DNA from: Escherichia phage PhaxI
Sequence record: JN673056
Length of the DNA: 64,000 bases
Direction: 5' to 3' (one strand)
Shown here one piece after another: positions 1 through 64,000 of this stretch; position 1 is the stretch's first letter; each line of letters starts with the position of its first letter. The position numbers were made by a program, and so were the translations under genes. A model generated the notes under the pieces. It did not search any database. It was given only the letters and a program-made list of their open reading frames with translations, and was not told the DNA's origin.

Positions 1-1154
1 GCATAGAACGCCATGATGAAGTCTGCAACCTTCGGAATACCGATAGCATCTGCCAGGTCGCTAATATCACCATCAGTCGCCGATTGTTTTTCACGGTTAA
101 ATTGCATACCTGTCCATACAGGGCAATCAAATTCAAATCCAAGCGCACGGAATTCACGCGCCACCGACGTATAATACACGTTGGTGTTCTGCATTAAATG
201 GGCAGGAAGGCGAGAAGACGCTGATTCACCCAAGTAGTCTATAATAATGACGTCCGGCGTAATTCCCGTGGATGTCGCATAATCAAGGATATCGCGGCGA
301 TATAGTCCTGTATGCCCAGCGCCTGAAGGATATTCCTTGATAACAATATCACCCTTCATGGAACCGTCTTGACGAGTTCGCAACTTTTGTATCGTGGCGA
401 CATATTCATGTCGTGAGAGCTTCTCTAAGGACTCGAAGTCCCTGCGCATCATACGGGCATCAAGGCGGTGACGCCAGACGTTCTCAGCCACTTCTAGGGT
501 GAATACGAATACGTTCAACCCTTGCTCGGAGTAACCAGCAGCCAAATCAATCAGAGTTGTTGTCTTACCCGCATTAATTGCACCCGTCACGATGTTCAGC
601 GTTTTCTTACCAACACCACCACGAGTCGCTTTGTTGAATATCTCTACAGCGAAAGGAATCTTCGCTTCATTAGAGTTCATGTGGTCGTATTGTTGTTCAG
701 CCATTTCCCAATAGATATGGCCAAGATAAGAATCAAAACTTATCGCCAACGCCTCTTGTAGGAGAGTTGGAATCGTGTTCATCTCATCTTTACGTTTCTC
801 ATCACCATAGATGTTGACGGCGTGTTTGATCGCATTATGAACAGCTTTCTGCCGCGCCCAACTTTCTGTTTCTTTTACAAGCCATTCCTGATGGAATGTG
901 TTGTCATTGATATTCTCAAGAGCAGAAATAGCTTGTTCAAATACGTGTTCGTTGAGCGAAGTCTTTTCCAGCATAATAGACAACGCTTCAACCGAAGGAC
1001 GAGCATTATATTCGCAAGTGTAATGGTCAATGAGACCGAATATAATTTTCTCGCCTTCGTTATCGAAATAATCGGCTTTCAAATACGGCTGGATCTTTCT
1101 TTGATATTCTTCGTTATAGATTAATTGGGAAAGCACGACAGATTCGAGTAACAT
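1..1154 (-). CDS. 41: Replicative DNA helicase gp41 (DnaB-like); partial, gene runs off the window start
   Basis: Manual minus-strand translation from ATG at 1154: MLLESVVLSQLIYNEEY...WLVKETESWARQKA...; Walker A GAINAGKTT at plus 570-596; frame stays open to position 1; resembles T4 gp41; T4-like uvsX-40-41 order. Confidence 0.75.
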   Translation of the reverse strand, partial: MLLESVVLSQLIYNEEYQRKIQPYLKADYFDNEGEKIIFGLIDHYTCEYNARPSVEALSIMLEKTSLNEHVFEQAISALENINDNTFHQEWLVKETESWARQKAVHNAIKHAVNIYGDEKRKDEMNTIPTLLQEALAISFDSYLGHIYWEMAEQQYDHMNSNEAKIPFAVEIFNKATRGGVGKKTLNIVTGAINAGKTTTLIDLAAGYSEQGLNVFVFTLEVAENVWRHRLDARMMRRDFESLEKLSRHEYVATIQKLRTRQDGSMKGDIVIKEYPSGAGHTGLYRRDILDYATSTGITPDVIIIDYLGESASSRLPAHLMQNTNVYYTSVAREFRALGFEFDCPVWTGMQFNREKQSATDGDISDLADAIGIPKVADFIMAFY

Positions 1155-1160
1155 TGGCAA

Positions 1161-1490
1161 CTACCCCACCAAAATTTTGTTGTAATCCTGAGCATTTTGC
1201 TGTATCAGATCAACTAAGATATCCCCAGACACCACAGTGAACAAGTCATTTTCTTTCAAATTAACAAATAACAAACGCCATGGTTTCTTCAATATATCTG
1301 TTGTAAAGGATAACCGAGGCTCTCCATTGTCTAAATGGACACCCACTTTCCCTATACGAAATTGAACGCCGCGGAATTTGCCTTCCGTTATTTCGATTAT
1401 TGCTAACTGATCAGAACCAGGGTCGATGATTTTGTAATTAACGGGGGAGTCTCCTCCCCCTGCAATATTACTCGGTTGTTTTGATGACAT
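1161..1490 (-). CDS. Hypothetical protein (occupies the T4 gene 40 position between uvsX and 41)
   Basis: 109-aa ORF; ATG lies inside the uvsX 3' end (gat AAT Gtc); no recognisable motif. Confidence 0.45.
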   Translation of the reverse strand: MSSKQPSNIAGGGDSPVNYKIIDPGSDQLAIIEITEGKFRGVQFRIGKVGVHLDNGEPRLSFTTDILKKPWRLLFVNLKENDLFTVVSGDILVDLIQQNAQDYNKILVG

Positions 1491-2553
1491 TATCGAGGCG
1501 CTCCAGCATATCTGCAGGCATAACCGAACTCTGAGAGATACCGAACATGTTGTTCACATCGTCAACAAAGTCTGGGTTTTCCAGCAGCGGATACCAGAAG
1601 TCATCCCCCAGCTCTGCCTTACGATATTTCTTTTCTTTTTCTGGATCAAACCCGCCTTTGGCAGTGCGTTGATACCAAGAACCACTCACCAAATCCACAT
1701 ACCCCAGCATGCGCGCAATTTCTAACATACCGGACCAACGGTCAATACCGCCTTCATACAACACAGTGACAGGGAACTTGGCTTTTTCACGGACAAAGCG
1801 GCCTTTCATAATGTTGACTGTAAACTGCCATCCCAAAAGGTCTTTGTCTTCTTTAACTTGAGAACGCGTGATGAACCACAATTGGTTAGAAGACAGGAAC
1901 CCCTGTTTACCGCCTTTGATGTTCGGCTCGGCGTATTGGTTCCCGATTTCATCATAGTACGAGTTGATCCATACCAAAACGAATTTCTTTTCAGTGACCA
2001 ACGGGGTGATAACACGCCAAAAACTATTGAGAGCGCGAGCGCGGGTCATATCTTGCGTGTCTTTGCCCGCGATGGCATCATCAACTTCTTTGGTAGACGG
2101 CAACTGGCTGATTGAGTCAATGAATACGATGATCTTGTCACCTTTCTGTGCATCGTTCAGAAGCTGTGTCAGCTTGATCTTCGTCTTTTCAACGTTTTCA
2201 ATCGGCAGATACAAGACACGGTCCATGTCAATACCCATAGATGTCCAGTAGTTTTCATTCGCACCGCCTTCTGAATCCGCGAAGATACAAATTGCATCAG
2301 GAAACTTATCCATGTAAGCCTTAACATCCACCAGCCCAAACATGGTTTTGAATGTACGAGAATCCCCCACCAACTGTTTGATGCCTGATATCAGACCACC
2401 ATCAATACGACCGGACCAGGCCAAATTCAGAATAGGAATACCCGTACTGCAAATAATGTCAGGCTTCAGCGCATCGGTCTTTGACAGCACTTCGGCATTC
2501 GGGTCCAGTTTCTTTGCTGTCTTGAGCATGCGAGCCATCAATGAATCGGCCAT
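1468..2553 (-). CDS. uvsX: UvsX RecA-like recombinase
   Basis: 361 aa; RecA-fold core with P-loop-like VGDSRTFKT and C-terminal RecA-like region; synteny with 41. Confidence 0.85.
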   Translation of the reverse strand: MADSLMARMLKTAKKLDPNAEVLSKTDALKPDIICSTGIPILNLAWSGRIDGGLISGIKQLVGDSRTFKTMFGLVDVKAYMDKFPDAICIFADSEGGANENYWTSMGIDMDRVLYLPIENVEKTKIKLTQLLNDAQKGDKIIVFIDSISQLPSTKEVDDAIAGKDTQDMTRARALNSFWRVITPLVTEKKFVLVWINSYYDEIGNQYAEPNIKGGKQGFLSSNQLWFITRSQVKEDKDLLGWQFTVNIMKGRFVREKAKFPVTVLYEGGIDRWSGMLEIARMLGYVDLVSGSWYQRTAKGGFDPEKEKKYRKAELGDDFWYPLLENPDFVDDVNNMFGISQSSVMPADMLERLDNVIKTTE

Positions 2554-3068
2554 TTCGTTTCCTCTTGCTTGTTGATCGTAATTAATAAATCGGTGCCCAA
2601 GACTTTCTTGGACAATATATTGATTGCTTCATGAATCGCCATTATTGACGGGAGTTTTTCATCGTTAATTTCGGAACCCCCGCGTTCTGTTAAATACATA
2701 TTACGCAGACGATTGTGCTGTGCCCTGTTGACACAAGAAACATTCAATGCGATATTCAGGATATACATCATTTGTTCAGTTGTAACATCCTTTGGAATAG
2801 CATGAACATAATATATCGCATCTTCAAAATAGATATGCTGTAATGACTCTGGAATTTCTTCCCCGCCAAAAGCAAAATCTTCAATGCGTTTAAAAAGTGT
2901 TTCCGGCTCTGGTGTTGTAATATGTTGCGTTACAGTAGCCGCACCATCTGGTTCTTTGTTGAATTTGGTCGCGATAACGACATGTCTGCCAGGTTTAATA
3001 AACTCAGCAAAGTTCTGTGCCATTTGCGGGGCGTGTTCCGCGTAATATGATACGACGACTGTAAACAT
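2538..3068 (-). CDS. Hypothetical protein
   Basis: 176-aa ORF tightly packed between uvsX and the pyrophosphatase gene; no motif recognised. Confidence 0.45.
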   Translation of the reverse strand: MFTVVVSYYAEHAPQMAQNFAEFIKPGRHVVIATKFNKEPDGAATVTQHITTPEPETLFKRIEDFAFGGEEIPESLQHIYFEDAIYYVHAIPKDVTTEQMMYILNIALNVSCVNRAQHNRLRNMYLTERGGSEINDEKLPSIMAIHEAINILSKKVLGTDLLITINKQEETKWPIH

Positions 3069-3613
3069 TAGAACTCCAGAGTCAAAGGGGTTTCCGCGGA
3101 CTTATCATAGTTCGCACCGCCAGCAGCACGTAGACGATTGCGATCGTTCTTGCGCTTGTGGGCCAGCATGTAGGTCTCAGCATCCAGCCCCAAATATCCG
3201 CAAGCCGCTGCCAAGAAGGTAGCCAAAACATTCCGAAGAGGGTGTGACATGAAATACGTGAACAGTTCAGTCACTTTCCTGAGGTCGTGAGGGGTTTGAA
3301 TTGGCTGCGCCTGAACGAATCTCACCATTTCGGGAATATCGTGTGGTTTGTCTTCCTCCTGCAGGACAGCACAGAGCATGAAGTGAACAACGTCCACCAA
3401 CTCGTATATGGCATCCACTTGTCGCCAATGCTTACCACCCCCATAGATCTTCCAGTCTATGGTTGTTTCGTCTAGAAACTCTGCCCACTCACGATAGATG
3501 GAGTTTGCTATCGCCACTTCGGTCCAGCGCTTCTTCCACTCTTCCCCAAAATAGGCCACGTTGGTGGCCTTTTGAAGTTCGAGCAGACTTTTAATATGCT
3601 CTGCTGTGATCAT
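3068..3613 (-). CDS. All-alpha NTP pyrophosphatase (dimeric dUTPase/dCTPase-like; possible T4 gp56 analogue)
   Basis: 181 aa; LLELQKATN...EEW...REWAEFLDE...VDVVHFML pattern typical of dimeric dUTPase/dCTPase/MazG-like enzymes; abuts the dNMP kinase gene. Confidence 0.5.
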   Translation of the reverse strand: MITAEHIKSLLELQKATNVAYFGEEWKKRWTEVAIANSIYREWAEFLDETTIDWKIYGGGKHWRQVDAIYELVDVVHFMLCAVLQEEDKPHDIPEMVRFVQAQPIQTPHDLRKVTELFTYFMSHPLRNVLATFLAAACGYLGLDAETYMLAHKRKNDRNRLRAAGGANYDKSAETPLTLEF

Positions 3614-4194
3614 TTCCGATCCCTATAAAATTTGACGAACGGTTGCCAACCTTCAAACGGATTGACAAATTCATAATCAACTTCCATCTTATCAATGAAA
3701 GCCTCAATGTCATCCTCTATGATACCACCGCGATCCGCCTTTGAAATGCGGGTGATGGGACATTTAGTGCTCAGCGCCCATTCATATTCCTGAGGGGTGC
3801 GCAAATCACTCACGATATAATGAACGTGTGGGTTCTGTTCCACCAAAGGAAGTTGATATCGTTTAAAGAATGACAGAAACAGGTCTGGTTGTACGTAACG
3901 CAAGCCCGTATCGCTGCCGAGATGAAGCCAGATCTGCCTTGGGGTTAATCCCTTGGGGTTATCTGGGTGAACATATGGCAAGTCCTTGATGTCGTCCTCC
4001 ACCTCCGCTGGTAGCCATGGGTAGATGAAATTGGCGACACGTCGCAGTTCATCTGAGAAAGACAGACGACGAATATCCTTATCACCCTGAATATGATGAA
4101 ACCTGATCAGGGACTCCAAACAGAAGTCCTTGCCGGAGCGCTTGCGCCCCGTGAAGAATTCAAGGTTCTGGTACATCATTCGCCATACCCCCAC
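3610..4194 (-). CDS. Deoxynucleoside monophosphate kinase (T4 gp1-like)
   Basis: P-loop TGRKRSGKDF near the N-terminus, as in T4 dNMP kinase (VKRSGKD); 194 aa. Confidence 0.6.
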   Translation of the reverse strand: MGVWRMMYQNLEFFTGRKRSGKDFCLESLIRFHHIQGDKDIRRLSFSDELRRVANFIYPWLPAEVEDDIKDLPYVHPDNPKGLTPRQIWLHLGSDTGLRYVQPDLFLSFFKRYQLPLVEQNPHVHYIVSDLRTPQEYEWALSTKCPITRISKADRGGIIEDDIEAFIDKMEVDYEFVNPFEGWQPFVKFYRDRK

Positions 4195-5219
4195 ATAAAT
4201 TTCTGATCAACAGGGGAATGTAGTAATGCAGTACGAAGACCGTCATCAGCGATACGGCGTTTGTCAATTTTGGTATCATTGAGTCGACACCACAGGCAAT
4301 ATGACATATCCATCATCAATCCCGTGTCTGCTTGATATCCTTTCAGATGTTCTCTGATTTTACCAAAATCACTGCCGATGTCACAGTGATGTAACACGCC
4401 GAGGAATAGATTACAAATATCTTTTTGGGACTTCACTTTTTCTGAAGAGAATTCCAGCAAAGAATTATACATCCCAGAAGAAGTTTTGGTCTTCTTAGTG
4501 ATACCCCCGAGTTGTTTCCGACTAACTTCATTGTTGTAATAATGAAGATTGTTAGAAAACAGTTTGTAATACCCAACTTCGACATTCAGCACTTTCGCCA
4601 GAACTTCTTGCAGGATAGAGAATTCAATGAAATTGATTGAACTCATGCCCCACAAGACATCTTGGCTGCGGTTAATGACAGTGATATTCAATCGCCCTTC
4701 TGTTATACTGAACAATAGAGCAAGATTACAGATCATGTCCTTGGTCTTGGCTTCTCCAGTTTCACTATGGGTGGCCAAACCTTCATCTGAGTCCAGCGCC
4801 GGATCATAGATGGTGAGATACGCCTGACGGGTGTTGGGATTATTACGCAGACGGCTGATGACACTATCCAACTGGCCATTATTGTACAGACGTGGGCCAT
4901 ACGCGCCTCGCCAGGTTACACCGTCATCAGAGAAGTTGGCGGCGCGGGGTAAGACTTTCGAAAGGAAACGGATATCATTACGTCCGGACAACACCCAGAA
5001 TGTCTCACCGATGGCAGCAATTGCCGACGAGTTGCGGCCTTCAACGGAAAGCCAACGGTCACGTGGATCTGATACTGTAATTGTTACACCATCAATGAAA
5101 CGAGTGCCGTCAGTGTTAATCTCTGCGTTGCCAGGATCTGACTCAATGCCGTGTTCACGGATGGCCAACACAGCCTTCTTCAGCATATCATTATTGTTTA
5201 AAGCAAAAATTTCCATCAA
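4176..5219 (-). CDS. Thymidylate synthase-family enzyme (deoxypyrimidylate hydroxymethylase/methylase-like) with a C-terminal extension
   Basis: 347 aa; TS-like blocks ETFWVLSGRND, TRQAYLTIYDP, candidate nucleophile Cys in DMICNLALLF followed by RSQDV...SSINF (aligns by eye with TS PPCH...RSCDV...PFN); about 100 extra C-terminal residues. Confidence 0.6.
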   Translation of the reverse strand: MMEIFALNNNDMLKKAVLAIREHGIESDPGNAEINTDGTRFIDGVTITVSDPRDRWLSVEGRNSSAIAAIGETFWVLSGRNDIRFLSKVLPRAANFSDDGVTWRGAYGPRLYNNGQLDSVISRLRNNPNTRQAYLTIYDPALDSDEGLATHSETGEAKTKDMICNLALLFSITEGRLNITVINRSQDVLWGMSSINFIEFSILQEVLAKVLNVEVGYYKLFSNNLHYYNNEVSRKQLGGITKKTKTSSGMYNSLLEFSSEKVKSQKDICNLFLGVLHHCDIGSDFGKIREHLKGYQADTGLMMDMSYCLWCRLNDTKIDKRRIADDGLRTALLHSPVDQKFMWGYGE

Positions 5220-5890
5220 TCAATACTCCCAAAATCACGATTGAGAAACGCAAAAACAGCCTGCTCTATAGTCAGGCCATTGGACTTCATCATACCTGCG
5301 GGAACGGTAGGGAACAAGCCTTTATGCCGTTGGCGGTGGTCATGAACTCTCTCCCACTTCTCGACCACCAGGCTTTCATTGAAGTCTGCGCCGCCGTTGC
5401 GTGATTTCACACGGGAAACACAGGTTTCAAGCGGGGTGTCCATGAAGAGCACGACTAATTCGCGCGGTGGGCGCGTCAGGCGGGGAATCCATGAGCTGAG
5501 CAAAGTTGAAGGGATGATTCCTTCAAACAACACGTCATATTTCAGATATTCCGGCTGATCAGCAATGGACAAGGCGAACAACATCTGCTCGGTATCTTTC
5601 AGGGAATCAACACCTTTAGACTTAGACTTGTCATATTTACCAATACAGATAATGTTATAGGAAGGGCAAACTGTGAGCATGATCTTGCCATTGTAGGTCA
5701 CGACATACGCCTGAGGATCATTCTCCGCCAGATAGGAAGGGACAGTGGACTTGCCGCTACCGTTGGAGCCTTTAACGTAATACAACTCTCCTCGTGCCGG
5801 ATATTCCCCTTCGACAGCAGGTGGTTTTACAAACAGATGTACGGGGCGCTTCAACAACCCTTTGAGCGAATACGACATGGTGTGCTCCAA
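5216..5890 (-). CDS. P-loop kinase (nucleotide or polynucleotide kinase-like)
   Basis: Walker A GSNGSGKST at residues ~42-50; 224 aa; ATGA-type overlap with the TS-family gene. Confidence 0.5.
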   Translation of the reverse strand: MEHTMSYSLKGLLKRPVHLFVKPPAVEGEYPARGELYYVKGSNGSGKSTVPSYLAENDPQAYVVTYNGKIMLTVCPSYNIICIGKYDKSKSKGVDSLKDTEQMLFALSIADQPEYLKYDVLFEGIIPSTLLSSWIPRLTRPPRELVVLFMDTPLETCVSRVKSRNGGADFNESLVVEKWERVHDHRQRHKGLFPTVPAGMMKSNGLTIEQAVFAFLNRDFGSID

Positions 5891-5950
5891 TAAACAAAAG
5901 GAGCTGCTATTATAGCAGCCCCTTCATCTATTGAATGCTTCTGAGTTAAA

Positions 5951-6910
5951 TTACGCAGCAGCTTTCGCTTCGGCCAACGCCTGAGGTAGCCATTCGTTGA
6001 TAGCCTTTACCAGAGATTCAGCGTCAGTTTCTTTGATTTTCTGACGCTTGGTGAATGACTTACCATTCACATACAGACTGAAACCCCAGCCGCCGGAAAC
6101 GATAGGCGCCAGATCAACATAGGTGTTAGTGCGGGCATGCGGATTGGCTTCGTCTGCCAATTCAGTGACAGGGAACTGGAACCAGCGCATATCAGGGTTC
6201 ACATAACTCAAATATACTTCAGGAGTAACCCCTGCTTCAACCGCCGCCAGGATTGGACCATAGTTAGAAGCACGAGCCGCTTCAACCATTTCTTCACGCT
6301 TGTTATGACGACGCTTGCGTTCTTCGGTAGAAGATGCAGGGCGCATTTCAGAAGATTTCTTGGCCAGAACCGCCTTCGCGTTCGCTAAAGCCTGATCATC
6401 CTTCGGATTTTCAACGTCGGCGATTGCTTCAGCAACGGTTGTGCCCAGCATGCGACGGCGAACTTCTTCAGCACGGGCTTGCGCTTCTTCGTCAAGAACT
6501 TCTTCGCCTTCAACTACCAGGGAAATGGAACCGTCTTTGTTGACTTCAAGAGAACCGTCTTCGACGGTCTGGGAATTTTGATCACCGACAGGTTGCCCAA
6601 CCGTTTCTTCGGCGTCAATCACCGGATTTGATTCACCGTCGCCCTGTTTAACCCCCGCATCTTCGGTCGGTTTAACTTTTTCGGCTTCAGCGCGGTCAAG
6701 AGCTTCGAGAGTTTCTTCTTTCTCTTCCTGGCTCAGACCTTCAATGAGTTCAAAGCCGTTGGCTGACTGGAGGACGCCTTCCATCATACGGCGTAATGTT
6801 ACATTGCCAATGATAAGGTCTGCACCTTTGATTTCTGCTTGAAGATCAGCAGCGGTTTTACCATCAATTTCAAATTTCAGGCCGGACTCGATATGAAGAA
6901 TATAGGACAT
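5951..6910 (-). CDS. Hypothetical protein with a strongly acidic central region
   Basis: 319-aa ORF with an E/D-rich low-complexity middle; AAAGGG RBS upstream. Confidence 0.5.
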   Translation of the reverse strand: MSYILHIESGLKFEIDGKTAADLQAEIKGADLIIGNVTLRRMMEGVLQSANGFELIEGLSQEEKEETLEALDRAEAEKVKPTEDAGVKQGDGESNPVIDAEETVGQPVGDQNSQTVEDGSLEVNKDGSISLVVEGEEVLDEEAQARAEEVRRRMLGTTVAEAIADVENPKDDQALANAKAVLAKKSSEMRPASSTEERKRRHNKREEMVEAARASNYGPILAAVEAGVTPEVYLSYVNPDMRWFQFPVTELADEANPHARTNTYVDLAPIVSGGWGFSLYVNGKSFTKRQKIKETDAESLVKAINEWLPQALAEAKAAA

Positions 6911-7083
6911 AATAAAAACCCTTTTGTGTAGTAACCTTCTTTGGCAGTCTAATGTTCAACTGTGCGTCTGGAACATTAATATACTGCCTTTTTAGAAGAT
7001 GTAAACCACTTTTTATTGAAAAGTTGGTTAACACTTCTGTGTTAGACAACGGAACGCTGTATCAGCGCGGACTGGCGTGAATA

Positions 7084-7371
7084 TTAACTTTGTATATCAA
7101 TATTGAAAACTGTTTCAGGTGGCCACATGGCAGACAACTCGATCTGTGTGAACTTTGGTTGAACATACTGATCTAACACTTCATCCCAGAGAGCATGTTC
7201 TATGTTAGCAATCAACAATTCGTCGTCCACTATTTCGACGGAATGAACCACTATCCGGTGGTCATAAGTCAAAGCATCGCTCACATGATCATTTTCTGCT
7301 CTCAGGTGCTGCATTATGAAATATTCGATTACAGATTCCAGTACCGTGTTCAGGCGAACATATTTCTTCAT
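7084..7371 (-). CDS. Hypothetical protein
   Basis: 95-aa ORF in the minus-strand gene series. Confidence 0.4.
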   Translation of the reverse strand: MKKYVRLNTVLESVIEYFIMQHLRAENDHVSDALTYDHRIVVHSVEIVDDELLIANIEHALWDEVLDQYVQPKFTQIELSAMWPPETVFNIDIQS

Positions 7372-7388
7372 ACAGCCCCCTGCTTGTG

Positions 7389-8135
7389 CTACAGATAGAA
7401 ATTAGGAATTTCGCCGGATTCACAACCAAACCCGTTAAAATTCTGCTCAACATGTAAGCGAATTTTGTTCACCACTACCTGACGATGCTCTTCTTCCATA
7501 CAACGTTCAATCAAAGAATACGCTGTATATGACAGACTGTTGAACAATCTGGAAATAACAAGGCAATTCTCTTCATTGTAAACGACTTCAGTATGGATTG
7601 CGAAAGCGTGGTCTTCGTCGGTAAGAATTTTACAGCCTTTGACCACAAATGGTTTTTCAAAGAAATCACGAGCTGAATCAGTGCCAGATTCTGGCATTAA
7701 ACGGAAATCGCCTTCTTCGCCGAAAACCGCTTTCAGATTTTCTTTACTGAATTCCGCTTCCATCTGTATACGTTTGTCGGCAAGATATTTCGCCGCAAAG
7801 TAGAATTTACCCACTGCATCATTAGCAGCGCGGCGGTTCGTAGCGGCCTGGGTATAACCAGAAACGAAGTCTTCAATGAATTCCAATGCTTCTGGTTTGC
7901 CAAAACGAATTTCGTCGCCCAGATCCAAGCTGGCTTCGGAATCAAGTTCAATACCCATAACCTTAAGAAGATCCGTTTCATTCAGCCTGTGCTGATTAAA
8001 CAATTGTTCCTTGGAATATCCCAACTGGCTACCGAGTTCATATCCGGTTTTACCACCCGAATCTTTATGGGTGCGATCATAGCGAACGCAATTAGAACTG
8101 AATTCAATACCAAAAATACGATGTAGCTGTGACAT
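7389..8135 (-). CDS. Hypothetical protein
   Basis: 248-aa ORF; no motif recognised. Confidence 0.5.
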   Translation of the reverse strand: MSQLHRIFGIEFSSNCVRYDRTHKDSGGKTGYELGSQLGYSKEQLFNQHRLNETDLLKVMGIELDSEASLDLGDEIRFGKPEALEFIEDFVSGYTQAATNRRAANDAVGKFYFAAKYLADKRIQMEAEFSKENLKAVFGEEGDFRLMPESGTDSARDFFEKPFVVKGCKILTDEDHAFAIHTEVVYNEENCLVISRLFNSLSYTAYSLIERCMEEEHRQVVVNKIRLHVEQNFNGFGCESGEIPNFYL

Positions 8136-8196
8136 ATCATAACCTCATGTTTATAGAAAGCCGTTCGCGAATTATCACGTAGAACGGCTTTTAGAA

Positions 8197-8901
8197 CTAA
8201 CCATTTTTGTGTTTACGACGTGCGTCCTTCCAAACAGACATCTGACTCTGTTTCTGGAATCGAGCAGTACGCATAAACAAAACGACCTCCCAATATTGCG
8301 GTTCAATTTCATAAAGTTGTGAACGAAATTGATCTGCGCGGTATAATTTGACACAATGATTGTACAAAGGGTGATTCGCAAACCGCTTTAGCGCATCCCA
8401 GGTAAGTCTCAAACGTGTTTTAGAACGATACGCCCGTTCATTTCTCAATTTAATGAGATCTTCAAATACCAACAATCTGAGTTTAGGCGGTAAATAATGG
8501 AGGTTTAGGCCATAAAGATAGGTTACACCACGTTCACCGAATTTCACCCCATCCCCCTTCACAAAATTGAAGAAGAACACCAGAGGATACATATCCCAAT
8601 ACGGGAGTTCATCTTTAGTCAGCGCATCATATTTGAAATAATACATGCGACCAACAATATAACGCACACCCTGAACAGGACGTTTATTTTCAGCGAATGC
8701 TTTCATCATGTGATTCGGAGATAAGTTAGCATCTTTCGACACGCGCTCCATAAACCACACATGAGAACGACGGATATTACGCTTCGCTTCCGGCCCAAAA
8801 TGTTGACGATATTTGCGGATGTAACGCTTGACCAGTTCTGGGGCGTCCATCTCGGCGGGAAGCAACAACGGGTCTTCTTCACCCATAGCGTTCTTAGCCA
8901 T
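8197..8901 (-). CDS. Hypothetical basic protein (possibly a gp2/gp4-like head-completion or DNA-end protein; not verified)
   Basis: 234 aa, K/R/W-rich; transcribed divergently from a late structural gene as T4 genes 4/2 are from 53. Confidence 0.45.
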   Translation of the reverse strand: MAKNAMGEEDPLLLPAEMDAPELVKRYIRKYRQHFGPEAKRNIRRSHVWFMERVSKDANLSPNHMMKAFAENKRPVQGVRYIVGRMYYFKYDALTKDELPYWDMYPLVFFFNFVKGDGVKFGERGVTYLYGLNLHYLPPKLRLLVFEDLIKLRNERAYRSKTRLRLTWDALKRFANHPLYNHCVKLYRADQFRSQLYEIEPQYWEVVLFMRTARFQKQSQMSVWKDARRKHKNG

Positions 8902-8913
8902 TTGTCAACTCCT

Positions 8914-8921
8914 TATAAATA
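8914..8921 (+). promoter_or_regulatory. T4-type late promoter motif TATAAATA
   Basis: Exact TATAAATA about 35 nt upstream of the GTG start at 8956, in a divergent intergenic region. Confidence 0.5.
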
Positions 8922-8955
8922 TCAACAGATATATTATTTAAATGGAGTCCTCATC

Positions 8956-9900
8956 GTGGAAGACTATCGCAATTTTCTAACGCAACTGCTTCAACGGGGT
9001 ATTTCCCGCAAGAACAGATTTCGTGTTACAATTCCGTTGCCGCCTGGGATATTTGATTCCAATGCAACACTAGCAAATGATGGGAACGCGTATCCTTCAT
9101 CTTCATCATTTGGGGATCTGTTCAAACAAAGCGCCCGTATTGTAAACGCATTCTTTGGAGGGACAAACCAAACATCTCGTTCCCTGCAAATGATGTGTAT
9201 GGTCGCATCTTTACCTGGTACAGGGATTGACACTACTCCCATGACCAACAACGGCAACCACATTAAAATGCCGAACAACAAGACGAACATTGATCTGGAG
9301 TTGTCGTTCCTCCTCGCCAACGATTATTATGAAAAGTCGGTCATGGACAAATGGAAGAATCTGATATTCGACCCATACACAACCAAGATGGGTTATTATG
9401 AAGATTTCGTGACCGATATTTGTATAGAACAAATGGATACAGAAGATCAGGTTGTTCATCGCGTTTATGTGACTGAGGCTCACCCCATCAACTTCAGTTC
9501 TATAGACCTGGATAAAAGCGCCGCCGATCAATTTAATCAGTACAACATTTCCTTTTCTTATAACAAAGTATTATCGGAGACTGAATATGAAACGCGCAGC
9601 CTCGCCAGCGATTTTCTTCCTTTGGGTATTACTGATGCTCTTGCTTCCGGAGACTGGGAAACCGCTGCGTCAAAAGCCGGACAGCTGTATAAAAAGATCA
9701 AAGAAGGAAACTTCACAGGTGAAGCCCTGCTGGCTTATAAGCAACTCGATCAGCTTGTAAACAATCTGGCTGGTATCAGCTTGGCTGATTTCGAAAGGAT
9801 CTCTATCGGCATCCAGAGGGATATATTAGGCAATGATAACCTGACGGCGTCTGAGAAGAGTAGTCTGTTGGGATTGTTACAGGATGTTGTCAAAAACTAA
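8956..9900 (+). CDS. Putative virion structural protein (late gene; baseplate/tail-associated?)
   Basis: ORF is open from 8761, but GTG at 8956 is preceded by GGAG (8944-8947) and the late promoter; 314 aa from the GTG; followed by a terminator hairpin. Confidence 0.5.
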   Translation: MEDYRNFLTQLLQRGISRKNRFRVTIPLPPGIFDSNATLANDGNAYPSSSSFGDLFKQSARIVNAFFGGTNQTSRSLQMMCMVASLPGTGIDTTPMTNNGNHIKMPNNKTNIDLELSFLLANDYYEKSVMDKWKNLIFDPYTTKMGYYEDFVTDICIEQMDTEDQVVHRVYVTEAHPINFSSIDLDKSAADQFNQYNISFSYNKVLSETEYETRSLASDFLPLGITDALASGDWETAASKAGQLYKKIKEGNFTGEALLAYKQLDQLVNNLAGISLADFERISIGIQRDILGNDNLTASEKSSLLGLLQDVVKN

Positions 9901-9920
9901 AAAGCCCCCGAAGGGGCTTT
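9901..9920. terminator. Bidirectional rho-independent terminator hairpin
   Basis: aaaGCCCCcgaaGGGGCttt between convergent genes (8956..9900 plus, gp32 minus); T-run on the minus strand. Confidence 0.6.
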
Positions 9921-9927
9921 AGTGAAA

Positions 9928-10959
9928 TTAGTCTTGCTTCAGGAACTGCTCGAACTCATCAATGGAAGCCGTCTGTTTCGCATCGGCACCACCATTATTG
10001 GCTGGAACAGATTGCTGTGCATTAGAAGGCTGAGATTGTTGTTGGTTCAGACTTTCCTGCGCTGTTGGGCGCTGGGGTTCCTGAGACTGGGTAGGCGCAT
10101 GTGCCATAGTAGAAGCACCACCTTCAACCAGAGGCTGATTATCAGGGATGGCCAGAACTTTGCGCAAACGTTTTTCCAGATCTTCATACGATTTGAAGTT
10201 GGCCGGATTAAAGAACTCAAACAAGCTGTGCTCTTTTTCCCAGATCTCTTCAATGTATTCGTCGGTTCCCAGCGGTGCTGGATTATCCCACTTCACGTTG
10301 GTGAAGTTGGCAACCAGGCCTTTCCAGTTTCCGAACTCTTTCTCTTCGCCGTACAGATTCAGAATCAGATTCGCGCCTTCCCACATATCGAACGGGTCGA
10401 ATTTCGGGTCGGTTGAGAACTTAGGATTCTGAGCCGAATCCAGGATTTTCTTGACGGCATTACCGAACTCAAGCAAGAAGACCTTGCCGTTGTTTTCCGG
10501 ATTGTTGCCATCTTTGATCACCAGGATGTTGGCGTAGTATTTGGTGTCCGGCAGACGTTTTTTGAGAACTGTTTTCAGCTTTTCATCATTCGTTTCTTTC
10601 TGTTGTGCCCACAGAGGACGGTCATGGTCACGAACAGGATCATCGTTACCGAAAGTCTGCGGAGAGTTTTCGATATACCAACCACCAGCGCCCTGGAATG
10701 CGTGTTTCATGATCATGGCACACGGAGTTAACACAGCATCTTCAGGGATGGTGCCTTCTTCTTTAGCCTTCATGTCCACCAAAGGGATCGACAGGAAACG
10801 AATGATGTTTTCAGAAGTACCCTTGTCATTCCAGGTCCACTTCCAGATGCGTGGGTCACGACCGCCACCAACACGCTGGCCTTGCTGAGCGAGTCGCTGT
10901 TGCATAGCTTCGGCTTGTTGGCCACGAGATTGTTTAAGACGATCAAATAAATTACCCAT
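9928..10959 (-). CDS. 32: Single-stranded DNA-binding protein gp32
   Basis: YANILVIKDGNNPENNGKVFLLEFG closely resembles the T4 gp32 core ([20 protein letters not shown]); Q/S-rich acidic C-terminus; strong GAGGAA RBS. Confidence 0.9.
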   Translation of the reverse strand: MGNLFDRLKQSRGQQAEAMQQRLAQQGQRVGGGRDPRIWKWTWNDKGTSENIIRFLSIPLVDMKAKEEGTIPEDAVLTPCAMIMKHAFQGAGGWYIENSPQTFGNDDPVRDHDRPLWAQQKETNDEKLKTVLKKRLPDTKYYANILVIKDGNNPENNGKVFLLEFGNAVKKILDSAQNPKFSTDPKFDPFDMWEGANLILNLYGEEKEFGNWKGLVANFTNVKWDNPAPLGTDEYIEEIWEKEHSLFEFFNPANFKSYEDLEKRLRKVLAIPDNQPLVEGGASTMAHAPTQSQEPQRPTAQESLNQQQSQPSNAQQSVPANNGGADAKQTASIDEFEQFLKQD

Positions 10960-11055
10960 TTTAATATTCCTCTATAATCCGCCCCTTCGGGCTATTCTGT
11001 AAATGTATTTGTCAATTATTCCGACGGTGTAATTATACTGCGTTTTGCTATTGAG

Positions 11056-11295
11056 TTAACCCGCAATCATTTGTTTTGCTGGGTCTATTTCAATAATGTC
11101 GTACACATCCGAGAAGGTTTTGTGTCCTTCCAAGAATGTATGGTATTCGATGACATAGGATTTACCTTCCGGCGTCGTGTAACGTACACGATCCATATCA
11201 TCAGCATGTTCATTGAGGCTACCGTGACGCCAGCGGATAGAACCTGGCAGATACTCTTGCGCCTTCAACATTTTATAGATTTGCTCTTTGCTCAT
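11056..11295 (-). CDS. Hypothetical protein
   Basis: 79-aa ORF upstream of gene 32. Confidence 0.45.
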   Translation of the reverse strand: MSKEQIYKMLKAQEYLPGSIRWRHGSLNEHADDMDRVRYTTPEGKSYVIEYHTFLEGHKTFSDVYDIIEIDPAKQMIAG

Positions 11296-11304
11296 GTTAC
11301 AACC

Positions 11305-11548
11305 TTAAATGAGTTTTTTAGATTTCAATTCACCCTTCAACAACCGAGCATCAGAACATTCAGCTGTTAGCCTTGACAGAAGAGGAGGCGTGATCAATTT
11401 TTTGACCTTTGCTTCTTCGATGTCATACTCTTCACAAACACTGGCCATCGTTTCAAGGATTGATTCCTTGCGTTGGCTTGCTCTCATCAACACCAATTCG
11501 GAAAAAGAATCTGGTGTGAGCACTTGTGCTATTTGTTGATCAGACATC
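11305..11548 (-). CDS. Hypothetical protein
   Basis: Start set at MSDQQIAQV (ATG overlaps the stop of the upstream zinc-ribbon gene: GATGTCTGA); the track ORF extends to 11634. Confidence 0.4.
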
Positions 11549-11785
11549 GATTGTATTCCCCTTCCCTGATTGCTTCTTAATATGACGCAAAACGTCTTTG
11601 AAGCCATCAGGCGCGGACTGAGGACCACGAACACCAGATACGATCTTTGGTGCTCCGATAATCATTTTTATTTCGCCGCCACATTCAGAACATGGCTCTA
11701 ATTCAGGCGTGTGACGTTCAGCACAAGATTTTCGAGCACTAAACGAATTTCCACAACCTGTACAGGCATAATCATAAAACGGCAT
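11540..11785 (-). CDS. Zinc-ribbon protein (FmdB-like)
   Basis: MPFYDYACTGCG...CSECGG: two CxxC pairs; start taken at the internal Met to avoid overlap. Confidence 0.5.
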   Translation of the reverse strand: MPFYDYACTGCGNSFSARKSCAERHTPELEPCSECGGEIKMIIGAPKIVSGVRGPQSAPDGFKDVLRHIKKQSGKGNTIDV

Positions 11786-12068
11786 GAATCGCCTCCAATA
11801 CGTGTCGTAGAAATATAATAACTGCTCCCACCAGCGTAGAAAACAGGACAATCCTGCTTGCTTTATCACGCAGCAAAACATATTCGGCCAACATATCAGA
11901 TTGATTTGCAGCTCTTACATTGACGTCACTATGTGGTGAAACCGCATAGAAAGATACCATGGCACTTAATGAATGAAGGAATGTCAAGAATCCCTTAATC
12001 CAAACAAACGCCGTCATCAACAGCAAGGCGAAAAGCAGTATATCTGCCAGCAGCCAGTAGTTAATCAT
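11772..12068 (-). CDS. Small membrane protein
   Basis: 98 aa with hydrophobic helices (LLADILLFALLLMTAFVWI, IVLFSTLVGAVIIFL). Confidence 0.45.
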   Translation of the reverse strand: MINYWLLADILLFALLLMTAFVWIKGFLTFLHSLSAMVSFYAVSPHSDVNVRAANQSDMLAEYVLLRDKASRIVLFSTLVGAVIIFLRHVLEAIHAVL

Positions 12069-12672
12069 TTCTTACACCTCTATTGAAATCAGGATAATTT
12101 TCTATGAAGTAAGGACCAGAAACCATATTTGCAAACGAATCCACGAGGTCATCGATTGGCTTTGGATCCTTCACATCCAACATGTCCATTATACCGCGCA
12201 TCTTAACGTTGAACAGCTTCTCAAAGTGATCTATCATGACCAATTTGTCGGCATTTCCTTTACCACAAAAATGTTTCTTAACAAAAGACGGGGTAACAAT
12301 CTGAAATTCCATATTGTTACGGCGCATCGCTTGTTTCAATAGAGATGTGTTCTCGGCGGTTTGGCATATGTTGTTGGAGTTTTTTGAATTCCCCATAGCA
12401 TAGCCTTCTAGGGTGATGAAATCCGGCTTCTCTGTAAGAAGTACGGCTTCAGCCCATTTGGAAATGTTATAAAACCGTTCTTCGGGGGATTCATATTTGG
12501 GTTGACGTAAAATAAGAATATTGTGTCGCACTTGACGACAGTGCTTCTCAACGGTATGATGTGCATAGAAATGAAGATGATCAAAATCCAGAGGATCTTT
12601 GTCGTCCCAGAAGCACATGGCTGGACAGCCGTAAGAATAGTCGATTCCGCAAAATTTCATAAAAATACCCAT
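12061..12672 (-). CDS. Hypothetical protein (possible RNase H-fold/RuvC-like nuclease; weak)
   Basis: 203 aa; N-terminal FCGIDYSYG and later ITLEGYA recall RuvC-like resolvase motifs; not verified. Confidence 0.4.
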   Translation of the reverse strand: MGIFMKFCGIDYSYGCPAMCFWDDKDPLDFDHLHFYAHHTVEKHCRQVRHNILILRQPKYESPEERFYNISKWAEAVLLTEKPDFITLEGYAMGNSKNSNNICQTAENTSLLKQAMRRNNMEFQIVTPSFVKKHFCGKGNADKLVMIDHFEKLFNVKMRGIMDMLDVKDPKPIDDLVDSFANMVSGPYFIENYPDFNRGVRND

Positions 12673-12709
12673 AACGAAGTTTCATTGTGTTATGGGTATT
12701 TAGACCGGA

Positions 12710-13195
12710 TTATCTGGTGACGATTTTGCTTTCCGGTAAAATCAGGCGAGGTTTGGAGTCCATTTCTTCTTGCATCTGACGTATCTGTTGCAGTAATGCA
12801 GAAGTGTCCACATGACGTTTGATCCCCCGCGCTTCATCACCATATGACACATGGCCGTTGGCGTCCACATAATGCGCGGTGCAAACCATCAAAACATAAC
12901 CCAACTCACCAACGGCAACCGTTAAATCAACCACTTCGGAAGCCAAAGATTCTCCGTCAACACTGAGATTGGGCGAATAATGGATTTTACCATCAGCCAT
13001 AAATTCGCTATTCAGCATAATCATGCCAGCGATCGTTTGTACAACGGGGTTCCCCTGATCATCAGCAACGAAACCGTCGAATGCGCCTTCAAACCCTGGC
13101 GCAATTTCTCCCTTTTCATTTGTGATCACAGCGCGAAGGCGTTGAAGGATGACGTCTTGTACCTGCTGAATATCAGCGCGTTCTACGTTTGGCAT
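12710..13195 (-). CDS. Hypothetical protein
   Basis: Start set at MPNVERADIQ (GGAG 7 nt upstream); the track ORF extends to 13264. Confidence 0.45.
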   Translation of the reverse strand: MPNVERADIQQVQDVILQRLRAVITNEKGEIAPGFEGAFDGFVADDQGNPVVQTIAGMIMLNSEFMADGKIHYSPNLSVDGESLASEVVDLTVAVGELGYVLMVCTAHYVDANGHVSYGDEARGIKRHVDTSALLQQIRQMQEEMDSKPRLILPESKIVTR

Positions 13196-13697
13196 TATTG
13201 TTCTCCAGTTCATAATCCCGTTCTTTAACATATTCATAAAGACGAGAAGTAATTCGGTCGGCATTGCCTGTGGTATTCTTCACAACCCAACCGCTCGTAA
13301 GGACATCCATTTTATATCCACAATCATTATCTTGAAAATAACTTTTAATTGTTTCAAGGCGACGACGTTTATGAAAATACGGTATTAATTCGCCAATGAT
13401 GACACAATCGGGATAATGCTTATCCAGAGTGTTTATGTCTCGTTGAACCCAAACTGGAATAACATCTTCCTCGTCAATTGGGCTGTACGTTGGATCAACG
13501 ATAATCACATTGAATCCATAATTCAATAAATCTTTAACTCCCAGCCACCCGAATTTCATATCGGACACGGTCATGGCGACATTCTTTATCCCCAATTTAT
13601 TTGCAAAATCTGTGAGTAATACAAAAAAGTCCGTGTTTGCATCCGGATAATTAATTGCGAGTTGCTCCCCCACTTTACTGAAACAGAACGCGTGCAT
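13173..13697 (-). CDS. Hypothetical protein
   Basis: 174-aa ORF; no motif recognised. Confidence 0.45.
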   Translation of the reverse strand: MHAFCFSKVGEQLAINYPDANTDFFVLLTDFANKLGIKNVAMTVSDMKFGWLGVKDLLNYGFNVIIVDPTYSPIDEEDVIPVWVQRDINTLDKHYPDCVIIGELIPYFHKRRRLETIKSYFQDNDCGYKMDVLTSGWVVKNTTGNADRITSRLYEYVKERDYELENNNAKRRTR

Positions 13698-13710
13698 TTT
13701 CAGTCCTCGT

Positions 13711-13718
13711 TATAAATA
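13711..13718 (+). promoter_or_regulatory. T4-type late promoter motif TATAAATA
   Basis: Exact TATAAATA 29 nt upstream of ATG 13747; GGAGA RBS at 13736-13740. Confidence 0.5.
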
Positions 13719-13746
13719 CAATTACAATATACCGTGGAGATACATT

Positions 13747-14553
13747 ATGAATTTACCATCATTGCCCAAAACTGAGAGAACACATAAAAGTGATTTCTGG
13801 CCGACTGTGATCAAATACCGCGCCTTTACAGCAGGGCAACAGACCATGTTACTTCAGGTTGCTGATCCGAACACTCCTATGAGTGAGCGCGTGGCAACAT
13901 TGGAGCAACTATTTGACAGTTGTGTTGATGCTGGCGTTCCCTTTAGTAAACTGCCAATCGGTGTTACTGAAGAAGTATTTTTAAAGATGCGCTGTATATC
14001 TATCGGCGAGGTCATGAAGATACGTTACAAATGTAATAACAAAGTTCAAGCCGAAACCAATGAAGGTGGTGAAGAACCAGTTTCTGGCCTTAAAGATTGT
14101 GGTCAAGAGCTTGTGTTACCGATCCCGCTCAATCAAGTAAAATGCGTGTCCCCAGAAGGCTTCAGGGAGACGTTTGATCTACCAGGTGGTTATCATATAA
14201 AGATGCGCCAGCCGTCCTTCTCGGATGCCTCAGTGCTTAATGAAGCATCCTCTGTTGAACAAATGATTGCCACCTTTATCGATTGTCTGTATGACGACGA
14301 TGGTCAGGTTTGGAAGGTGGAAAATCCGGCTGAACCTGGTATCGATCCAGAAGTTGCTAAAGAACGCCAACGCATTAAGGATGAATTTGTCAAATGGGTC
14401 GGGGACAATATTGAATCTGAGATTGTTCAGGACATTTCGAATGATTTCTTTAAAAAGATTCCGCGTATTCGTTACGCGACAAAAATTAAATGCCCTTCGT
14501 GTGGGAAAGAACACGAAGTCAAATTTAACAGTGTCACCGAGATTTTCATTTAA
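13747..14553 (+). CDS. Putative baseplate/hub-associated structural protein (late gene)
   Basis: 268 aa behind a late promoter and upstream of the gp5/gp25 genes; C-terminal CPSCG motif; followed by a terminator. Confidence 0.45.
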   Translation: MNLPSLPKTERTHKSDFWPTVIKYRAFTAGQQTMLLQVADPNTPMSERVATLEQLFDSCVDAGVPFSKLPIGVTEEVFLKMRCISIGEVMKIRYKCNNKVQAETNEGGEEPVSGLKDCGQELVLPIPLNQVKCVSPEGFRETFDLPGGYHIKMRQPSFSDASVLNEASSVEQMIATFIDCLYDDDGQVWKVENPAEPGIDPEVAKERQRIKDEFVKWVGDNIESEIVQDISNDFFKKIPRIRYATKIKCPSCGKEHEVKFNSVTEIFI

Positions 14554-14702
14554 TTTTTGAAATTGATTTACTCTCCTATTTTGTGATGTGTGACGAATTA
14601 AAGGCACACGGCTATAGCATATTTGAAATCAGTGAATCGATGCCGTGGCATCTTGATTTGCTTACCGAGACACTGAAAATTAGATTGTCTAAGAAATCTT
14701 CC

Positions 14703-14730
14703 AACCCCACGTAATGTGGGGTTTTCTTTG
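14703..14730 (+). terminator. Rho-independent terminator
   Basis: AACCCCACgtaatGTGGGGTT followed by TTCTTT, downstream of the 13747..14553 gene. Confidence 0.6.
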
Positions 14731-15059
14731 CTTACATGTTTTATAGGTTAAGACAGGAACGTTTAACCTTAAATTGCTATAACACCGTTGTTGCTGAAGT
14801 AAGTGTTGTGTAATTGGGGTTTGAATTTGTTTTGAAGCAAAAATAATCCTTTTCTACGCATGTTCTGAGGTGTACAGTATTTTCCTCGCCTTTATGCCTC
14901 CATGGCATTGGAATGGGACTGCCTGTCAAGGCGGTGTTACGAGCTTCAGCGAGTAGGAACGAAAAGAATAAAGGTTGAACGGAAGCAGAGCTTCCTATAA
15001 TATATTATTCGACAGATTTCAAATCCCCGCCATAAATATCACATGATTCTAATTGACTA

Positions 15060-16685
15060 ATGGGTTTCAATATGTTAGACAACTTGCGTTGGTTTTACGG
15101 GCGCGTTGAAGACGTGAATGATCCCGATCAAAACGGGCGCGTCGCAGTACGCATCTATGGGGTACAACACGAGGATACCACTCTCCTGCCTACAGAATTA
15201 TTGCCTTGGGGTAAAATGCTTATGCCAGCATCTAACGCCTCCTCGGCAGGTTTAGGCTGGTCTCCGACGGGTATCACTGTCGGCTCTGACGTCATGGGGT
15301 TTGCTTTGGATGAAGCATATCAGAACATCCGTATTGCATGGGTATGGCCAGCAGCAACACCAACAGATGGGTCAGATACAAACCCATTGGCGCTGGGTCA
15401 GGTCGTTCAATCTATAGAAAGGCAGAAGTATAATGCCGTCGAGAATGTTCCTGTTAAGATTGAGGATGAACCGCAACCGGATCCACAACCACCAGTAGAC
15501 GGATATGATCCTGAGAAGTGGATGACCGTGGCTCGTGGGGAATTGGGTGTCAAAGAATATTCTGGTAAGTTCAATAACAACCCAAGGATATTGGAATATC
15601 ATAAGACAACTTCCCTGGGGGCTTCAGAAGATGAAGTTAGTTGGTGTGCGTCGTTTGTTGGATGGGTTCTGATACAGGCCGGATATACATCAACACGTTC
15701 TGCTTTGGCTCGTTCATATTTACAATGGGGGTCTCCTCTGTCAGAACCACGTTACGGCGCTGTTGTAGTGTTCCGGCGCGGGAACAACCCGACATTCGGT
15801 CACGTTGCATTCGTTCAGAAATTTGACGCCAACTACGTTTGGTGTATCGGGGGAAACCAATCCGATTCTGTGAAGGTGAGCCGTTTTAGCCGCTCATCCG
15901 TGTTGGGTTATCGTTGGCCAGGTCCAGCAACTACAGCTTCAGCAGCTCCGGCACAACAAAACGGTAAATGGTCTGAACCTATTCCAGATCGTACCCCGAA
16001 AGTCCAAGAAACACCGCCTCCTTCTGGTCGTGTTCAGGATATTGACAATACAGGAGAGGTATCGGTTCCTTCGGCTGGGGGGTCTCGTTATCCATACAAC
16101 AATGTTATGGCTTCTCGCGCTGGGCATATTATGGAGGTCGATGACACTCCAGGCGGGGAACGTTTGCATTGGATGCACTCTTCTGGGTCTTACAAGCAAA
16201 TGCTTCCTGACGGTGATGTTGTTAATAAATCAGTCAAAGATCATTATGACCTGACGATGTTCGACAAACGTTATTATGTGGGGGGTGATCATAACCTGAC
16301 AATTGGTGGGACTGAAGTACAGCGTAAGAAAGGAGAAGTTTACCACTTACACTCTTCTAACTATTCCAATGTGGTCGCTGGAACAGCGTTGATGAAATTT
16401 TCCCAATTGGCTGAGATACAGGCACAGAACGTGTTGCGTCTCATCTGTGAAATGTTTGAAGTGTCTAACACTTTGAAGGTTCCTAAGATACTGGCAACTG
16501 AAATAATTTGTGATAAATTATCGGTCGCACAGACTATTGAAGGCAACATCAAATATGCTGAAGGCGCTGGTCGCGCCGCCTCACGTGCGGGGGCAACTCC
16601 TGTAACAACTACAGGCCCAGGTCCAATTGATATAAAACCGGAGTTAGAGGATAACGGTGGCAATTTTGGTGGTAAAGGCGCATGA
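15060..16685 (+). CDS. 5: Baseplate central spike / tail-associated lysin (gp5-like) with NlpC/P60- or CHAP-like peptidase domain
   Basis: N-terminus LRWFYGRVEDVNDPDQNGRVAVRIYGV (gp5 OB-fold-like); middle domain with Cys...His pair (SWCASFVGWV...GHVAFV); C-terminal region that may correspond to the gp5 spike. Confidence 0.75.
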   Translation: MGFNMLDNLRWFYGRVEDVNDPDQNGRVAVRIYGVQHEDTTLLPTELLPWGKMLMPASNASSAGLGWSPTGITVGSDVMGFALDEAYQNIRIAWVWPAATPTDGSDTNPLALGQVVQSIERQKYNAVENVPVKIEDEPQPDPQPPVDGYDPEKWMTVARGELGVKEYSGKFNNNPRILEYHKTTSLGASEDEVSWCASFVGWVLIQAGYTSTRSALARSYLQWGSPLSEPRYGAVVVFRRGNNPTFGHVAFVQKFDANYVWCIGGNQSDSVKVSRFSRSSVLGYRWPGPATTASAAPAQQNGKWSEPIPDRTPKVQETPPPSGRVQDIDNTGEVSVPSAGGSRYPYNNVMASRAGHIMEVDDTPGGERLHWMHSSGSYKQMLPDGDVVNKSVKDHYDLTMFDKRYYVGGDHNLTIGGTEVQRKKGEVYHLHSSNYSNVVAGTALMKFSQLAEIQAQNVLRLICEMFEVSNTLKVPKILATEIICDKLSVAQTIEGNIKYAEGAGRAASRAGATPVTTTGPGPIDIKPELEDNGGNFGGKGA

Positions 16686-16746
16686 TTACACTGGTGAGGG
16701 CAGATAATGCCCTCTCGTGCTGGAGAGGCAATATCCAAAGGGGTTT

Positions 16747-17124
16747 AACATGAAAGAGTACAAAGACATTGACCTGAAGTTTGGCATGCATCCGGTCACC
16801 AAAGATGTCACTAAGAAAACAGGCATTTATGCTGTACTACAATCTGTGCGAAATATCGTGATGTCTACAGTAGTGATTGGGCCGACGTATCCGAGTATTG
16901 GGGCGGGGTTGTATACCATGCTGGGAGAAAATACAAATCCCACGATTACAGTCGACGTGAGACAAAGTGAAGATGCCATGCTCTTTGAGCCAAGAGCTGA
17001 ATTGCAATCTGTTGATGTATCATTGTCTGACGATTATCATTCTCTGGGCGTAACCATCACGTTCTATGTGGTCAACAACCCAGAGCCGATAACAGACACC
17101 ATATGGTTAAAACGCACAAACTGA
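16747..17124 (+). CDS. 25: Baseplate wedge protein gp25-like (GPW/gp25 family)
   Basis: Pattern Y.DID...G..S...I..T..G...P..G..L...ENT...TV...DYHSLGVTITFYVVNNPEPI resembles T4 gp25; start set at MKEYKD (AAAGGGG RBS); the track ORF starts at 16717. Confidence 0.65.
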   Translation, partial: NMKEYKDIDLKFGMHPVTKDVTKKTGIYAVLQSVRNIVMSTVVIGPTYPSIGAGLYTMLGENTNPTITVDVRQSEDAMLFEPRAELQSVDVSLSDDYHSLGVTITFYVVNNPEPITDTIWLKRTN

Positions 17125-17463
17125 TTAAGGTGCGTTGGTATTGGAGCGGTTGGTAATTATTTCAAAATGCGTCAGTAAACGGTACAGTAATTTCCCACCT
17201 ATTCTATGGACTATGGTGGTTGGCTTTAGGTTAACCACCACCCCATCTAGTCTCCCCGTCAACACAAATGTTAAACGAATGCGAAGGATATCACTGCCTT
17301 CAGAACGCATTATTTGACAGTCATGGCTGTACCCTATTTCTTTCCCTTTGAGGACAAGAGGAACATGTGCGCTTTCCTTTAACAGGGTATCTAAATTTTC
17401 AAATAAAGGTTCTTCTTTGTTATTGACGGAATACACCGTCTCTAATATCGGGAATTTATACAT
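17125..17463 (-). CDS. Hypothetical protein
   Basis: 112-aa ORF. Confidence 0.4.
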   Translation of the reverse strand: MYKFPILETVYSVNNKEEPLFENLDTLLKESAHVPLVLKGKEIGYSHDCQIMRSEGSDILRIRLTFVLTGRLDGVVVNLKPTTIVHRIGGKLLYRLLTHFEIITNRSNTNAP

Positions 17464-17464
17464 A

Positions 17465-17926
17465 TCATGGCACCAACGTAATCACAATCATGTTGAGTAC
17501 CGTATCAACCGCGACACCAGAATCCTCTTCATGTATGGTTGAGGCGCGCAAGTGGATATCTGAAATATAATTGTCTATATGCATCGACGTCAAATAAGGA
17601 CGGTGTTGATACACAGGACGGTTGACCTGAACATATTCACGCAGAATGCTGAATGAAAAGTCTTCACATTGAGTGGTGTCAATGCGCAAAAATCTTTGAG
17701 CATGGCAGGTCTTTAACTCGGTCACTTTCCCCAAATAATGGAGGTCTCCGGATGAACCGATACGGAACATTACGTCTACTTCAGATTTGAAAATTTCGCG
17801 TTCAATAAGGGTCGCTGGTGCCCAACAAACTTCTTCCTTGTCTTCAGCAAACAACGTATCGATCACTTCTGGTAATTGGATATAACCAAAGTTGTGGCGG
17901 GGGTTGGTGAGTAATTTGTTGGACAT
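17465..17926 (-). CDS. Hypothetical protein
   Basis: 153-aa ORF. Confidence 0.45.
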   Translation of the reverse strand: MSNKLLTNPRHNFGYIQLPEVIDTLFAEDKEEVCWAPATLIEREIFKSEVDVMFRIGSSGDLHYLGKVTELKTCHAQRFLRIDTTQCEDFSFSILREYVQVNRPVYQHRPYLTSMHIDNYISDIHLRASTIHEEDSGVAVDTVLNMIVITLVP

Positions 17927-17927
17927 G

Positions 17928-18161
17928 TTATGCTCCTATTACGTGCTGTTTGGCTTGTTCATAGGCTGTGCGGAGTTCAAGATAAGAATCTGCCAACAAC
18001 GGTGATTTGTCGTTTTTCCGATTCATGATTATTTGGTGGTTAACGACAGCACGGCGTAATCTGAGTTCTGCCACCCAGAATGCTTTTTGTTTTGCGTGTC
18101 CTGGACGGGCGCGTAGGTCGTGATAATGCATAGAAGCATGATATATTTCAGAGTTGGTCAT
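17928..18161 (-). CDS. Hypothetical protein
   Basis: Start set at MTNSE, which carries the conserved CAGGAACTATATCATG initiation region; the track ORF begins at an upstream TTG. Confidence 0.4.
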   Translation of the reverse strand: MTNSEIYHASMHYHDLRARPGHAKQKAFWVAELRLRRAVVNHQIIMNRKNDKSPLLADSYLELRTAYEQAKQHVIGA

Positions 18162-18237
18162 GATATAGTTCCTGCTATTCAATTTGTGGCGTTGGCCAAT
18201 GAATTACTGGGAAGTATAGGTGGGAAGGTTTCAAAAG

Positions 18238-18262
18238 TAAAGCCCCTCATTGAGGGGCTTTG
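18238..18262 (-). terminator. Terminator-like hairpin downstream of the glutaredoxin gene
   Basis: aaAGCCCCTCattgAGGGGCTtt. Confidence 0.5.
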
Positions 18263-18267
18263 AAAGA

Positions 18268-18492
18268 TCAGCGTTTCAAACTTGCGGCGAGTCCAGTAAC
18301 GTCGGTCACGGTTTGGTCAGCCAGAACAATCACGGGCATAGACATGCGTTGCTTACCAGTGATTTTCTGTAATTCTTCCAGCTTGTAGTCTTTGTCTAGC
18401 TTCAGAATTTGGTGTTCAATACCGCGAATGCGACAGATGTTTTCAGCTTGTAAACATTGCGCACAACCTTGTTTGGAATAAATCGTAATCAT
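18268..18492 (-). CDS. nrdC: Glutaredoxin/thioredoxin (NrdC/NrdH-like)
   Basis: 74 aa with CAQC active-site motif near the N-terminus; immediately downstream of nrdB. Confidence 0.75.
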   Translation of the reverse strand: MITIYSKQGCAQCLQAENICRIRGIEHQILKLDKDYKLEELQKITGKQRMSMPVIVLADQTVTDVTGLAASLKR

Positions 18493-18501
18493 TTCTCACC
18501 T

Positions 18502-19605
18502 TTAGGCAAATTTCAGACCGTCGGAGACTGATCCAGTAAGGACACCAGTCAGATAATCAGGGGCTTCCGCTTCCTGTAATGCATATTGCATTGTTTTATT
18601 ATCTAGCCACTCATTTATCCATGGCACTGGATTGTCTTTACGGGCTTGTCCTGGATATGGGTGGCCAATAGCTCCCATACGGTGTGTTGCCAACCAGTCC
18701 ACCATTTGATGAAGGATATTGGCATTCAGTCCCAGCATTGAGCCGTCTTTGAACAGATAATTTGCCCATTCTTTTTCTTGGTTGACAACGTCGACATACA
18801 CCTGGGTCATTTCGCCGCGCAGTTCTTCTCTAATAATGGCAAAATCAGGGTCCATTAGTGGCAGACGGTTCAGGAAAGTCTGGGTCAGGATGAGGTGATC
18901 TTGCTCATCACAAGCAATCTGGCGGATGATTTTAGCGTTCCCTTCCATTTTGTTAAGGAATTGCATGAATGCCCAAGAACACGCAAATGAAACATAGAAA
19001 CGGACGCCTTCGAGGGAGTTAGCAGCAAATAGAGCACGCCAGAATGCACGCTTGGCGTTCATGATGTCTTCACGGGTGAACGCGCGTCCAGCCATACGCA
19101 TCCCGCTGTAACGCACCATGTCGTCGTAGTATACACTGATCTGTCCGGCGCAATCGACGATCTCCTGAACGTCCAGAACATGGTCAAAAACGATACCAGG
19201 ATCATTCACTGTGTTACGAAGGATATGCGTATAAGATAGTGAGTGGATGGCTTCTTGGCGCGTCCACTCCAGAATAGCAAATTGCGCTTCTGGTGTTGAT
19301 GCCCATGGGCCAAACGCTTCGAACGGAGCAGCGCCCTGAATAGAATCCAGCATGGTCTGTCGTTTCAAATTGCTGAAGTAAATGTGTTGTTCTGCTGCGG
19401 AGAGCGTGGCGAAGTCGGCTTTGTCTTTGGTCACGTCTACTTCTTCCGGACGCCAGAATTGACTAAGACCTTTTTCATACCATTTCTGTACAAAAGGCCA
19501 TGCGACTTTGTCATAGCGTTGAATGCTCACAGGGTCGCCAAAGAACGGCAAACCTGTATTATCTGAAGATGGGTCAAATACTGAAAATTGCTTTTGTTCG
19601 TTCAT
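18502..19605 (-). CDS. nrdB: Ribonucleotide reductase small subunit (class Ia)
   Basis: 367 aa; ferritin-like di-iron motifs (e.g. QEAIHS); adjacent to nrdA. Confidence 0.95.
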   Translation of the reverse strand: MNEQKQFSVFDPSSDNTGLPFFGDPVSIQRYDKVAWPFVQKWYEKGLSQFWRPEEVDVTKDKADFATLSAAEQHIYFSNLKRQTMLDSIQGAAPFEAFGPWASTPEAQFAILEWTRQEAIHSLSYTHILRNTVNDPGIVFDHVLDVQEIVDCAGQISVYYDDMVRYSGMRMAGRAFTREDIMNAKRAFWRALFAANSLEGVRFYVSFACSWAFMQFLNKMEGNAKIIRQIACDEQDHLILTQTFLNRLPLMDPDFAIIREELRGEMTQVYVDVVNQEKEWANYLFKDGSMLGLNANILHQMVDWLATHRMGAIGHPYPGQARKDNPVPWINEWLDNKTMQYALQEAEAPDYLTGVLTGSVSDGLKFA

Positions 19606-19675
19606 GTTTCTTTCCTGATGAATAAGGGGTGACGAATCACCCCTGATATTAAACGTTTGTGTTGTATAGACCTAA

Positions 19676-21952
19676 TCAAACAACACAGGTGTCACAAATT
19701 TCTTCAACTTGTTTCAGCTCCTCGTCTTCCTTGGAGTCTTTGTTGGTGTTGTAATACAGAGTTTTACCACCCCACATGTAGAAAGACAGAATATCCTGCA
19801 TCATAAGAGAGCGCGGGATCTTGCCTTCTGGATATTTCTCTGGGTCATACCATGTGTTGGTGCTGATGGATTGATCTACCCAACGTTGTATGACCGCCGC
19901 CGTCTTCAGGTATTCAATACAATCCAGATTCCATTTCAGGTCATATAGAGGACCAAGGGTTTCTACATCCGGAACGATCTGTTTATAGACGCCGTCCTTG
20001 CTGCCTTTGATGCTGATGAGACCTTTTGGTGGCTCTATACCGTTCGTTGCGTTCAGCACCTGAGAGGAGCTTTCAGTTGGTGCTACGGCTAACAACGTGG
20101 CGTTACGGATCCCATACTCGGATAGGTTCTGCTTCAGACCTTCCCAGTCAAGACCATAGGCTTGCCCAACAGGCTTTTTGCCATTGGGTAGGATGTCCAG
20201 CGGGAGAGGCTGAAGGTCGGCTGTCACAAATCCAGAATCATGGATAGTTGACTTCTTACAAGATCCGAAACGCATGGCCAGACGGTTGGACGCTTTGACC
20301 AAGTAGAAATGAAGATGCGCCATCCACTTGTCTAGAAGTTCTAATCCGATAGGCGATCCATAACCCGTGAAATTCTTGGCCAGGAAATGTGCGACGTTGA
20401 CGATACCGATACCCAGAGGACGATATTCTTCTACGGCCAAACGGGCTTGGCGAGCTGGGTAGTCCTGATATTCCAACAACATATCCAAAGCTGAAACCAG
20501 AACGAAAGCAACATCTTCCATTTCTGTTGGATCTTCAAACGCCGTCAGGTTAAATGATGCGAGTGTACATAGGGCAATGCGACCATCTTCATCATCATAC
20601 TGTTGGAACTCACGAGTCGGAAGCGCGATTTCTAAACACAGATTAGAGCTATAAATCGTGTCCAAATTGAACGGACTATACTCGTTCATGTGATCAACGA
20701 ATGCGATGTAGATCCGTCCAGTGTCAGAACGCTGGTCTAGTAGCATTTGGAACACTTCTTCAGCTTGCAGCTTTTTGGAACGACATAACCCGGCGTCGGC
20801 AGCCTTGATCATATTGTCGTACATTTCGCGGAATTTATTGACGTCTGCGAAAAATGCTTCATACATTTCGCGGTTGTCTTTTGGATCAAACAGGTATAGA
20901 GGCTGTTTGTTCACCAGGCGCTCGAACATGACGCGGTTAATCTGAATCCCATAGTCGATACGGCGTTCACGGTTCTCTTCCAATCCACGGTTGTTTTTGA
21001 GAACAACGACATCATCAAATTGATAATGCCAGATGGGAACATAGCATGTTGCCGATCCACCACGGATACCGCCTTGAGAGCAAGACTTCAGGGCACCAGT
21101 CAAATACTTGATGAATGGAACCAGACCTGTATGGACCATTTCCCCTTTACGGATAGGGCTACCGATGCCACGAATTGCCCCAACATCGAATCCAATGCCA
21201 GCACGTTTGGAAACATAATCCACGATGCTTTTCGCAGTGGCATTAATTGAGTCCAATGTATCACCAGTTTTGATCAATACACAAGAGCTGAACTGTCGGG
21301 TCGGGGTGCGGACGCCGGACATAATAGGTGTTGGAAGACTGAATTTGCCTGTACTGGCGTATTCATAGAACTTCTTCACCATTGTCAGTCTGCTTTCTTT
21401 ATCCCACGCTGAGAATAATGCCATAGCGATTGCCATGTACATGACTTGAGGGGTTTCATAATACACTTTGCTGTCAGAAGAACGATCACGCAAAAGATAT
21501 TTTTGAGTCAGCTGGCCCATTGCTGCCCAAGTGAAATTCTTGTCGCGTTTGTGGTTGATGACTGTGTTAAGTTCTTCGAATTCTTCTTTAGAGTAAAGTT
21601 CGAGGAATTCACGATCATAAACGCCCTGCTTGATGTTTTTAGCGAAGATATCAAGCAAATGAGGTGGTTTGTACCGCCCATAGACGACTTTGCGCAGGTC
21701 ATACGATTTCAGGCGGGCAGCAACATATTGGTAGTTGGGTTTTTCTACGGAAATCAATGTAGCCGCCGCTTGGATGATAATATCCTGAATGCGTTCGGTT
21801 TTCATATTGTCTGTGAACTGAATCTTCGATGCTGCTTCTACCTCAGACACTGAAACTCCTTCTAAACCTTCACATGCACGTTCAAGAACAGTGTGGAGTT
21901 TTTCAATGTCAAAGGGGACAGAAGATCCGTCCCGCTTTATGATGTTAATCAT
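19676..21952 (-). CDS. nrdA: Ribonucleotide reductase large subunit (class Ia)
   Basis: 758 aa; N-terminal ATP-cone-like region; active-site SSNLCLEI; C-terminal Cys pair CDTC. Confidence 0.95.
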   Translation of the reverse strand: MINIIKRDGSSVPFDIEKLHTVLERACEGLEGVSVSEVEAASKIQFTDNMKTERIQDIIIQAAATLISVEKPNYQYVAARLKSYDLRKVVYGRYKPPHLLDIFAKNIKQGVYDREFLELYSKEEFEELNTVINHKRDKNFTWAAMGQLTQKYLLRDRSSDSKVYYETPQVMYMAIAMALFSAWDKESRLTMVKKFYEYASTGKFSLPTPIMSGVRTPTRQFSSCVLIKTGDTLDSINATAKSIVDYVSKRAGIGFDVGAIRGIGSPIRKGEMVHTGLVPFIKYLTGALKSCSQGGIRGGSATCYVPIWHYQFDDVVVLKNNRGLEENRERRIDYGIQINRVMFERLVNKQPLYLFDPKDNREMYEAFFADVNKFREMYDNMIKAADAGLCRSKKLQAEEVFQMLLDQRSDTGRIYIAFVDHMNEYSPFNLDTIYSSNLCLEIALPTREFQQYDDEDGRIALCTLASFNLTAFEDPTEMEDVAFVLVSALDMLLEYQDYPARQARLAVEEYRPLGIGIVNVAHFLAKNFTGYGSPIGLELLDKWMAHLHFYLVKASNRLAMRFGSCKKSTIHDSGFVTADLQPLPLDILPNGKKPVGQAYGLDWEGLKQNLSEYGIRNATLLAVAPTESSSQVLNATNGIEPPKGLISIKGSKDGVYKQIVPDVETLGPLYDLKWNLDCIEYLKTAAVIQRWVDQSISTNTWYDPEKYPEGKIPRSLMMQDILSFYMWGGKTLYYNTNKDSKEDEELKQVEEICDTCVV

Positions 21953-22036
21953 AGCGATCCTCGGTTTGTGTTAATGCAGGCTGTTATTATACGTCGCCTC
22001 CATGGATTGAAGGCGACGGGGAAGTTCGTGTGGTAT

Positions 22037-22912
22037 TTAAATGTTGTACAGGTCGTTAATTTCTAACATCAGGCGGGTGAAGTTGCCGCGACCATTACGA
22101 TCAGACTTATCGAATTCGATGATGCTGAATGGTTGAACCCACTCTGGATATTCATCTCCGATTTCTACACCGTCAATTTGCAAGGAACCTGTTTCCAGCT
22201 TGTTGTTGAAGTCTTTAAAGGAATCCACATACGTCTGTAACGCACTATCACGCAGTCGCTTGTTGGACTGTTTGATATCTCCATTCACGAAGATGTACGA
22301 AGAATCTGAAGCGCGAGTCAACAAGTTTTTCAGCTGCTCCATATCGCATTCCTGCGCTTCTTCGATAATCAGGAAACACTCATCGAAAGTCATCCCCTTT
22401 ACAGTTTCAAGGTCTTGAATTTCTATGATGCGTTTCTCCCACAGATAGTTGAAGAAACCGTCGGAACCCGTATCTGTTTTGAGAACCTTTTTGAATGTCT
22501 GTATGAGCGGCATCAAATAAGGCATCAGCTTTTCATATGTGTCACCAGGCCGGAACCCTGCTGTGGTGCCAGTTGGAAGGGGAGAACGCGTGATGATAAT
22601 CTTGTTGATGGTTTTGTCAATCAGATGTTTTGCTGCAGCAGATGCACCACAATAGGATTTGCCTGTACCTGCCGGACCGATAGCGATAGTGAGATGTTCA
22701 TTGAGTGCGGATTGATATGCGAGGTTCTGATTTTCTGAGAGGCCATTGAACGGAGCAATTTTGAAATCGCCTTTGGAAAACTTCATCCAGTCTTCTTCCT
22801 TCTGGATGGTGTCTTTCTTACGAGCAGATTTTGTCTTCGCTGGCTTCATGGATACAACTTTAGACGCAGATTGCATGTTGAACCTTCCTATATCTACAGG
22901 GGTTGTCGACAC
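22037..22912 (-). CDS. phoH: PhoH-like ATPase
   Basis: Walker A GPAGTGKS and overall PhoH-family pattern; 291 aa. Confidence 0.9.
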   Translation of the reverse strand: MSTTPVDIGRFNMQSASKVVSMKPAKTKSARKKDTIQKEEDWMKFSKGDFKIAPFNGLSENQNLAYQSALNEHLTIAIGPAGTGKSYCGASAAAKHLIDKTINKIIITRSPLPTGTTAGFRPGDTYEKLMPYLMPLIQTFKKVLKTDTGSDGFFNYLWEKRIIEIQDLETVKGMTFDECFLIIEEAQECDMEQLKNLLTRASDSSYIFVNGDIKQSNKRLRDSALQTYVDSFKDFNNKLETGSLQIDGVEIGDEYPEWVQPFSIIEFDKSDRNGRGNFTRLMLEINDLYNI

Positions 22913-22960
22913 CTTTAATTAAGCGACACGCCCAGCATACCTGTATATCAGATAAAGAAA

Positions 22961-22978
22961 AAGGCCGTTTCCGGCCTT
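22961..22978 (-). terminator. Rho-independent terminator downstream of the endolysin gene
   Basis: AAGGCCGtttcCGGCCTT, followed on the minus strand by a T-rich tract. Confidence 0.6.
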
Positions 22979-22983
22979 GAGAA

Positions 22984-23778
22984 TTAGCAGAAACTCTTGT
23001 ATGCTGCCGCCAGTTTAGTATCATACTGGTTTTTCGCATATGCCGGACCATTGTACCGACGAGCAAACTCGGCCCAATTCTTATTCTTCAGGGCTTTCCA
23101 CATATTGGCGTCAGCTTTGATGAATTTCACAAATGCCAGAAGATGAGCGCGTTCACCAGTCAGGAAATCAGTGAACATCTCTTTGGCATTTGAATAGCCA
23201 CAGATTTGGCAGTTGAACCCCATGATCTGGAATAGGCCGTAGGAAGCACTCTCGTAAGCGCAGTCCTCGTCAAGGGCGATTGCACCCTGAAGGCGTTCCA
23301 ACTCCGCGTCTCCGCCGATATACCCGCCAGAATTGGGGTTAACCAATGTTGGGTAGAGTTGGTACAGAGCATTGGCTCTTGCTTGCCCGAATTTGGCCGT
23401 CACCTTTTTGTACATGATGTGGCGCTCAAACAGAGTTTTGATCTTGCCAGTTTTGGTAAAACCCGTGCCACGGGATTCTACCTGATTCACAGCTTTCATA
23501 CTGGCCAGTTCAACACCAAGTTCACGTGCTGCGTCAACCAAGTCCGCTTCGGTCAGATGTTCCTGATGAGCGTCTCCAGCGTTGCGGATAGCATAGAAGG
23601 TCTTTGGCCCAGCAATACCATCAATAACCAATCCAGCACCTGCCTGAACGGATTTGACAGCATTCTCTGTTGCCTTACCAAATATGCCATCGGCTGTAAG
23701 GGAGAAACCGATTTTGTTGAGGCTTTGTTGAAGCGCTTTGACTTCAGAACCTCGGTTTCCAAGTTTTAGAATGGCCAT
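22984..23778 (-). CDS. Endolysin: peptidoglycan-binding domain plus lytic transglycosylase/muramidase-like catalytic domain
   Basis: N-terminal PG_binding_1-like repeat (LKLGNRGSEVKALQQSLNKIGF...DGIFGKAT); C-terminal VESRG...YGLFQIMG; start set at MAILKLGN (GGAGG RBS); the track ORF extends to 23796. Confidence 0.8.
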   Translation of the reverse strand: MAILKLGNRGSEVKALQQSLNKIGFSLTADGIFGKATENAVKSVQAGAGLVIDGIAGPKTFYAIRNAGDAHQEHLTEADLVDAARELGVELASMKAVNQVESRGTGFTKTGKIKTLFERHIMYKKVTAKFGQARANALYQLYPTLVNPNSGGYIGGDAELERLQGAIALDEDCAYESASYGLFQIMGFNCQICGYSNAKEMFTDFLTGERAHLLAFVKFIKADANMWKALKNKNWAEFARRYNGPAYAKNQYDTKLAAAYKSFC

Positions 23779-23847
23779 AAGAAAATACCTCCGCAATGTA
23801 TGCGAAGGTATTTAAAGTGAAAGTCGAACTTGAGGATTTAGTGTCGA

Positions 23848-24036
23848 TTATCTGACTACGACGACAGGCATGATTTCTTTGAAGGAAGTCCTAACTTCGG
23901 AATCATACCCATATTTTTCAAATATTTTCAACATCGCTTGTTCCAGTTCCTCTTGGAACTGAGGAAAGTGCGCGTTGGGAATTCGGTCGGCAACCCATAG
24001 AGCGCCAGGAGAGGCTTGGATAATTGCTCTACTCAT
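23848..24036 (-). CDS. Hypothetical small protein
   Basis: 62-aa ORF with AGGAGAA RBS right after a hairpin. Confidence 0.4.
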   Translation of the reverse strand: MSRAIIQASPGALWVADRIPNAHFPQFQEELEQAMLKIFEKYGYDSEVRTSFKEIMPVVVVR

Positions 24037-24064
24037 GTCTCATTCTCCTACCAAAACTTTGAAA

Positions 24065-24080
24065 GGGGGAGGTTTCCCCC
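24065..24080 (-). terminator. Terminator-like hairpin
   Basis: GGGGGAggttTCCCCC just downstream of the 24087..24575 gene. Confidence 0.5.
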
Positions 24081-24086
24081 TTGCGG

Positions 24087-24575
24087 TTAAGCCAATTTGT
24101 TCACCAGAGTTTCTACTGCCTCGGCGCTCAGTTTACCCATTTTGACATACTGGGATTTCGCTTCACCGCCAGCGGCTTTCACGATATCGCTGTTGTCATA
24201 ACCCTTTTTCGGGAATACCATCACGGAGAAGGTTCCGTTGTTCAGCGGGTTCAGCTGAATGCGACCTTTACCGACTACGATGGTGCCGTAAGTTTCGGTG
24301 TTCGCTTCGACAACGTGGATGTCATGGCCCAGGTCTTTCAGCATGCCAACCTTGTCAGCAGTCTTGGCAACCACGGCTTTGTCTACGACAACCTGCTCTA
24401 CCAGGGTGAAGCCGTTGGTCGCTTTCACTTTGCCGTTCAGCAGATTCATGAAGGAAGTTTTGCCACCAGTGAAGCCAGCTGCCTGAGCGATGCGGAACAT
24501 TTCAACTTTTGCAACTTCGGTGTTCAGTTCAAAAGAGATGGTGCCGTTGGTGATCAGAGTTTTGGTAGTAGCCAT
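24087..24575 (-). CDS. Hypothetical protein (likely well expressed)
   Basis: Start set at MATTKT with the conserved GAGGAATTACATCATG initiation region; hairpins on both sides; the track ORF starts at an upstream GTG. Confidence 0.5.
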   Translation of the reverse strand: MATTKTLITNGTISFELNTEVAKVEMFRIAQAAGFTGGKTSFMNLLNGKVKATNGFTLVEQVVVDKAVVAKTADKVGMLKDLGHDIHVVEANTETYGTIVVGKGRIQLNPLNNGTFSVMVFPKKGYDNSDIVKAAGGEAKSQYVKMGKLSAEAVETLVNKLA

Positions 24576-24724
24576 GATGTAATTCCTCATAATGTAGTTG
24601 GGTCGTTTCACTTTTCATTCGGCGGGGTGTTGTGTACCGCCCTATGTGAACTATAATAGTGCATGATTATTGAAGAGTAAAGTCTTTTTCAATAAATTTT
24701 TAAATTATTTTTGAAGTATTTTAA

Positions 24725-24745
24725 AAGGCCTCGTAGAATGAGGCC
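24725..24745 (-). terminator. Terminator-like hairpin
   Basis: AGGCCTCgtagaatGAGGCCT with a T-rich tract on the minus strand. Confidence 0.5.
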
Positions 24746-24774
24746 TAGAGAGAAGGTTTTTGAGTTAAAAAGTT

Positions 24775-24984
24775 TTAGGTCGGCTTCTTTTTCAAATACT
24801 GGCGAGCCAAATCCATTTGTTCTTCAGTGATAGGACAACCGCCGAAGTCCACCATTCCATTCCTCCAACCATGGATGAAACTCTTAGATTCTAAGCCAGA
24901 TAGGACATATCCTTCACGGGCTTGCATATACCCGCGAAGAATCTCTTCATCGTCCATACTATTCAGTTCTTTCAAATCCATCAT
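24775..24984 (-). CDS. Hypothetical protein
   Basis: 69-aa ORF; start overlaps the primase stop. Confidence 0.4.
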   Translation of the reverse strand: MMDLKELNSMDDEEILRGYMQAREGYVLSGLESKSFIHGWRNGMVDFGGCPITEEQMDLARQYLKKKPT

Positions 24985-26045
24985 ATCTTCCTCAAGTCAG
25001 AAAATCGTAAGGACGCCGACAGTCCCTGATATACGTTCTTGGCTATGATCTGAAGCAGATCACGTATCGGGATATTTCCCTTATCGGGGTGAACCATATC
25101 ATTGATATCCTTCCACGGTATTTCCGGTGGAAACAGAACGACTTTGACTCCGCTGTCTATCATCTTCTGTATACCGTCACAAACTTGTTTGTTCCTGTAT
25201 TGGTAATCGGGGATATAGATGTCTCCCTTAGCACTTAATAAGTCGGCATCGGCAGTCGCAAGACAATTGGGTAGAAACAAGCTATCAATTGGACCTTCTA
25301 CTACCAACTTTGTTTTGTTCCAAATGATGCGCTCTTCCCCGTAGATCTTAGTATCTTCGTTCTTAGGCTTGACAGTGGCATACCGTAATACCCCATCAGG
25401 AAGGTTATCGCCGAATGCGCGCCCCTGAACTATCTTCATGCGCCCGTCTTGGGTCCAGAATGGGATTACCAGCCGCTCATCTTCGGGTATCTTCTTCTGC
25501 TTCTCAACATCCGTTTCGAAACTCAGAAGATCTTGACGAAAATTCCTGCTGTAATACAACAAAGATAACGTGCTCTCCGGCATACCCCTGCCTTCAACAT
25601 AACGACGGGCGATATGATCACGGTCAAGAAGATCAAGGCGTATCATATTCCCAAGGTGCTCTTCATCCCGTTTGGCGACCTGAGAACCGATACGTGCTGT
25701 CTGGGTCAGGCGCTGTAGTGGTTTGAGTTTTTGTAACGGGCGGGAACTGGTATCCCCCATGATCCTGAATTTTTCAAGGTTGTATTCATTATACAGACGC
25801 TCGTCAAACTTCTTCAACCAGAATTCAAACGCCCAACCGCTCATTTCATTACAGTTGTGGCACTTGAAACGAAACACATCGTCATCACGATCATAAAAGA
25901 AGTGACCACGACGCTTGTTGGCACTCTTCTTAGAATCCCCACATAATGGGCAACGAAATTTGGCGACAGCGCCAACACGTTCCCAACTGAATTTATCAAG
26001 TCGGGGGGCGAGAAAATTGATGTATTGTTCGTCCAAGAATTTCAT
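24981..26045 (-). CDS. 61: DNA primase gp61
   Basis: N-terminal zinc ribbon FRCPLCGDS...FKCHNCN; TOPRIM-like VVEGPIDSLFLP; 354 aa. Confidence 0.85.
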   Translation of the reverse strand: MKFLDEQYINFLAPRLDKFSWERVGAVAKFRCPLCGDSKKSANKRRGHFFYDRDDDVFRFKCHNCNEMSGWAFEFWLKKFDERLYNEYNLEKFRIMGDTSSRPLQKLKPLQRLTQTARIGSQVAKRDEEHLGNMIRLDLLDRDHIARRYVEGRGMPESTLSLLYYSRNFRQDLLSFETDVEKQKKIPEDERLVIPFWTQDGRMKIVQGRAFGDNLPDGVLRYATVKPKNEDTKIYGEERIIWNKTKLVVEGPIDSLFLPNCLATADADLLSAKGDIYIPDYQYRNKQVCDGIQKMIDSGVKVVLFPPEIPWKDINDMVHPDKGNIPIRDLLQIIAKNVYQGLSASLRFSDLRKI

Positions 26046-26662
26046 TAGATATTTGGCCTCTGGAACACTTCTGTCACATTATAATCCACCCCGCGACTTT
26101 GAGCTATGCAAAGCTGTCGCCAAGCCCCATACAGAATATTTTGTTCCGCAACCTGATTGCGTTCAAAGTTGGCAAATTCTTCCAGCATCTGTTTGTACCC
26201 TAATAGATAAGGAGGGATATCTGTAGGACTCTTGCCAAAGATGGCCAAAGACAAATATGATGCATAATGTTCCGGTGAAGACAAAGAGGAAATATGCATA
26301 TTCGGAACGTGAACGGGCTTCAAAGATTTTCTAGGGGTGAAGTACAACAAACCCCCATTTGGAGGGAGGTCTTCAATTTTAATAACATCTGCTGGGCAAA
26401 CATAGAAACGATATGCTCCCATGCCTATGGAAGGATTCATGCGATGAGGTTTCTTTTTGTCTGTCAGGAAGTCGGCGCGGGAGACTTTAACTTCCATTAA
26501 TATAGAACAACCCCCAGGTCTGAACCCGATGGCGTCAGGGGATTCACGATTATCGAATGAATTTGGTTCTACGAACACAGCACCACAATTCATTTGTTTG
26601 TGTAGAAATTTTGCAGCGATTTGACAACCTTCTGAGTGAGAAGGTATAAAGATTTTGCCCAT
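26045..26662 (-). CDS. PD-(D/E)xK nuclease-family protein (Hjc-like?)
   Basis: PDAIGF...ILMEVKVSRADF matches the PD...(D/E)xK pattern; 205 aa; stop overlaps the primase start. Confidence 0.4.
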   Translation of the reverse strand: MGKIFIPSHSEGCQIAAKFLHKQMNCGAVFVEPNSFDNRESPDAIGFRPGGCSILMEVKVSRADFLTDKKKPHRMNPSIGMGAYRFYVCPADVIKIEDLPPNGGLLYFTPRKSLKPVHVPNMHISSLSSPEHYASYLSLAIFGKSPTDIPPYLLGYKQMLEEFANFERNQVAEQNILYGAWRQLCIAQSRGVDYNVTEVFQRPNI

Positions 26663-26725
26663 TGTTATCTGTATCCTATTGATGACGAATGGGCAAAATT
26701 ATAACCTGACGATGATCCTATTGAG

Positions 26726-27079
26726 TTAGGACAATTGCTTCAGTTTGTAAATCGTTTGATAGCACAAAGTTTTGATTTCATCAAGCGTATTTTGAAGATG
26801 GCTGTCGCATTGACCATAAATTCCGTTTACGTCGATAACAACACTGTTGACATACGATATAGGATCTGGGTTGTACAGTTTAATATTCTCAAACCCTGGG
26901 ACATATACACCACCCGCGCCGATATATGCCTCTGTGAAGGTATCCAGCAAGTCCTCCAGTTCCCCGTAGAACTCCCCGAGTGCCTTGTGCTTGGCATAGG
27001 ACGTTGTAACGAAGTGGAGGGCATGGGAGTGGGCTATAGCAAGCAGTCCACGGTTGATGAATATACTCGCATTGACCAT
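26726..27079 (-). CDS. Hypothetical protein (possible ferritin/Dps-like helical bundle; weak)
   Basis: Start set at MVNASIF; LLAIAHSHALHFVTTSYAKHKALGEFYGELEDLLD; the track ORF extends to 27139. Confidence 0.4.
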   Translation of the reverse strand: MVNASIFINRGLLAIAHSHALHFVTTSYAKHKALGEFYGELEDLLDTFTEAYIGAGGVYVPGFENIKLYNPDPISYVNSVVIDVNGIYGQCDSHLQNTLDEIKTLCYQTIYKLKQLS

Positions 27080-27135
27080 GATATTTACCCCTAAAAAGAA
27101 AATCCCCCTGTATTTAGGGGGATTGTATTTTATAA

Positions 27136-27681
27136 TCACTTTTTACCAAAAAACGATTTTAATAAATTATCAGGAATTTTTGGAAGACCTAATTTTGCCG
27201 CCAGTTCTTCTGGGGAATTACCCAAAATTTTTCTACCGTTGATGAGACCACCAACAAATTTGGTTCGATCTGTTGGACTGCGAAGGATAGTGGAGGCACC
27301 GCCAACTTTTGCGTCATACATCAGAATATGAGCGCCACGGTCACCGACGAAACGCCAGCCTTCCGCTTCAGTAACCTGACCTTTGTCAGCTGACTTGCCG
27401 AAGAAAAATTCAAAACCATCATGGACGGCAACAACTTCTTGGCCTTGGGTAATGCCGTGGGTCTGGTCTGGAGTTAGCTTCACTTTGATGGTGTTGCCAT
27501 TAGTCAATTCCAGATTATAGATGTCGGCCTGATTATCTGGAGTGATCTGGGTCACGGTGGCACCAGTACACCATTGGGTTCCGTCGGCCTGTTTGGTGAT
27601 GGTTACACTTTTGCCTTGTATGCCGCCATGAGTTTGCGGTTGTTGAGCTTGTTCTTTAAAATATTCGATAAACGGTTTCAT
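27136..27681 (-). CDS. Hypothetical protein sharing a C-terminal motif with the adjacent 795-aa protein
   Basis: C-terminus SPEELAAKLGLPKIPDNLLKSFF resembles SPDAIVRQLGLPQIPVNILNDF in 27733..30120. Confidence 0.45.
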   Translation of the reverse strand: MKPFIEYFKEQAQQPQTHGGIQGKSVTITKQADGTQWCTGATVTQITPDNQADIYNLELTNGNTIKVKLTPDQTHGITQGQEVVAVHDGFEFFFGKSADKGQVTEAEGWRFVGDRGAHILMYDAKVGGASTILRSPTDRTKFVGGLINGRKILGNSPEELAAKLGLPKIPDNLLKSFFGKK

Positions 27682-27732
27682 CGTGGATCTCCTAAGGATT
27701 TTGATGTATTTAGCCCCCGAAGGGGCTATGAC

Positions 27733-30120
27733 TTATTTCAGACTAATCTGAAGATTACCACCCAGCGATTGTTCATATTCACTGTATGCACTATCACCAT
27801 TACTCATAGCCCATTCGTCGGATTGGCGAGCGCGTTCAAGAGTCATGAGATTTGGCTCGGTAGGATTATAGCCTTTAGATTTCGCGTCGTTGTATACCGT
27901 TTGCAGGTATTGGTTGGCACGGTTGATCTGATCCTTGAATTCACGATATGCTCCTTCGGTCGTATTGCGACGGAAAGTGATATCCCAGGCAACATTCAGA
28001 ACTGTACCATTACTGGCTGTGTATACCTGCCAATCCAGATCTCGTCCATTAGGAGCGCTATCACGAATGGATCCGGCATAGGTGGCCAGATCGCCTGCAT
28101 TCTTACCACCAGCGACCTGATCTTTCGCCCGAGCCAAAGCATCAATGACTGCCGTGCGGTTTTTGGACTGTGCCAGATCTTTGTCTTGGAACATAATTGC
28201 ACCAAACTTACTGACGGTGATATCATTCAGGAACAGCTTGTTCGGGTTATAGTTTGATGAACCAAGATGGCTCAATTGAGCCGCAGCGTCTTTCAGGCGT
28301 TGTGAAGTCTCATTCAATGCATCTTGCACAGACTTGACAGATAACTGAATGTCATATCCGCTGCTATTGACTACATTTCGGCCATTTTCTGTCAGCATGG
28401 TCGTGATGTTGGCCTTATTACGATCGAAGTCGTAAGTCACGTTCGTAACGAACCGTGCGGCTTGCAGCTGGCTACCCGCAGGGAACTGGAAGTCCCAAGC
28501 CACAGAGAACCCATGAACGGTTTCACCAAATATCTTCGCATTGCTTGGGGCTTTCAGGTTCGCAGTGATGACAGCGTTATCACTGGAATTTGTGTTGATT
28601 TCGCCGAAGATAGTCTTCCCATCAGAAGACTGGACCATCAGAGTATCTTTGCTGCGCCAGTCATAACGAACAATAAACGTCGTTCGAGGGAACTCTTTTA
28701 TCAGATCGAGTTTGACTGCCTTACCCAGAGTAAATCGATTTAACAATGCATCGGCGATCTTCAAAGTAAACGAAATACAATCGACATAAGAATAACCCTG
28801 AGAACGGGAAACCTTTTGAATCGGGTATGGGGCACCGTTGATCGGAACAACACGACATTCCACTTCACCGTTGAACTGAGAATCAGCAGCACGGGATATC
28901 GCACTGACGATTTCAAAAGCAGCGTTTTTCACGTCGCCTTCCAGCATCAGCTGTTCATTGCCAGATAAATCAGAAACCACTTCTACAGAAAGTTTTCCGT
29001 TGACAATTCCCCAGAAATAAACCTGAATGTCCAGACCACCCGAAGTACGATATTTGCCCGCGCCGATTCGTGTTAGTTTCTCACCTGCATACATACCGAC
29101 CTGTTGTGGAGCATATGTGTCTACAATCCCCAGAAGGCGAGCAATATAACCCTGATTTCGTAAGTCATCCACAGATCCTGTTTTTGGCAAAGTCTGCATG
29201 TCTATTTTTCCAGAATCCCCCGTCATCTCTTTCCAGAAGATGGACGACTGCTTGGTGAAATCATTCAGAATATTCACAGGGATCTGCGGTAATCCCAGTT
29301 GGCGTACAATAGCGTCTGGGGATTGAGCGCGGATCCGTTTCTCGTTCATGATACTACCAGCATACACACCAGGTTCATTCGCGTGAGGTGCGATATTGGC
29401 GGTAATAGTCCGCCCACGTTCTTTACCAGACCAGACCAGCATAGGCTGAGTATGATCAGCTTTGGTCAGAATCCAGCGAGAATCGGCATTTATGGATTGG
29501 CTCAAATCATCCATGTCACCTTGTAGTGCGGCGTCACGAGCAGCCTGGTCAGGAACGTCACCGACTTTGTCTGGGTCGTCCCAAGTCACGCCTTTCATTT
29601 TCGGACCATCGAATACCTGAGCAGGATCCTTACCTTTACGCACAACCCATACGAATGCACGATCAGGGATAGGGGTATACGTCAGGTCCATGACATTGAG
29701 CTTCTGCTTCAGGCCGGACTGACGGATGATCTTCGGCAGGAGGGTAACACCACGTTCCAATGCTTTCTTGGAGAAGTTAATTGCAAAGCCGTCAATGGTT
29801 TTCCCCAAAGGCGTCGCCATGAATTGCTTTGTTGCTTCGATCATGGATGCGATGACACGCATTGGGTTTTTGAAACGACCGATTGCGTCTGGATAGGTCG
29901 AACCACGTTTCTGGCCTATGAAGACCTGACGAACGTTCTTGCCCAGCCCCTGCGGGGTATAAAATTGGATGCGGAATTCTTTTTCGTCTTCATCAACAAA
30001 TGTGAAGAAAATGTCACCAGCGTTCTTCTTACCGAATGTCAATTCATACGGGGATGAGTTAAACGCTTCGTCTAATTGTTTAGACTCTTCAAGAAAGTTC
30101 AAGAAAGATGGGATGGCCAT
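27733..30120 (-). CDS. Large hypothetical protein (795 aa)
   Basis: Long uninterrupted ORF; no catalytic motif recognised; shares a ~20-aa motif with the upstream 181-aa protein. Confidence 0.55.
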   Translation of the reverse strand: MAIPSFLNFLEESKQLDEAFNSSPYELTFGKKNAGDIFFTFVDEDEKEFRIQFYTPQGLGKNVRQVFIGQKRGSTYPDAIGRFKNPMRVIASMIEATKQFMATPLGKTIDGFAINFSKKALERGVTLLPKIIRQSGLKQKLNVMDLTYTPIPDRAFVWVVRKGKDPAQVFDGPKMKGVTWDDPDKVGDVPDQAARDAALQGDMDDLSQSINADSRWILTKADHTQPMLVWSGKERGRTITANIAPHANEPGVYAGSIMNEKRIRAQSPDAIVRQLGLPQIPVNILNDFTKQSSIFWKEMTGDSGKIDMQTLPKTGSVDDLRNQGYIARLLGIVDTYAPQQVGMYAGEKLTRIGAGKYRTSGGLDIQVYFWGIVNGKLSVEVVSDLSGNEQLMLEGDVKNAAFEIVSAISRAADSQFNGEVECRVVPINGAPYPIQKVSRSQGYSYVDCISFTLKIADALLNRFTLGKAVKLDLIKEFPRTTFIVRYDWRSKDTLMVQSSDGKTIFGEINTNSSDNAVITANLKAPSNAKIFGETVHGFSVAWDFQFPAGSQLQAARFVTNVTYDFDRNKANITTMLTENGRNVVNSSGYDIQLSVKSVQDALNETSQRLKDAAAQLSHLGSSNYNPNKLFLNDITVSKFGAIMFQDKDLAQSKNRTAVIDALARAKDQVAGGKNAGDLATYAGSIRDSAPNGRDLDWQVYTASNGTVLNVAWDITFRRNTTEGAYREFKDQINRANQYLQTVYNDAKSKGYNPTEPNLMTLERARQSDEWAMSNGDSAYSEYEQSLGGNLQISLK

Positions 30121-30198
30121 TGTAATTCTCCTGATTATAAAATCGGTGCGGTTTCCCTTAATTAGCGAAAAGAAAGGGATGCTAACACCCCTTTATTC

Positions 30199-30474
30199 TT
30201 AACGACGGAACGGGCGAGACGCGTTTTGGCGATTGTTGTAATTCTTATCAAATTGTGCCAACGCCGCCGGACTCCATTCGCGTTCCCATTCTTTGTCAAC
30301 TTCGGTTTGGTTGGCAGGTTCAATCATTTCAGCAGTAGGAAAATCGCGTTTCATAATTTCACGCAATTGTTCAGAAGGGGCGGTTTGGGCGTGGACTAAT
30401 TCTTCACCGTCGTAAACTTTGGCCATCAACCATTTGCTGCCGTAACGGATATATGCGTCGAGGATGATTTTCAT
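30199..30474 (-). CDS. Hypothetical protein
   Basis: Start set at MKIILD with the conserved CAGGAACTACATTATG initiation region. Confidence 0.4.
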   Translation of the reverse strand: MKIILDAYIRYGSKWLMAKVYDGEELVHAQTAPSEQLREIMKRDFPTAEMIEPANQTEVDKEWEREWSPAALAQFDKNYNNRQNASRPFRR

Positions 30475-30547
30475 AATGTAGTTCCTGCTTTTCAAGTTGG
30501 TGTCGTACTGCTTATGTTTAGAATTATACGTGGGTTATTGAAGAAGT

Positions 30548-30568
30548 AAAGGGGCTTTTGCCCCTTTT
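30548..30568 (-). terminator. Terminator hairpin followed by a TATAAT-like element
   Basis: aaaGGGGCttttGCCCCttt; on the minus strand it is followed by TATAATTCT and the RBS of the next gene. Confidence 0.5.
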
Positions 30569-30578
30569 ATTGAATATT

Positions 30579-31217
30579 TTAAGGTGTTGGATTGACAACG
30601 GGAATATGGAACCTGATTCCAGAGACAATGTCCTTCAGCTGAGGCTTCCAGCCGTCCACCAGGCGGGACAACGCGTTAGAACCAGGATAGACAATAATGA
30701 TGTCGCTTCCGGTTACATTATGTTGAGGGAATTGTGACATGTATTGCTCCATCGTCACCCCTGGGTCTATCAACACAGGACCGACATCCGAAGATGCATA
30801 TGTTGCCCCCAAACCGTCGACGCCCCATGCTAGTATTCCATAATCAGGAATATTGGCTTCAGAAGTTATGGTGAATCCGAAGATACGATTCAGCGCAGAA
30901 AAATCATACACGCCGTGAGCACTGTCATATGTCAGATAACCCTTTGACAGCATATCAGCGAATATCGCGTCTGTGTCACCAGTTGCCGGAGTCGGTATGG
31001 TAAACAATAACTCACCAGCAGGAGGGGATGGATACGTGCCGAGCGCATAAAGGCACCAAGCGTCAATGCATTTCTTGATGAATGCTTCAGGCGCGACATA
31101 ATCCGCAAGGCGCATTGTACCGGAATATTCTGAAGTAATGATCCCTTCCTTCGCGCCCTGAATGGCCAGAAATACCATTATGTGTTCATATCCGGTCTGA
31201 GATGGAGTGATATTCAT
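30579..31217 (-). CDS. Hypothetical protein
   Basis: 212-aa ORF. Confidence 0.45.
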   Translation of the reverse strand: MNITPSQTGYEHIMVFLAIQGAKEGIITSEYSGTMRLADYVAPEAFIKKCIDAWCLYALGTYPSPPAGELLFTIPTPATGDTDAIFADMLSKGYLTYDSAHGVYDFSALNRIFGFTITSEANIPDYGILAWGVDGLGATYASSDVGPVLIDPGVTMEQYMSQFPQHNVTGSDIIIVYPGSNALSRLVDGWKPQLKDIVSGIRFHIPVVNPTP

Positions 31218-31834
31218 TATCTGGTCCTCTTGAGTTTCTCAATCGTGCGCTTATTCATGGCGATCACTCCTGGGTCGACCTTTGGGTTTATTGCCATGCC
31301 TTTGAAAGACACACATCGTTGAAGATATTTAGCCTTCTTCACGACGTCGGCTGCATAAGAATTGGATTTCTGGTTACGATTGAACCCAGCATTGTAAGAG
31401 GAAAGGGATTTGCGGATGTTTTGGTTGTGATATTCTAGCCAGAAATTCATTTCATCAAGGGCAGCATTGGCAGCATATTCTTGATTGACCAGTAATTTGA
31501 TCGCGACATTGGCGTAACACTTCTGTGTTTTGCATCCCTCCCGTTTCCCGACGGTTTGGACGCGATTTTGAAATGCCCCCATATTAGCCGATTTGAGGTT
31601 ATTCCGCATGGATACAACATCTTCTCCGGCGCGGCTTTCCCTCCATGATATTGCGGCGAGGGTGAAACCAAGGTCTTGTTGTTTTCCCACGTGATAGGCT
31701 GTGGCCATGGTTGAAAGTTGTTGATCAGAAAACCCATAATCACATTGGGTGGTACTTTGGGAAGCGTGCACACTCCCGCTGGCAATGGTAAAGGTCACGG
31801 ACAAGGCCATGGCCTTCAACGTTGTCATCGTCAT
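31217..31834 (-). CDS. Secreted lytic transglycosylase-like protein (SLT domain)
   Basis: N-terminal signal peptide MTMTTLKAMALSVTFTIASGSVHA; SWRESRAGED...NMGAFQ...SSYNAGFN fits the SLT ES...Q...AYNAG pattern. Confidence 0.55.
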   Translation of the reverse strand: MTMTTLKAMALSVTFTIASGSVHASQSTTQCDYGFSDQQLSTMATAYHVGKQQDLGFTLAAISWRESRAGEDVVSMRNNLKSANMGAFQNRVQTVGKREGCKTQKCYANVAIKLLVNQEYAANAALDEMNFWLEYHNQNIRKSLSSYNAGFNRNQKSNSYAADVVKKAKYLQRCVSFKGMAINPKVDPGVIAMNKRTIEKLKRTR

Positions 31835-31930
31835 GATGGCGTTCCTTATGTGTTTGTCGACTTGCAGCTCGCTGGAGCCTCCTGACAGGGTTAAAAGATA
31901 AAGGGCACGTGATATTTAGTGCCCTTCACC

Positions 31931-32215
31931 TTATTCGTAGATCAGATGGTATGATTCCTCGATGCATTCCAACCAACCGTAGACAAATTCCATAGGATCA
32001 TCCCAAGCTGTATTGGAAGCAATAGTGAAATTCCCGTCCAAGATTTGCATGTCAGTATATTTGTTGAAACCTAACACGGCATCAACGACTATTAAGCCAC
32101 CTTGCTCTAGATAACGCTTTGGGGTCAACGTCACCTGATAATGTTTGTTTCGCTGATTCCATAACTCGACAGCGATATCACAAGCAATCTGAATTTCATC
32201 TTTCTCTTCTGACAT
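31931..32215 (-). CDS. Hypothetical protein
   Basis: 94-aa ORF followed by a terminator hairpin (31902-31925). Confidence 0.4.
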   Translation of the reverse strand: MSEEKDEIQIACDIAVELWNQRNKHYQVTLTPKRYLEQGGLIVVDAVLGFNKYTDMQILDGNFTIASNTAWDDPMEFVYGWLECIEESYHLIYE

Positions 32216-32334
32216 ATGTTTGTCTCAAATATTCAGTAAAAGATTTACCCAACTTACGGAATAGTTTAATACGACCGATCACTTTGACGTAAACATCCCC
32301 GTGGCAGGGGCGTGGTTTACACCAGCACTAACCA

Positions 32335-32649
32335 TCATGTCATGTCCTCATAATTAGATAGATTGATCAGGAAGGACAGATTCCGGTCTTCGACAAGGTC
32401 AATTGCCTTGCGACTGCCCACAGCCTCACATGTCCAATACTTGTAATTCCCTGCGATCTTCATCGCCAAACGGATAACGCGCAGCTTCATCTGGTACTGG
32501 GCGACTTGGTAGCGGACACGCGTCTTCTTGCGCCAGCATTGATTCTCCGCTTTGTACTTGTAGAGGATCATCAGGCGAACGGCTTTGTACAGGCGCTTTT
32601 CAGCGCCCTTGGATTTCTTTGATACACGAATCAGGCTACCCATGATCAA
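32335..32649 (-). CDS. Hypothetical basic protein
   Basis: 104 aa, K/R-rich; ATGA overlap with the gp46 stop. Confidence 0.4.
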   Translation of the reverse strand: MIMGSLIRVSKKSKGAEKRLYKAVRLMILYKYKAENQCWRKKTRVRYQVAQYQMKLRVIRLAMKIAGNYKYWTCEAVGSRKAIDLVEDRNLSFLINLSNYEDMT

Positions 32650-34979
32650 TCCTTCTTAATCACTTCGGTCATGCCATTACGCAGACCATAACGAATGTTA
32701 TGTTGGAAATATTCTTGGAACTCCTGCTCACGCTGACTGATGACAAACAGATTGTTCCCACCAAATTTATGTTTCAGCATCTCGATGGATTCTTGAACCC
32801 CTCGCTCACTCATGTTTTCGAGTATCTCATCCAACACGAAGAGGTTACATTGTACAGACGCCTTCAGGTTAGCGACGTCCCGTAGGGCTAATGTCACAGC
32901 CAGATTGAGTCGGCTGCGTTGTCCTGTAGACAGGGAGAATATGCTTTGCCCTTTACGACCAGCAGCGCTCATGGTGATTTCAAATGTATCATCAACAGCA
33001 ATATCCAAGAACATATTGAGTGCTTCAAGATACTCGTTTATTTTACTATTGAGGAAAGGCAAATACAGACTGATAATTCGAGCCTTGGTCTGATCATCTT
33101 TTAGGAAGAACAGAAGATGGTTCAGTCTTGCAATTTCCTCATCCAACTCTACGCGCCGCGCATTCAGATCTTCCATTAATGCCGTGATGCGAGCGATCTC
33201 TTCTTCCAGGGCGTCAGTTGGTGTCGGCTTAACCGCCAATTTACGCTCTAAATCAGCAATGGATGCCTCCAGAGGGGCACGGCGTGATTTCAGGCTGGTG
33301 AGTTTATCAGCCGTGTCGTTGATACTCTTAGAGAGCTGCTCACGCGCTTGACGGATTGACGTCGTGATATCTTCGTAACGGGTGTCTACGGCCTTGAGGA
33401 CGTCGTTAATTTTGGACTGTTGTTCCCGCTGTAAAGATGTTTTCTCAACAGCAGCGACATCATAGAATCCTTGGATGTCGCGTTTTAATGTAGCGATCGC
33501 CGATTCCGCTTCTCGAATTTCATTGCGCAAAGCATCCAGTTCTTTGTCAACAACCGAAATCTGAGAAGATAATTCTGAATCTCTGACATTGTAATTCTCA
33601 ATCAGGGAATTCACTTCTTCTAGGGCTGTATCAACCTGAAGAATCTTGTCAGTCAGTTCACTGATTTGTGGATAATATTGACTTTCAATGCGTGATTTGG
33701 TATCGTCCGACACTAATTGCGTACACGTAGGGCAAGTGCCCATATCGTGGAAACGTTTGATGGCAGATTCATGGCCTTCCATTTCTGTGACGAATTTGAA
33801 ACGGAAGTTCTCTCCCTGTTGACGCCGCGCCAACGCTTTATTCAGTTCGTCGAGATTAGCATTCCTCTGACCGACTAGTTCGTTTTTGCGTTCTGCGACC
33901 ACCGCCATTCTTTCGCGGATTTCTTGTAACGACCTTTCGCCGTCGGATACTTCTATGTGTTCATAATCTTCAGCCTTGGTATCGGCTTCATCCTGAACTG
34001 CTTGGATTTTGGCCGCATACTCTTCATTGATGGCATCGATATCCCCTTTCATTTCGGCATTCAGGCGATTACGGACTTCTGATAATTCTGATTCCAATTT
34101 AGAGTCTTGAGCACGGGACTCTGTCAGTTGTTCCTGCACTGCGCCGATATCTGAATTCAGGCTATTCAGACGTTCCTTCTCTTGGACAAGGATATCCGCA
34201 GATTGTTGCTGGATCATCGCATTGGAATTATTGATCTGTTCCAACTGCGCTTGCTGGCCTTTTAAATTTACATCATGAAAGGCGTAATCATTGGTGACCG
34301 TCGTGAGTTCATTCGTTACTGTCTTGATAGATGCTTTTACATCTTCATTCATCAGACTGAAGAACCCCAAATCCCAGATTGTCTCTACCATAGCGCGACG
34401 GTCGGCAGTGTACATTTCCGTGAATGGGATGAACTTCTCTTTGCCTAGAACCAGGGAGTTCTCAAACATCTTCTGGTCTACGCCAATCAGGTTCACAATA
34501 TATTTGTTCATGTCGGCTTTGGCCGCATCATTCACGACCTGCTTCCACTCACCGTCTACCATCTGATAGACTTCTACGAAATCAGGTTTGATATCACGAC
34601 GGACTTTCCATTCACTTCCTCGAGTGGAGAACTCAACTTCACCCACGCATTCCTTTTTGTTTTGGGAATTGACTAATCCGGCTTTCTTTTCTTTCTTGCT
34701 ATATGTGTCATTATACAGAACGAAGAACAGCAGCCAGACAAGCATGGTGGATTTACCAGCGCCATTGTCATCGGATGTAACCAAGGTTGCCGAATTGCGT
34801 TGGTAATCAATTTCCATGAATTCATTACCGATGGAACGGAAGTTTTTAGCGCGACCGCGATGGAATGTCAGTTTGTGGGTAATTTCCCCACGGATTTCAA
34901 ATGGTGCTTCAACAGAAACAGGAGTGTCCGCTTCTTTCAGAAGGGAACCGAATTTAGACAGTAGATCTACATTGCTCAT
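32646..34979 (-). CDS. 46: Recombination endonuclease subunit gp46 (Rad50/SbcC-like ATPase)
   Basis: Walker A GAGKST, zinc hook CPTC, ABC signature LSTGQRSRLNLAV, Walker B LFVLDE, long coiled-coil middle. Confidence 0.9.
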   Translation of the reverse strand: MSNVDLLSKFGSLLKEADTPVSVEAPFEIRGEITHKLTFHRGRAKNFRSIGNEFMEIDYQRNSATLVTSDDNGAGKSTMLVWLLFFVLYNDTYSKKEKKAGLVNSQNKKECVGEVEFSTRGSEWKVRRDIKPDFVEVYQMVDGEWKQVVNDAAKADMNKYIVNLIGVDQKMFENSLVLGKEKFIPFTEMYTADRRAMVETIWDLGFFSLMNEDVKASIKTVTNELTTVTNDYAFHDVNLKGQQAQLEQINNSNAMIQQQSADILVQEKERLNSLNSDIGAVQEQLTESRAQDSKLESELSEVRNRLNAEMKGDIDAINEEYAAKIQAVQDEADTKAEDYEHIEVSDGERSLQEIRERMAVVAERKNELVGQRNANLDELNKALARRQQGENFRFKFVTEMEGHESAIKRFHDMGTCPTCTQLVSDDTKSRIESQYYPQISELTDKILQVDTALEEVNSLIENYNVRDSELSSQISVVDKELDALRNEIREAESAIATLKRDIQGFYDVAAVEKTSLQREQQSKINDVLKAVDTRYEDITTSIRQAREQLSKSINDTADKLTSLKSRRAPLEASIADLERKLAVKPTPTDALEEEIARITALMEDLNARRVELDEEIARLNHLLFFLKDDQTKARIISLYLPFLNSKINEYLEALNMFLDIAVDDTFEITMSAAGRKGQSIFSLSTGQRSRLNLAVTLALRDVANLKASVQCNLFVLDEILENMSERGVQESIEMLKHKFGGNNLFVISQREQEFQEYFQHNIRYGLRNGMTEVIKKD

Positions 34980-34981
34980 TA

Positions 34982-36097
34982 TTATGCATCCAATGTGTTC
35001 AGGCGTTGTTGGGCAGCATTATAGAATTGTTCTGCTAATTTGCAAACATTTTCAGGGCGCTGGATATTATTGGCGGCGCGGATATCTTTCTTCAAGACTT
35101 CCACCGCATCAGTAGCCACCATCTCTTCAGTGACTTCTACCTTCTCGGAAGCAACAGTAATCGTCCGATCGATGAAGTTGTAATCGATGCATTTACAGCG
35201 CTTCAATGCGTCACAGAACTTTTCATAATGCTTGGCATTGTCACGGTTCTGTACAATCACCTTAACGATTTGCCCTTCAATACCCAAAACATTGTTTAAC
35301 CAATCGGGGTCGATCCAATTACCTTCAGTATCAGAAGACATTTGGGTGTAGTCGTATTCCACGAACCGGAACAACGTTTGTTGTTCGTTGTTGGGGATAA
35401 ACAATTCCCCGCCATTCATGTCGTCTACATAGAATCCTCGGTTCGTCCCGTCTTTGTGGTCTTCCCAGGTAAGGTGATAAGGAGTCCCAATATACTGAAT
35501 GTTACCTTCCATCGAACGGGTATGGAAATGTCCGGTATCCACGCGCTCGAATTTCGAAAGGAGCGCCAAGTCGATCTGACCTTTATCACATACAGAGGAC
35601 TGGTACATTTTGAACCCTGCCAACTCCAGATGCGCAAAACAGTACTTGGCGTCTGTATCTTGTATCGCTTTAATGGACGCATCATAGTTCTCTTTGTTAA
35701 TCCACGGCAGTAGGAGGGTCTTGACACCTTCAATCATTACTTCAGTTGGTTCGCTGTAATAATGATAAACCTCCGGTGCCAATTCATTAAGATAAGAAGG
35801 CCAGTTAATACGATTGGACTCTTCTAACGTGATATCATGGTTGCCGACGATGCCATTCCATTTAATACCTGCTTTGCGCAGCGCTGGCGTCAATTCATCT
35901 TTCAACCAATCTTTATCGCGACCATACATGAATTTGCGAACATCAAACGTATCACCAAATTGCCACACTTCTTTAATATCGGCGTCAACCAATTCTGGAA
36001 TAAAATAATTGATGAGATAATTCTTTATGAATTCTCGAACGTAACGGGAACCATTACGGCTCCCGATATGTAAATCGCCAATTTTAGCAATCGCCAT
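34982..36097 (-). CDS. 47: Recombination endonuclease subunit gp47 (Mre11/SbcD-like phosphoesterase)
   Basis: Phosphoesterase motifs IGDLHIG, GNHD, GHFH; immediately upstream of gp46. Confidence 0.9.
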   Translation of the reverse strand: MAIAKIGDLHIGSRNGSRYVREFIKNYLINYFIPELVDADIKEVWQFGDTFDVRKFMYGRDKDWLKDELTPALRKAGIKWNGIVGNHDITLEESNRINWPSYLNELAPEVYHYYSEPTEVMIEGVKTLLLPWINKENYDASIKAIQDTDAKYCFAHLELAGFKMYQSSVCDKGQIDLALLSKFERVDTGHFHTRSMEGNIQYIGTPYHLTWEDHKDGTNRGFYVDDMNGGELFIPNNEQQTLFRFVEYDYTQMSSDTEGNWIDPDWLNNVLGIEGQIVKVIVQNRDNAKHYEKFCDALKRCKCIDYNFIDRTITVASEKVEVTEEMVATDAVEVLKKDIRAANNIQRPENVCKLAEQFYNAAQQRLNTLDA

Positions 36098-36890
36098 TAT
36101 TTTGTTGCTCCCGTTCTAATGCTCGTTTCTTTGCTTCTTCCCAATCTGGTTCCATAGAACATATTTCGTCTTCCAGATTGAATTGAGTAGAGCCGAAGTC
36201 ATAGTCTGAATTATCTTCGGCGTCGGCGGTAATGGTATTTTCACTCTTTGTGAGACATTGAAGTATACCGCGAGGAATTTTCTTATTCTTTTCCTCTTCT
36301 TTGATGGCGATTTGCTTTTGGCGTTCCTTTTCGCGCTGGGCTTCTTTCTTAGTTTCAAAATTTCCGATACGCTCACGAAAGTCCATTGTTATACCAGTGC
36401 TGTCTACGAATGTCTGTTGCTGGAAGTCTGGGTCATCTGATAATGCAGCGAAACCACCTGCTTCTTCAAATGAACGCAACTTGATATAATTGTGTTCTTC
36501 TTCACTGGTGAGTTTCTTGGCGAATGAACGATCGGCGCACATCGTTACCCAAGAGAAGAAATTGATTTTTCCTTTCTTGCCGATATGACTGACGTCAAAT
36601 GTATGGAGGTAACGAAGGATGTTGACAACGGCCTCACTGACCATGTCTTCGCGGTATGGATAATCACGATAGTTGTAGCGCATACTCATGTTCTTAATAA
36701 TCATCTGAACATTCATGGCCACATAATTGGGGATTCTTGGTAGGGGTGTTCCTTCGGCCAAAGCCTTTTTGCGAGCCGGAATCCAATCTCTCAATATTCC
36801 AACAACACGGTCATTATCTTCGTCTGTGAAATATTTGGTGACGTTATCACCCCTGTCTACAAAATTCATACCCATCGTGATAATCCTCAA
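36084..36890 (-). CDS. 55: Late-transcription sigma factor gp55-like, with C-terminal extension
   Basis: Region NVQMIIKNMSMRYNYRDYPYREDMVSEAVVNILRYLHTFD resembles the T4 gp55 core (..LSKRFNFSGY...EMIADGIEASIKGLHNFD); 268 aa with a Lys/Glu-rich tail. Confidence 0.55.
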   Translation of the reverse strand: MRIITMGMNFVDRGDNVTKYFTDEDNDRVVGILRDWIPARKKALAEGTPLPRIPNYVAMNVQMIIKNMSMRYNYRDYPYREDMVSEAVVNILRYLHTFDVSHIGKKGKINFFSWVTMCADRSFAKKLTSEEEHNYIKLRSFEEAGGFAALSDDPDFQQQTFVDSTGITMDFRERIGNFETKKEAQREKERQKQIAIKEEEKNKKIPRGILQCLTKSENTITADAEDNSDYDFGSTQFNLEDEICSMEPDWEEAKKRALEREQQNNGDC

Positions 36891-37429
36891 ATACCAATGA
36901 ATTCATTGAAAGAACCAACGACTTTCTTGACCGAGAAACGGTTATTTTCAAGAACCATTGAACTATCTTCTTTGGCTCTAACGCTCCACTGATCCGCAAT
37001 TTCGTTGCCCATCGTTCCTGCATGACCTTTCACCCATTTTAATTCAAGTTCACAAATTGAACAAACTTTGTCATAATAATCGAACAACTCGAGCAGAAGT
37101 TCTGTGTTCTTAGGCGGCATTCCTTCATATTCCCATTTACGACGCCACTCCAAAACGCTATTGATAACATATTGGCTGTCGGATATAATGCGGGCTGGGG
37201 GAATGCAGCGTTCACCGCAATTAGAGAATTTCCATAGGATCTTCATCGCGTTTATAACCCCGAGTAACTCAGCTATATTGTTCGTTGACGGCGGGGGTAA
37301 ATACCCATAAAACACTTTCCATTGCTCTCCAGTGATTGGACTGATGGCAAATGCCCAACCAGCGGCTCGTGTCTTCTGAGGGGATGATGCCCCGTCAGTG
37401 TATATTTCAATCATGTATAAGTATCCCAA
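36887..37429 (-). CDS. Ribonuclease HI
   Basis: MIEIYTDGAS...NIAELLGVINAM...ISDSQYVI: canonical RNase HI motifs. Confidence 0.8.
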   Translation of the reverse strand: MGYLYMIEIYTDGASSPQKTRAAGWAFAISPITGEQWKVFYGYLPPPSTNNIAELLGVINAMKILWKFSNCGERCIPPARIISDSQYVINSVLEWRRKWEYEGMPPKNTELLLELFDYYDKVCSICELELKWVKGHAGTMGNEIADQWSVRAKEDSSMVLENNRFSVKKVVGSFNEFIGI

Positions 37430-37456
37430 ACTGGTTTTATCGATGAGGAACGAATC

Positions 37457-38224
37457 ATGTCAGAACGCGCATATCGTTTCAGTCTGACCGCCCCAGAAAT
37501 TGAGCGTTTGCTCTTGTCTATAAATGATTCCATACAAAAGCTGGACATCATTTATGACTACACGGCGGGTGGGACTGAAGGTCAAGTCGCAGCTGCGTCA
37601 GCTGTCAAAAACATGTGGCTAAAACTTAATGAGATGGTCACAGGTGAAGGTCTTAAAGACGCAATCAATGCAGCTAACGACAGCAACGTATTCACCGATT
37701 ATTATAAGTCTATTTTAGATCGCGAAACTTGGAAATTTATTGGTTCTCCGGCAGATTTATTAGCAAGGGACGATATAGACACTTCCAATTTTGAAGGCGG
37801 TGAAGTAATCCTCCTACAAAAGAACGCTTCGGGCAACCCAGAATTCCAATACTGGAAAAGAACTCCTGTGGCAGGAGGTGATCCAATATTTGGTTGGGAA
37901 TCTGTTTATGAAGGAAACTCCAACGACTCTTCTATTGATATTCCGGTTGTTGGGACCAGCATACTGAAGACAATCCCAAAAGCATTGTTTCATATGGTCG
38001 AATTCCGAGTACACGCTCGAGAGTCTACCCTCGGTCATTGGCAGGACACTGATGGCAAAATCGGTTATCGTGGTGAAGATCTGATTTATAGCCTGTATAA
38101 TCATGTTCAAACCAAACCGATCGCAAATATATCTTTCAGCCAAGATGTGGACAATATGATTATCACGATAACGACACTTGAACCAAATATCAAGTGCCAT
38201 TTATCGTTTATTGCGGGTTATTAA
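37457..38224 (+). CDS. Hypothetical protein (plus strand; possibly late)
   Basis: 255-aa ORF filling the gap between the RNase H start and DinG end; TATAAGTA (one mismatch to the late motif) upstream. Confidence 0.45.
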   Translation: MSERAYRFSLTAPEIERLLLSINDSIQKLDIIYDYTAGGTEGQVAAASAVKNMWLKLNEMVTGEGLKDAINAANDSNVFTDYYKSILDRETWKFIGSPADLLARDDIDTSNFEGGEVILLQKNASGNPEFQYWKRTPVAGGDPIFGWESVYEGNSNDSSIDIPVVGTSILKTIPKALFHMVEFRVHARESTLGHWQDTDGKIGYRGEDLIYSLYNHVQTKPIANISFSQDVDNMIITITTLEPNIKCHLSFIAGY

Positions 38225-39927
38225 ACCTCAAACACTGCATCGGTGAACCAGGTTGGGAAGAATTCTGGGTTGCGCATCATAAGAGATTCAAAGGATGAAT
38301 CAATGATGTATGTCGCAGCCCAGTCATCAACACCCCTGACCGAACGCCCACACATTTGAACAATGCGCAGTACTGCATTGCGGAAATATGCCGACGGATC
38401 CACTGAATTGATATGTGCTATCAGTGGATCGCCCAGATAATCATAAGGGACTTTGATCAGTATTTGGAAACGGCTGTAATCCCCTTTGAAATCATAACCT
38501 TCTTCCATAGCCGGACTGGCAATGACGCATGGGGACTTTGTTCTAAAAGCATTTTCCATAATATCCATCAACGCCTTTCGGGTACGCGGAACATGGATAA
38601 AATTCTGATATTTGCTGAATTTTTGTATTGCCAAGGCGCGATCATAACTCACTGTATGGATAATGCCGGACTGACCTGGGTGGAACGCGATTATTTCATC
38701 AATATATTCCGTCAACCTTTTCATTTCATAGTCACCCATATTGTTAGTCATCTTCACTATGGGCATATAGTTGACTTTTCTGTTTTCAATCGGGATAGGG
38801 TTGCCGATCTGAATGGAATGATAATCCCCCTGTCGAATACCCAATGAACGAGCATACAGATCGTGCTGACATATGAACGTGGATATCGCTTTTCGGAATA
38901 ACCCGAATTCGCTTACATCAGAAGGCATTACAGGTTTAAACCGGATAAAATCCTCCCCCTTTTCTTGCACAATAAATGTACTTGCTTGGGTTTGTGACAT
39001 AATACCGCAATAATCACTCAAGTTATGCAAGACATCTATAATGTCGGCGAGTTTCATCACTTGGCTTTCACTCAAGCGATCATCTTCGACCAATTCTTCA
39101 AGAACTTCCAACAAATTTTCTACTTTGAGATGGAGGGCTTCAAACATTGAATGCAGTTCACCAGACAAAGAATATAACTTGCCCAGGACATAGTCCTTGG
39201 TGCGTTCTACGATATCACCAATGGTAGAGACGATCTCCTTGCCCTCAGGGATAGAACGCAGCCCCTCCACGGCCTTTGTATTGTATTCCATGATCGTGTG
39301 CTCTAGGAGCGTAGAGGGCATTTTATGGCACTCGTCAAGGATCAGCATATCGGAACGGTTTTCGGGCTTCATGCAGATGGTTGTACACATTTCGATCATC
39401 ATGGCAGCATTAGTACAACGCAATGATGAAATATCCGTCCACAAATTACGCGCCTGTACATAAGGACAGCGGCGTTTGCTACAATGCCCGTCACGGCATG
39501 CTATACGGCATTGGACAGCATTGTAATACACATCTGGATGTACGTGGCAACGATAGTTCTTCTTGCCTTTTAGGATGTCTATCGCCACCGCCTTTTCAGC
39601 AGCATACTGATCTTGCAGACCTTTGGTCGGGGTGCTGATAGAAGTGCGAAATTGCCCATAAGGATCAGCCTGTAAAACTAGATGGCGAATCACTTTATGA
39701 ATGGTAGTGCCAATCAAAGATTTACCGACACCTGTCGGAGCTTCAATGATGACATGTTTAACCTTTTTGTTGATAAGCGCATCTATGGCTTCGACGATGC
39801 ATTCCATCTGGCCTGGGTTCGCTTTGTCATATGGGAATTCATCTTTGGTAAGGCGTTGTATTTCTTCCACAGGAACCTTACGGCCTATGGCGTCAATCGC
39901 CTTTCGGTGTTGATTAAATGCTGTCAC
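38221..39927 (-). CDS. DinG/XPD-family ATP-dependent DNA helicase (Fe-S type)
   Basis: Walker A EAPTGVGKS, DEAH-like LILDECH, four-Cys cluster in CHVHPDVYYNAVQCRIACRDGHCSKRRC. Confidence 0.8.
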   Translation of the reverse strand: MTAFNQHRKAIDAIGRKVPVEEIQRLTKDEFPYDKANPGQMECIVEAIDALINKKVKHVIIEAPTGVGKSLIGTTIHKVIRHLVLQADPYGQFRTSISTPTKGLQDQYAAEKAVAIDILKGKKNYRCHVHPDVYYNAVQCRIACRDGHCSKRRCPYVQARNLWTDISSLRCTNAAMMIEMCTTICMKPENRSDMLILDECHKMPSTLLEHTIMEYNTKAVEGLRSIPEGKEIVSTIGDIVERTKDYVLGKLYSLSGELHSMFEALHLKVENLLEVLEELVEDDRLSESQVMKLADIIDVLHNLSDYCGIMSQTQASTFIVQEKGEDFIRFKPVMPSDVSEFGLFRKAISTFICQHDLYARSLGIRQGDYHSIQIGNPIPIENRKVNYMPIVKMTNNMGDYEMKRLTEYIDEIIAFHPGQSGIIHTVSYDRALAIQKFSKYQNFIHVPRTRKALMDIMENAFRTKSPCVIASPAMEEGYDFKGDYSRFQILIKVPYDYLGDPLIAHINSVDPSAYFRNAVLRIVQMCGRSVRGVDDWAATYIIDSSFESLMMRNPEFFPTWFTDAVFEV

Positions 39928-39976
39928 GTTGTTCCTCCTTTGGATTCTGTTATAGTTTACCCGAATCCCAACAACG

Positions 39977-40005
39977 AAAAAGCCGAGGCATTAACCTCGG
40001 CTTCT
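39977..40005 (-). terminator. Rho-independent terminator downstream of the HU gene
   Basis: AGCCGAGGcattaaCCTCGGCT with a T-run on the minus strand. Confidence 0.6.
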
Positions 40006-40062
40006 CCTTTTAGCCTTGCGCCGCTGCACTGCAGACATGCGCTGGGCCGACGCCTGGTGTGA

Positions 40063-40341
40063 TTACTGGCCGTTGGCAGCAGCTTTCAGACCTTCACCGA
40101 CTTTGAATTTAACTACATTTTTCGCTTCGATCTGGATCTGTTGTCCGTTCAGCGGGTTGCGGCCAGTGCGCGCTTCCTGATGTTTAACTTCGAACGCGCC
40201 GAAGCCTACGAATTGGACAGATTGGCCAGCCGCGACTGCAGTTTTCACGCCATTGATAAAAGATGCAACGATTTTCTCAGCTTCGCCTTTGGTCATACCC
40301 TGGGTTTGAGCGATGTGAGCGATAAAATCAGTACGGTTCAT
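40063..40341 (-). CDS. HU/IHF-family DNA-binding protein
   Basis: MNRTDFIAHIAQ...VGFGAFEVKHQEARTGRNPLNGQQI: HU signature; start set at MNRTDF (the track ORF extends to 40377). Confidence 0.85.
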   Translation of the reverse strand: MNRTDFIAHIAQTQGMTKGEAEKIVASFINGVKTAVAAGQSVQFVGFGAFEVKHQEARTGRNPLNGQQIQIEAKNVVKFKVGEGLKAAANGQ

Positions 40342-40428
40342 TCGGATTACTCCAGTTGGTTGTTTACGATGTTTCACTACAAGAGGACTACAGCTTACCT
40401 AACAAATATTATTGAATAAAGCGTTTAT

Positions 40429-41220
40429 TTACCGGGCATTTAGCATGTTACTTGAGCCTGAACCATCAACAGTCAGAGTACATTTCCCGGTGTTTGGGCA
40501 AGATTGCAACACCATGTTATATTCGTGGTGTAAATATTCAGGTGTCAGAGATGTCGTCAGTTTCTGATTCGCCCTGGCTTCTTGATCTGGAATTTCAACG
40601 TTCTTTCTTGCTGTATCCAAACGTTTGTCGGCCAGGACATTATCGCGGATAGATTGCTCAATCGAAGGATCTGTCAGCGCCTTTTTCACCAACACACGTG
40701 TGATTGTGAACATGCCAGGCGCAGCAGTTTCCAATTGCTGCTGGGTGCGTTCCTTGATCATCTTTTCTAACTCAGCCCGTTGGGTGTGAATTGTCATAGA
40801 ATCCAAAGAGGAAACGGCGTCCATCGTTGAGGATGCTGCGGCGGTTTTAACCAGGTTGAATCCCACCGCTATCGTGCCGTCACCGAGTTCAGCGCTCTGA
40901 CCTGCAAATTTGGTATGGAACCAAGGAACCTTCGCGACGTTCGGTGTGTAATAAACGTCCACATCCAGATCTTCCAAGGTCAGGTTGTCTTTGGCCTTTG
41001 GCGTCATTTTGGTCAGACTCACAACGGCTTCTTTGGTCGTGTAAACATCCACGCTTGAAACAAAGCTGGTGTAGATCCCCGCTGTTACAGGGTTCATGTC
41101 TACTTCACCCCATTGGGTGTGAACGCCGACATTACCTTCATCGATAACGCCACCACAACCAGAAAGTAGACTTGCAGCCAGAACCATAATTGCACCAAAC
41201 ACCAATTTCTTGAACATCAA
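40429..41220 (-). CDS. Lipoprotein with SPFH/band-7-like domain
   Basis: Signal peptide plus lipobox LLSGC; downstream region resembles SPFH-domain proteins (by eye). Confidence 0.5.
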   Translation of the reverse strand: MMFKKLVFGAIMVLAASLLSGCGGVIDEGNVGVHTQWGEVDMNPVTAGIYTSFVSSVDVYTTKEAVVSLTKMTPKAKDNLTLEDLDVDVYYTPNVAKVPWFHTKFAGQSAELGDGTIAVGFNLVKTAAASSTMDAVSSLDSMTIHTQRAELEKMIKERTQQQLETAAPGMFTITRVLVKKALTDPSIEQSIRDNVLADKRLDTARKNVEIPDQEARANQKLTTSLTPEYLHHEYNMVLQSCPNTGKCTLTVDGSGSSNMLNAR

Positions 41221-41435
41221 TGTACCCCTTCAAAAATGTAGATATATGCACCCAATGTGAGTGCGGTTATTGTAACCGAAGAAATCAGCAGCAGGAAAGT
41301 TACCCTCACCCGTTTACGCCAACGTTTACTTCGGTAGATTTTAGTCTCTTTCAAGTATTTGAAAAAGAAAAATAAAATGAATGTTGAAATTACGAATATG
41401 AACAGATAACGGATTAACCCGATCATATTTCCCAC
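41217..41435 (-). CDS. Small membrane protein
   Basis: 72 aa; two hydrophobic segments (LIRYLFIFVISTFILFFFF; FLLLISSVTITALTLGAYIYIF). Confidence 0.4.
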   Translation of the reverse strand: MGNMIGLIRYLFIFVISTFILFFFFKYLKETKIYRSKRWRKRVRVTFLLLISSVTITALTLGAYIYIFEGVH

Positions 41436-41743
41436 CCTGTGCTACGCAGATGATCAAAATAATCGTTGAGTTCGTCAATATCTTCGATATCAACCCAACG
41501 ATCATCCAGACCCATATCATTTAGATCTTCTTCAGTCAGATCATGTTGGTATATTTGAACGCCGGAAGCATTACAATAATCCGGCTTGATGTTATTGTTA
41601 TACTGAAACAGGTCGTAATCAGCCAGAGTATTCTTCAGGCGCTGCGCTTCTTCAAATGTTGGAACCTCAACATGAAAAGCGATCCCAGGAACCTGGGGAA
41701 TATGCCAAACGCGAAATTTAAGTTCAAACGGTTTATTCGACAT
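41423..41743 (-). CDS. Hypothetical acidic protein
   Basis: 106-aa ORF. Confidence 0.4.
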   Translation of the reverse strand: MSNKPFELKFRVWHIPQVPGIAFHVEVPTFEEAQRLKNTLADYDLFQYNNNIKPDYCNASGVQIYQHDLTEEDLNDMGLDDRWVDIEDIDELNDYFDHLRSTGWEI

Positions 41744-42062
41744 GGGGTTCTCCCTGAGACAGTATGGTTTTCATCTGTTCACGCGTGATAATTGTTTCAA
41801 CAAGATTCTCGTCAATCATCATTTCGTTTAACAGTTCACAACCCAGCACGTGTGGTCGCGCCATATACGGCATCGTGTTGAGTTTTTCTTCTATGTCAAG
41901 AACGCGCTTGACAGTCAGACCCATAGAAGAAAAGGGAACAGGATAAAAGAATGAAATGATCTGATTATCCATCCCGTTTGAAAATCTTACCAACAATACA
42001 TCACACCATACGCCGGACATATTACACCTCCAGACGGTTACAATGAGAAAGCGCGTTATCAA
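41733..42062 (-). CDS. Hypothetical protein
   Basis: 109-aa ORF; overlaps neighbours at both ends. Confidence 0.35.
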   Translation of the reverse strand: MITRFLIVTVWRCNMSGVWCDVLLVRFSNGMDNQIISFFYPVPFSSMGLTVKRVLDIEEKLNTMPYMARPHVLGCELLNEMMIDENLVETIITREQMKTILSQGEPHVE

Positions 42063-42690
42063 TCTGTTCCCGAGACAGATATTCCCAACGGGTTGCGAGA
42101 AATACGCGTCTAACAGCAGCAGTTGAGCACAGCGCGATTACGAGTTTCCTCTCCATCATGATACCGTTCATATGTGGTGAACGGGCTGTCCATACAACAT
42201 ACTGACCTAAATCGTCGTTGGCAGTCAGGCTAATGCGAAACTGATTACACAATTTGTCGATTAACGCATAATCATATGTGAACGTCCCTTCAGTTTTCCA
42301 GCTTGATTTCTTCACCTGAAGAGCTTCACCACGAGTTCTGAATTCTAACGTCACTCCATGAGTTTCATTGTCGAAATGAACAACTCTCTGAGTTTCATTT
42401 TTCAGAGTCCGGTTCATATTATGTACGAAGAAACGGGCGTCGATCTCCCTATTGCTCATGGAATTAAAATCGATCGGCCAAAAACGAGCGCGCATAATCG
42501 CGCCTTCTGGCAATACAATTAGTCCATTTTCACGGGAGACATAGCAAAGACGTTTAACTACAGGGTCAGGATGTTCCACACAATAAACGGAAATTCCAGT
42601 GGGAAGGATAGCGTGGGCGACAACACCAGATCTTTCAAAATATAAATTACCCTGGTCAGCCCCGATGATAATACGGCTCTTGTTGTTCAT
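42022..42690 (-). CDS. Hypothetical protein
   Basis: 222-aa ORF. Confidence 0.45.
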   Translation of the reverse strand: MNNKSRIIIGADQGNLYFERSGVVAHAILPTGISVYCVEHPDPVVKRLCYVSRENGLIVLPEGAIMRARFWPIDFNSMSNREIDARFFVHNMNRTLKNETQRVVHFDNETHGVTLEFRTRGEALQVKKSSWKTEGTFTYDYALIDKLCNQFRISLTANDDLGQYVVWTARSPHMNGIMMERKLVIALCSTAAVRRVFLATRWEYLSREQIDNALSHCNRLEV

Positions 42691-42747
42691 AATATAGATC
42701 TCTCAAATAAAAGGCGGTTTAATAATAACCGCCCTAATGTTATTGAA

Positions 42748-43542
42748 TTATTTTATATCACCGACATACATGTTCAAACTTTCATCCCATTCTAAACGAA
42801 CACGAATAGTGCCAGAATCGTTTGGGAAAGACAATTTGTCGCACATATGACGATTTGCATATGTTCCGCTCTTATTAACAGGATAATCTTTACCTTCACC
42901 GATTGCGAATCGTTTGAAGTTCCGACTCACCATCATATTGATGTTAGGCCACTGCAATTGTTCCCGTAGGGTTTTGCACAATATAATCTTCCCATTAGAC
43001 CGGAAAGACACGAATAAATCATTTGGTGAAGAAAATCGCCTTTCTTGCGGGCATAATTGCCTGATTGAAATAAACTCAGATTCTTCTTTATTCTCAACTG
43101 GAGACTTCACGGGTTCTTCTTTTCGTTTTTCTGCATATTGCTCAACAGCCTTTTGGCTGATAGGCGGCAGATCAATAGAAGGGGAGATGACTGCGGGCTT
43201 AACGACTGGTGAAGTACGAGCAGCAACAAGTTTTTCCTGAGCTTCCAGAATTCTCTCTTGGCGAGATTTTGGTCGAGTATCAACCTTGGAGCTGAAATCA
43301 CAAACCGTAACCCAATCACCCTGATCATTGCGCTTGGCAACCAGAGTCAGTTTATAGATGATGCCCTGCAGCTTGCTTTCGCGCATAGTGTCTGCGAACC
43401 AGAAAGCACAACCCTGCTCGAACTTTTCAGCGAAGATGACGCGTCCGTCTTCGTGAATCAGAATGACCTTTGCTTTGTTGGGCGCGAACATCTTATTCTT
43501 TTCAATGATCGATTCGGCGATCTTTTTGGTAATAATCATCAC
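42748..43542 (-). CDS. Hypothetical protein
   Basis: 264-aa ORF. Confidence 0.45.
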   Translation of the reverse strand: MMIITKKIAESIIEKNKMFAPNKAKVILIHEDGRVIFAEKFEQGCAFWFADTMRESKLQGIIYKLTLVAKRNDQGDWVTVCDFSSKVDTRPKSRQERILEAQEKLVAARTSPVVKPAVISPSIDLPPISQKAVEQYAEKRKEEPVKSPVENKEESEFISIRQLCPQERRFSSPNDLFVSFRSNGKIILCKTLREQLQWPNINMMVSRNFKRFAIGEGKDYPVNKSGTYANRHMCDKLSFPNDSGTIRVRLEWDESLNMYVGDIK

Positions 43543-43589
43543 GAAGTATTTCCTTTCAGTTCAATGGAAGTTAAATTTTAACCTGAAAA

Positions 43590-43910
43590 TTATCTTTGAT
43601 TTCCAACGAAATTAGTCGCTATTTCCCGACACATAGTCAGATCTTTGATCGTCTGTTTGCTATTGTCGGCAGCGGACTCCATCATTGACAAATCCAAAGC
43701 ATTCTCTATTTGATCCACGCTGTAGAGATCAAGGCGTTTCAACTCACCTTCATAATCTGATAAAAGGATGGATGTATCTTTATCATCAGGGTGAAATTGT
43801 TGATAAGTAGACAACCAGGCCGCACACATATTCAATTTGCTAGCCGGAGTTGCCACAACTTGGAATGATGCCAACATAGAAAAGAATAACAAGAATATTA
43901 TGTTTCTCAT
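43590..43910 (-). CDS. Small secreted protein
   Basis: N-terminal signal peptide MRNIIFLLFFSMLASFQVVA. Confidence 0.4.
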   Translation of the reverse strand: MRNIIFLLFFSMLASFQVVATPASKLNMCAAWLSTYQQFHPDDKDTSILLSDYEGELKRLDLYSVDQIENALDLSMMESAADNSKQTIKDLTMCREIATNFVGNQR

Positions 43911-44596
43911 CTTTCGTTCTCCTTCATCATATTATCACAGTCAATTCTTGTTTGCTTGAGTTCACGGGCAAGCCTGGGATCATCAAGATTGACAGACAAA
44001 TTAGTGGAAAGATCTTTCAAACCATTCTGAACACGGTCTTCATAATAATGATCATTTTCCACCAGCCATGCTCTCAGGCCAAGGGCGCGAGTCCGCCATT
44101 CCTTTTTCAAACGTCGATCTGATTCTTGATCAGCACTGTATTCAAATACTCGGATACATTGGTTGCCATCATTGATGAGATCCAGCTGACGTCGGCCAAC
44201 CTGCACACCTTTTTGTAATGCTGGAGAAGGAAGAGAACGGCACTGTCTTACGGTCATTCGTCCTTGTGTGCCCATACGACCAGTCATGATGAGATCGCCA
44301 GCCTCCATGCCTCCTCGATTAAATTCTTTGTCGTTCATATATCCTTTCAGGTTGAACGCGCCTTGCTTATATCGATTAAACTCAATACCAGCATTTACAA
44401 CGGCATCTGTGACATTACCTGTGGCCCAGAGTTCAGCAAAGTTCTCTATGGAACCAGTTTTGTCTATAGCGACGGCTTGGGAGAACCCAGCACAGTAGGA
44501 AAGATCAGACCACAGTTTTTCACCTGTGGAGTTCAGCTTGGCGGTGGCAGGAAGTGCCAGACCAGCCAGCACAACCCCGATGATTAAACGTTTCAT
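43907..44596 (-). CDS. Secreted protein
   Basis: Start set at MKRLIIGVVLAGLALPATA (signal peptide) with TAAGGAG RBS; the track ORF extends to 44761. Confidence 0.45.
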   Translation of the reverse strand: MKRLIIGVVLAGLALPATAKLNSTGEKLWSDLSYCAGFSQAVAIDKTGSIENFAELWATGNVTDAVVNAGIEFNRYKQGAFNLKGYMNDKEFNRGGMEAGDLIMTGRMGTQGRMTVRQCRSLPSPALQKGVQVGRRQLDLINDGNQCIRVFEYSADQESDRRLKKEWRTRALGLRAWLVENDHYYEDRVQNGLKDLSTNLSVNLDDPRLARELKQTRIDCDNMMKENER

Positions 44597-44675
44597 GGTG
44601 ATTCTCCTTATTTCATTGGATAAAATGATAGGGCTGTCACCATGTTGAGTAAAGGGTTTCAATAAACTATCGTAT

Positions 44676-45125
44676 TCAGAAACGGGTATCGCTGACCGTT
44701 CTGTATCGCACACCCTGAAACTGTTTAGCGAGTTTAACAAATTCCATCGCTGGCAAATCAACTTTGTAGACCTTCATGCGCTGTTTGCCGTCCATGTTCA
44801 ACGCAGCGACAAATCGGTGAGACCCGTCAACAACGTAATTGTCAGAAGACACCCAAACTCGACCCATGGGCTTCTTATTTCTGATCTGCTTCATAATCTT
44901 CCAGACCTTCATTTTATTGATTTCGTTCTGGGTAAGACGAAGCATTTTGATGGGCACTTGCGCAGCATCTATGGACACGCCGTTGTCTTCAAGATATTTG
45001 TGAAAATCTTCTTGTTTGTCGGCATCGATTTGCGGCATAGAAGAACGAGAAAGCCCGAGGTTCCCAACAGGAATCCTCAGGCCATTTATGATATTCATCC
45101 AGTCAATAAAGGATGTAAGGAACAT
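44676..45125 (-). CDS. ParB-like nuclease domain protein
   Basis: YVVDGSHRFVAA matches the ParB/Srx-fold GxHR motif; 149 aa. Confidence 0.5.
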   Translation of the reverse strand: MFLTSFIDWMNIINGLRIPVGNLGLSRSSMPQIDADKQEDFHKYLEDNGVSIDAAQVPIKMLRLTQNEINKMKVWKIMKQIRNKKPMGRVWVSSDNYVVDGSHRFVAALNMDGKQRMKVYKVDLPAMEFVKLAKQFQGVRYRTVSDTRF

Positions 45126-45162
45126 GACACACCTCGGGATATAGGGTTATCCCTTAGTTAGT

Positions 45163-45441
45163 TCATTCGGACTTAAACAGCAATTCGCGAACAGAAGTCC
45201 CAACGATATTTTGGGCGTTCAACAAACGAGTTAAATCATCCATGTCGTATGCTGAATTGGTGACATGGCCCAAGATAATCGCCAACATTCCCTCCAGCGC
45301 TCTCCGATTGTTATTCTCTTCAATGTCAAACTTAATTTCAACAAATCGAGATAGCATTCTGGATTGAGCATGAGTTTCGTTGGTTTTGCTCTGTATAATA
45401 TCTTTGATTTCCGAACGAGCAATACTTCTTTGATCTGTCAT
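45163..45441 (-). CDS. Hypothetical protein
   Basis: 92 aa; preceded by a promoter/stem-loop/RBS cassette (AAGGAACTATATCATG). Confidence 0.4.
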   Translation of the reverse strand: MTDQRSIARSEIKDIIQSKTNETHAQSRMLSRFVEIKFDIEENNNRRALEGMLAIILGHVTNSAYDMDDLTRLLNAQNIVGTSVRELLFKSE

Positions 45442-45464
45442 GATATAGTTCCTTCATTTCAAAT

Positions 45465-45487
45465 GGGCGGGGCAAAGATACCCCGCC
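45465..45487 (-). promoter_or_regulatory. Intergenic stem-loop cassette (PeSL-like), copy 1
   Basis: GGGCGGGGcaaagataCCCCGCC flanked by TATAAAC and CATTTGAAATGAAGGAA-ATG. Confidence 0.5.
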
Positions 45488-45493
45488 GTGGGT

Positions 45494-46000
45494 TTATAGG
45501 GTAACAAGTGATACGGTAAAAACCATCGTCCCATCTGTTGTCATTTTTCTTGAAACTGGGAAGACGCGAGGCTGACAGAATATCCATTCTTTCTCCATGG
45601 ACGCCAAGTCCAGCATATCCATTTCTGATTCATCGCCTTTGTTCACAAATTTTTCTAGAGAACCAAAGACATTAAGCCCCTCTGGGAGTCCGTTTCGATG
45701 TTTATAACAAATGCGGGCAACAGCTTTGGTTCCATACGATTTAGAAAATTGTTTGGCCACATGCTTCAGTTCGCTGAAACTAAGACAAGAATCCCATGTC
45801 TGAAACATGTCTCCTCGTTCAAACATCATCTCCAAACGCGCAACGTCCTCTTTAGGCAACCCGCGATAAAGTGTGGTCATCTGCGGTTCGCGTAATTCTT
45901 GCACCAGACCACGGATGGCAGGGGAAACAGTGCCAGGGCGCATGATGTGGGACTTATCATGGACGAGGTAAAATAAATCTTGAATTTGTTGATCGGTCAT
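45494..46000 (-). CDS. Hypothetical protein
   Basis: 168 aa; preceded by a second copy of the same cassette. Confidence 0.45.
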   Translation of the reverse strand: MTDQQIQDLFYLVHDKSHIMRPGTVSPAIRGLVQELREPQMTTLYRGLPKEDVARLEMMFERGDMFQTWDSCLSFSELKHVAKQFSKSYGTKAVARICYKHRNGLPEGLNVFGSLEKFVNKGDESEMDMLDLASMEKEWIFCQPRVFPVSRKMTTDGTMVFTVSLVTL

Positions 46001-46024
46001 GATGTATTTCCTTCATTTCAAATA

Positions 46025-46047
46025 GGCGGGGTAATCATACCCCACCC
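46025..46047 (-). promoter_or_regulatory. Intergenic stem-loop cassette (PeSL-like), copy 2
   Basis: GGCGGGGtaatcataCCCCACC flanked by TATAAC and TATTTGAAATGAAGGAA-ATG; near-identical to copy 1. Confidence 0.5.
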
Positions 46048-46059
46048 TAAGTTATAGAA

Positions 46060-46293
46060 TTAACTGATGTGCTTCAGAAGAGCGAAGAGGATCGCGGCCT
46101 TGGCTTTCACCTTTCCGACGACGCCTGTTTCGACATCGACTTCTTCGGCAACCCAATCTTTTCCCTTCTTGCTGATGATAACATCGCGGCGCTGGGCATA
46201 TACTTCTTTGGTCGCATACACACGACGGAACCCTTTAGCGCGGAGCAAGCCCCAATTACGATCATCTCCACTGAGTTCTACCATTTGTCTCAT
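46060..46293 (-). CDS. Hypothetical basic protein
   Basis: Start set at MRQMVELSG (AAAGGTAGATATATCATG); the track ORF extends to 46350. Confidence 0.4.
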   Translation of the reverse strand: MRQMVELSGDDRNWGLLRAKGFRRVYATKEVYAQRRDVIISKKGKDWVAEEVDVETGVVGKVKAKAAILFALLKHIS

Positions 46294-46412
46294 GATATAT
46301 CTACCTTTCACCTGTGAACCCATCGTTCGCCAGTTATTGAATATACGCATTTGCCTTATAGAAGTAAACCCCTAAAAGTAAAAATCCCCCAACGTTTGTT
46401 GGGGATCTTCAG

Positions 46413-46745
46413 TTACTTGCGCAGGGCAACCACGTATTCGGCAAGTTCACCCATGGTCGGGTCGTCGCCTTTACCGCCCAGCCAGCCATCAGAGATCTCG
46501 ACATTGAACTCTTCTTCTAGTTCCATGACGATTTCGATGGCATCAAGATCGTCGCCGCCGAGGTCTTTCTTGGTGCGGAGGCCAGCCAGTTTATCCAGGG
46601 CGTCATTCATAATCACTTCCGCGTCGACGATGCCTTTGATGCTGCTCTTGTCTTCGTCACTGACTTCCAGGTTCAGATTGTCAGTGGCGTACTGAGCCAG
46701 GTGACGCATTACTTCAACATAAGTTGGTTTGTTTGACATAAGCAT
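46413..46745 (-). CDS. Acyl-carrier-protein-like acidic protein with Asp in place of the phosphopantetheine-attachment Ser
   Basis: DLGGDDLDAIEIVMELEEEFNVEISD versus canonical ACP [26 protein letters not shown]. Confidence 0.5.
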   Translation of the reverse strand: MLMSNKPTYVEVMRHLAQYATDNLNLEVSDEDKSSIKGIVDAEVIMNDALDKLAGLRTKKDLGGDDLDAIEIVMELEEEFNVEISDGWLGGKGDDPTMGELAEYVVALRK

Positions 46746-46758
46746 ATCTCAAAATGAA

Positions 46759-46774
46759 GGCGGGTTTCCCCGCC
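46759..46774 (-). terminator. Stem-loop between the vWA gene and the ACP-like gene
   Basis: GGCGGGtttcCCCGCC. Confidence 0.45.
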
Positions 46775-46782
46775 AGTTGAAT

Positions 46783-48999
46783 TTAGATTTTGACTTCTTT
46801 TTCAGCCAGTTCGGCAGTGACGGTGTATTTCACCCCATCAACGTCCACATCCATAGTGGATTCTTCCAAATCCAGGTCGGTAAACCAACCATGGCCTGCA
46901 ACAATCCCATAAACTACCTTGGACAGCGTTTTGTTCAGAGATCGAACTTCGTTGATAGCTGCTTTTGCTGCATCACCAATCCAACTTTCGATCAGCTTTT
47001 TCTGAGTCTCTTCCGGTACGCTGGTGATCATCGGCGATTTAACAAACGCATTGTATTCGGCCAGGGCATTAGCGATCAGCTGATCAGCGACATTCAGTTT
47101 TTTACCGTCCGTCTGTTTTTTGATAACAGACGCGATGCTCGGCAGTGAAGATGCGCCTTTGATTTTCACATTCAATTCACGACTCATATAGACATCGGTT
47201 GATTCTACAGAAGAAGTCTTCGGTGAAAATCCATAGTCGCGAATGCCGTTTGCTGACAGGAAATCAGCCGCTTCTTTGCCATATTTTGAAGCCAGACCCG
47301 TAGCGTTGCCTTTTCCAACCAGTTCATCACGGTAGAATTTCAGAACTTTCTGTTTTGCCTTCAATGCTTCACGGCGCACATTGTCTGCAAAGAATTCAGC
47401 AGCACTGATATTCTTTGTCATGGCGCGGTTAACCATTGGGACACTTTCCAGATTTACAATGAAGACTTCCGGCCCACCAAACACATGAACACCCATGGCA
47501 GTCAAATCCTGTGCCACCTTAGCCCGAACAATCGGAGAATCTGCAGTGATAGGCATTGTTTTCAGGTTGATGATACCATCCTTGACAATGGTGTAATTGC
47601 GATAACGCCATGTATCCAGCTCTTCAGGAAGTTCATATTTCTTCTGTACAAACTCGGGCACAACAACCGTCCCGTGTTGAACTGTCTGCACACTGATGTT
47701 AGGACGTTCTGAATTATAGACCAAATTGCTGATCGGGACAATCCCTTTATCATCTGCTGGATTGAATTCCGGCGTCCAATCTTCGTGCTCGGCCAGTTTG
47801 AGCGCCAGGGCTTTACGCTCTTCTTTAGAAGTCGCATTCGCAATCTCTTCGGCCAACTTGTCTTCGGTGTCGTCAACTTTTTGTATAGTACCGCGCCCAA
47901 TGCTCTTGTAAGAGAATAGCGGATGCTTGGTGACGATAGAGACATCTGCTTCAGCCAAATACGTCAGAACATCAACAATGGTGGTGGCGTCTTCAGCCGG
48001 AACCATATTATAATCGATGCCATCAACTCCTCGCAGAGATTCGTCTACGATAGCCTGAGTCAGATCGACTTTGATGTTGGAGTAATCCTGCTTGGTGAAA
48101 CAGTTGCTGTATTGTTTGATGAAGCGGACGTCACCCGTTTTCTTCAGCGCAGCCCAAACCAAATCTGCGTCCATGGTATACACGCCGTAAAATGCCAGCA
48201 CGTATGCCGCTTGGATGTCTGCCAGATTATCCAGCTGGTCGATCATGTTGGGGTTTACAACCCACAGCTGAGAAACGCTTTCAGGGATGCTGACGTGGCC
48301 AATAGGGTGCTCTTCATCAGGATGCACAGCTAAAACAGTCGCCACGCCATTTTCAACATAAATGGCATGGGTGTAAACCAGGGGAACATCGACCACCACT
48401 TTCGGTGAAGAAGTTTTTAGCACGTTTTCCAATTCGGTCTGATATTCATTCTGGCCTTCGGCGAATACGTGGGTCGCACCAGAACGTTCTGCCATTAGCG
48501 CCAGCAGTTCGCGATTACAATACCAACCGTATTCGATGAAGGTAATGTTATCAAACGCTTTGGGCAGTACTTCAGCGGCATCCAGGATTTCATTAGAGCG
48601 CCAGCAGTTGTCATATCCGTCGGTCATGAACGCCAGGTTATTGACATAACCAGGTTTGTTCAGGCTCATCGCGGTTTCAGCAGCCAACTTCAGAGGTTCT
48701 ACAAATCCCGTACAACCTGACGGTTGCAGGAAGCGGTCAATCAGTTTATTGATTTCACTGAGATCGGTCGCGCTATTGATCTGACGGCCAGCGAATACCG
48801 TACCGAAATCACCACGGGATGAAAAGTAAAGAATGCTGACGGTATCTTCTGGTTTAACCAGAGACGGGAGATTTTCCTTCAGATGCTTACGGACTTCTGG
48901 AAGTGAAAGATACATGGACCGGGAGATATCCACAACGATTACATGGTTAGACGGTGCGACGGTCGCAACCGCATTCTTAAATGTTAATGATTCAATCAT
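46783..48999 (-). CDS. von Willebrand factor A (vWA) domain protein, ~740 aa
   Basis: N-terminal MIDAS-like HVIVVDISRSMY (DxSxS) plus downstream T and D positions; rest unassigned; start set at MIESLTF (GAAGGT RBS; the track ORF starts at 49035). Confidence 0.6.
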   Translation of the reverse strand: MIESLTFKNAVATVAPSNHVIVVDISRSMYLSLPEVRKHLKENLPSLVKPEDTVSILYFSSRGDFGTVFAGRQINSATDLSEINKLIDRFLQPSGCTGFVEPLKLAAETAMSLNKPGYVNNLAFMTDGYDNCWRSNEILDAAEVLPKAFDNITFIEYGWYCNRELLALMAERSGATHVFAEGQNEYQTELENVLKTSSPKVVVDVPLVYTHAIYVENGVATVLAVHPDEEHPIGHVSIPESVSQLWVVNPNMIDQLDNLADIQAAYVLAFYGVYTMDADLVWAALKKTGDVRFIKQYSNCFTKQDYSNIKVDLTQAIVDESLRGVDGIDYNMVPAEDATTIVDVLTYLAEADVSIVTKHPLFSYKSIGRGTIQKVDDTEDKLAEEIANATSKEERKALALKLAEHEDWTPEFNPADDKGIVPISNLVYNSERPNISVQTVQHGTVVVPEFVQKKYELPEELDTWRYRNYTIVKDGIINLKTMPITADSPIVRAKVAQDLTAMGVHVFGGPEVFIVNLESVPMVNRAMTKNISAAEFFADNVRREALKAKQKVLKFYRDELVGKGNATGLASKYGKEAADFLSANGIRDYGFSPKTSSVESTDVYMSRELNVKIKGASSLPSIASVIKKQTDGKKLNVADQLIANALAEYNAFVKSPMITSVPEETQKKLIESWIGDAAKAAINEVRSLNKTLSKVVYGIVAGHGWFTDLDLEESTMDVDVDGVKYTVTAELAEKEVKI

Positions 49000-49266
49000 C
49001 GTTATTACCTTCTTTGGTGGTTTGAGCGGCTTCACCTTCCGGCTTTGCCAGCATGTGTTCTATGAATTCGCGATTAGTTTCAATCTGTTGGATTAAAACT
49101 TCGCTGGGTTTAAACTGTGAGTCAAGAGAGTCAACTCTTGAACGCAAAAATGGTTTGGGCAAAGTAATTTCCCTCGCTTTACAATTGGGCCATTATACCT
49201 TGGCTTGTTAATTGAAACGCCCAGCAATTTGCCGGACGTTATTGATTTTGAAAGACTTTTGAAGAA

Positions 49267-49992
49267 TTACAAGTATGACACCACGATGGCTCTATACAGC
49301 GCCCCCACGGAATCACCAGGTTGGGCTTTCGGATCTAACAAGAATTTCTTAACACGATCACAAGCTGCTTGGCGTTTGTCTTCTGACAGGTCACACCACG
49401 GATAATCCCCTGAAGCAGCATTACACGTTTTCGCCAAACGCAGGACAAGTTCAGAATTTAGATCTTCAGAAGTCATAAACGAGCGAAGATACGCTTCCAC
49501 CAAAGATCTTGCTTCACCATTACGCCGTTCGTTATAACGTTCATTATCGGTGCGAACAAATTCAACTCGACATCCCCGACTTGGATCCTTGGGATGACGA
49601 AACACGACGGATTGTCCTTTACCCTCAAGGAATTCAGAACCACCCATCTCATGTATCGCTTCCCTTTCTGACACATATTCATCAATGTTGATCTTAGCAT
49701 CTTTGGCGGACACATCGATGATCTGCTTTTCTACTATCGCGCGATATGCTTCCAGTTCCCATAGTTGAGAAAGGGTCTTTTCATAGGCCAGCTGCTTGCC
49801 TATTTCTTCATCGAAGTGGCAGGGGTCTACCGATGTGGAACTATTCTTACCCCACACAATGAACCCATTGTCCATCTTGAAATGGCATGTAATGACGCGG
49901 TGACCACCAACTTCACGGTCTTCATAAATCACTTCGGCGATGTGGGACTTTAGAAGTTCTGGAGTGAGTTTAATCCCTTCACGATTACCCAT
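49267..49992 (-). CDS. Hypothetical protein
   Basis: 241-aa ORF. Confidence 0.45.
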   Translation of the reverse strand: MGNREGIKLTPELLKSHIAEVIYEDREVGGHRVITCHFKMDNGFIVWGKNSSTSVDPCHFDEEIGKQLAYEKTLSQLWELEAYRAIVEKQIIDVSAKDAKINIDEYVSEREAIHEMGGSEFLEGKGQSVVFRHPKDPSRGCRVEFVRTDNERYNERRNGEARSLVEAYLRSFMTSEDLNSELVLRLAKTCNAASGDYPWCDLSEDKRQAACDRVKKFLLDPKAQPGDSVGALYRAIVVSYL

Positions 49993-50236
49993 TATCCACC
50001 CCCACTTTCACTAAACGGTCTAGTAATTGGCGGATATTACGGGGGCAATGTTCTAGATCTTCATCAGACAAATACAGCACGTTGGTCTGAATATCTTTAA
50101 AAGTTGAAAGGTTATTCAACTCAGATTCGACGACGGTTTTCAATTGCGTATACGCTTCATCGCAATAATTTCGGCGGTTGCAGTCGGTCATTACCTGAGA
50201 TAACTTTTCAAAAGATTCTTGTATTTCCTTTGACAT
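49985..50236 (-). CDS. Hypothetical protein
   Basis: 83-aa ORF. Confidence 0.4.
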   Translation of the reverse strand: MSKEIQESFEKLSQVMTDCNRRNYCDEAYTQLKTVVESELNNLSTFKDIQTNVLYLSDEDLEHCPRNIRQLLDRLVKVGVDNG

Positions 50237-50246
50237 CGTTTGACAC

Positions 50247-50618
50247 CTATAGTTGGTTACACACAGATATTACTTTACGGCACGTGTCGATATCGAACAA
50301 GCCGATATGGCAATCGCGCTTCTTGATCCCCAGATTATGAGCCAGCCAGTTGTAAGCATCACTCCTGCTCCTCTGCCCACTTTTCCAGATAGGGTCAAAC
50401 GACCTATGAGCTTCCTGCTTAGCAGCACGGAGAGCGGCATTCGCCATCCTTCCCATAGGGGTCTTTCCATCACCATGTTTATGGCAACCGACTCGGGCGT
50501 CACATGGAGTGCACACCCAGAACTTCAGATTGCGGAGTTCAGGGCGGTGGGGGTATACAGCATCACCACTGACGTATTTGGCAGGAAGGCCGCAATAATC
50601 ACAGATGACAGGTTTCAT
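50247..50618 (-). CDS. Zinc-finger protein
   Basis: CDYCG...CTPCDARVGCH; start set at MKPVICDYCG because the upstream in-frame ATG lies inside a terminator hairpin. Confidence 0.45.
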   Translation of the reverse strand: MKPVICDYCGLPAKYVSGDAVYPHRPELRNLKFWVCTPCDARVGCHKHGDGKTPMGRMANAALRAAKQEAHRSFDPIWKSGQRSRSDAYNWLAHNLGIKKRDCHIGLFDIDTCRKVISVCNQL

Positions 50619-50635
50619 ATTCTTTGTCCAAAAGA

Positions 50636-50656
50636 AACCCCGCACACGGCGGGGTT
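50636..50656 (-). terminator. Rho-independent terminator
   Basis: aaCCCCGCacacgGCGGGGtt with a T-run on the minus strand. Confidence 0.5.
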
Positions 50657-50677
50657 GCTTAGGCCGAGGCCGACAGA

Positions 50678-51049
50678 TTATTTCAGGAGTTTTTCCAGTT
50701 CTTCAACAGAGAGACCTTCCAGTTCCTGCTGTTTCTTACGCTGGATCAGTTCCATGATCGCCTGGTTATTCGCTTTGCGTTCGGCGGCGGTTGCGCTTTC
50801 GTCACGTTCTTTCAATTTGACACCGATGATCGCTTTCACGATATCGAAACGCAGTTGTAACTGAGAGTCGACTGCGCTTTTCACGCCGATGAAATCTTCT
50901 TCATCGCTGGCGGCTTCCTTCACCTGACGGCTGAGGTCTTTCGCCAGTTCGTTTAGGGCATTCAGGTTCAGATCCCAAACCTGCTCAACAGATAGCAGAC
51001 CTTTGTTAGAGTTGAAACGCAGTTTTAAACGGGTTGCTTGATCAAACAT
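50678..51049 (-). CDS. Hypothetical protein
   Basis: 123-aa ORF, predicted helical. Confidence 0.45.
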   Translation of the reverse strand: MFDQATRLKLRFNSNKGLLSVEQVWDLNLNALNELAKDLSRQVKEAASDEEDFIGVKSAVDSQLQLRFDIVKAIIGVKLKERDESATAAERKANNQAIMELIQRKKQQELEGLSVEELEKLLK

Positions 51050-51086
51050 TTCATTGTTCCTTATTACGAATTTGTGGTCAAATCAA

Positions 51087-53105
51087 TTAGAAAATGACTT
51101 TTACAGTACGGTTAAACGCGCCGGACACTTTGACGAACACGTGGTTGCGTTGCGTCGTCGAGAATCCCAGACCGGACAGTTGGTTTTCATTCGGCTGGAC
51201 TTTCATTTTACTACCCAACATTTCAAAAACCTTACGATGTTTATCCAGTTCCGGCTTCAGATATTCGTTGTAGAAACCACGAGTACCTTCAGGATTAGCA
51301 CAGCCTTCCAGGATGAAGAACACGTGCTTGTTGCCTGTCTGCTCGCCATCCCAATGGTTTGGTGAGTTCAGGACCAGCTGTACTTTCTGGAAGGTCGCAG
51401 TCTTGATACCCCAAACTTCTTTAGACTTATCAACATTAGCCAGTTCGGACTTAATGCCAACAACTTGTTTGTCTTTAACAGTCAAGATGACTGCGGTGAT
51501 ACGTCCCTGATCTTTCAGGCCAGGATGGCTGAAACGATGCGTTGCGCCTTTGTATTCTACTTCGACTTCAAACCCTTCGTCGATTTTTTCACGTTGATTG
51601 TAGTTGTGGATTTCGAAACGGTATTCACCATCGCGCAGCTTGCTTTCATCTGTAAAGATGATATTTTCCACCGGAGCGCGGTTTGGATCAATACCATCCA
51701 TACCGTTCATATCGATATCCAGATGGGCACCTGTCATAGAGCGGCGATCGCGGAAGTAAACGTGCTCCATGTTGTTGAACATATGCAGATCGAGGTCGTC
51801 GTTATTGTGCCACGCCAAGGAAACGCGCAGATACCCGTCAACTTTACCGCCAGCAGCCTTTACACGTTCTTTAATGGAATCGGTCACTTCACCGTTGTAA
51901 GACCAGGAGAACCCGTTGTTCCACTTGAACAGGTTAGGCGCATCTGGGTTCGCCGGAGCAACCAGGGACATCAGGTTGCTAGTATGAGAATTCTCTACAA
52001 GCACTTCCATTGAATGCGCTTTTGGCAGAACATTGCTCAGGAAATCATCAACGCTGATCTCTTCAACTTTTTCCAGGGACTTGGTCGGAGTTTTCACTTC
52101 GGCGGCCAGCTGTGCAAACGGATCCATCGCTTTCTGAGCAGCCAGATCTGCGAACAGAACGTTGTTGATTGTCAGATCATCGTAAACCGCATAACGACGC
52201 GCCAGTGAGTCTTCCAAACCCAGAGCAATAACTTCTTTCTGAGCGTTTTCGATCATGGATTTTGAAACCAGCGCTGTCGGACGTTTGTAGTTCGCCGGAG
52301 CAACTTTGGATTCAAACGATTTAACAGCCTTTTCCAGTTCCACGCCTTCACTGATATCTGTCAGCAGAGTGCCGATAACTGTGTTGCGGATGCCGTGTGG
52401 AACATGATTGTTTGAACGGTATCCAGTATGCCATGCCCAAAGAGAACGGGCTGATTCGGGGACTTGTTCATATGCCTTTTTGGTTTCAACAAATCCCTTC
52501 ACTGCTGCTTTGTGTTCTGCGCCGCGATACAGAGAATTCTGGTCAATCAGTTCCAGAACGATTTCAGCTGATTCCAGAGTAATTTCACGCAGACCGCGTT
52601 CAAACAATTCAATAGCCTGGCGGATTTCACCTTTTTTCGAAGCGATTGCGTCCGGACGCAGAACATAGCTACCAAGTAATTGGGTATGGAAATGATTGTA
52701 AGTACGGATTTTGCCATCTTCACCAGATTCGTGATTGTGAGACAGGCCGACTTTGGCAGAATCGTTAAAATAAACATCGACGATTGCGTGTTGTTTGACA
52801 TACGCGGAAAGAGCCGCAGCCACCACGTCATATTCATTACCCAGATCAATGTTGTCCCAGATAGAAATTACGTTCAGTTCTGAATCGATGGTGACAACAC
52901 CGCCGATGTTACGGATGAATTGTTTACAGCAGGTGCAATCGTGTTCAGTACGTTCGCGGTACAGCGGGTTAGTACCAGCAGGGAAAGATGCCAGATACAG
53001 ATCCCAAAGAGCATCTTTATCGATATTGGTCATGAACAGACCAGTTGCGGACATCGCCAGCACGTTGTTATTAACTGCCGTTGCGAAGGGTTTGAATTCT
53101 GCCAT
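51087..53105 (-). CDS. Large hypothetical protein (672 aa)
   Basis: Long ORF; N-terminal HDCTCC; a KVDGYLR tract noted but not assignable to a family. Confidence 0.55.
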   Translation of the reverse strand: MAEFKPFATAVNNNVLAMSATGLFMTNIDKDALWDLYLASFPAGTNPLYRERTEHDCTCCKQFIRNIGGVVTIDSELNVISIWDNIDLGNEYDVVAAALSAYVKQHAIVDVYFNDSAKVGLSHNHESGEDGKIRTYNHFHTQLLGSYVLRPDAIASKKGEIRQAIELFERGLREITLESAEIVLELIDQNSLYRGAEHKAAVKGFVETKKAYEQVPESARSLWAWHTGYRSNNHVPHGIRNTVIGTLLTDISEGVELEKAVKSFESKVAPANYKRPTALVSKSMIENAQKEVIALGLEDSLARRYAVYDDLTINNVLFADLAAQKAMDPFAQLAAEVKTPTKSLEKVEEISVDDFLSNVLPKAHSMEVLVENSHTSNLMSLVAPANPDAPNLFKWNNGFSWSYNGEVTDSIKERVKAAGGKVDGYLRVSLAWHNNDDLDLHMFNNMEHVYFRDRRSMTGAHLDIDMNGMDGIDPNRAPVENIIFTDESKLRDGEYRFEIHNYNQREKIDEGFEVEVEYKGATHRFSHPGLKDQGRITAVILTVKDKQVVGIKSELANVDKSKEVWGIKTATFQKVQLVLNSPNHWDGEQTGNKHVFFILEGCANPEGTRGFYNEYLKPELDKHRKVFEMLGSKMKVQPNENQLSGLGFSTTQRNHVFVKVSGAFNRTVKVIF

Positions 53106-53201
53106 GGTATAGTCTTCCTGTTTCAGTTCAAAGTGAGCGCCCTTATCGGGGCGCGTCGTTAAAGTGAGGTCAATATACGCTGAAAAGATTTATTGAAAAG
53201 T

Positions 53202-53609
53202 TTAAACGGGAATCATGTTTACTCGAATACTTCTGAACTGTTTCCCGTCATAACTGGTGTAACCAACAACCGTAACTGATCTTGTTCCCTTTGGATAACC
53301 CTTTGGAGTACTCACAACGCGCACAGGGCGCTTGCTTTCTTTATCGTATTTCGAAATCAATTTCAAAAGATGTTTATCGATCTGGCTTAAACTATCACCA
53401 TACACGGTATATTGATATTGCTCGCAATTACCCAACAAAATGATAAATTTATAAATTTTGTCGACCAAAGATCGACATTTTGGATCATCATAATGATGCC
53501 GACAGACTTGACATTCATATTTCCCAGTATTCATGTTGAACAATTTTGTCGCCCGACTTGAACACGCTGGGCATACTTTCCATGAACGATGATGTTTTAC
53601 GGGTTTCAT
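53202..53609 (-). CDS. Zinc-ribbon protein
   Basis: CPACSS...CQVCRH (two CxxC pairs); 135 aa. Confidence 0.45.
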   Translation of the reverse strand: MKPVKHHRSWKVCPACSSRATKLFNMNTGKYECQVCRHHYDDPKCRSLVDKIYKFIILLGNCEQYQYTVYGDSLSQIDKHLLKLISKYDKESKRPVRVVSTPKGYPKGTRSVTVVGYTSYDGKQFRSIRVNMIPV

Positions 53610-54832
53610 TTTTTCATCTTCTCTAACAGATTAATAGAACGAACGGGAGTCTTCTGTAATGGCTGATTAACTTCACCACCATTATACCCCACCTTTCCTC
53701 GAGGTTTCTCCCCGCGCATCACCGCCTCAACGCAGCGGGTATATTTCTGAAGTTCACAGAACATGTTCTCCAACTGCATAACATTCATGCAACGGTCTTC
53801 CGGTTCTTCTGCCGACCAAAATTCATTACGTTTATACCCGTACTGAGCGAACAATTGATCTTGATGATCACGAACCCAGAATATGCATTCTTCATGCGTC
53901 ATGCCGTCCTTGTCCAAAAATAACAGATCGATACCAGCACGGCAACCTGGACCAGCGATAGTGAAGTGGTTTTCACTGAATGGATATTCATCGATGTATG
54001 TAAAATCAACCCAAATCTGGTATGCCAAGAATGGTCCAAGCCCCTCAATGTCGTCATACATCGCCTGGTAAACAGAGTCGGGACGGCTAAATTCCCTGAG
54101 GCGATCAAAGTAATGAGGGTGTTTGTTGACGAATGCCTTCAAAGAGCGGATGACTCGCATCGGCATGTATGGTTCCCAGCCTTCTATTTTGTATTCACCA
54201 GGATTATCTTCGGCCAGCTTCTTGGCAACCTTGTAATCCATTTCATCTATAACACCGCCAACCCGATGGACTTTTACCTTCATGCCGCCAAAGCGTTGCT
54301 CCTTGTGGTTGACAACTAGTTCAGGGAAAGCCAGGCATTGTTTCAGACCGCCTGTATTAAACGCATTGGTGAAAACTTTGCCACCTTTAGATTCGAATTC
54401 CTGAAGAACATCTCGACACCATTCAAGATTTATGTTTCCGAATTCTTCGATCGTCCATGGACCACCCAAAGCCTGTATAGGTTCCCACATGTTGTACATG
54501 CGGAACAATACACAGTTGAACATTTTGTCAGATAGCGTGAGATCCTGATCGAGGATGATATTATTGATCAAATTTCGAGACTGCCTATCGTGCTCTCTCC
54601 GGACGTTACAGAACTTGACCTGCCGTAGTATGGGATTATCCGTCCAAGGAGCAGGAAGACGCTGGACGTCCTTTCTCACGTGGATCTTATAACGCTCGCT
54701 CATCCATTCGTATGCGAGTTGTTTATGGAATGGGCTTAACATGGGATGTGCAGATTTAATTTTAACTTCCCGAACACCGCAATAAGGAATGTCACACGGT
54801 TTATCTTTCATGGTATCCTCTCTAGAATACAA
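53606..54832 (-). CDS. Hypothetical protein (408 aa)
   Basis: Long ORF with no recognised motif. Confidence 0.5.
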   Translation of the reverse strand: MYSREDTMKDKPCDIPYCGVREVKIKSAHPMLSPFHKQLAYEWMSERYKIHVRKDVQRLPAPWTDNPILRQVKFCNVRREHDRQSRNLINNIILDQDLTLSDKMFNCVLFRMYNMWEPIQALGGPWTIEEFGNINLEWCRDVLQEFESKGGKVFTNAFNTGGLKQCLAFPELVVNHKEQRFGGMKVKVHRVGGVIDEMDYKVAKKLAEDNPGEYKIEGWEPYMPMRVIRSLKAFVNKHPHYFDRLREFSRPDSVYQAMYDDIEGLGPFLAYQIWVDFTYIDEYPFSENHFTIAGPGCRAGIDLLFLDKDGMTHEECIFWVRDHQDQLFAQYGYKRNEFWSAEEPEDRCMNVMQLENMFCELQKYTRCVEAVMRGEKPRGKVGYNGGEVNQPLQKTPVRSINLLEKMKK

Positions 54833-54881
54833 AAAACAGAGGCCATTATAGCCTCTGTTGTTTAGTGAATAACGGATTATA

Positions 54882-55754
54882 TTAATCGAAGCGAGAGAGG
54901 TGTGTCACAGTGTTTTGAACAGGTGCGCACGCGTATACACGAACATTAGCACCCCACACCCCACACAGCTTAGGCATATTGGTATCGTTAATGATATACG
55001 CTGGCACATAACTTTCAATTTGGCCGTTAACATCTACGGGTCGAGAAGATTTTTCAACTGCCATAGAAAGAATTATTTCCAACGTTTTTGGAGATACCAA
55101 ACGCCACGCCGTCAAATCATCAACAAATACCTGACCTTCTTCAATTGCCATGCTGGCAACGATGTCATTGATCTGACGGGAAGGGGTATTCGTCAGCATA
55201 TCAGAGAAATCAGGCTCTTTGAACACAGCCATGTTTTTCAGGAATTTTCCTTTCGGATATTCTTTGCCATTCCACATCACAGTCTCATTCACTTTGATGC
55301 ATGCCTGAGGGAATTCACCTTCAACGCGTAACTGGCCAACTGGGAAACCGCGTGAATAATAATATTCCAGTGCCGGACCGACTTCATCTTCTGAGCGAAT
55401 AAATTTGCTCATGTTGGAGGCATAAACACGCTGCAAGCACTCATCGCCGTTGAAACCAGCAATGTGTGCCACGCCGTCATTGACTGTTGTGATGTCGCCC
55501 TGAGCGTCCAAAATCTGGCGCATAATGTCTTTGATGTCGACAACAGCAGGTTCTTTCAGGACTCGCGGAGATGCAGTGAACTCAATTTTCACCTCGTGGT
55601 CGAAATAAGCCGCTTCCAGTAATTCGCGGGTCTCTTCCAGAACCAGTTTGGCCTGATTGCGAATTTTACCGAAGTCAGGGGCTGTAATATCTCCAGCCGC
55701 ATTACCAAAAGCCAAATTCAGTCTCACGTTTTTATTAAATGTAGTTGTCATAAT
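54882..55754 (-). CDS. Hypothetical protein (N-terminal MazG-like helical motif; weak)
   Basis: Start set at MTTTFNK; KLVLEETRELLEAAYF; the track ORF extends to 55838, overlapping regA. Confidence 0.45.
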   Translation of the reverse strand: MMTTTFNKNVRLNLAFGNAAGDITAPDFGKIRNQAKLVLEETRELLEAAYFDHEVKIEFTASPRVLKEPAVVDIKDIMRQILDAQGDITTVNDGVAHIAGFNGDECLQRVYASNMSKFIRSEDEVGPALEYYYSRGFPVGQLRVEGEFPQACIKVNETVMWNGKEYPKGKFLKNMAVFKEPDFSDMLTNTPSRQINDIVASMAIEEGQVFVDDLTAWRLVSPKTLEIILSMAVEKSSRPVDVNGQIESYVPAYIINDTNMPKLCGVWGANVRVYACAPVQNTVTHLSRFD

Positions 55755-55767
55755 ATAGCGACTCCAG

Positions 55768-56163
55768 TTATTCAATTTTTGCCCGACTTGGGCGAATGGT
55801 GTATTTTGGAACCAGTTTCCACTCTGAAACTTGGTCATGTTTTACAACTTTGATCCGAGACATGTCAGCCACTTCGGTTATTTGTTCCGGATGCAAGATC
55901 TTAACCATATTCCATTGCTCCAGAAGCCGTATAATCCGATTCATACGCAGGACATCTTCACGCGTAAAGCCGTTATAGTGCCCATCTAGCATGAACAAAT
56001 GCTTGAAATGCACGATGTGATATCTGCCAAATTTATGCAGGATATGGCACGTTTGATACAAGGTGTTAGGCTCTTGACGAGTGTTAACCCCTATCCGACT
56101 CAGCGTTTCCTTGATACCCAGGAAAATCCCTGGTTTGTCTTGGTTCAATTGAACTTCAACCAT
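55768..56163 (-). CDS. regA: Translational repressor RegA
   Basis: IKETLSRIGVN...LYQTCHILHKFGRYHIVHFKHLFMLDG...EWKLVPKYTI resembles T4 RegA; start set at MVEVQLNQ (the track ORF extends to 56232). Confidence 0.85.
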   Translation of the reverse strand: MVEVQLNQDKPGIFLGIKETLSRIGVNTRQEPNTLYQTCHILHKFGRYHIVHFKHLFMLDGHYNGFTREDVLRMNRIIRLLEQWNMVKILHPEQITEVADMSRIKVVKHDQVSEWKLVPKYTIRPSRAKIE

Positions 56164-56261
56164 ACAGTCAACAATGCTGGCCTCATCGTTGACAGCTGAA
56201 AGTTTTAAGATGTCCAGCGTATTACGCGCCATGACTCATACCCCTTTAACAATTATTTGAA

Positions 56262-56684
56262 TTACTTAGCCTTGCGCGGTTTGGCTTTTTCGTTGCTGTT
56301 GGAACGTTCGACCTTCGCCTTGATTTCAGCCAGGACTTCTTTCGGCAGGAATCGAACATATTCTGAAGCCTTTTCAGGACTGATGTAATAATACTCAGAA
56401 ATCAATTTCACATCAGGATCCATAGCTCCCTTCTTAGACCACTTGCCATAGCGACGTTTTGCCGGAATGCTATGAAACGCCAGGTTCCATTGCATCCAAG
56501 GAGTAATGGCATGAAAGCGGTTCATTTGTTCAGCAACCACAAGCGTGTCTTTACTCTGGGCAAGGCCGCGCCGAGTCATGAAAGGATCAAAAGCCTTTCT
56601 GATTTCGGGGTCTTCGGTCATCAACAGATTCTCTTTGGTGCTATTCAACGCACCGAGGTAATCGAACAGTGACGGAGCGGCCAT
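56262..56684 (-). CDS. 62: Clamp-loader small subunit gp62
   Basis: PAKRRYGKWSKK resembles T4 gp62 PRGKRYGKWAK; sits between gp44 and regA. Confidence 0.65.
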   Translation of the reverse strand: MAAPSLFDYLGALNSTKENLLMTEDPEIRKAFDPFMTRRGLAQSKDTLVVAEQMNRFHAITPWMQWNLAFHSIPAKRRYGKWSKKGAMDPDVKLISEYYYISPEKASEYVRFLPKEVLAEIKAKVERSNSNEKAKPRKAK

Positions 56685-56688
56685 AATA

Positions 56689-57678
56689 TTACTTCCATTT
56701 GATGTTGAGCATGACGTTAGTCAAGAAGTAAACGCCGTGTAACCAGACGTCGCCGACGGAACGATGTTCAATCTGAGACTGACCACAGACGCATACCAGA
56801 TCAGGGATTGACTCGTTTTGAATCAAAGGAGTCTTTTCCTTGTTCTGGGGAACGCAGAAATGGAAGAAACGGGAATAAAAATCTTCAGTGATGTAGTTTT
56901 GGTTGTCGGTCACCCACTGCTTCATCCCAGCCCAATCATTGGTTTTTAGGAAATCCACCAACGCTTGGAATTCCCCTGCTTTAACCTGTGCCAGAGCGCG
57001 TTCATCGATTTTACCAAACGTGGTGGCATTATCCTGAAGAGTTCCCATAATTTTGCGATTATCTGGGAAATATGATTTCACAATGGAAGCAATTACACCA
57101 GCTTCATACGGAATGCCTTCCTCTGTCAGGATAGTTGCGCAACGACGCATGAATTGAAGTTTAACTTCATCTGCTTCCTTTTCAGACCAGATAAAATCAA
57201 TTTCACGACAGCGGGAACGCAGAGGTTCGTTAACGCGCTGTTTCGCATTAGTCGTCAGGATGAAGGAGCAGTTTTTGGAGACTTTCTCTACGATGCCTTT
57301 CAGGGATTCCTGCGCCGCCATGGAAAGTCGCTCAACTTCATCGAGGATAACGACTTTGCGGCCACCGAAAACACTGACGCCAGTTGCGTATTGAATAACA
57401 CGGTCACGGATGACATCAATGCTGTTATCCAGTGACGCATTGATCATCAACGGTTTGATACAACCGATTTCGTTGCAAACAGCCAGAGCAGAAGTAGTCT
57501 TGCCCGTACCAGGCTGAGGGGAATAGAACAGCATTGAGGGGATGTTTCCATTGCCTGATGTAACATAGCCATGGATTTTTGCACGGACGTCTGAAGGGAG
57601 GACGATCTCATCCAGATTGTCAGGGCGATATTTGTTTTCCCACGCGTATTGATCTGTGACGATAGTGATGTTAGACAT
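56689..57678 (-). CDS. 44: Clamp-loader large subunit gp44 (RFC-like AAA+ ATPase)
   Basis: Walker A PQPGTGKTT, Walker B ILDEVE, sensor SRC; 329 aa. Confidence 0.9.
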   Translation of the reverse strand: MSNITIVTDQYAWENKYRPDNLDEIVLPSDVRAKIHGYVTSGNGNIPSMLFYSPQPGTGKTTSALAVCNEIGCIKPLMINASLDNSIDVIRDRVIQYATGVSVFGGRKVVILDEVERLSMAAQESLKGIVEKVSKNCSFILTTNAKQRVNEPLRSRCREIDFIWSEKEADEVKLQFMRRCATILTEEGIPYEAGVIASIVKSYFPDNRKIMGTLQDNATTFGKIDERALAQVKAGEFQALVDFLKTNDWAGMKQWVTDNQNYITEDFYSRFFHFCVPQNKEKTPLIQNESIPDLVCVCGQSQIEHRSVGDVWLHGVYFLTNVMLNIKWK

Positions 57679-57707
57679 TGCAGCCTCTTTAGATAAAACG
57701 TTTCAAA

Positions 57708-57725
57708 GGGCGGGGAAACCCCGCC
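57708..57725 (-). promoter_or_regulatory. Intergenic stem-loop cassette (PeSL-like), copy 3
   Basis: GGGCGGGGaaaCCCCGCC followed by CTTTGAAA and the gp44 RBS; same core as copies 1 and 2. Confidence 0.5.
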
Positions 57726-57755
57726 ACCGATAATAAAGCGCTGAATCGTTATTGA

Positions 57756-58424
57756 TTAATCCAGCTGCATGCCGACGTAATAGTTGATGGTGCCGTCTGC
57801 GGATTGGAAGTTAACCAGTTGCATTTCGGCACAGGCGCGGATCACGTAGTTTCCTTCGATCATTTTCAGGTTGACCACATCAACAGGCATAGCAAAATCG
57901 CCCAGAGTTGTTTCGCCCAATTCAACAGTGTAATCGTTGGAATTATCGATAGTAGTGGTCGTGCCTACCAGACGAGTTTTACCGCCGCTGGCAACCAGAC
58001 GTACAGTTTTGTGGCCCAGAGTAGAACAGGCGCGGGTCAGCTCTTTCATTTTTTCAGGAGTGACCGTTGCTTCGAATTCTACAGACGGGAGATCGATGCT
58101 GTCTGCTGGAACGACCGTCAATTCTTTAGCGGAACGCCAGAATTGCAGTTGGGAGTTTTCACCTTTCAGCAAAATGTGGTCTTCTGACATTTCAATTTTA
58201 CCGCCTTTGAAACTCGGAAGACGCTGGATTGCCAGCAGTTTGGTGAGATCTAGAATCGGGAATTCGAACGGGAAGTCTTCGTCGATATCAGCGATAGCGA
58301 TAACTGTACTGGAATCGTTAACGGTGCGCAGCTTTTTACCAGGTGCCAGAACGATAGAGGGGCAGATGGTTTCAAAGTTAGCCAGCAGTTGTAAAGTGCG
58401 TTCGGAGAGAGTGATCTCTTGCAT
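57756..58424 (-). CDS. 45: Sliding clamp gp45
   Basis: 222 aa directly upstream of 44/62/regA (T4 synteny); size and composition fit gp45. Confidence 0.75.
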   Translation of the reverse strand: MQEITLSERTLQLLANFETICPSIVLAPGKKLRTVNDSSTVIAIADIDEDFPFEFPILDLTKLLAIQRLPSFKGGKIEMSEDHILLKGENSQLQFWRSAKELTVVPADSIDLPSVEFEATVTPEKMKELTRACSTLGHKTVRLVASGGKTRLVGTTTTIDNSNDYTVELGETTLGDFAMPVDVVNLKMIEGNYVIRACAEMQLVNFQSADGTINYYVGMQLD

Positions 58425-58761
58425 TGTTTATATCCTCAAAATATAGTGGGGTTCAAGTCATGTTTGACGCAAATTAGTATCGCGTGTTTGCAGTTATAGA
58501 ACAAGTGTTAAAATGCCCTACGCGCGATAAATAAATGCCTGACGGCATTTATAGTATTCTGTTTTAATAAAAACCTTTCTTTATCAGTCTACTCGCTTCG
58601 CTCGTGATAATACTCGTTGCTCGCAAAGCTCACAACTCGTATATTACGCACGGATTGTTCAACAAGAAAGCGATTTTTATTCAACTAGCAAAATAATTTA
58701 TTTGGTCTAAACACAGCATGAGATTATTATGTAGTTATGTTTACTAACAAGAGAGTGATAT

Positions 58762-59139
58762 ATGAAACAATTCGTGGGTTTATATGCAGTGGGGGAAGTT
58801 CAAGAATCCAACCTTTCAATGTCTTCAATGTTGGCAGAAGCACAACCGACATTGAAAGGTGTTTACTTACACAGCCTCTATCGCACTTCTAAGTTTGTTG
58901 TGACACCAATGATGGTGATTCCGTTACTGCCAGACACCAAAGGTCTGTATATCGGCATTATCCAACAAGGACAGGCGCGGGAAGTGAAAGTCATCCCGCT
59001 GATGGAATCTAATGAAGAACTGATGAGTCAGATTCTTGAGCCGGAAGTTCTACAACAATGCGTCAACACGATGGGTTGTTTGTTCGGTTCTAACAAAGAC
59101 GGCGAGGCAACCCCCGCCTATGTGAATCAAGATAAATGA
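58762..59139 (+). CDS. Hypothetical protein (plus strand)
   Basis: 125-aa ORF filling the gap between gp45 and uvsW; GAGAG RBS. Confidence 0.4.
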   Translation: MKQFVGLYAVGEVQESNLSMSSMLAEAQPTLKGVYLHSLYRTSKFVVTPMMVIPLLPDTKGLYIGIIQQGQAREVKVIPLMESNEELMSQILEPEVLQQCVNTMGCLFGSNKDGEATPAYVNQDK

Positions 59140-59141
59140 AT

Positions 59142-60647
59142 TTATTGGAGCGATACTTTCTTCATTTGTACAGGGTGTCGCTCCATAAGATAAAATTTAT
59201 ATCTCTCATGTGAATGTCTAAGGGCATGGTTGTACGAAAATCCTTTGTAACGCAAGTTGTCTACTAAATCCCAGATCTTGGCAACATCCTTTGAAGAGTG
59301 CTGGCGCATGAGACGCCCTAAAGTCTGTATGACACGGATATAGGATTTACTCGGGTGTGCCAATATCAGATGATGAAGTTTTTTGATCGACACGCCTTGC
59401 TGCATGGTTCCATATGACGCCAACAGTGTTATATCTTCACCCTCTTCCATCGCTGCCTGAATTTGTTTACGAACTTCTGTCTTAACTTCGCCGTTGATGA
59501 CAAATACGTTTTTCTTAACGGCTGAAAGCATTTCATAAACAATCATCATATGGGCGTCAATGCGTTCGAACATGACGGCCACGTTACCTTTCAAAGACAA
59601 TGCCATTCTGGCTATTAACTCGTTTCGACGTTCATTCGCTATGAGGAATTCTATTTCCTTTTGATACTCAGCACCATGCATTTCTATACAATCCGCCATG
59701 GGATGTATGACTTCAATCATGTTGACATGGATATCTGTGGCATAACCAAGATTGATCAAATCACGCGCTGTAATAATTTTATGATATGCACCAAAGTGAG
59801 CAACGACTTGTAACCCTGCGACCTTTGTATTCGCCAGAGTTCCAGTTACACCCAAACGTTGGTCAGCGTTAATACAGTTGTTCAGGATATAAGATAGCTT
59901 TTCAGATTTAGATGTGTGTACTTCGTCGACAACAATATCCCCAAATTGATGGAACCATTCTTTGGGCTGATTCTGAATTCCCTGCCAAGTGGAAATGACT
60001 ATGGGCTTGAATATATCCTTTGTTGCACCTTCACATATCATCTGGACATTCATCATCGGATTCCAATCTGTCCCGTGGCTGTATTCCTCAAAGTTGTCAT
60101 ACAACTGAGTCACCAAGTGAATGGAAGGTACAACGATCAACGTCTTGAGATTGCTTTCCAGTGCCTCTCTGCGTTGCCTGTAGTAACGCGCCATGATGTA
60201 CAAAATAAACGATTTACCCGCGCTCGTAGCCGCTTCTAGCACGCATCTGGATTGGCGTATTGCTGTGGCCACTGAGTCGAATTGATAGTCACGCACTGTT
60301 GCGATTTGGTATTGCTTGTTTTCATCACGGTAAACAGCGTCAGGAATGATAAATGTATGTATCTCTTCGTCTGGTATATCTTGGATATATTTTAAGGCGG
60401 GATCTAATTTGATGGTGTAACCATTCATCTTACAGAACTTAAACACCTCAAACAACAGACCGATGTCTATAAGGCCAGAACTCTTTGTGAACAAGCGTAC
60501 CACGCCGTCCCATTTACTGAATGGATTTGGTTGGAAATTAGGATCTTCAAATTTGAAGTAATCGTTGAGTTCTTCACGGATATAGTCCTCGGCAAGGATC
60601 CGCATTCTAACTTCGTTCACTTTGACTATTTGGATCTCAGACATCAC
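59142..60647 (-). CDS. uvsW: UvsW SF2 DNA helicase
   Basis: Walker A AATSAGKS, Walker B VVDEVH, helicase C-terminal motifs; 501 aa. Confidence 0.85.
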   Translation of the reverse strand: MMSEIQIVKVNEVRMRILAEDYIREELNDYFKFEDPNFQPNPFSKWDGVVRLFTKSSGLIDIGLLFEVFKFCKMNGYTIKLDPALKYIQDIPDEEIHTFIIPDAVYRDENKQYQIATVRDYQFDSVATAIRQSRCVLEAATSAGKSFILYIMARYYRQRREALESNLKTLIVVPSIHLVTQLYDNFEEYSHGTDWNPMMNVQMICEGATKDIFKPIVISTWQGIQNQPKEWFHQFGDIVVDEVHTSKSEKLSYILNNCINADQRLGVTGTLANTKVAGLQVVAHFGAYHKIITARDLINLGYATDIHVNMIEVIHPMADCIEMHGAEYQKEIEFLIANERRNELIARMALSLKGNVAVMFERIDAHMMIVYEMLSAVKKNVFVINGEVKTEVRKQIQAAMEEGEDITLLASYGTMQQGVSIKKLHHLILAHPSKSYIRVIQTLGRLMRQHSSKDVAKIWDLVDNLRYKGFSYNHALRHSHERYKFYLMERHPVQMKKVSLQ

Positions 60648-60673
60648 TAATTTCCCCCAATATTATGGAGTAT

Positions 60674-61447
60674 TTAGCGATCCGCCCAGATTCCTTTCTG
60701 TTCTTTATCCATTTTGTGATACAGGCGAACACGATCAAACATTTTAGAAATAACGTCTTTGCGATCGAATTCGATTATGGTGGGAACAAGGGCATTTTCG
60801 TTGGATATAATATTGATTAAACGCTCTATCTTAACATTAAACATCTGTTGAAACATGACTGAGTATAGGCACAATTGAATACTATAATCTTCTATCATGC
60901 TTCGAGTTTTCAGGGTGTTGGATGTTTTGAAATCGATTATGCTAGGGATTCCCTCGTAAACGCCGATGAGGTCAACACGACCAGCAAGACCCAGGACTTC
61001 GCTATATAACGGAATCTCCTGTGCGTATATCTTGCTCATTTTGTTCAGGTAGGGGAAGACCTGTTTAAACATAAACACGTATTCCCCTGCGGCTTCTAAC
61101 ACTTCCTTCATCGGCCTGTTTTTGAGATACAACTCACAAGCCAAATGAAGTTTTTCCCCACGGTCTGCGCAACGATGTGTTTCTATATCAGCAGCTTCAT
61201 GTCCCAACTTGTCCCGCCAGGCTTCTAACCATGTGTGGTCACCAGTACGCCCTAACATGGTCGTCACTGAAGTCAGTTTGACTCCAGTGGGAGAAACATA
61301 GTGACGACCATTTTCGGTAGTTACGCAAGTCAGTTCCTTAAACGGCAAGGAATATTGCTGAAATGTATGATGACGATTTTCAAAGTCATTAAGTTTGCGC
61401 AAAGCCTGTAGAGAAACCATTACATCCCATCCAAATATTTTCGCCAA
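60674..61447 (-). CDS. Hypothetical protein (possible PD-(D/E)xK nuclease)
   Basis: RVDLIG...IIDFKTS tract; start uncertain (track start overlaps the upstream gene by 28 nt; internal Met at 61420). Confidence 0.4.
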   Translation of the reverse strand: MAKIFGWDVMVSLQALRKLNDFENRHHTFQQYSLPFKELTCVTTENGRHYVSPTGVKLTSVTTMLGRTGDHTWLEAWRDKLGHEAADIETHRCADRGEKLHLACELYLKNRPMKEVLEAAGEYVFMFKQVFPYLNKMSKIYAQEIPLYSEVLGLAGRVDLIGVYEGIPSIIDFKTSNTLKTRSMIEDYSIQLCLYSVMFQQMFNVKIERLINIISNENALVPTIIEFDRKDVISKMFDRVRLYHKMDKEQKGIWADR

Positions 61448-61875
61448 TCAATAGCATTCTTCACTTCATATCCGAGTTTGTTCAAACGATCTAAGCAACT
61501 TTCGATAAACTTGACTTTGGCTTTCTGCTCCTGAAGCATGCTAGACAATTCGATATAATCATTATCTGCCTTTACCCATACGTCTATATCAGATTTCAGG
61601 GGTTTAACTTTTAATGGGCGTTCAACATAAACATTGGGCGGCAATTCCCCTGCATAAAATCGGCGTAAATAAAGATCTATTCGGCGGAATTTGCCAGTTA
61701 GATACTCAAGATATCTTCCTTCCCGAATATAATGGCGTTGCACAGTCATCCACGAACGACCAATTTTCAATGACATTTGGTCTAAGTTCATGTCTTCAGG
61801 ATTTACCGAAATAAGAGGATCCAATTCTGCCATTATATCTTCGGTTTTCATCGTTTCAAGTTTTGTTTCGCTCAT
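61420..61875 (-). CDS. uvsY: UvsY-like recombination mediator (tentative)
   Basis: Small helical protein directly upstream of uvsW-adjacent genes; call rests on synteny and weak pattern similarity. Confidence 0.4.
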   Translation of the reverse strand: MSETKLETMKTEDIMAELDPLISVNPEDMNLDQMSLKIGRSWMTVQRHYIREGRYLEYLTGKFRRIDLYLRRFYAGELPPNVYVERPLKVKPLKSDIDVWVKADNDYIELSSMLQEQKAKVKFIESCLDRLNKLGYEVKNAIDWRKYLDGM

Positions 61876-61913
61876 GATTTATTCCCTGCTGTTTCAACTC
61901 TCTGTATTATAAC

Positions 61914-62411
61914 TTATTGTTTATCAATTTCGCGGGTGACGCGAGTCGGAGTCAGTTTCAAATATTTGAACGTAACAGTCGTGACCAGTTGGGGAACCGC
62001 AGCATCCACATCCACCAATACGTTGTCCAAAGCTGTGGGACGGGCTTCTTCCAACAACAATTGTAGACCAATAGGTCGATTCATGTTATCAAGAAGGTCG
62101 ATGGTGATGTCGCGGCTGACAGCTAAATCAGATCCAGCATTGGACGCAATCCAATTGTAAATCTGTTCCCAGTTGTACCAACTCTCATCGATAACGAACG
62201 TAAATACGATGGGGTCATACGTGAGACGTTCTGAAGGTATAGAGTTTAGGACATCGCCAGGGGATGGGCCTTCGATACCTTCAGAATACACGCCAGGGAT
62301 ACTGAAGTCATGTATCGAACGGGTTAACAGCACCAGGTCTCCGATAGTTAAGCGCCATTTATCGGAAGCCGCGAAATTAGGATTTTCGTTTTTGAATTGT
62401 ACACCTGTCAT
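61914..62411 (-). CDS. Hypothetical protein
   Basis: 165-aa ORF. Confidence 0.4.
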   Translation of the reverse strand: MTGVQFKNENPNFAASDKWRLTIGDLVLLTRSIHDFSIPGVYSEGIEGPSPGDVLNSIPSERLTYDPIVFTFVIDESWYNWEQIYNWIASNAGSDLAVSRDITIDLLDNMNRPIGLQLLLEEARPTALDNVLVDVDAAVPQLVTTVTFKYLKLTPTRVTREIDKQ

Positions 62412-62471
62412 GTTAGCACCTTTGCTGTGGAGAACGTTTTAGTGTTCCTGATACGTGGATTCAGAAAATGG

Positions 62472-63095
62472 ATCATGACGATGATAATGGTTCTTGTACT
62501 TACAAGCTGCCGTATCTTTGTCACGTCCGTCATTTCTGTCACCGATCTTTGGGATCCTGAAATCAGAACTATACCAGTCAATATTTCTGCTGATGTCGAC
62601 AAATGTAATAAAAAGTTACTGAATCAAGTTGTGGCAGACTTCCAGAATTTCCAAACCATACAAGTCGTCGGTTGTTTTTATGATAACAACCAGGCGTTGA
62701 GACCGTACTGGAAAACCACGATCCCTCTATTGAGGAAAGGTGATGAGGGAAAAATCCCTTATCTGTCTGCCAGTATTTACTACTCACAAAACAACAGCAT
62801 CATAGCCACATTCAATCCATCTTTCTTTGAAAAATTGAGGAGATATACAACAGCAAGAAATGTGGAATTGACAATGGATATCACGATATCTTTTCAGATA
62901 ATTAACAACACAAAAACGCCTATTCGGATTGCTACTCAAGGCGTTTTTGTGAATGGGTCTGCTGTTGGAAACGAGATGAACATCTATGAGATAAGGCCAG
63001 GGGGTAAGGTTTGGATTCGCCTGAGCGATGTTGGAGTGGACTCCCTGATGATCGAAGGCATCGAACCAGTGGGAGTCCTCCCTGCTCGTCATTGA
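62472..63095 (+). CDS. Putative lipoprotein (plus strand)
   Basis: Internal start giving MTMIMVLVLTSC with lipobox-like LTSC; the track ORF starts at 62397; start uncertain. Confidence 0.35.
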   Translation: MMTMIMVLVLTSCRIFVTSVISVTDLWDPEIRTIPVNISADVDKCNKKLLNQVVADFQNFQTIQVVGCFYDNNQALRPYWKTTIPLLRKGDEGKIPYLSASIYYSQNNSIIATFNPSFFEKLRRYTTARNVELTMDITISFQIINNTKTPIRIATQGVFVNGSAVGNEMNIYEIRPGGKVWIRLSDVGVDSLMIEGIEPVGVLPARH

Positions 63096-63096
63096 T

Positions 63097-63825
63097 TTAT
63101 TTCAGGGATTCTTTTAATGCTGGAGTCCCTATTTTGTCAATAACACCTCCGGCGCACAGATCTTTAGCCCATTCCGCGAGCACGTTAGCAAAAGAGAAAT
63201 TCAAGCACTCTTTGATCATACTTTCAATATGAGCAAGTTCTGCAGCTATCCCATCGGTGATATCGTTTATAACTCCATTGACGGCGGTTATTGCCTCATT
63301 GATATGTCCTGTTACTTCAGCAGCCAATTGCTGTAGTTTTGCCATCCCTTCTGAGGCACCTTCCATAATCATGTCATACAATTCCGATATCTTGTTAGTC
63401 ACAGTCTGGAGAGCGCCTTCCATAGCATTCAGCCATTGGCGTCCTAAATCCTGAACAACACCAAAAGCCTTGTTGATCAGATCACAATTGTTTGGTTCCC
63501 GTGATATACTTTTCAAACCTGATTTATATGAAACGGAAGTCCCAATTCTTGAATACGCTTCATTTACACTCTGGTCGCCATATGTGTTCAGTGTCGTTAT
63601 CCCCGTGTTGGCAGAGCTATACATGTTTGTGGCTGCTGTAAGTTTATCTGGTGTTAATCCACCTGCTGACATAGCCACCTGCATCTCCGGAGTCGCGTTG
63701 GCAGTTATCAATGGTATATTGGTACTACCACTGGTGATTAAATCCTGTGAGGGACCGGAGAGGGACGGAAGCGGGTTGCTAAATGCATTACCAGAGGAAA
63801 GGACATCGTAGATTTGTGCGTTCAT
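63097..63825 (-). CDS. Hypothetical protein
   Basis: 242-aa ORF, Ser/Thr/Ala-rich N-terminal half. Confidence 0.45.
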   Translation of the reverse strand: MNAQIYDVLSSGNAFSNPLPSLSGPSQDLITSGSTNIPLITANATPEMQVAMSAGGLTPDKLTAATNMYSSANTGITTLNTYGDQSVNEAYSRIGTSVSYKSGLKSISREPNNCDLINKAFGVVQDLGRQWLNAMEGALQTVTNKISELYDMIMEGASEGMAKLQQLAAEVTGHINEAITAVNGVINDITDGIAAELAHIESMIKECLNFSFANVLAEWAKDLCAGGVIDKIGTPALKESLK

Positions 63826-63831
63826 AAAAAT

Positions 63832-63849
63832 ACCCCCAATTTTGGGGGT
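63832..63849 (-). terminator. Terminator-like hairpin immediately upstream of the 63097..63825 start
   Basis: ACCCCCaattttGGGGGT followed by TTTTT-ATG on the minus strand. Confidence 0.5.
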
Positions 63850-63855
63850 ATTTAA

Positions 63856-64000
63856 TCATGGTAGATGATAAATAAAGTTTTCCGAGAACTTTTTGGCAAA
63901 CTTCTTCAGAAAGATGAATTTGGGGTCACGTGGGATACCCTTCATGTCATCTAAAGTAATAAAACAGATGCGCGCCATGAAGTACATGGTAAATGCGACA
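63856..64000 (-). CDS. Hypothetical protein, 3' end only (gene begins beyond the window end)
   Basis: Open minus-strand frame ...MARICFITLDDMKGIPRDPKFIFLKKFAKKFSENFIYHLP ending at TGA 63856-63858. Confidence 0.4.
   Translation of the reverse strand, partial: VAFTMYFMARICFITLDDMKGIPRDPKFIFLKKFAKKFSENFIYHLP

Follow-up and report, generated by a model that had tools for sequence, protein, structure and literature searches.

We analysed a 64-kb stretch of phage DNA, here called the window, which is 98.9-99.4% identical to FEC14 and FrontPhageNews; by its sequence, the source phage is a Kuttervirus (CBA120/Vi01-like, Ackermannviridae). All elements of the region 40429-44596 are on the minus strand, in the replication-gene arm, and their expression is presumed to be early or middle solely from this location among replication genes. 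A literature search found neither experiments nor transcript data on the genes of 40429-44596. The features of this region, and one gene outside it, are as follows.

40429..41217, minus strand: SPFH (stomatin-like) lipoprotein, 262 aa (Pfam Band_7, phrog_200, lipobox)
41217..41426, minus strand: m69, a 69-aa two-helix membrane hairpin (hydropathy, phrog_11680)
41423..41743, minus strand: P22 gp17-like protein, 106 aa, acidic, predicted cytoplasmic (PF17420, phrog_1510, hydropathy)
41733..42020, minus strand: DUF7425 protein, 95 aa, without export signal (PF24200, 172 bits; phrog_5397)
42022..42690, minus strand: p222, without export signal, first gene of a variable island (phrog_5426)
42711..42735, minus strand: GC-rich hairpin plus T-run, terminator-like (consensus scan, pattern match only)
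42748..43542, minus strand: p264, without export signal, family-wide (phrog_3828)
43590..43910, minus strand: sp106, predicted secreted periplasmic protein, 106-aa precursor (N-terminal signal, invariant Cys)
43907..44596, minus strand: sp229, predicted secreted periplasmic protein, 229-aa precursor, Ackermannviridae core gene (signal, four invariant Cys)
31217-31834, minus strand: SLT protein (Pfam SLT)

Through hydropathy and N-terminal inspection, we found export signals in four genes of the 4.2-kb stretch, those of the SPFH lipoprotein, m69, sp106 and sp229, and four of the nine genes in 40429-44596 are very probably envelope-directed. The four envelope-targeted proteins that a first-pass annotation had placed here are thus all present. 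A strongly hydrophobic segment is encoded by about eight plausible genes in the 64 kb, four of them inside this stretch; since these form two operon pairs, effectively two events, their clustering is weak evidence. Between the pairs sp229-sp106 and m69-SPFH, the window has four genes that lack an export signal, as well as the GC-rich hairpin. The hairpin (42711..42735) forms the boundary between the conserved p264, which shows 39-62% identity across the family, and the variable island, whose first gene, p222, is 40% identical in Klebsiella phage May and absent from Marshall and JA15. This island lies 3' of the hairpin and ends with the P22 gp17-like gene, m69 and the SPFH gene, the three being translationally coupled; the start/stop coupling of genes was read straight from the sequence. 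The secreted SLT protein that had been placed upstream does have a signal-peptide-like N-terminus and a Pfam SLT match that barely clears the threshold (21.4 bits, cut-off 21.3), but it lies transcriptionally downstream.

The sp229 gene starts at ATG 44596, 7 nt after an AGGAG ribosome-binding site, and its stop overlaps the sp106 start in the ATGA at 43907-43910, an arrangement of translational coupling. This pair is the two signal-peptide proteins expected here: in each precursor an n-region leads into an h-region with an AxA-type end, and cleavage is predicted between VVA and TP in sp106 and between ATA and K in sp229, whose h-region comprises about 14 residues including a Pro. Their relatives agree. 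In divergent sp229 homologs the h-region ends at AWS before E and at ASA before A, and relatives of both proteins share a conserved mature part but differ in the sequence of the signal region. Invariant Cys are found in even numbers in the mature parts, two in sp106 (Cys29 and Cys94) and four in sp229 (35, 119, 147 and 220), and the divergent sp229 homologs retain the signal peptide together with the four Cys. From these sequence features, sp229 and sp106 appear to be exported by Sec. The predicted model of mature sp106 (about 85 aa) is a compact, well-packed five-helix bundle, for which fold searches against the PDB and viral models found no structural relative, and the AF2 model of sp229 is poor (pLDDT 44.9).

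The sp229-sp106 pair was found in 269 of the 269 Ackermannviridae records searched, with sp229 at least 80% identical in all, and the sp229 family is confined to Ackermannviridae-like contigs (nine matches among 1.84 billion representatives). Between genera, the pair shows 87-89% identity, against 81-83% for the helicase. In the L011 lineage sp229 and sp106 drop jointly to 33-36%, whereas the helicase is still at 63%, suggesting that the two proteins are co-evolving partners or share a co-evolving target.

The N-terminus encoded by the SPFH open reading frame (40429-41220) reads MMFKKLVFGAIMVLAASLLSG followed by C. We looked for a lipobox of the form [LVI][ASTVI][GAS]C closing the signal peptide and found LSGC at residues 19-22, with Cys22 (263-aa numbering) as the predicted lipidation site and Gly at +2; the protein thus has both the signal peptide and the lipobox of a lipoprotein. 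The open reading frame extends to TTG 41220, and ATG 41217, which is accompanied by a GAAGGGG ribosome-binding site, is the likelier start, giving 262 aa. The SPFH-like domain reported earlier was confirmed by the match to Pfam Band_7 (PF01145) over residues 25-207 (48.3 bits, cut-off 23.6, E 1.5e-12), and the protein also matches phrog_200 'lipoprotein' (E 6e-55). All 54 of the 54 full-length homologs carry PF01145, and a profile of 40 homologs aligns with human stomatin residues 144-246 (E 2e-5), spanning the C-terminal part of the SPFH domain to the C-terminal strand 'NSTIVFP'. From N- to C-terminus the protein comprises the signal peptide with lipobox, the SPFH domain, helices and a strand that carries Cys-x6-Cys, which is the full SPFH/Band 7 layout of N-terminal anchor, SPFH domain, helices and C-terminal strand. 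Of 55 homologs, 42 carry a lipobox, never followed by Asp at +2, and 13 are anchored by an N-terminal transmembrane segment instead, so that the SPFH domain is predicted to face the periplasm in both forms. The Cys-x6-Cys pair is conserved in the window's clade, consistent with an oxidising compartment. This SPFH lipoprotein is previously known, being annotated in GenBank and in papers. It had been thought unusual in a role in superinfection exclusion or envelope remodelling; as a phage protein it is not unusual: phrog_200 is a large PHROG, and SPFH proteins of similar kind are on record for T4-like and N4-like phages.

In the product of the partner gene, a strongly basic loop, KETKIYRSKRWRKRVR, connects two hydrophobic helices. 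The two helices of the 72-aa membrane protein first described here were borne out by hydropathy, but its length was not: within the open reading frame 41217-41435, the likelier start is ATG 41426, which gives 69 aa and an ATGA overlap with the stop of the upstream P22 gp17-like gene. At its other end m69 is coupled to the SPFH gene by a TGATG overlap. Beyond its PHROG match, a Pfam search with m69 returned nothing above threshold and no NfeD, with only a sub-threshold HisKA_7TM. In nine of ten unrelated large-phage contexts (the window, L007, L009, L011, L016, L017, L020, L021 and L022), a gene for a homologous hairpin precedes the SPFH gene at a distance of -4 to +8 nt, while the tenth, L023, has a pilin-like small protein at this place and no hairpin. 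The hairpins belong to one sequence family, every member outscoring 1000 of its own shuffles in a leave-one-out HMM. Next to the two bacterial transmembrane-anchored SPFH relatives examined (L012 and L014), no hairpin was found. In Kuttervirus, m69 and full-length SPFH occur in an identical set of records (136 Salmonella and 17 Escherichia), and in STP55 both are lost jointly. These results show that m69-SPFH is a conserved two-gene cassette, gained and lost as one, and the role of m69 as the fixed partner of SPFH appears to be a new observation. The island holding the cassette is absent from many relatives; Marshall, May and JA15 lack the SPFH gene, and it was not found in Klebsiella, Dickeya, Serratia and Shigella phages.

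We propose that the region holds two independent envelope modules, the sp229-sp106 pair and an m69-SPFH caging cassette, together with cytoplasmic accessory genes, and not a single system; this reading stands about an even chance of being right. In the first module, sp229 and sp106 would be exported via Sec, become disulfide-bonded and stay soluble in the periplasm, where they would probably act jointly, and not as spanins. A more specific role, that of a periplasmic sensor or inhibitor for lysis control or self-protection, is unlikely. The pair would then be either an antiholin-like part of CBA120 lysis inhibition or a Spackle-like protein inhibiting either the tail lysozyme of the same phage or its secreted Vs.1/SLT protein. 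Its place in the family core, its high identity between genera and its joint fall in L011 would suit such a role, as would the small, secreted, helical character of sp106 with its conserved Cys pair, a general description that T4 RI and Spackle also fit. In addition, lysis inhibition is reported for CBA120 when the multiplicity of infection is high, and neither a holin nor an antiholin had been identified in this phage (PMC3184105). However, sp229 and sp106 showed no similarity to the T4 lysis-inhibition proteins (the RI antiholin and the periplasmic domain of the T holin), and neither sequence nor fold comparison with the PDB and viral models linked them to any T4 protein. No membrane holin candidate adjoins the pair, and Vs.1 is present in T4-like phages that lack it.

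The first-pass annotation had treated all four exported proteins as one cluster, and as a single early system for superinfection exclusion or envelope remodelling they would share a function. Four export signals do lie inside 4.2 kb of the replication arm, and in L011 and phiEa2809 the SPFH cassette comes immediately after sp106, which makes a functional link between both pairs possible. Known exclusion proteins, among them T4 Imm and Sp and T5 Llp (PMC9409062), are likewise small membrane proteins, lipoproteins or proteins of the periplasm. The window's set resembles T4 Imm, Spackle and T5 Llp in kind, with a small two-helix membrane protein, a small protein secreted to the periplasm and a lipoprotein, whose genes lie outside the late structural blocks. 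But the window's proteins have no sequence, PHROG or fold relation to these, and no match to known exclusion proteins or counter-defence was found for the region's proteins with PHROG and PADLOC or, for sp106, in fold searches. The distributions differ as well, sp229-sp106 being a family-wide core pair and m69-SPFH an accessory cassette in the variable island, and the two are separable: Marshall, May, JA15 and STP55 each retain one pair without the other, and in the window the intervening genes and hairpin keep them apart. A single system is therefore distinctly unlikely, and a superinfection-exclusion role for the region's proteins is a guess. One protein alone in the region bears a 'superinfection exclusion' label, the P22 gp17-like protein, a clear PF17420 (GP17) member (167.1 bits, cut-off 25, E 1e-49, profile positions 1-98 of 98). 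P22 gp17 itself is said to defeat the exclusion system of a prophage and not to keep other phages out (PMC9409062), and the window's 106-aa protein has no export signal and stands outside the envelope set, although it is coupled to m69.

In the second of the two proposed modules, the SPFH lipoprotein would be exported, lipidated at Cys22 and, by analogy with stomatin and HflK/C, may form a ring or cage at the periplasmic side of a membrane, with the helical region and the C-terminal strand mediating oligomerisation. Its Band_7 score above the Pfam threshold, the shared order of anchor, SPFH domain, helices and C-terminal strand, and the alignment with stomatin, solved as a 16-mer, all resemble these systems, whereas the phage anchor is a lipobox Cys and not a transmembrane helix or hairpin. 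Bacterial relatives are 33-40% identical, transmembrane-anchored and stand-alone, and m69 may be the membrane-embedded component that replaces their transmembrane anchor. Bacterial SPFH genes are paired with nfeD in operons, according to the passage cited from PMC9872710 (ref. 7 therein). The phage SPFH gene is likewise coupled to a small membrane-protein gene in an nfeD-like position, and m69 might stand in for the NfeD of such operons; in contrast to NfeD, the phage partner is a bare two-helix hairpin of 57-69 aa without an NfeD/OB domain, and the cassette is carried by virulent phages. The assembly could fence or stiffen a patch of the infected cell's envelope. As a dispensable accessory it would most plausibly keep a second phage from entering or guard the cell against lysis from without or abortive infection directed at the membrane, and it would have no causal part in lysis.

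By the enterobacterial +2 rule, the SPFH lipoprotein is expected in the outer membrane. The m69 hairpin must be an inner-membrane protein, and its periplasmic tails are merely a few residues long; with the two proteins so placed, direct contact is not obviously possible. The same placement bears on another reading, in which m69-SPFH, as a mimic of HflK/C, would cage a membrane protease of the host, for instance FtsH, or modulate its activity, thereby stabilising phage or host membrane proteins. HflK/C and FtsH share one complex, as stated in the cited passage of PMC4850261; the SPFH domain would face the periplasm like HflK/C, judging from the anchors, and relatives are named 'regulator of protease activity HflC' in the source databases. 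This name is, however, a general orthologous-group label, the SPFH family profile reaches in the PDB at E<=0.01 only stomatin and not HflK or HflC, and a lipid-anchored, predicted outer-membrane protein would not meet FtsH, so this mimicry is very unlikely.

A wider claim is tentative, its chance well short of even: that hairpin and stomatin-like SPFH cage form a new phage envelope system shielding the infected cell, and that, separately, sp229-sp106 is the missing periplasmic lysis-inhibition component in CBA120-like phages. If it were true, the hairpin-SPFH cassette, which occurs in Ackermannviridae, T4-like, jumbo and other large virulent phages, would let the phage assemble a stomatin-like cage in the periplasm together with a minimal membrane partner of its own, as a shield against superinfecting phages or membrane-attacking abortive-infection effectors.

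Finally, it is highly improbable that sp229-sp106 is a two-component spanin, whose subunits, one in the inner membrane and the other a lipoprotein of the outer membrane, would fuse the membranes at lysis. As in lambda Rz/Rz1, the genes are adjacent and overlapping and both products have an N-terminal export signal. Many GenBank records and PHROGs annotate the pair in this way, with 'Rz-like spanin' as the label of phrog_3843 and 'i-spanin' in several records, and Marshall, whose sp106 ortholog has the lipobox LIAGC, is listed among phages with two-component spanins (PMC6139136). But of 37 cluster representatives of sp106, just 7 have a lipobox, which the window's copy lacks, and sp229 and its 34-38%-identical relatives have short h-regions with AxA-type sites that look cleavable, unlike a long uncleaved transmembrane helix. 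Furthermore, sp106 is predicted to be a globular helical protein with a conserved Cys pair, and the pair lies away from the lysis genes, distant from the annotated endolysin. Vi01, SFP10, Maynard, SJ2, SJ3 and AG3 are listed as spanin-less (PMC6139136), and all six carry sp229-sp106 or belong to the same family. The spanin label on sp229-sp106 therefore appears doubtful, and this doubt, too, appears to be new.

The 5.2 kb around the minus-strand region 40429-44596 showed 98.9-99.4% identity to Escherichia phage FEC14 and Salmonella phage FrontPhageNews and matched 274 phage records, Ackermannviridae nearly throughout, which identifies the window as a Kuttervirus (CBA120/Vi01-like) genome. Its minus-strand neighbours are helicase, HU, RNase H, gp55-like sigma factor, recombination, and nucleotide-metabolism genes, and the region would be expressed early, judging from its position among these replication-type genes. 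The T4 late-promoter motif TATAAATA did not occur in the region and had a chance-level frequency across the window, and sigma-70-like promoter matches were not above shuffled-sequence frequency, so these motifs gave no timing of expression. A literature search for Kuttervirus transcriptomics found none. NCBIfam and PADLOC searches gave zero matches for any gene, as did an Rfam search of 38-48 kb.

Features of the region in the direction of transcription
44676-45125, minus strand: p149, ParB-like
43907-44596, minus strand: sp229, predicted exported protein
43590-43910, minus strand: sp106, predicted exported protein
42748-43542, minus strand: p264, without export signal
42735-42711, minus strand: DNA hairpin, GC-rich, then a T-run
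42022-42690, minus strand: p222, without export signal
41733-42020, minus strand: DUF7425 protein, without export signal
41423-41743, minus strand: gp17-like protein, cytoplasmic
41217-41426, minus strand: m69, two-helix membrane hairpin
40429-41217, minus strand: SPFH lipoprotein, with lipobox
40063-40377, minus strand: HU, DNA-binding protein

The SPFH protein begins with MMFKKLVFGAIMVLAASLLSG followed by the lipobox cysteine, and scored 48.3 bits against Pfam Band_7 (cut-off 23.6). Its ATG at 41217 is preceded by a GAAGGGG site and overlaps the m69 stop (TGATG). In m69, the loop KETKIYRSKRWRKRVR is flanked by two hydrophobic helices. The first-pass annotation had described a two-helix membrane protein of 72 aa; the two helices are confirmed, and the length is more likely 69 aa, because ATG 41426 overlaps the stop of the gp17-like gene (ATGA). 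A lipobox was found in 42 of 55 SPFH homologs, none of the 42 with Asp at +2, and the remaining 13 carry an N-terminal transmembrane anchor in its place; both forms are expected to place the SPFH domain on the periplasmic side. The family profile matched solved human stomatin (16-mer entries) with an E value of 2e-5, in an alignment spanning the end of the SPFH domain, the helical region, and the C-terminal strand. A Cys-x6-Cys pair near the C-terminus is conserved in the clade of the window's protein.

We read ten phage contexts of lipoprotein-type SPFH homologs: the window, the contigs L007 (108 kb, associated with E. coli), L009 (204 kb), L011 (156 kb, divergent and Ackermannviridae-like), and L016 (T4-like, with the SPFH context downstream of rIIB), Erwinia phage phiEa2809 (L017), and four further contigs (L020-L023). 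The results showed that a protein of 57-69 aa with two helices and a basic loop is encoded directly upstream of the SPFH gene (-4 to +8 nt) in nine of them, including L016 and phiEa2809, where gene callers had overlooked it. Each hairpin protein, scored with an HMM made from the remaining eight, exceeded 1000 shuffles of itself, and that of L020 bridged the two subgroups; by these scores the nine form one sequence family. In Kuttervirus, the records with m69 are also those with full-length SPFH (136 Salmonella and 17 Escherichia), and the gene 5' of m69 is variable, either gp17-like or LysM. Taken together, these results indicate that the unit consists of the hairpin protein and the SPFH lipoprotein, and this conserved hairpin–SPFH cassette appears to be a new point. 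In the tenth context, a pilin-like small protein (L023:1329-1490; MKGFTLIE..., with the N-terminal methylation motif GFTLIE) replaces the hairpin before SPFH and could represent another type of small membrane partner. Pilin-like and SPFH domains are also listed for the consecutively numbered ORF097c/098c of Aeromonas phage 44RR (PMC1524935).

The cassette is analogous in layout to SPFH–NfeD operons and falls outside that class, since its partner lacks an NfeD domain. Two transmembrane-anchored bacterial relatives whose contexts were read (L012 and L014) sit among ordinary chromosomal genes, with neither a hairpin neighbour nor an NfeD gene. We also considered m69 as a holin and rejected this, because the basic loop puts both short ends in the periplasm, there is no charged C-terminal tail, and the gene is coupled to accessory genes, not lysis genes. 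The hairpin gene is frequently unannotated; deposited or automatic annotations that lack it upstream of SPFH are those of phiEa2809 (L017:2304-2498), the metagenomic T4-like contig (L016:2820-2993), and the FEC14 RefSeq entry.

Many Kuttervirus records already annotate the SPFH lipoprotein under that name, and mass spectrometry of a Vi01-like phage preparation has detected it (PMC10892097). SPFH ORFs of T4-like phages were listed in 2006 (PMC1524935), and according to a 2026 study of an N4-like phage, why SPFH is present in phage "remains unclear" (PMC13239085). Our literature search on phage SPFH function, or on an SPFH partner, found no paper. The overall import is modest, the main protein having been annotated before and any function of it being putative. 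SPFH proteins occur in all domains of life, and their function in bacteria is mostly unclear. A dispensable, lipid-anchored phage SPFH protein with a fixed partner of 60-70 aa would offer a simple genetic handle on the role of SPFH cages at a bacterial envelope, and naturally cassette-less (Marshall, STP55) and cassette-bearing (FEC14, CBA120) phages make a direct comparison possible.

The second envelope-directed module is the overlapping gene pair sp229 and sp106. The ATG of sp229 at 44596 has an AGGAG site in front, and the start of sp106 overlaps the sp229 stop (ATGA). An upstream-extended sp229 of 284 aa was rejected, since it would overlap the preceding gene; the AGGAG site at ATG 44596 and the conservation of that N-terminus across genera also disfavour it. 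Both proteins have typical n-regions, h-regions, and AxA-type ends. Among 37 sp106 relatives, the signal region diverges and the mature part, including Cys29 and Cys94, is nearly invariant; sp229 has four invariant cysteines, and relatives at 34-38% identity carry other, equally typical signal peptides and the same four cysteines. This pattern supports export of both proteins. The sp106 model is a five-helix bundle (pLDDT 86.4), for which a fold search of the PDB and viral models found no relative except the phiEa2809 ortholog. The AF2 model of sp229 from 21 relatives was poor (pLDDT 44.9) because the family is shallow, with word-index matches all at least 74% identical. Sequence and profile searches of the PDB gave no match for sp229, and when 1.84 billion representatives were scanned in full with HMMER, just 9 matched, all Ackermannviridae-like; judged from these matches, the family is confined to such genomes. 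Between genera sp229 is no less conserved than the helicase, with 87-89% identity versus 81-83%; in the L011 lineage, sp229 falls to 36% and sp106 to 33%, with the helicase still at 63%. This joint drop fits interacting partners or a shared co-evolving target.

PHROGs and many records label the pair "Rz-like spanin" or "i-spanin". In a published spanin survey, Marshall's pair is a singleton and has the longest periplasmic length, and Vi01, SFP10, Maynard, SJ2, SJ3, and AG3 are counted as spanin-less (PMC6139136). This split arose because the Marshall sp106 ortholog happens to carry a lipobox (LIAGC), a feature found in 7 of 37 sp106 cluster representatives and absent from the window's copy. 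The weak basis of this annotation appears to be a new point, and it is improbable that sp229 and sp106 act as spanins. With evidence this thin behind labels in hundreds of Ackermannviridae records, therapy-relevant phages of this family are still without a convincing outer-membrane lysis function. Lysis inhibition has been shown for CBA120, in which no holin or antiholin was identified (PMC3184105), so a role of sp229–sp106 in lysis control or self-protection is possible.

The two modules differ in distribution. sp229 occurs in 269 phage records, with at least 80% identity in all, including phages of Klebsiella (Taipeivirus), Dickeya (Limestonevirus), Serratia, Shigella, Enterobacter, and Yersinia. 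For the SPFH protein, the search gave 179 records, comprising Salmonella and Escherichia Kuttervirus, four Erwinia phages, and a few distant matches, with none from phages of Klebsiella, Dickeya, Serratia, or Shigella. The gene order p149-sp229-sp106-p264...HU-helicase is kept in Marshall, May, and JA15, where the p264–HU interval holds other genes or next to nothing, and in STP55 a LysM gene takes the place of m69 and of three-quarters of the SPFH gene, counted from its start. These results show the p264–HU region to be a variable island and the cassette to be dispensable. A specifically "envelope" slot was rejected, as the LysM protein of Klebsiella phage May located there has no export signal. 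A crude census of the 64 kb counted roughly eight plausible genes whose products have a strongly hydrophobic segment, four of them in this region; these four are two operon pairs, so the evidence for clustering is weak. The envelope features predicted in the first-pass annotation are real, with envelope targeting well supported, whereas its single cluster resolves into two unrelated modules beside cytoplasmic accessory genes. The superinfection exclusion it proposed is a guess. The gp17-like protein belongs clearly to PF17420 and has no export signal; P22 gp17 has been described as a means to overcome exclusion by a prophage (PMC9409062).

In L011 (1765-3792) and phiEa2809 (L017:1048-3277), the hairpin–SPFH pair lies directly 3' of sp229-like and sp106-like genes, so that all four exported-type genes are nearly contiguous; the phiEa2809 sp229-like protein is short, at 165 aa, with the helical C-terminal half missing. 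p149 carries a ParB/sulfiredoxin-like DGSHR motif with a weak ParB PHROG match and is 83-93% conserved across genera, and the Dickeya phage JA15 ortholog carries the annotation "unknown structural protein". The "secreted SLT" protein at 31217-31834 (minus strand; Pfam SLT 21.4 bits, cut-off 21.3) is a T4 Vs.1 homolog present in 2103 phage records, and such homologs are often mislabelled RegB/endoribonuclease after the neighbouring gene; phrog_600 has been predicted to be lysozyme-like (PMC9409062).

A 65-nt direct repeat (45430-45494 and 45989-46053, 83% identical) lies just 5' of two neighbouring minus-strand genes and, read on that strand, contains a GC-rich hairpin (GGCGGGG-N8-CCCCGCC), a ribosome-binding site, and the codons with which both genes begin (MTDQ). 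Promoter/stem-loop cassettes flank shuffled ORFs in T4-type phages, and the repeat looks similar to these. In the plus-strand ORF 62397-63095, an internal start gives MTMIMVLVLTSC..., a candidate further lipoprotein with the lipobox LTSC. The records MN871475.1 ("Pseudomonas phage Pa-sanjiao") and OR844945.1 ("Enterococcus phage Efm 3-10") carry near-identical Kuttervirus sequence, for which mislabelled hosts or contamination are the probable explanation.

Follow-up and report, generated by a model that had tools for sequence, protein, structure and literature searches.

The gene at positions 44676-45125 of the window, by which we mean the whole 64,000-nucleotide stretch of Escherichia phage PhaxI DNA (JN673056) that was analyzed, encodes a 149-aa protein that almost certainly adopts the ParB/sulfiredoxin (Srx) fold and very probably is carried in the phage particle. 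It is the solo, single-domain form of a large phage family that elsewhere forms part of giant polyvalent proteins with several effector domains, and the overall picture that we favor, that of an NTP-dependent effector enzyme packaged in the virion, may well be correct. Automated databases already carry the fold assignment, and many deposited sequences are identical to this protein, so the finding is not new as such; our analysis adds that the protein is in all probability virion-associated and not early, that the nuclease label is unfounded, and that the clade is not modeled by Pfam.

The preliminary description of this DNA had noticed a 149-aa ORF containing the string VVDGSHRFVAA, and both are confirmed: the ORF lies on the minus strand, and the string stands at residues 98-108. 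The features of the gene that are needed below are these:

44676..45125, minus strand: coding sequence of the predicted ParB/Srx-fold protein (149 aa, 17.3 kDa, pI 9.9), with an ATG start (ORF list and annotated orthologues)
45131..45135, minus strand: Shine-Dalgarno sequence GAGGT, 5 nt 5' of the ATG (read directly from the sequence)
45136..45153, minus strand: inverted repeat GGGATA-ACCCTA-TATCCC, which abuts the ribosome-binding site (RBS) on its upstream side (read directly)
45081..45125, minus strand: predicted N-terminal helix, residues 1-15, of lower confidence (pLDDT 62-70, AF2 model)
45027..45050, minus strand: SRSSMPQI, residues 26-33, family-specific N-terminal motif (family alignment)
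44913..44942, minus strand: LRLTQNEINK, residues 62-71, containing the invariant Q66 (family alignment)
44802..44834, minus strand: VVDGSHRFVAA, residues 98-108 (ORF translation)
44814-44828, minus strand: DGSHR, residues 100-104 (ORF translation)

This gene is real. The 3-kb region around it matches 275 phage records, with 99.5% identity to Escherichia phage FEC14 and 99.1% to CBA120 (both Kuttervirus, Ackermannviridae), and the same gene occupies the same place in these two phages as gp115 and orf137/gp108, respectively, both named 'hypothetical protein' in RefSeq; the UniRef name is 'ParB/Sulfiredoxin domain-containing protein'. Vi01_117c of phage ViI is 100% identical to the protein of the window, while the LIMEstone1 orthologue, also of 149 aa (calculated mass 17.30 kDa), is 83% identical, with a dN/dS of about 0.06 (dN 0.108, dS 1.83) that indicates strong purifying selection. 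A tblastn search found the gene in 416 phage records, and it is a conserved core gene of the Ackermannviridae, kept across the records searched.

The AF2 model of the protein (pLDDT 82, pTM 0.76) shows the alpha/beta architecture of the ParB N-terminal/sulfiredoxin fold, in which DGSHR stands after strand 3 as a GxxR-type phosphate-binding motif. BFVD gave 26 matches at E<=1e-3, many of them named ParB/Sulfiredoxin. The known structures listed for the fold, each with a figure that carries no label, are pNOB8 ParB-N (9.0), PadC (7.8), SbnI (7.6), sulfiredoxin 6ky4 (7.6), SerK (7.1), sulfiredoxin 1yzs (7.0), KorB (6.5) and Atu1540 (6.2). We hold the assignment to the ParB/Srx fold to be close to certain. 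The profile search with PF02195 (ParBc), which the preliminary description had proposed as a check, nevertheless gave no match; 0 Pfam families were matched even at E<=10, and 0 families in NCBIfam. Searches of the PDB returned no related chain, either with phmmer or with the close-homologue profile A1, whose matches were chance ones only, among them the A1 domain of von Willebrand factor. Among the PHROGs the protein matched phrog_2859, a family without an assigned function, at E 3e-45, and ParB-like families only weakly (E 0.002-0.016).

An exhaustive search with an HMM of the aligned homologues retrieved, at E<=1e-3, 4,870 cluster representatives, of which 2,275 remained at E<=1e-10; the family carries the signature R..MPQ / TQxE / SxDxYxxDG[H/S]HR. 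In an alignment of 42 diverse family domains Q66, D100, G101 and H103 were invariant, and R27, M30, P31, Q32, K73, S93 and D95 were conserved at 90% or more; R104 was retained in 139 of the best 150 of the 4,870 relatives and replaced by K, T or H in about 7%. The invariance of D100, G101 and H103 and this retention of R104 place the motif far beyond a chance string. The form DGHHR belongs to the wide family and DGSHR to the Ackermannviridae clade and its nearest relatives. The clade is very large, unmodeled by Pfam and distinct from the DdrB-type ParB. All the contexts that we examined are those of phages, and the domain recurs as a building block of polyvalent proteins; the nearest relatives of the clade are ParBc_2 and SerK.

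ParBc_2 (PF08857; Atu1540, 2hwj) was the only Pfam family that recurred among the relatives, in 13 of the 42 domains, always sub-threshold (below the 23.6-bit gathering score) and with a best E of 0.001. The protein of the window itself has no match to it, and our family differs by an extra conserved N-terminal element, R..MPQ. To our knowledge, no function has been demonstrated for the ParBc_2 family.

When the broad-family profile was compared with the PDB, SerK (5x0j, E 0.062) scored best among the ParB/Srx-fold chains; SerK and its Pyrococcus homologue 1VK1 lie at E 0.06-0.17, values that are non-significant and are outranked by repeat-driven chance matches to protein A. In the alignment with 5x0j, IVDGHHRW falls on the family motif and Q66 on residue 30, which is a Gln in this chain and, in wild-type SerK, the catalytic Glu30; this Gln is the reason why 5x0j scores best. 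The protein is, however, not an orthologue of the SerK/SbnI serine kinases (5x0b, 5ujd; PF0380 = 1vk1), a candidate that we rejected. SerK has DGHHR where this clade has DGSHR, and the catalytic Glu of these kinases, in a (P)HE motif, is replaced by the invariant Gln66 at the aligned position. Moreover, these kinases reach 242 aa with a C-terminal substrate domain that the 149-aa protein, with only about 45 residues beyond its motif, lacks, and they serve amino-acid metabolism, whereas our family is found in phage virions and polyvalent proteins. Sulfiredoxin (6ky4, 1yzs) was rejected as well: its motif GGCHR occupies the position of DGSHR, but the catalytic Cys corresponds to Ser102 in the 149-aa protein, which is free of cysteine.

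The position of DGSHR is also that of the phosphate-binding GxxR motifs GERR of ParB and DGHHR of SerK, and this conserved motif lies at the nucleotide-phosphate site in all characterized members of the fold. In the Myxococcus ParB, CTP hydrolysis depends on Q52 of QPR and E93 of GERR (PMC13229309); judging by the order of the motifs, Q66 and S102 would be the counterparts of these two residues. With Ser in this clade in place of the first His of DGHHR, Gln (Q66) where SerK has its catalytic Glu and ParB its hydrolytic Gln, and a variable R104, the chemistry may differ from that of every characterized member.

Two further systems invite comparison. The DdrB-like ParB (P1 DdrB, PF18763) belongs to the same superfamily, is restricted to phages, occurs solo or in polyvalent proteins and is virion-associated (PMC5512222). 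We rejected the idea that our family is the DdrB-like ParB of Iyer et al., since profiles A1 and A3 miss the ParB region of P1 DdrB (hmmsearch --max); only 1 of 42 family members matched PF18763, at E 0.018, and DdrB carries a GNGR-type motif where our family has DG(H/S)HR. The second is ToxB, an ATPase toxin with a ParB fold from a CDI system, which binds and hydrolyzes ATP (bioRxiv 10.64898/2026.05.05.722872). By description it resembles the 149-aa protein in having the ParB fold without DNA-binding domains, and it acts as an effector delivered into the target cell. What sets ToxB apart is its delivery by CdiA and its cognate immunity protein; next to the 149-aa gene we see nothing that resembles an immunity partner.

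The longer relatives offer a view of the company that this domain keeps. Among the 150 best relatives, 82 have 200 aa or more and 13 hold the domain twice. The Pfam partners found in the 82 longer proteins were Zeta_toxin (in 7), AAA_33 (5), CTP_transf_like (4), PolyA_pol (2), RelA_SpoT (2) and a HINT domain or intein (2), with Portal_Mu, ADPrib_exo_Tox, ART-PolyVal, Acb1, GNAT and DUF3990 in one protein each. Two architectures recur: in one, the ParB-like domain is followed by a Zeta/AAA_33 kinase; in the other, an N-terminal NMNAT-like nucleotidyltransferase precedes the ParB-like domain, and in some cases a PolyA_pol head domain comes after it. The domain is therefore found repeatedly in multi-effector phage proteins together with kinase, ART, RelA/SpoT, nucleotidyltransferase and portal/MuF-type modules, fusions that match the early-effector pattern of phages known as polyvalent proteins (Iyer et al. 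2017, PMC5512222).

Metagenomic viruses extend this view. In IMG/VR at least 477 relatives are encoded among at least 600 pattern matches (477 of the 600 matches listed), and the protein that holds the domain has 300 aa or more in 51 of the 74 loci with a callable gene. In 76 neighborhoods the genes belonged mostly to families without a function (phrog_23027/14518, DUF6267, DUF3008), with a terminase near in 6. These neighborhoods fit virion or polyvalent modules and do not reveal a substrate. In 18 of the 76 loci the ParB-fold domain has, no more than three genes away, a domain of some 130 aa (phrog_23027/14518) that matches no Pfam family; in 7 loci the same holds for DUF6267 (phrog_455), whose KxDG motif resembles that of nucleotidyltransferases. 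Examples are the -1 genes of L070 and L049 (set L021-L090). Both domains may be further modules of polyvalent proteins.

An orthologue with 94% identity in Klebsiella phage FKP10 (PP974338, L007 2501-2950) is labeled 'cytidyltransferase'. The 149-aa protein has no nucleotidyltransferase domain, and the label is probably an error of transfer from the multidomain relatives that combine an NMNAT-like domain with the ParB fold.

The evidence for a place in the virion comes from relatives in other phages. In the record HE600015 the label of the LIMEstone1 orthologue reads 'unknown structural protein; confirmed structural protein', and Table 2 of the LIMEstone1 paper, which reports mass spectrometry, has an entry of 17.31 kDa with 35.57% coverage and 5 unique peptides. 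This coverage is similar to that of the neck and portal proteins, the flagged contaminants in that paper lie below 5%, and for each of its 12 structural proteins without a known role the paper names a structural counterpart in ViI, where Vi01_117c is annotated 'phage associated protein'. The LIMEstone1 proteomics and the ViI annotation make it highly probable that the 149-aa protein is virion-associated, and they speak against the preliminary description, which had called it an early protein. The helix of residues 1-15 is present in the solo Ackermannviridae-type proteins and lies outside the part of the domain that is common to the fused versions; that it might act as a packaging signal is a speculative suggestion.

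With respect to the timing of expression, no T4-type late promoter (TATAAATA) was found near the gene; the two in the window are both elsewhere and at chance level. An ACCCTATAW sequence shared upstream of two genes was set aside as a coincidence, one copy being the last codons of the ADP-ribosyltransferase (ART) gene, and a literature search for Ackermannviridae transcriptomes that would provide data on transcription timing found none. Distant solo homologues in other large myoviruses adjoin a clamp loader and a helicase, or an RNA ligase and rIIB. Their position among replication or early-type genes does not point to a structural module and counts against a virion-borne effector.

Taking fold, motif and virion detection into account, we propose the following course of events. 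The 149-aa protein would be packaged in the particle and enter the cell with the DNA, where an NTP or NDP would be bound at a putative pocket formed by DGSHR and Q66, as the fold and the motif suggest. It would act as an NTP-dependent enzyme, for which phosphotransfer or NTP hydrolysis as in SerK, SbnI or ToxB is likelier than DNA cleavage, and would serve host take-over or counter-defense at the very start of infection. That the protein carries out NTP-dependent catalysis at all seems to us about an even matter. A more specific version, which we regard as possible though rather unlikely, is that the protein is the minimal solo form of an undescribed catalytic clade that is injected from the virion and, with ATP or CTP, phosphorylates, nucleotidylates or destroys a host molecule, which could be a nucleotide immune signal or part of a defense system. 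An anti-defense enzyme of this kind would explain the fusions to Zeta-type kinases, NMNAT-like nucleotidyltransferases, RelA/SpoT, ADP-ribosyltransferases and Acb1.

The preliminary description had taken the protein for a ParB-like nuclease, a name that our results do not sustain. As a rival reading this would mean a metal-dependent nonspecific DNase or nickase acting on host, competitor or phage DNA, possibly under NTP regulation, and we find it improbable. The nearest Pfam family, ParBc_2, is named 'Putative ParB-like nuclease', and there is a weak PHROG match to 'ParB-like partition nuclease' (E 0.012), but all these matches are sub-threshold and the names are inherited; the Pyrococcus 'nuclease' PF0380/1VK1, for its part, is a close homologue of TK0378, an ADP-dependent serine kinase. 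PF02195 is absent, and the nearest solved relative by sequence is a kinase, SerK. Iyer et al. (PMC5512222) did propose an NTP-regulated DNase activity for the ParB domains of polyvalent proteins, but judged NTP sensing or degradation the likelier key function. The basic character of the protein (pI 9.9) would suit a nuclease, although no DNA-binding domain is present.

The same basic character, together with virion detection at a coverage like that of true structural proteins in LIMEstone1, would also suit a non-catalytic internal protein that binds the packaged DNA or a virion component and helps to condense or eject the genome or to shield it from restriction; the motif would then be kept only for structure or ligand binding. 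In addition, a phage ParB associated with 5mYOX still activates when residues of its NTP site are mutated (PMC13229309). The invariance of Q66, D100, G101 and H103 over thousands of sequences, even inside polyvalent proteins, is nevertheless a pattern like that of an active site, and makes a purely non-catalytic role doubtful in our judgment.

A link to DNA modification, which the preliminary description had raised, could not be found in the neighborhood of the gene. Ackermannviridae DNA is hypermodified and ParB-fold proteins activate phage T-dioxygenases (PMC13229309), so that an accessory factor on the 5-NeOmdU pathway of ViI-type phages, comparable to the T-dioxygenase ParBs or of DndB type, can be conceived. 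However, these activators carry PF02195 and a C-terminal dimerization domain and are encoded beside 5mYOX, kinase and AADT genes (PMC13229309), whereas the 149-aa protein has neither a PF02195 match nor such a C-terminal domain, its neighbors, listed below, are others, and no base-modifying enzyme occurs among the fusion partners of the 82 longer relatives; we consider this role very improbable. A canonical ParB of the ParB, Noc, KorB or VirB type, which would clamp DNA in dependence on CTP and so act in partition or in the control of transcription, is effectively refuted by domain content and can be dismissed, as neither an HTH (none matched in Pfam) nor a C-terminal dimerization domain is present, the core is followed by one helix and a short strand, and no ParA ATPase gene is found among the neighbors at the locus.

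The preferred reading of a virion-borne NTP-dependent effector bears on a fold that has come to be seen as a general NTP-binding module, reused as kinase, toxin and enzyme activator (PMC12704722, PMC13229309, ToxB preprint). Since its recent survey took PF02195-type models as the starting point, and the family does not match these, a clade that is thousands strong was probably left uncounted. Being small, soluble-looking, conserved and apparently virion-borne, the 149-aa member provides a convenient entry to the role of the domain in polyvalent proteins. If the reading as an injected enzyme were true, it would represent a new class of pre-packaged anti-defense enzyme. An apt annotation is 'ParB/Srx-fold domain protein, virion-associated'; 'nuclease', 'partition protein' and 'cytidyltransferase' are better avoided.

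The genes directly downstream of the ParB-fold gene are a spanin pair, and its other neighbors are the phrog_4458 ORF, an ADP-ribosyltransferase or DenV, an acyl carrier protein and a vWA protein. The 92-aa phrog_4458 ORF (45163-45441, minus strand) separates the ART from the ParB-fold gene and adjoins the latter across Kuttervirus (ViI Vi01_118c, rabagast_58). The ART, of 168 aa (45494-46000, minus strand), matches the C-terminal 156 of the 1,480 positions of PHROG 832, an Alt-type 'RNA polymerase ADP-ribosylase', at E 9e-16, and has no Pfam or NCBIfam match; like the ParB-fold gene, it is the solo version of a domain found elsewhere in giant proteins. It lies two genes upstream in FEC14 and CBA120, where ViI, rabagast and LIMEstone1 have DenV instead and Klebsiella phages have other small ORFs. 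As the content of this slot varies, we rejected the ART as a conserved partner of the ParB-fold gene, and a functional coupling cannot be claimed.

The stem-loop-bearing repeats upstream of the gene agree with the PeSL-like cassettes reported in the preliminary description. A 65-nt direct repeat, 83% identical between its copies (45430-45494 and 45989-46053), flanks the ART gene, and each copy contains a G+C-rich stem-loop (GGCGGGG...CCCCGCC), ATTTGAAATGAAGGAA with the RBS, and the four codons for MTDQ with which the next gene begins. The repeated cassette is the reason why the phrog_4458 ORF begins with MTDQ, as the ART does. The pair looks like a mobile cassette of PeSL type, which would explain the exchange of the ART of FEC14 and CBA120 for the DenV of ViI, rabagast and LIMEstone1.

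Further upstream, an acyl-carrier-protein-like gene (PP-binding, E 3e-7; 46413-46745, minus strand), conserved in Ackermannviridae, is flanked by terminator-like stem-loops at 46759-46774 and 46386-46405. Five genes upstream of the ParB-fold gene lies that of a 750-aa vWA-domain protein (VWA_3, E 1e-6; 46783-49035, minus strand), whose LIMEstone1 orthologue, ORF108 (81 kDa), is a virion protein confirmed by mass spectrometry and which one Klebsiella phage record names 'minor tail protein'. On the downstream side, the 79-nt spacer at 44597-44675 is an indel site: CBA120 has an extra orf136 of 162 nt there, and this insertion splits the megablast match to CBA120 in two. The same spacer contains a sigma-70-like sequence, TTTACT-17-TATCAT, ahead of a 229-aa signal-peptide protein that some annotations name i-spanin.

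Follow-up and report, generated by a model that had tools for sequence, protein, structure and literature searches.

What are the two near-identical intergenic cassettes that flank an accessory gene of Escherichia phage PhaxI, and what might they do there? We analysed 64,000 nucleotides of sequence record JN673056, hereafter the window. Its longest direct repeat spans 65 nt at 83% identity, and a repeat search placed the copies at 45430-45494 and 45989-46053 on the minus strand. A first-pass annotation had likened them to the promoter-early stem-loops (PeSLs) of a T4-type genome. The T4-type assignment does not hold, since the source phage is a Kuttervirus (Ackermannviridae, ViI-like) with 99% identity to phage FEC14.

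A repeated cassette around an accessory gene

The two copies, C1 and C2, bracket an accessory ADP-ribosyltransferase (ART) gene, and all of their features lie on the minus strand:

45163-45441, minus strand: gene of 92 aa (phrog_4458), located downstream of C1; the repeat extends over its first 12 nt (ATGACAGATCAA)
45442-45493, minus strand: cassette C1, the second copy, which is partial and contains a hairpin, CATTTGAAAT and a Shine-Dalgarno (SD) region; part of the 65-nt repeat
45494-46000, minus strand: accessory ART gene, 168 aa, with similarity to Alt in its ADP-ribosyltransferase domain (phrog_832, E=9e-16)
46001-46059, minus strand: cassette C2, complete, between the 79-aa gene and the ART gene; orthologues in four genera
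46060-46299, minus strand: 79-aa gene (phrog_804), conserved; its stop codon adjoins C2, and it forms the constant left edge of the variable slot

Both cassettes are made up of a 9-10 bp GC hairpin, ATTTGAAAT, an SD region and ATGACnGATCAA, with GAAGGAA, 7-8 nt and ATG as the SD layout, and both lie behind the coding 3' end and stop codon of a gene (the 79-aa gene for C2, the ART gene for C1). C2 reads stop codon TAA, TTCTATAA, CTTA, hairpin GGGTGGGGTA-TGAT-TACCCCGCCT, ATTTGAAATGAAGGAAATACATC and ATGACCGATCAA, while the order in C1 is CTATAA, ACCCAC, hairpin GGCGGGGTA-TCTT-TGCCCCGCC, CATTTGAAATGAAGGAACTATATC and ATGACAGATCAA. CTATAA in C1 is the Leu and stop codons of the upstream ART gene, the 3' end of which replaces the box region described below. 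The 15-mer TTTGAAATGAAGGAA occurs exactly twice in the 64 kb. We built a covariance model from the hairpin and the ATTTGAAA core; in the 64-kb window it scored 62.4 bits at C2 and 52.1 bits at C1. The repeat, its identity and these scores confirm that two near-identical cassettes precede consecutive genes beginning MTDQ. The letter-level description given earlier stood in part: a 5' arm of GGCGGGG is wrong for C2, which has GGGTGGGG, and the claimed TATAA(A/C)C is TATAACT in C2 and a Leu-stop codon in C1.

The shared MTDQ start belongs to the DNA repeat, because BLASTP aligned nothing between the 168-aa and 92-aa proteins, which have nothing in common beyond these four residues; paralogy of the two genes was ruled out on the same ground. 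Mobile-element readings (MITE, homing endonuclease, site-specific recombinase) were rejected, as there were no terminal inverted repeats beyond the hairpin. The annotated genes at the locus include no nuclease and no recombinase.

We also considered a dispersed multi-copy family and rejected it, as the covariance model returned C1 and C2 alone as clear matches. The next best matches in the window were 57700-57730 (16.1 bits, E=0.14) and 42700-42738 (16.0 bits, E=0.15), which belong to two related elements:

42700-42747, minus strand: closest structural analogue of C2 in the window, with TTCAATAA, N12, TATTAT in the apex, a hairpin at 42711-42735 and TTTTATTTGAGAG
57700-57756, minus strand: gp45-gp44 element, related but distinct, with box ATCAATAA, N13, TATTAT, 4 nt, a hairpin (57709-57725) and CTTTGAAAC

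The second of these had been taken for a third copy of the cassette, but its match is marginal and the common features are just a 7-bp stem and CTTTGAAAC. The gp45-gp44 junction is syntenic in 269 of 293 records, which rules out variable content beside this element; the sole exception is a GIY-YIG endonuclease gene in SP-9-14. TTTGA(A/G) adjoins 9 of 73 GC hairpins in the window, where 1.0 was expected (P about 1e-6). Among the hairpin-plus-TTTGAAA units listed by the first-pass annotation, 18238 and 46759 fit that pattern, but 24065 has TTTCAAA. As relatives of the cassette all three fail, being generic terminator-like hairpins that the cassette covariance model missed.

The cassette proper is therefore present in two copies in the 64 kb, and looser box/-10/hairpin composites have at least four members in the window. 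A search of IMG/VR with the 27-nt core matched 14 contigs of ~152-160 kb, once each; where checkable these are Ackermannviridae, and several match isolate genomes that we had already examined. The exact cassette is found once or twice per genome and, where a check was possible, in Ackermannviridae only, and is not dispersed in many copies like PeSLs.

Gene exchange behind the cassette

The cassette is nearly invariant across the four genera Kuttervirus, Agtrevirus, Limestonevirus and Taipeivirus, and in relatives four alternative genes stand behind it: ART, denV, a 124-aa gene and a 92-aa gene. The 27-nt core leads into genes beginning MTDQQI (ART), MKKLI(L/I), MTRINV (denV) or MTDQRS. Phages allotria and UTK0004 have a single cassette and lack ART. 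SNUABM-02 and AV101 also carry ART with a cassette on each side, though in them ART precedes the 124-aa gene. Their downstream cassette is chimeric: it is of the ART-flank type up to the hairpin, within which it switches to the resident type. We therefore place the crossovers of these two phages inside the hairpin.

Coverage of 45100-46450 reached at least 80% in just 45 of 270 related records, and ART was found in only 66. The ART gene is patchily distributed. It sits with its own regulatory flanks between conserved neighbours, and these flanks are copies of the resident intergenic cassette. Between the window and an Agtrevirus, the ART gene has 97.4% nucleotide identity, whereas the surrounding genes in the same comparison have 89.6% (79-aa gene), 79.5% (ACP) and 71.8% (vWA gene). 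Recombination is not confined to the cassette: PhiSH19 lacks a downstream cassette and has an ART allele that is divergent except for an identical N-terminus, and a second hairpin is missing from denV-bearing phages.

The ART slot has a neighbouring slot with a like pattern:

46340-46405, minus strand: neighbouring terminator hairpin (46386-46405), then TTCTATAA-N10-TATATT; single copy in the window

This element is duplicated around an extra 225-nt gene in pertopsoe and SNUABM-02, with repeats of 72-73 nt.

The proposal that the cassette delimits an exchangeable module was borne out at the ART locus by the alternative genes, the relatives without ART, the chimeric cassettes and the discordant ART identity. 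Comparing the flanking gene content with that of related phages associated the cassette with variable content there. The ~70-bp block from the box to ATGAC would serve as a homology patch for swapping accessory genes. As this block is nearly identical in four genera, homologous recombination is the route by which different genes were probably placed behind it. The ART gene may have entered with, or created, the partial copy C1, which would account for the direct repeat and for the MTDQ that opens both proteins. On balance, we consider it probable, if by a small degree, that the cassette is a compact, conserved regulatory unit of Ackermannviridae that doubles as a homology patch for accessory-gene swaps.

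Hairpin and candidate promoter

The regulatory part of this proposal concerns the hairpins and the elements in and around the C2 hairpin:

45466-45487, minus strand: C1 hairpin, 9-bp stem, loop UCUU (folding)
46001-46023, minus strand: ATTTGAAAT and SD region (GAAGGAAATACATC) of the ART gene, a recurring translation-initiation motif (sequence, repeat)
46024-46047, minus strand: hairpin of C2, with tetraloop UGAU on a 10-bp stem that has G-U pairs (folding, alignment)
46034-46039, minus strand: -10-like TATGAT in the hairpin apex, a putative promoter element 12 nt downstream of the box
46052-46059, minus strand: box TTCTATAA, a 1-nt variant of the intergenic TTCAATAA box; invariant in the Kuttervirus, Agtrevirus and Limestonevirus orthologues

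The sense-strand RNA of the two cassettes folds at -21.1 kcal/mol (z about -3.1) and -22.7 kcal/mol (z about -3.2), and the opposite strand of both shows no notable folding (z -0.75 and -0.65). Stem positions pair in 99-100% of cells across 11-12 cassettes. Substitutions in the stem are nearly all G-C to G-U, which pair in the sense RNA only, and Taipeivirus has one G-C to A-U double change. Stem covariation is statistically indistinguishable from that of shuffles (192 of 500 do as well), the changes being mostly G-U transitions. Rfam returned nothing at the gathering threshold for the whole window, and locally only a chance snoRNA match.

Like the intrinsic terminators and attenuator hairpins of phage operons, the cassette hairpin forms in the sense RNA as a GC-rich stem-loop immediately behind a stop codon, with U residues next. 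Conversely, its U tract is short (UUU, then GAAA), and the downstream AUUUGAAA is itself conserved, even with differing stems. The tails AUUUGAAAU and CAUUUGAAAU lack the five or more U in the 8 nt after the stem that mark a terminator. A simple terminator scan did not call C1, C2 or the hairpin at 57709, because only three consecutive U follow the hairpin. The orthologous cassette hairpin is annotated as a terminator in the KWBSE43-6 record, using ARNOLD, as is the gp45-gp44 hairpin in the Magnus record. The stable GC hairpin on the sense RNA, just past the stop codon of the 79-aa gene, would most likely act as a leaky terminator or a protective 3' end of upstream transcripts; AUUUGAAA and a stereotyped ribosome-binding region come next.

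The DNA of the C2 hairpin also carries a candidate promoter pair of phage type, TTC(A/T)ATAA at about -30 and TATGAT 11-12 nt later. Transcripts starting from TATGAT would begin in the 3' arm and escape the hairpin. With its -10 inside a GC-rich hairpin, such a promoter would have a GC-rich discriminator, and strong sigma70 promoters usually do not. Across 12 cassettes, the hexamer keeps its T, its A and its last T unchanged. C1 has no box and a poorer hexamer, TATCTT, so the promoter reading suits C2 alone. The earlier reading of TATAA itself as a promoter found no support: TATAA is the Leu-stop codon in C1 and part of the TTCwATAA box in C2, and a sigma70 promoter scan found no site in either cassette. 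TTGAAA was rejected as a -35, as on reading the sequence no -10 lies 16-18 nt from it in C1, C2 or the 57.7-kb element.

TTCAATAA is the most enriched intergenic motif, and the three intergenic 7-mers with the highest enrichment are TTCAATA, TCAATAA and CAATAAC. We searched the window for TTCAATAA (at most one mismatch), N9-15 and TATAAT (at most one mismatch). The minus strand held 14 pairs against 1.5 +/- 1.3 expected and the plus strand one; nine of the ten mapped pairs were intergenic. The pair was also enriched elsewhere, on the sense strand only, in Limestonevirus (6 against 0.05), an Agtrevirus-like contig (5 against 0.03) and Taipeivirus (3 against 0.1). The TTCAATAA box may already be described in the literature; a 2012 'Viunalikevirus' paper reportedly mentions 'conserved regulatory sequences'.

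The strongest alternative is that these are plain intercistronic hairpins with a strong ribosome-binding region and no promoter, the box and TATGAT being incidental and the duplication a scar of ART insertion. The position of the hairpins, directly after stop codons and between co-directional genes, agrees with it, as do the terminator annotations of orthologous hairpins in relatives and the about 40 intergenic rho-independent terminators reported for AG3. C1 also works without a box, and the SD motif recurs at genes without an adjacent hairpin. Yet an incidental box sits poorly with the invariance of TAATTCTATAA over three genera, where the next 5 nt vary freely, and with the Taipeivirus orthologues of C2, in which the box reads TTCAATAA or ATCAATAA, so that the canonical enriched box stands at the same place. 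It likewise leaves aside the roughly 10-fold, strand-specific and intergenic enrichment of the pair. Moreover, the -10-like hexamer in a hairpin apex recurs at three other sites (5897-5935, 42711-42747 and 54835-54869), and the orthologue of 42711-42747 retains the apex design with changed stems. We regard the plain-hairpin explanation as rather unlikely, although it deserves more weight than the other alternatives below.

The candidate promoter has a partial parallel in T4. Middle promoters of T4, which depend on MotA and AsiA, have a box near -30 that replaces the -35, about 12 bp upstream of a sigma70-type -10; the MotA box is (a/t)(a/t)(a/t)TGCTT(t/c)A. The cassette candidate shares this geometry, with a spacer of 11-13 nt, but its box is TTCAATAA/TTCwATAA and no activator is known. 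No TGCTT-type box is present in the cassette, and MotA and AsiA are reported absent from ViI-like phages (CBA120 paper). Its authors also wrote, in 2011, that they could not identify early promoters in ViI-like phages and that these had no known analogue of MotA or AsiA. Our search of the literature on Ackermannviridae promoters and transcriptomes found nothing usable, and nothing after that statement.

Other known systems and the meaning of the cassette

The hairpin-AUUUGAAA-AGGAACUAUAUCAUGA unit could instead be a shared operator of a phage RNA-binding regulator, such as a RegA homologue, with the similarity of the copies kept by selection. An intact RegA homologue is present at 55768-56232 (PF01818, 120.8 bits), the window has eight AGGAACTATATCATGA-like sites, all on the minus strand, against 0.55 expected, and ATTTGAAA is kept after hairpins with differing stems. 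T4 RegA operators are A+U-rich, unstructured and located at or just 5' of the AUG (Uzan & Miller 2010, PMC3014915), and the cassettes share with them an A+U-rich unstructured stretch from SD to AUG at several replication-strand genes. However, the SELEX consensus sequences of T4 and RB69 are unlike the cassette motif, and any RegA role is putative. An operator would leave the chimeric cassettes, the presence/absence pattern and the discordant ART identity unexplained, and it is compatible with our preferred explanation rather than an alternative to it. As a replacement for that explanation we consider it improbable.

Less probable still is that TATAA is a T4-type late promoter (TATAAATA, read by a gp55 homologue), from which late transcripts would begin at the hairpin's foot, and that the hairpin is a protective 5' stem-loop. 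The phage does encode gp55 and gp33 homologues. The only exact TATAAATA in the window, at 8914 and 13711 on the plus strand, match by coordinate offset a pair in FEC14 that precedes the genes for the tail tube and the baseplate hub gp26 by ~30-35 nt, and the orthologous cassettes of allotria and Mutine read TATAAATT, with 7 of 8 matches. C2 (TATAACTT) and C1 (TATAAACC), by contrast, match at six of eight positions each, so neither has the TATAAATA that T4 late promoters carry about 30-45 nt upstream of a late gene, and the Taipeivirus orthologues read TCAATAAC, which is not late-like. The minus-strand block that holds the cassettes also contains genes for replication and nucleotide metabolism; those for the tail tube and baseplate are on the plus strand.

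PeSLs are found in the T4-type phages RB49/phi1, T4/PST and KVP40/nt-1, and consist of a stem-loop, then a sigma70 -35/N17/-10 and then an SD (Arbiol 2010, PMC2839356; Comeau 2014, PMC4122927). The present cassettes resemble them as short conserved intergenic units with a G-run/C-run (GGGG...CCCC) stem-loop and, in both copies, an SD and ATG at the 3' end. They likewise stand as direct repeats on either side of an accessory gene, close relatives differ there by insertions, deletions or replacements (at the ART locus, but not at the 57.7-kb element), and one crossover maps to the stem-loop or its vicinity, for which the RB49 loop offers a published precedent. They differ in phage family, Ackermannviridae, and in the number of this particular cassette, with one or two copies per genome (two in the 64 kb, one exact core per genome elsewhere). 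The layout differs as well: the interval from hairpin to ATG is just 23-24 nt, the stretch before the SD holds no sigma70-like -35/N17/-10, and neither TATGAT nor TATAAC has a -35-like hexamer 16-18 nt upstream. Instead of preceding the candidate promoter of TTCwATAA and -10-like hexamer, the stem-loop overlaps it in C2 and follows it at 57.7 kb. Genuine T4-type PeSLs, with a strong sigma70 early promoter, a terminator stem-loop and many copies in hyperplastic regions, are scarcely credible here, as the anatomy read from the sequence contradicts them.

The cassette marks a gene-swap slot much like T4-type PeSLs do, but with a different internal layout. Of the first-pass interpretation, the exchangeable module is supported, but the T4-type phage, the PeSL layout, the TATAA promoter and the 57.7-kb copy are not. 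This extends cassette-mediated gene shuffling beyond T4-type phages, and the cassette slot explains the patchy spread across genera of the ADP-ribosyltransferase-like gene. The conserved landing pad, a defined stretch of 70 bp that separates the 79-aa gene from the one after it, could serve Kuttervirus engineering. Kuttervirus phages are under development for biocontrol.

Transcription control in ViI-like phages is an acknowledged gap, and our analysis offers a concrete candidate promoter, TTCwATAA, N11-13, TAnnnT, in an unusually compact promoter-in-terminator design. A more tentative reading, somewhat less likely than not, is a hitherto unrecognised Ackermannviridae promoter class, with the TTCAATAA box at about -30 and a -10, that is repeatedly nested in terminator hairpins, its -10 in the apex, and doubles as a cross-genus recombination linker. 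If true, this class would imply sigma-remodelling or an unknown activator. Units of ~45 nt would then both stop incoming transcripts and start new ones, and these promoter-in-hairpin units would shuttle accessory genes such as ART across genera.

A repeated cassette on both sides of an accessory gene

Over positions 44000-48000, identity is 99.1% to Escherichia phage FEC14 and 96-99% to many other Kutterviruses. By sequence, the window is assigned to Kuttervirus in the Ackermannviridae (ViI-like phages). The phage is a distant relative of T4 and falls outside the T4-type phages as this term is used in papers on promoter-early stem-loops (PeSLs). Against FEC14, the coordinate offset shifts by ~850 bp somewhere within ~24.7-42.7 kb of the window, indicating an indel between two otherwise 99%-identical genomes. 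The genes considered here belong to a long minus-strand block that also holds genes for replication and nucleotide metabolism; interspersed with it are plus-strand genes for the tail tube and baseplate.

Genes and cassettes at the locus, in order
46060-46299, minus: 79-aa gene, first in order, from a family of unknown function
46001-46059, minus: cassette C2, between the 79-aa and 168-aa genes; TAA-TTCTATAA-CTTA-[hairpin GGGTGGGGTA TGAT TACCCCGCCT]-ATTTGAAATGAAGGAAATACATC-ATGACCGATCAA
45494-46000, minus: 168-aa gene (ART), whose product matches an Alt-like PHROG in its ADP-ribosyltransferase part (E=9e-16)
45442-45493, minus: cassette C1, between the 168-aa and 92-aa genes; CTA TAA-ACCCAC-[hairpin GGCGGGGTA TCTT TGCCCCGCC]-CATTTGAAATGAAGGAACTATATC-ATGACAGATCAA
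45163-45441, minus: 92-aa gene, last in order, from a family of unknown function

The repeated cassettes proposed by the first-pass annotation are real. C1 and C2 form a 65-nt direct repeat with 83% identity, the longest direct repeat of the whole window, and the 15-mer TTTGAAATGAAGGAA is confined to them. MTDQ is the sole likeness between the 168-aa and 92-aa proteins; the first 12 nt of both coding regions thus belong to the repeat, and paralogy of the two genes is ruled out.

The sense RNAs of both cassettes fold into a hairpin (z ~ -3), while the antisense strands are unremarkable. Stem cells are paired in 99-100% across 11-12 cassettes, and the substitutions (G-C to G-U or U-A to U-G, and in one case both partners, G-C to A-U) keep pairing in the sense RNA only. 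This preservation is suggestive only, because a shuffle control did not set it apart from chance (192/500). A terminator scan called neither C1 nor C2, whose U tract is short; orthologous hairpins have been called terminators by other annotators. Most economically, the hairpin would be a leaky terminator or 3'-end stabiliser.

A covariance model of the cassette core, built on 11 orthologous and paralogous copies and run without filters over the window, matched C2 (62.4 bits) and C1 (52.1 bits). Those ranking next, 57700-57730 (16.1 bits, E=0.14) and 42700-42738 (16.0 bits, E=0.15), were borderline. Sites 18238, 24065 and 46759, previously listed as related units of a hairpin plus TTTGAAA, were not recovered as cassettes in this whole-window search and appear to be ordinary terminator hairpins, in part bidirectional. 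What stands is the adjacency itself: TTTGA(A/G) lies within a few bases 3' of a GC hairpin in 9/73 cases versus 1.0 expected (P ~1e-6). The nine sites include 57709, 53137, 46759, 46024, 45466, 42711 and 18239 (minus) and 3570 (plus).

Gene content beside the cassettes in related phages

Coverage of 45100-46450 reaches 80% or more in only 45/270 related records. Among the fetched representatives of Kuttervirus, Agtrevirus, Limestonevirus and Taipeivirus, one conserved cassette lies directly 3' of the 79-aa gene, and the genes downstream of it differ.

What follows the conserved cassette
Window, FEC14, CBA120, Mutine, bering: ART, second cassette, 92-aa gene
allotria, UTK0004: 92-aa gene at once, without ART, single cassette
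Vi01, PP35, KWBSE43-6: denV
pertopsoe, PC3, Gloob, May, IME250: 124-aa gene
SNUABM-02, AV101: ART, second cassette, 124-aa gene

A 27-nt core scan of all fetched loci found four distinct downstream N-termini (MTDQQI, MKKLI(L/I), MTRINV and MTDQRS). The downstream cassette of SNUABM-02 is of the window's C1 type as far as GGCGGGGTAT and then of the resident type, which puts a crossover within the apex of the hairpin. Variants of the SD linker (TGAAGGAAATACATC, TTGCAGGAACTATATC and TGCAGGAACTATACC) are themselves shuffled relative to the downstream genes. ART was found in 66 records only. Its DNA is 97.4% identical between the window Kuttervirus and the Agtrevirus SNUABM-02, whereas their flanks share 89.6% (79-aa gene), 79.5% (ACP) and 71.8% (vWA gene) identity; within Kuttervirus, the bering ART is merely 79% identical to that of the window. 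The history of ART is therefore discordant with its flanks. The alternative downstream genes, the presence or absence of ART and this discordance make it well supported that the cassettes delimit an exchangeable module at 45-46 kb, as had been suggested. In PhiSH19, an ART allele is 54% identical, has identical first 20 residues and lacks a downstream cassette, indicating that recombination is not confined to the cassette.

The denV-carrying phages are without a second hairpin. At the denV/92-aa junction of Vi01 (fetched locus L003, 1543-1570), the denV stop codon lies within a TTTTGAAGAGGCTATATCATG remnant that resembles the cassette 3' part.

A second slot lies next door. Between their ACP and 79-aa genes, pertopsoe and SNUABM-02 have an additional gene of 225 nt. 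Direct repeats of 72-73 nt with 71-79% identity lie on both sides of it, each a terminator hairpin followed by a box/-10 region (the box being a TTCwATAA-type intergenic motif). The window equivalent, 46340-46405, is single-copy. The 225-nt gene is thus another accessory gene with a cassette on either side, in a slot behaving like that of ART.

Repeats around the 225-nt gene
pertopsoe locus (L006): 2424-2496 and 2780-2852
SNUABM-02 locus (L009): 2409-2480 and 2765-2836

The copy at 57.7 kb had also been thought to delimit an exchangeable module, which is not supported: its gp45-gp44 junction is syntenic in 269/293 records. Salmonella phage SP-9-14 (fetched locus L018, 728-1384) has an insertion directly before gp44, on the far side of the box/hairpin element from gp45: a homing-endonuclease-like gene of GIY-YIG type (218 aa), the only disruption of this otherwise syntenic junction among those sampled.

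Cassette anatomy and candidate promoters

PeSLs are defined by their order: an AT-rich region leads into a stem-loop, which is followed by a sigma70-like -35/N17/-10 and then by SD and ATG; their promoter and terminator activities have been demonstrated, they form mini-circles, and numerous copies occur in hyperplastic regions (PMC2839356, PMC4122927). C1 and C2 resemble them in behaviour, as linkers for module exchange, but differ in anatomy and phage family: the hairpin-to-ATG gap is only 23-24 nt, and a promoter scan found no sigma70-type site in either cassette. On these grounds, the reading as a T4-type early promoter with a stem-loop is not supported in that form. The evidence best fits a conserved hairpin/TIR cassette instead, with a candidate phage-specific promoter overlapping it in C2. 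No account of elements like these in Ackermannviridae turned up in the literature open to searching, which does not include one relevant 2012 paper.

The 3' part of the cassette recurs elsewhere. Sequences like AGGAACTATATCATGA (<=3 mismatches) number eight in the window, all on the minus strand, versus 0.55 expected, and a 29-nt family (TTGAAnnGCAGGAACTAyATyATGA) comprises C1, C2 and two other gene starts without an adjacent hairpin.

Initiation motif and RegA in the window
18158-18186, 30471-30499, 24572-24610, 31831-31846 and 61872-61887, minus: recurring translation-initiation motif common to the cassettes, (TTGAAnnG)nAGGAACTAyATyATGA
55768-56232, minus: intact RegA translational-repressor homologue, 154 aa (PF01818, 120.8 bits, full length)

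T4 RegA operators are A+U-rich stretches at AUG (PMC3014915), and it is reasonable to regard the cassette 3' part as a putative RegA operator. At the equivalent place in the FEC14 RefSeq record, only a 46-aa 'RegA' CDS is annotated.

TATAA, initially taken as the cassette promoter element, is in C1 the last sense codon of ART plus its stop codon. The TATAA of C2 belongs to TAATTCTATAA; 10 orthologues from three genera keep this sequence unchanged, while the 5 bases after it vary freely; Taipeivirus orthologues have TTCAATAA or ATCAATAA at this position. An unbiased count over annotated FEC14 intergenic regions ranked TTCAATA, TCAATAA and CAATAAC as top 7-mers, with TTCTATA enriched too. The pattern TTCAATAA (<=1 mismatch), N9-15, TATAAT (<=1 mismatch) has 14 minus-strand matches versus 1.5 +/- 1.3 expected, and one on the plus strand. 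Mapped matches are intergenic in 9/10 cases. Minus-strand boxes start at 57756, 54869, 53197, 49216, 46363, 46059, 42747, 24674 and 5935. The enrichment was seen again in loci of Limestonevirus and Taipeivirus and of an Agtrevirus-like contig, where it is limited to the sense strand. We regard the pattern as a candidate promoter class; the CBA120 paper described the early promoters of ViI-like phages as not identifiable.

C2 is among the matches (TTCTATAA, N12, TATGAT), with its hexamer in the hairpin apex, a layout also present at 5897-5935, 42711-42747 and 54835-54869 (minus). These three are terminator-like GC hairpins with TATAAT or TATTAT in the apical loop and a box 11-13 nt upstream of it, and promoter-like and terminator-like elements overlap within the same ~45 nt. 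In two other genera, the elements orthologous to that at 42.7 kb have a changed stem sequence but retain the box and a TATCAT apex. At the gp45-gp44 junction, box, -10 and hairpin stand in series; four genera conserve all three as well as the ATTTGAAA that comes next, despite differing stems. At 11-13 nt, the box is too close to the hexamer for a sigma70 -35 element. The geometry is similar to that of T4 middle promoters, in which the MotA box is centred at -30; MotA and AsiA have been reported absent from ViI-like phages.

A late-promoter reading of the cassette is weak, since the only two exact TATAAATA in the 64 kb (8914 and 13711, plus strand) match, by coordinate offset, the FEC14 copies of TATAAATA that precede the tail-tube and baseplate-hub gp26 genes by ~30-35 nt. 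The phage's late promoter accordingly looks T4-like, a point left open by early papers.
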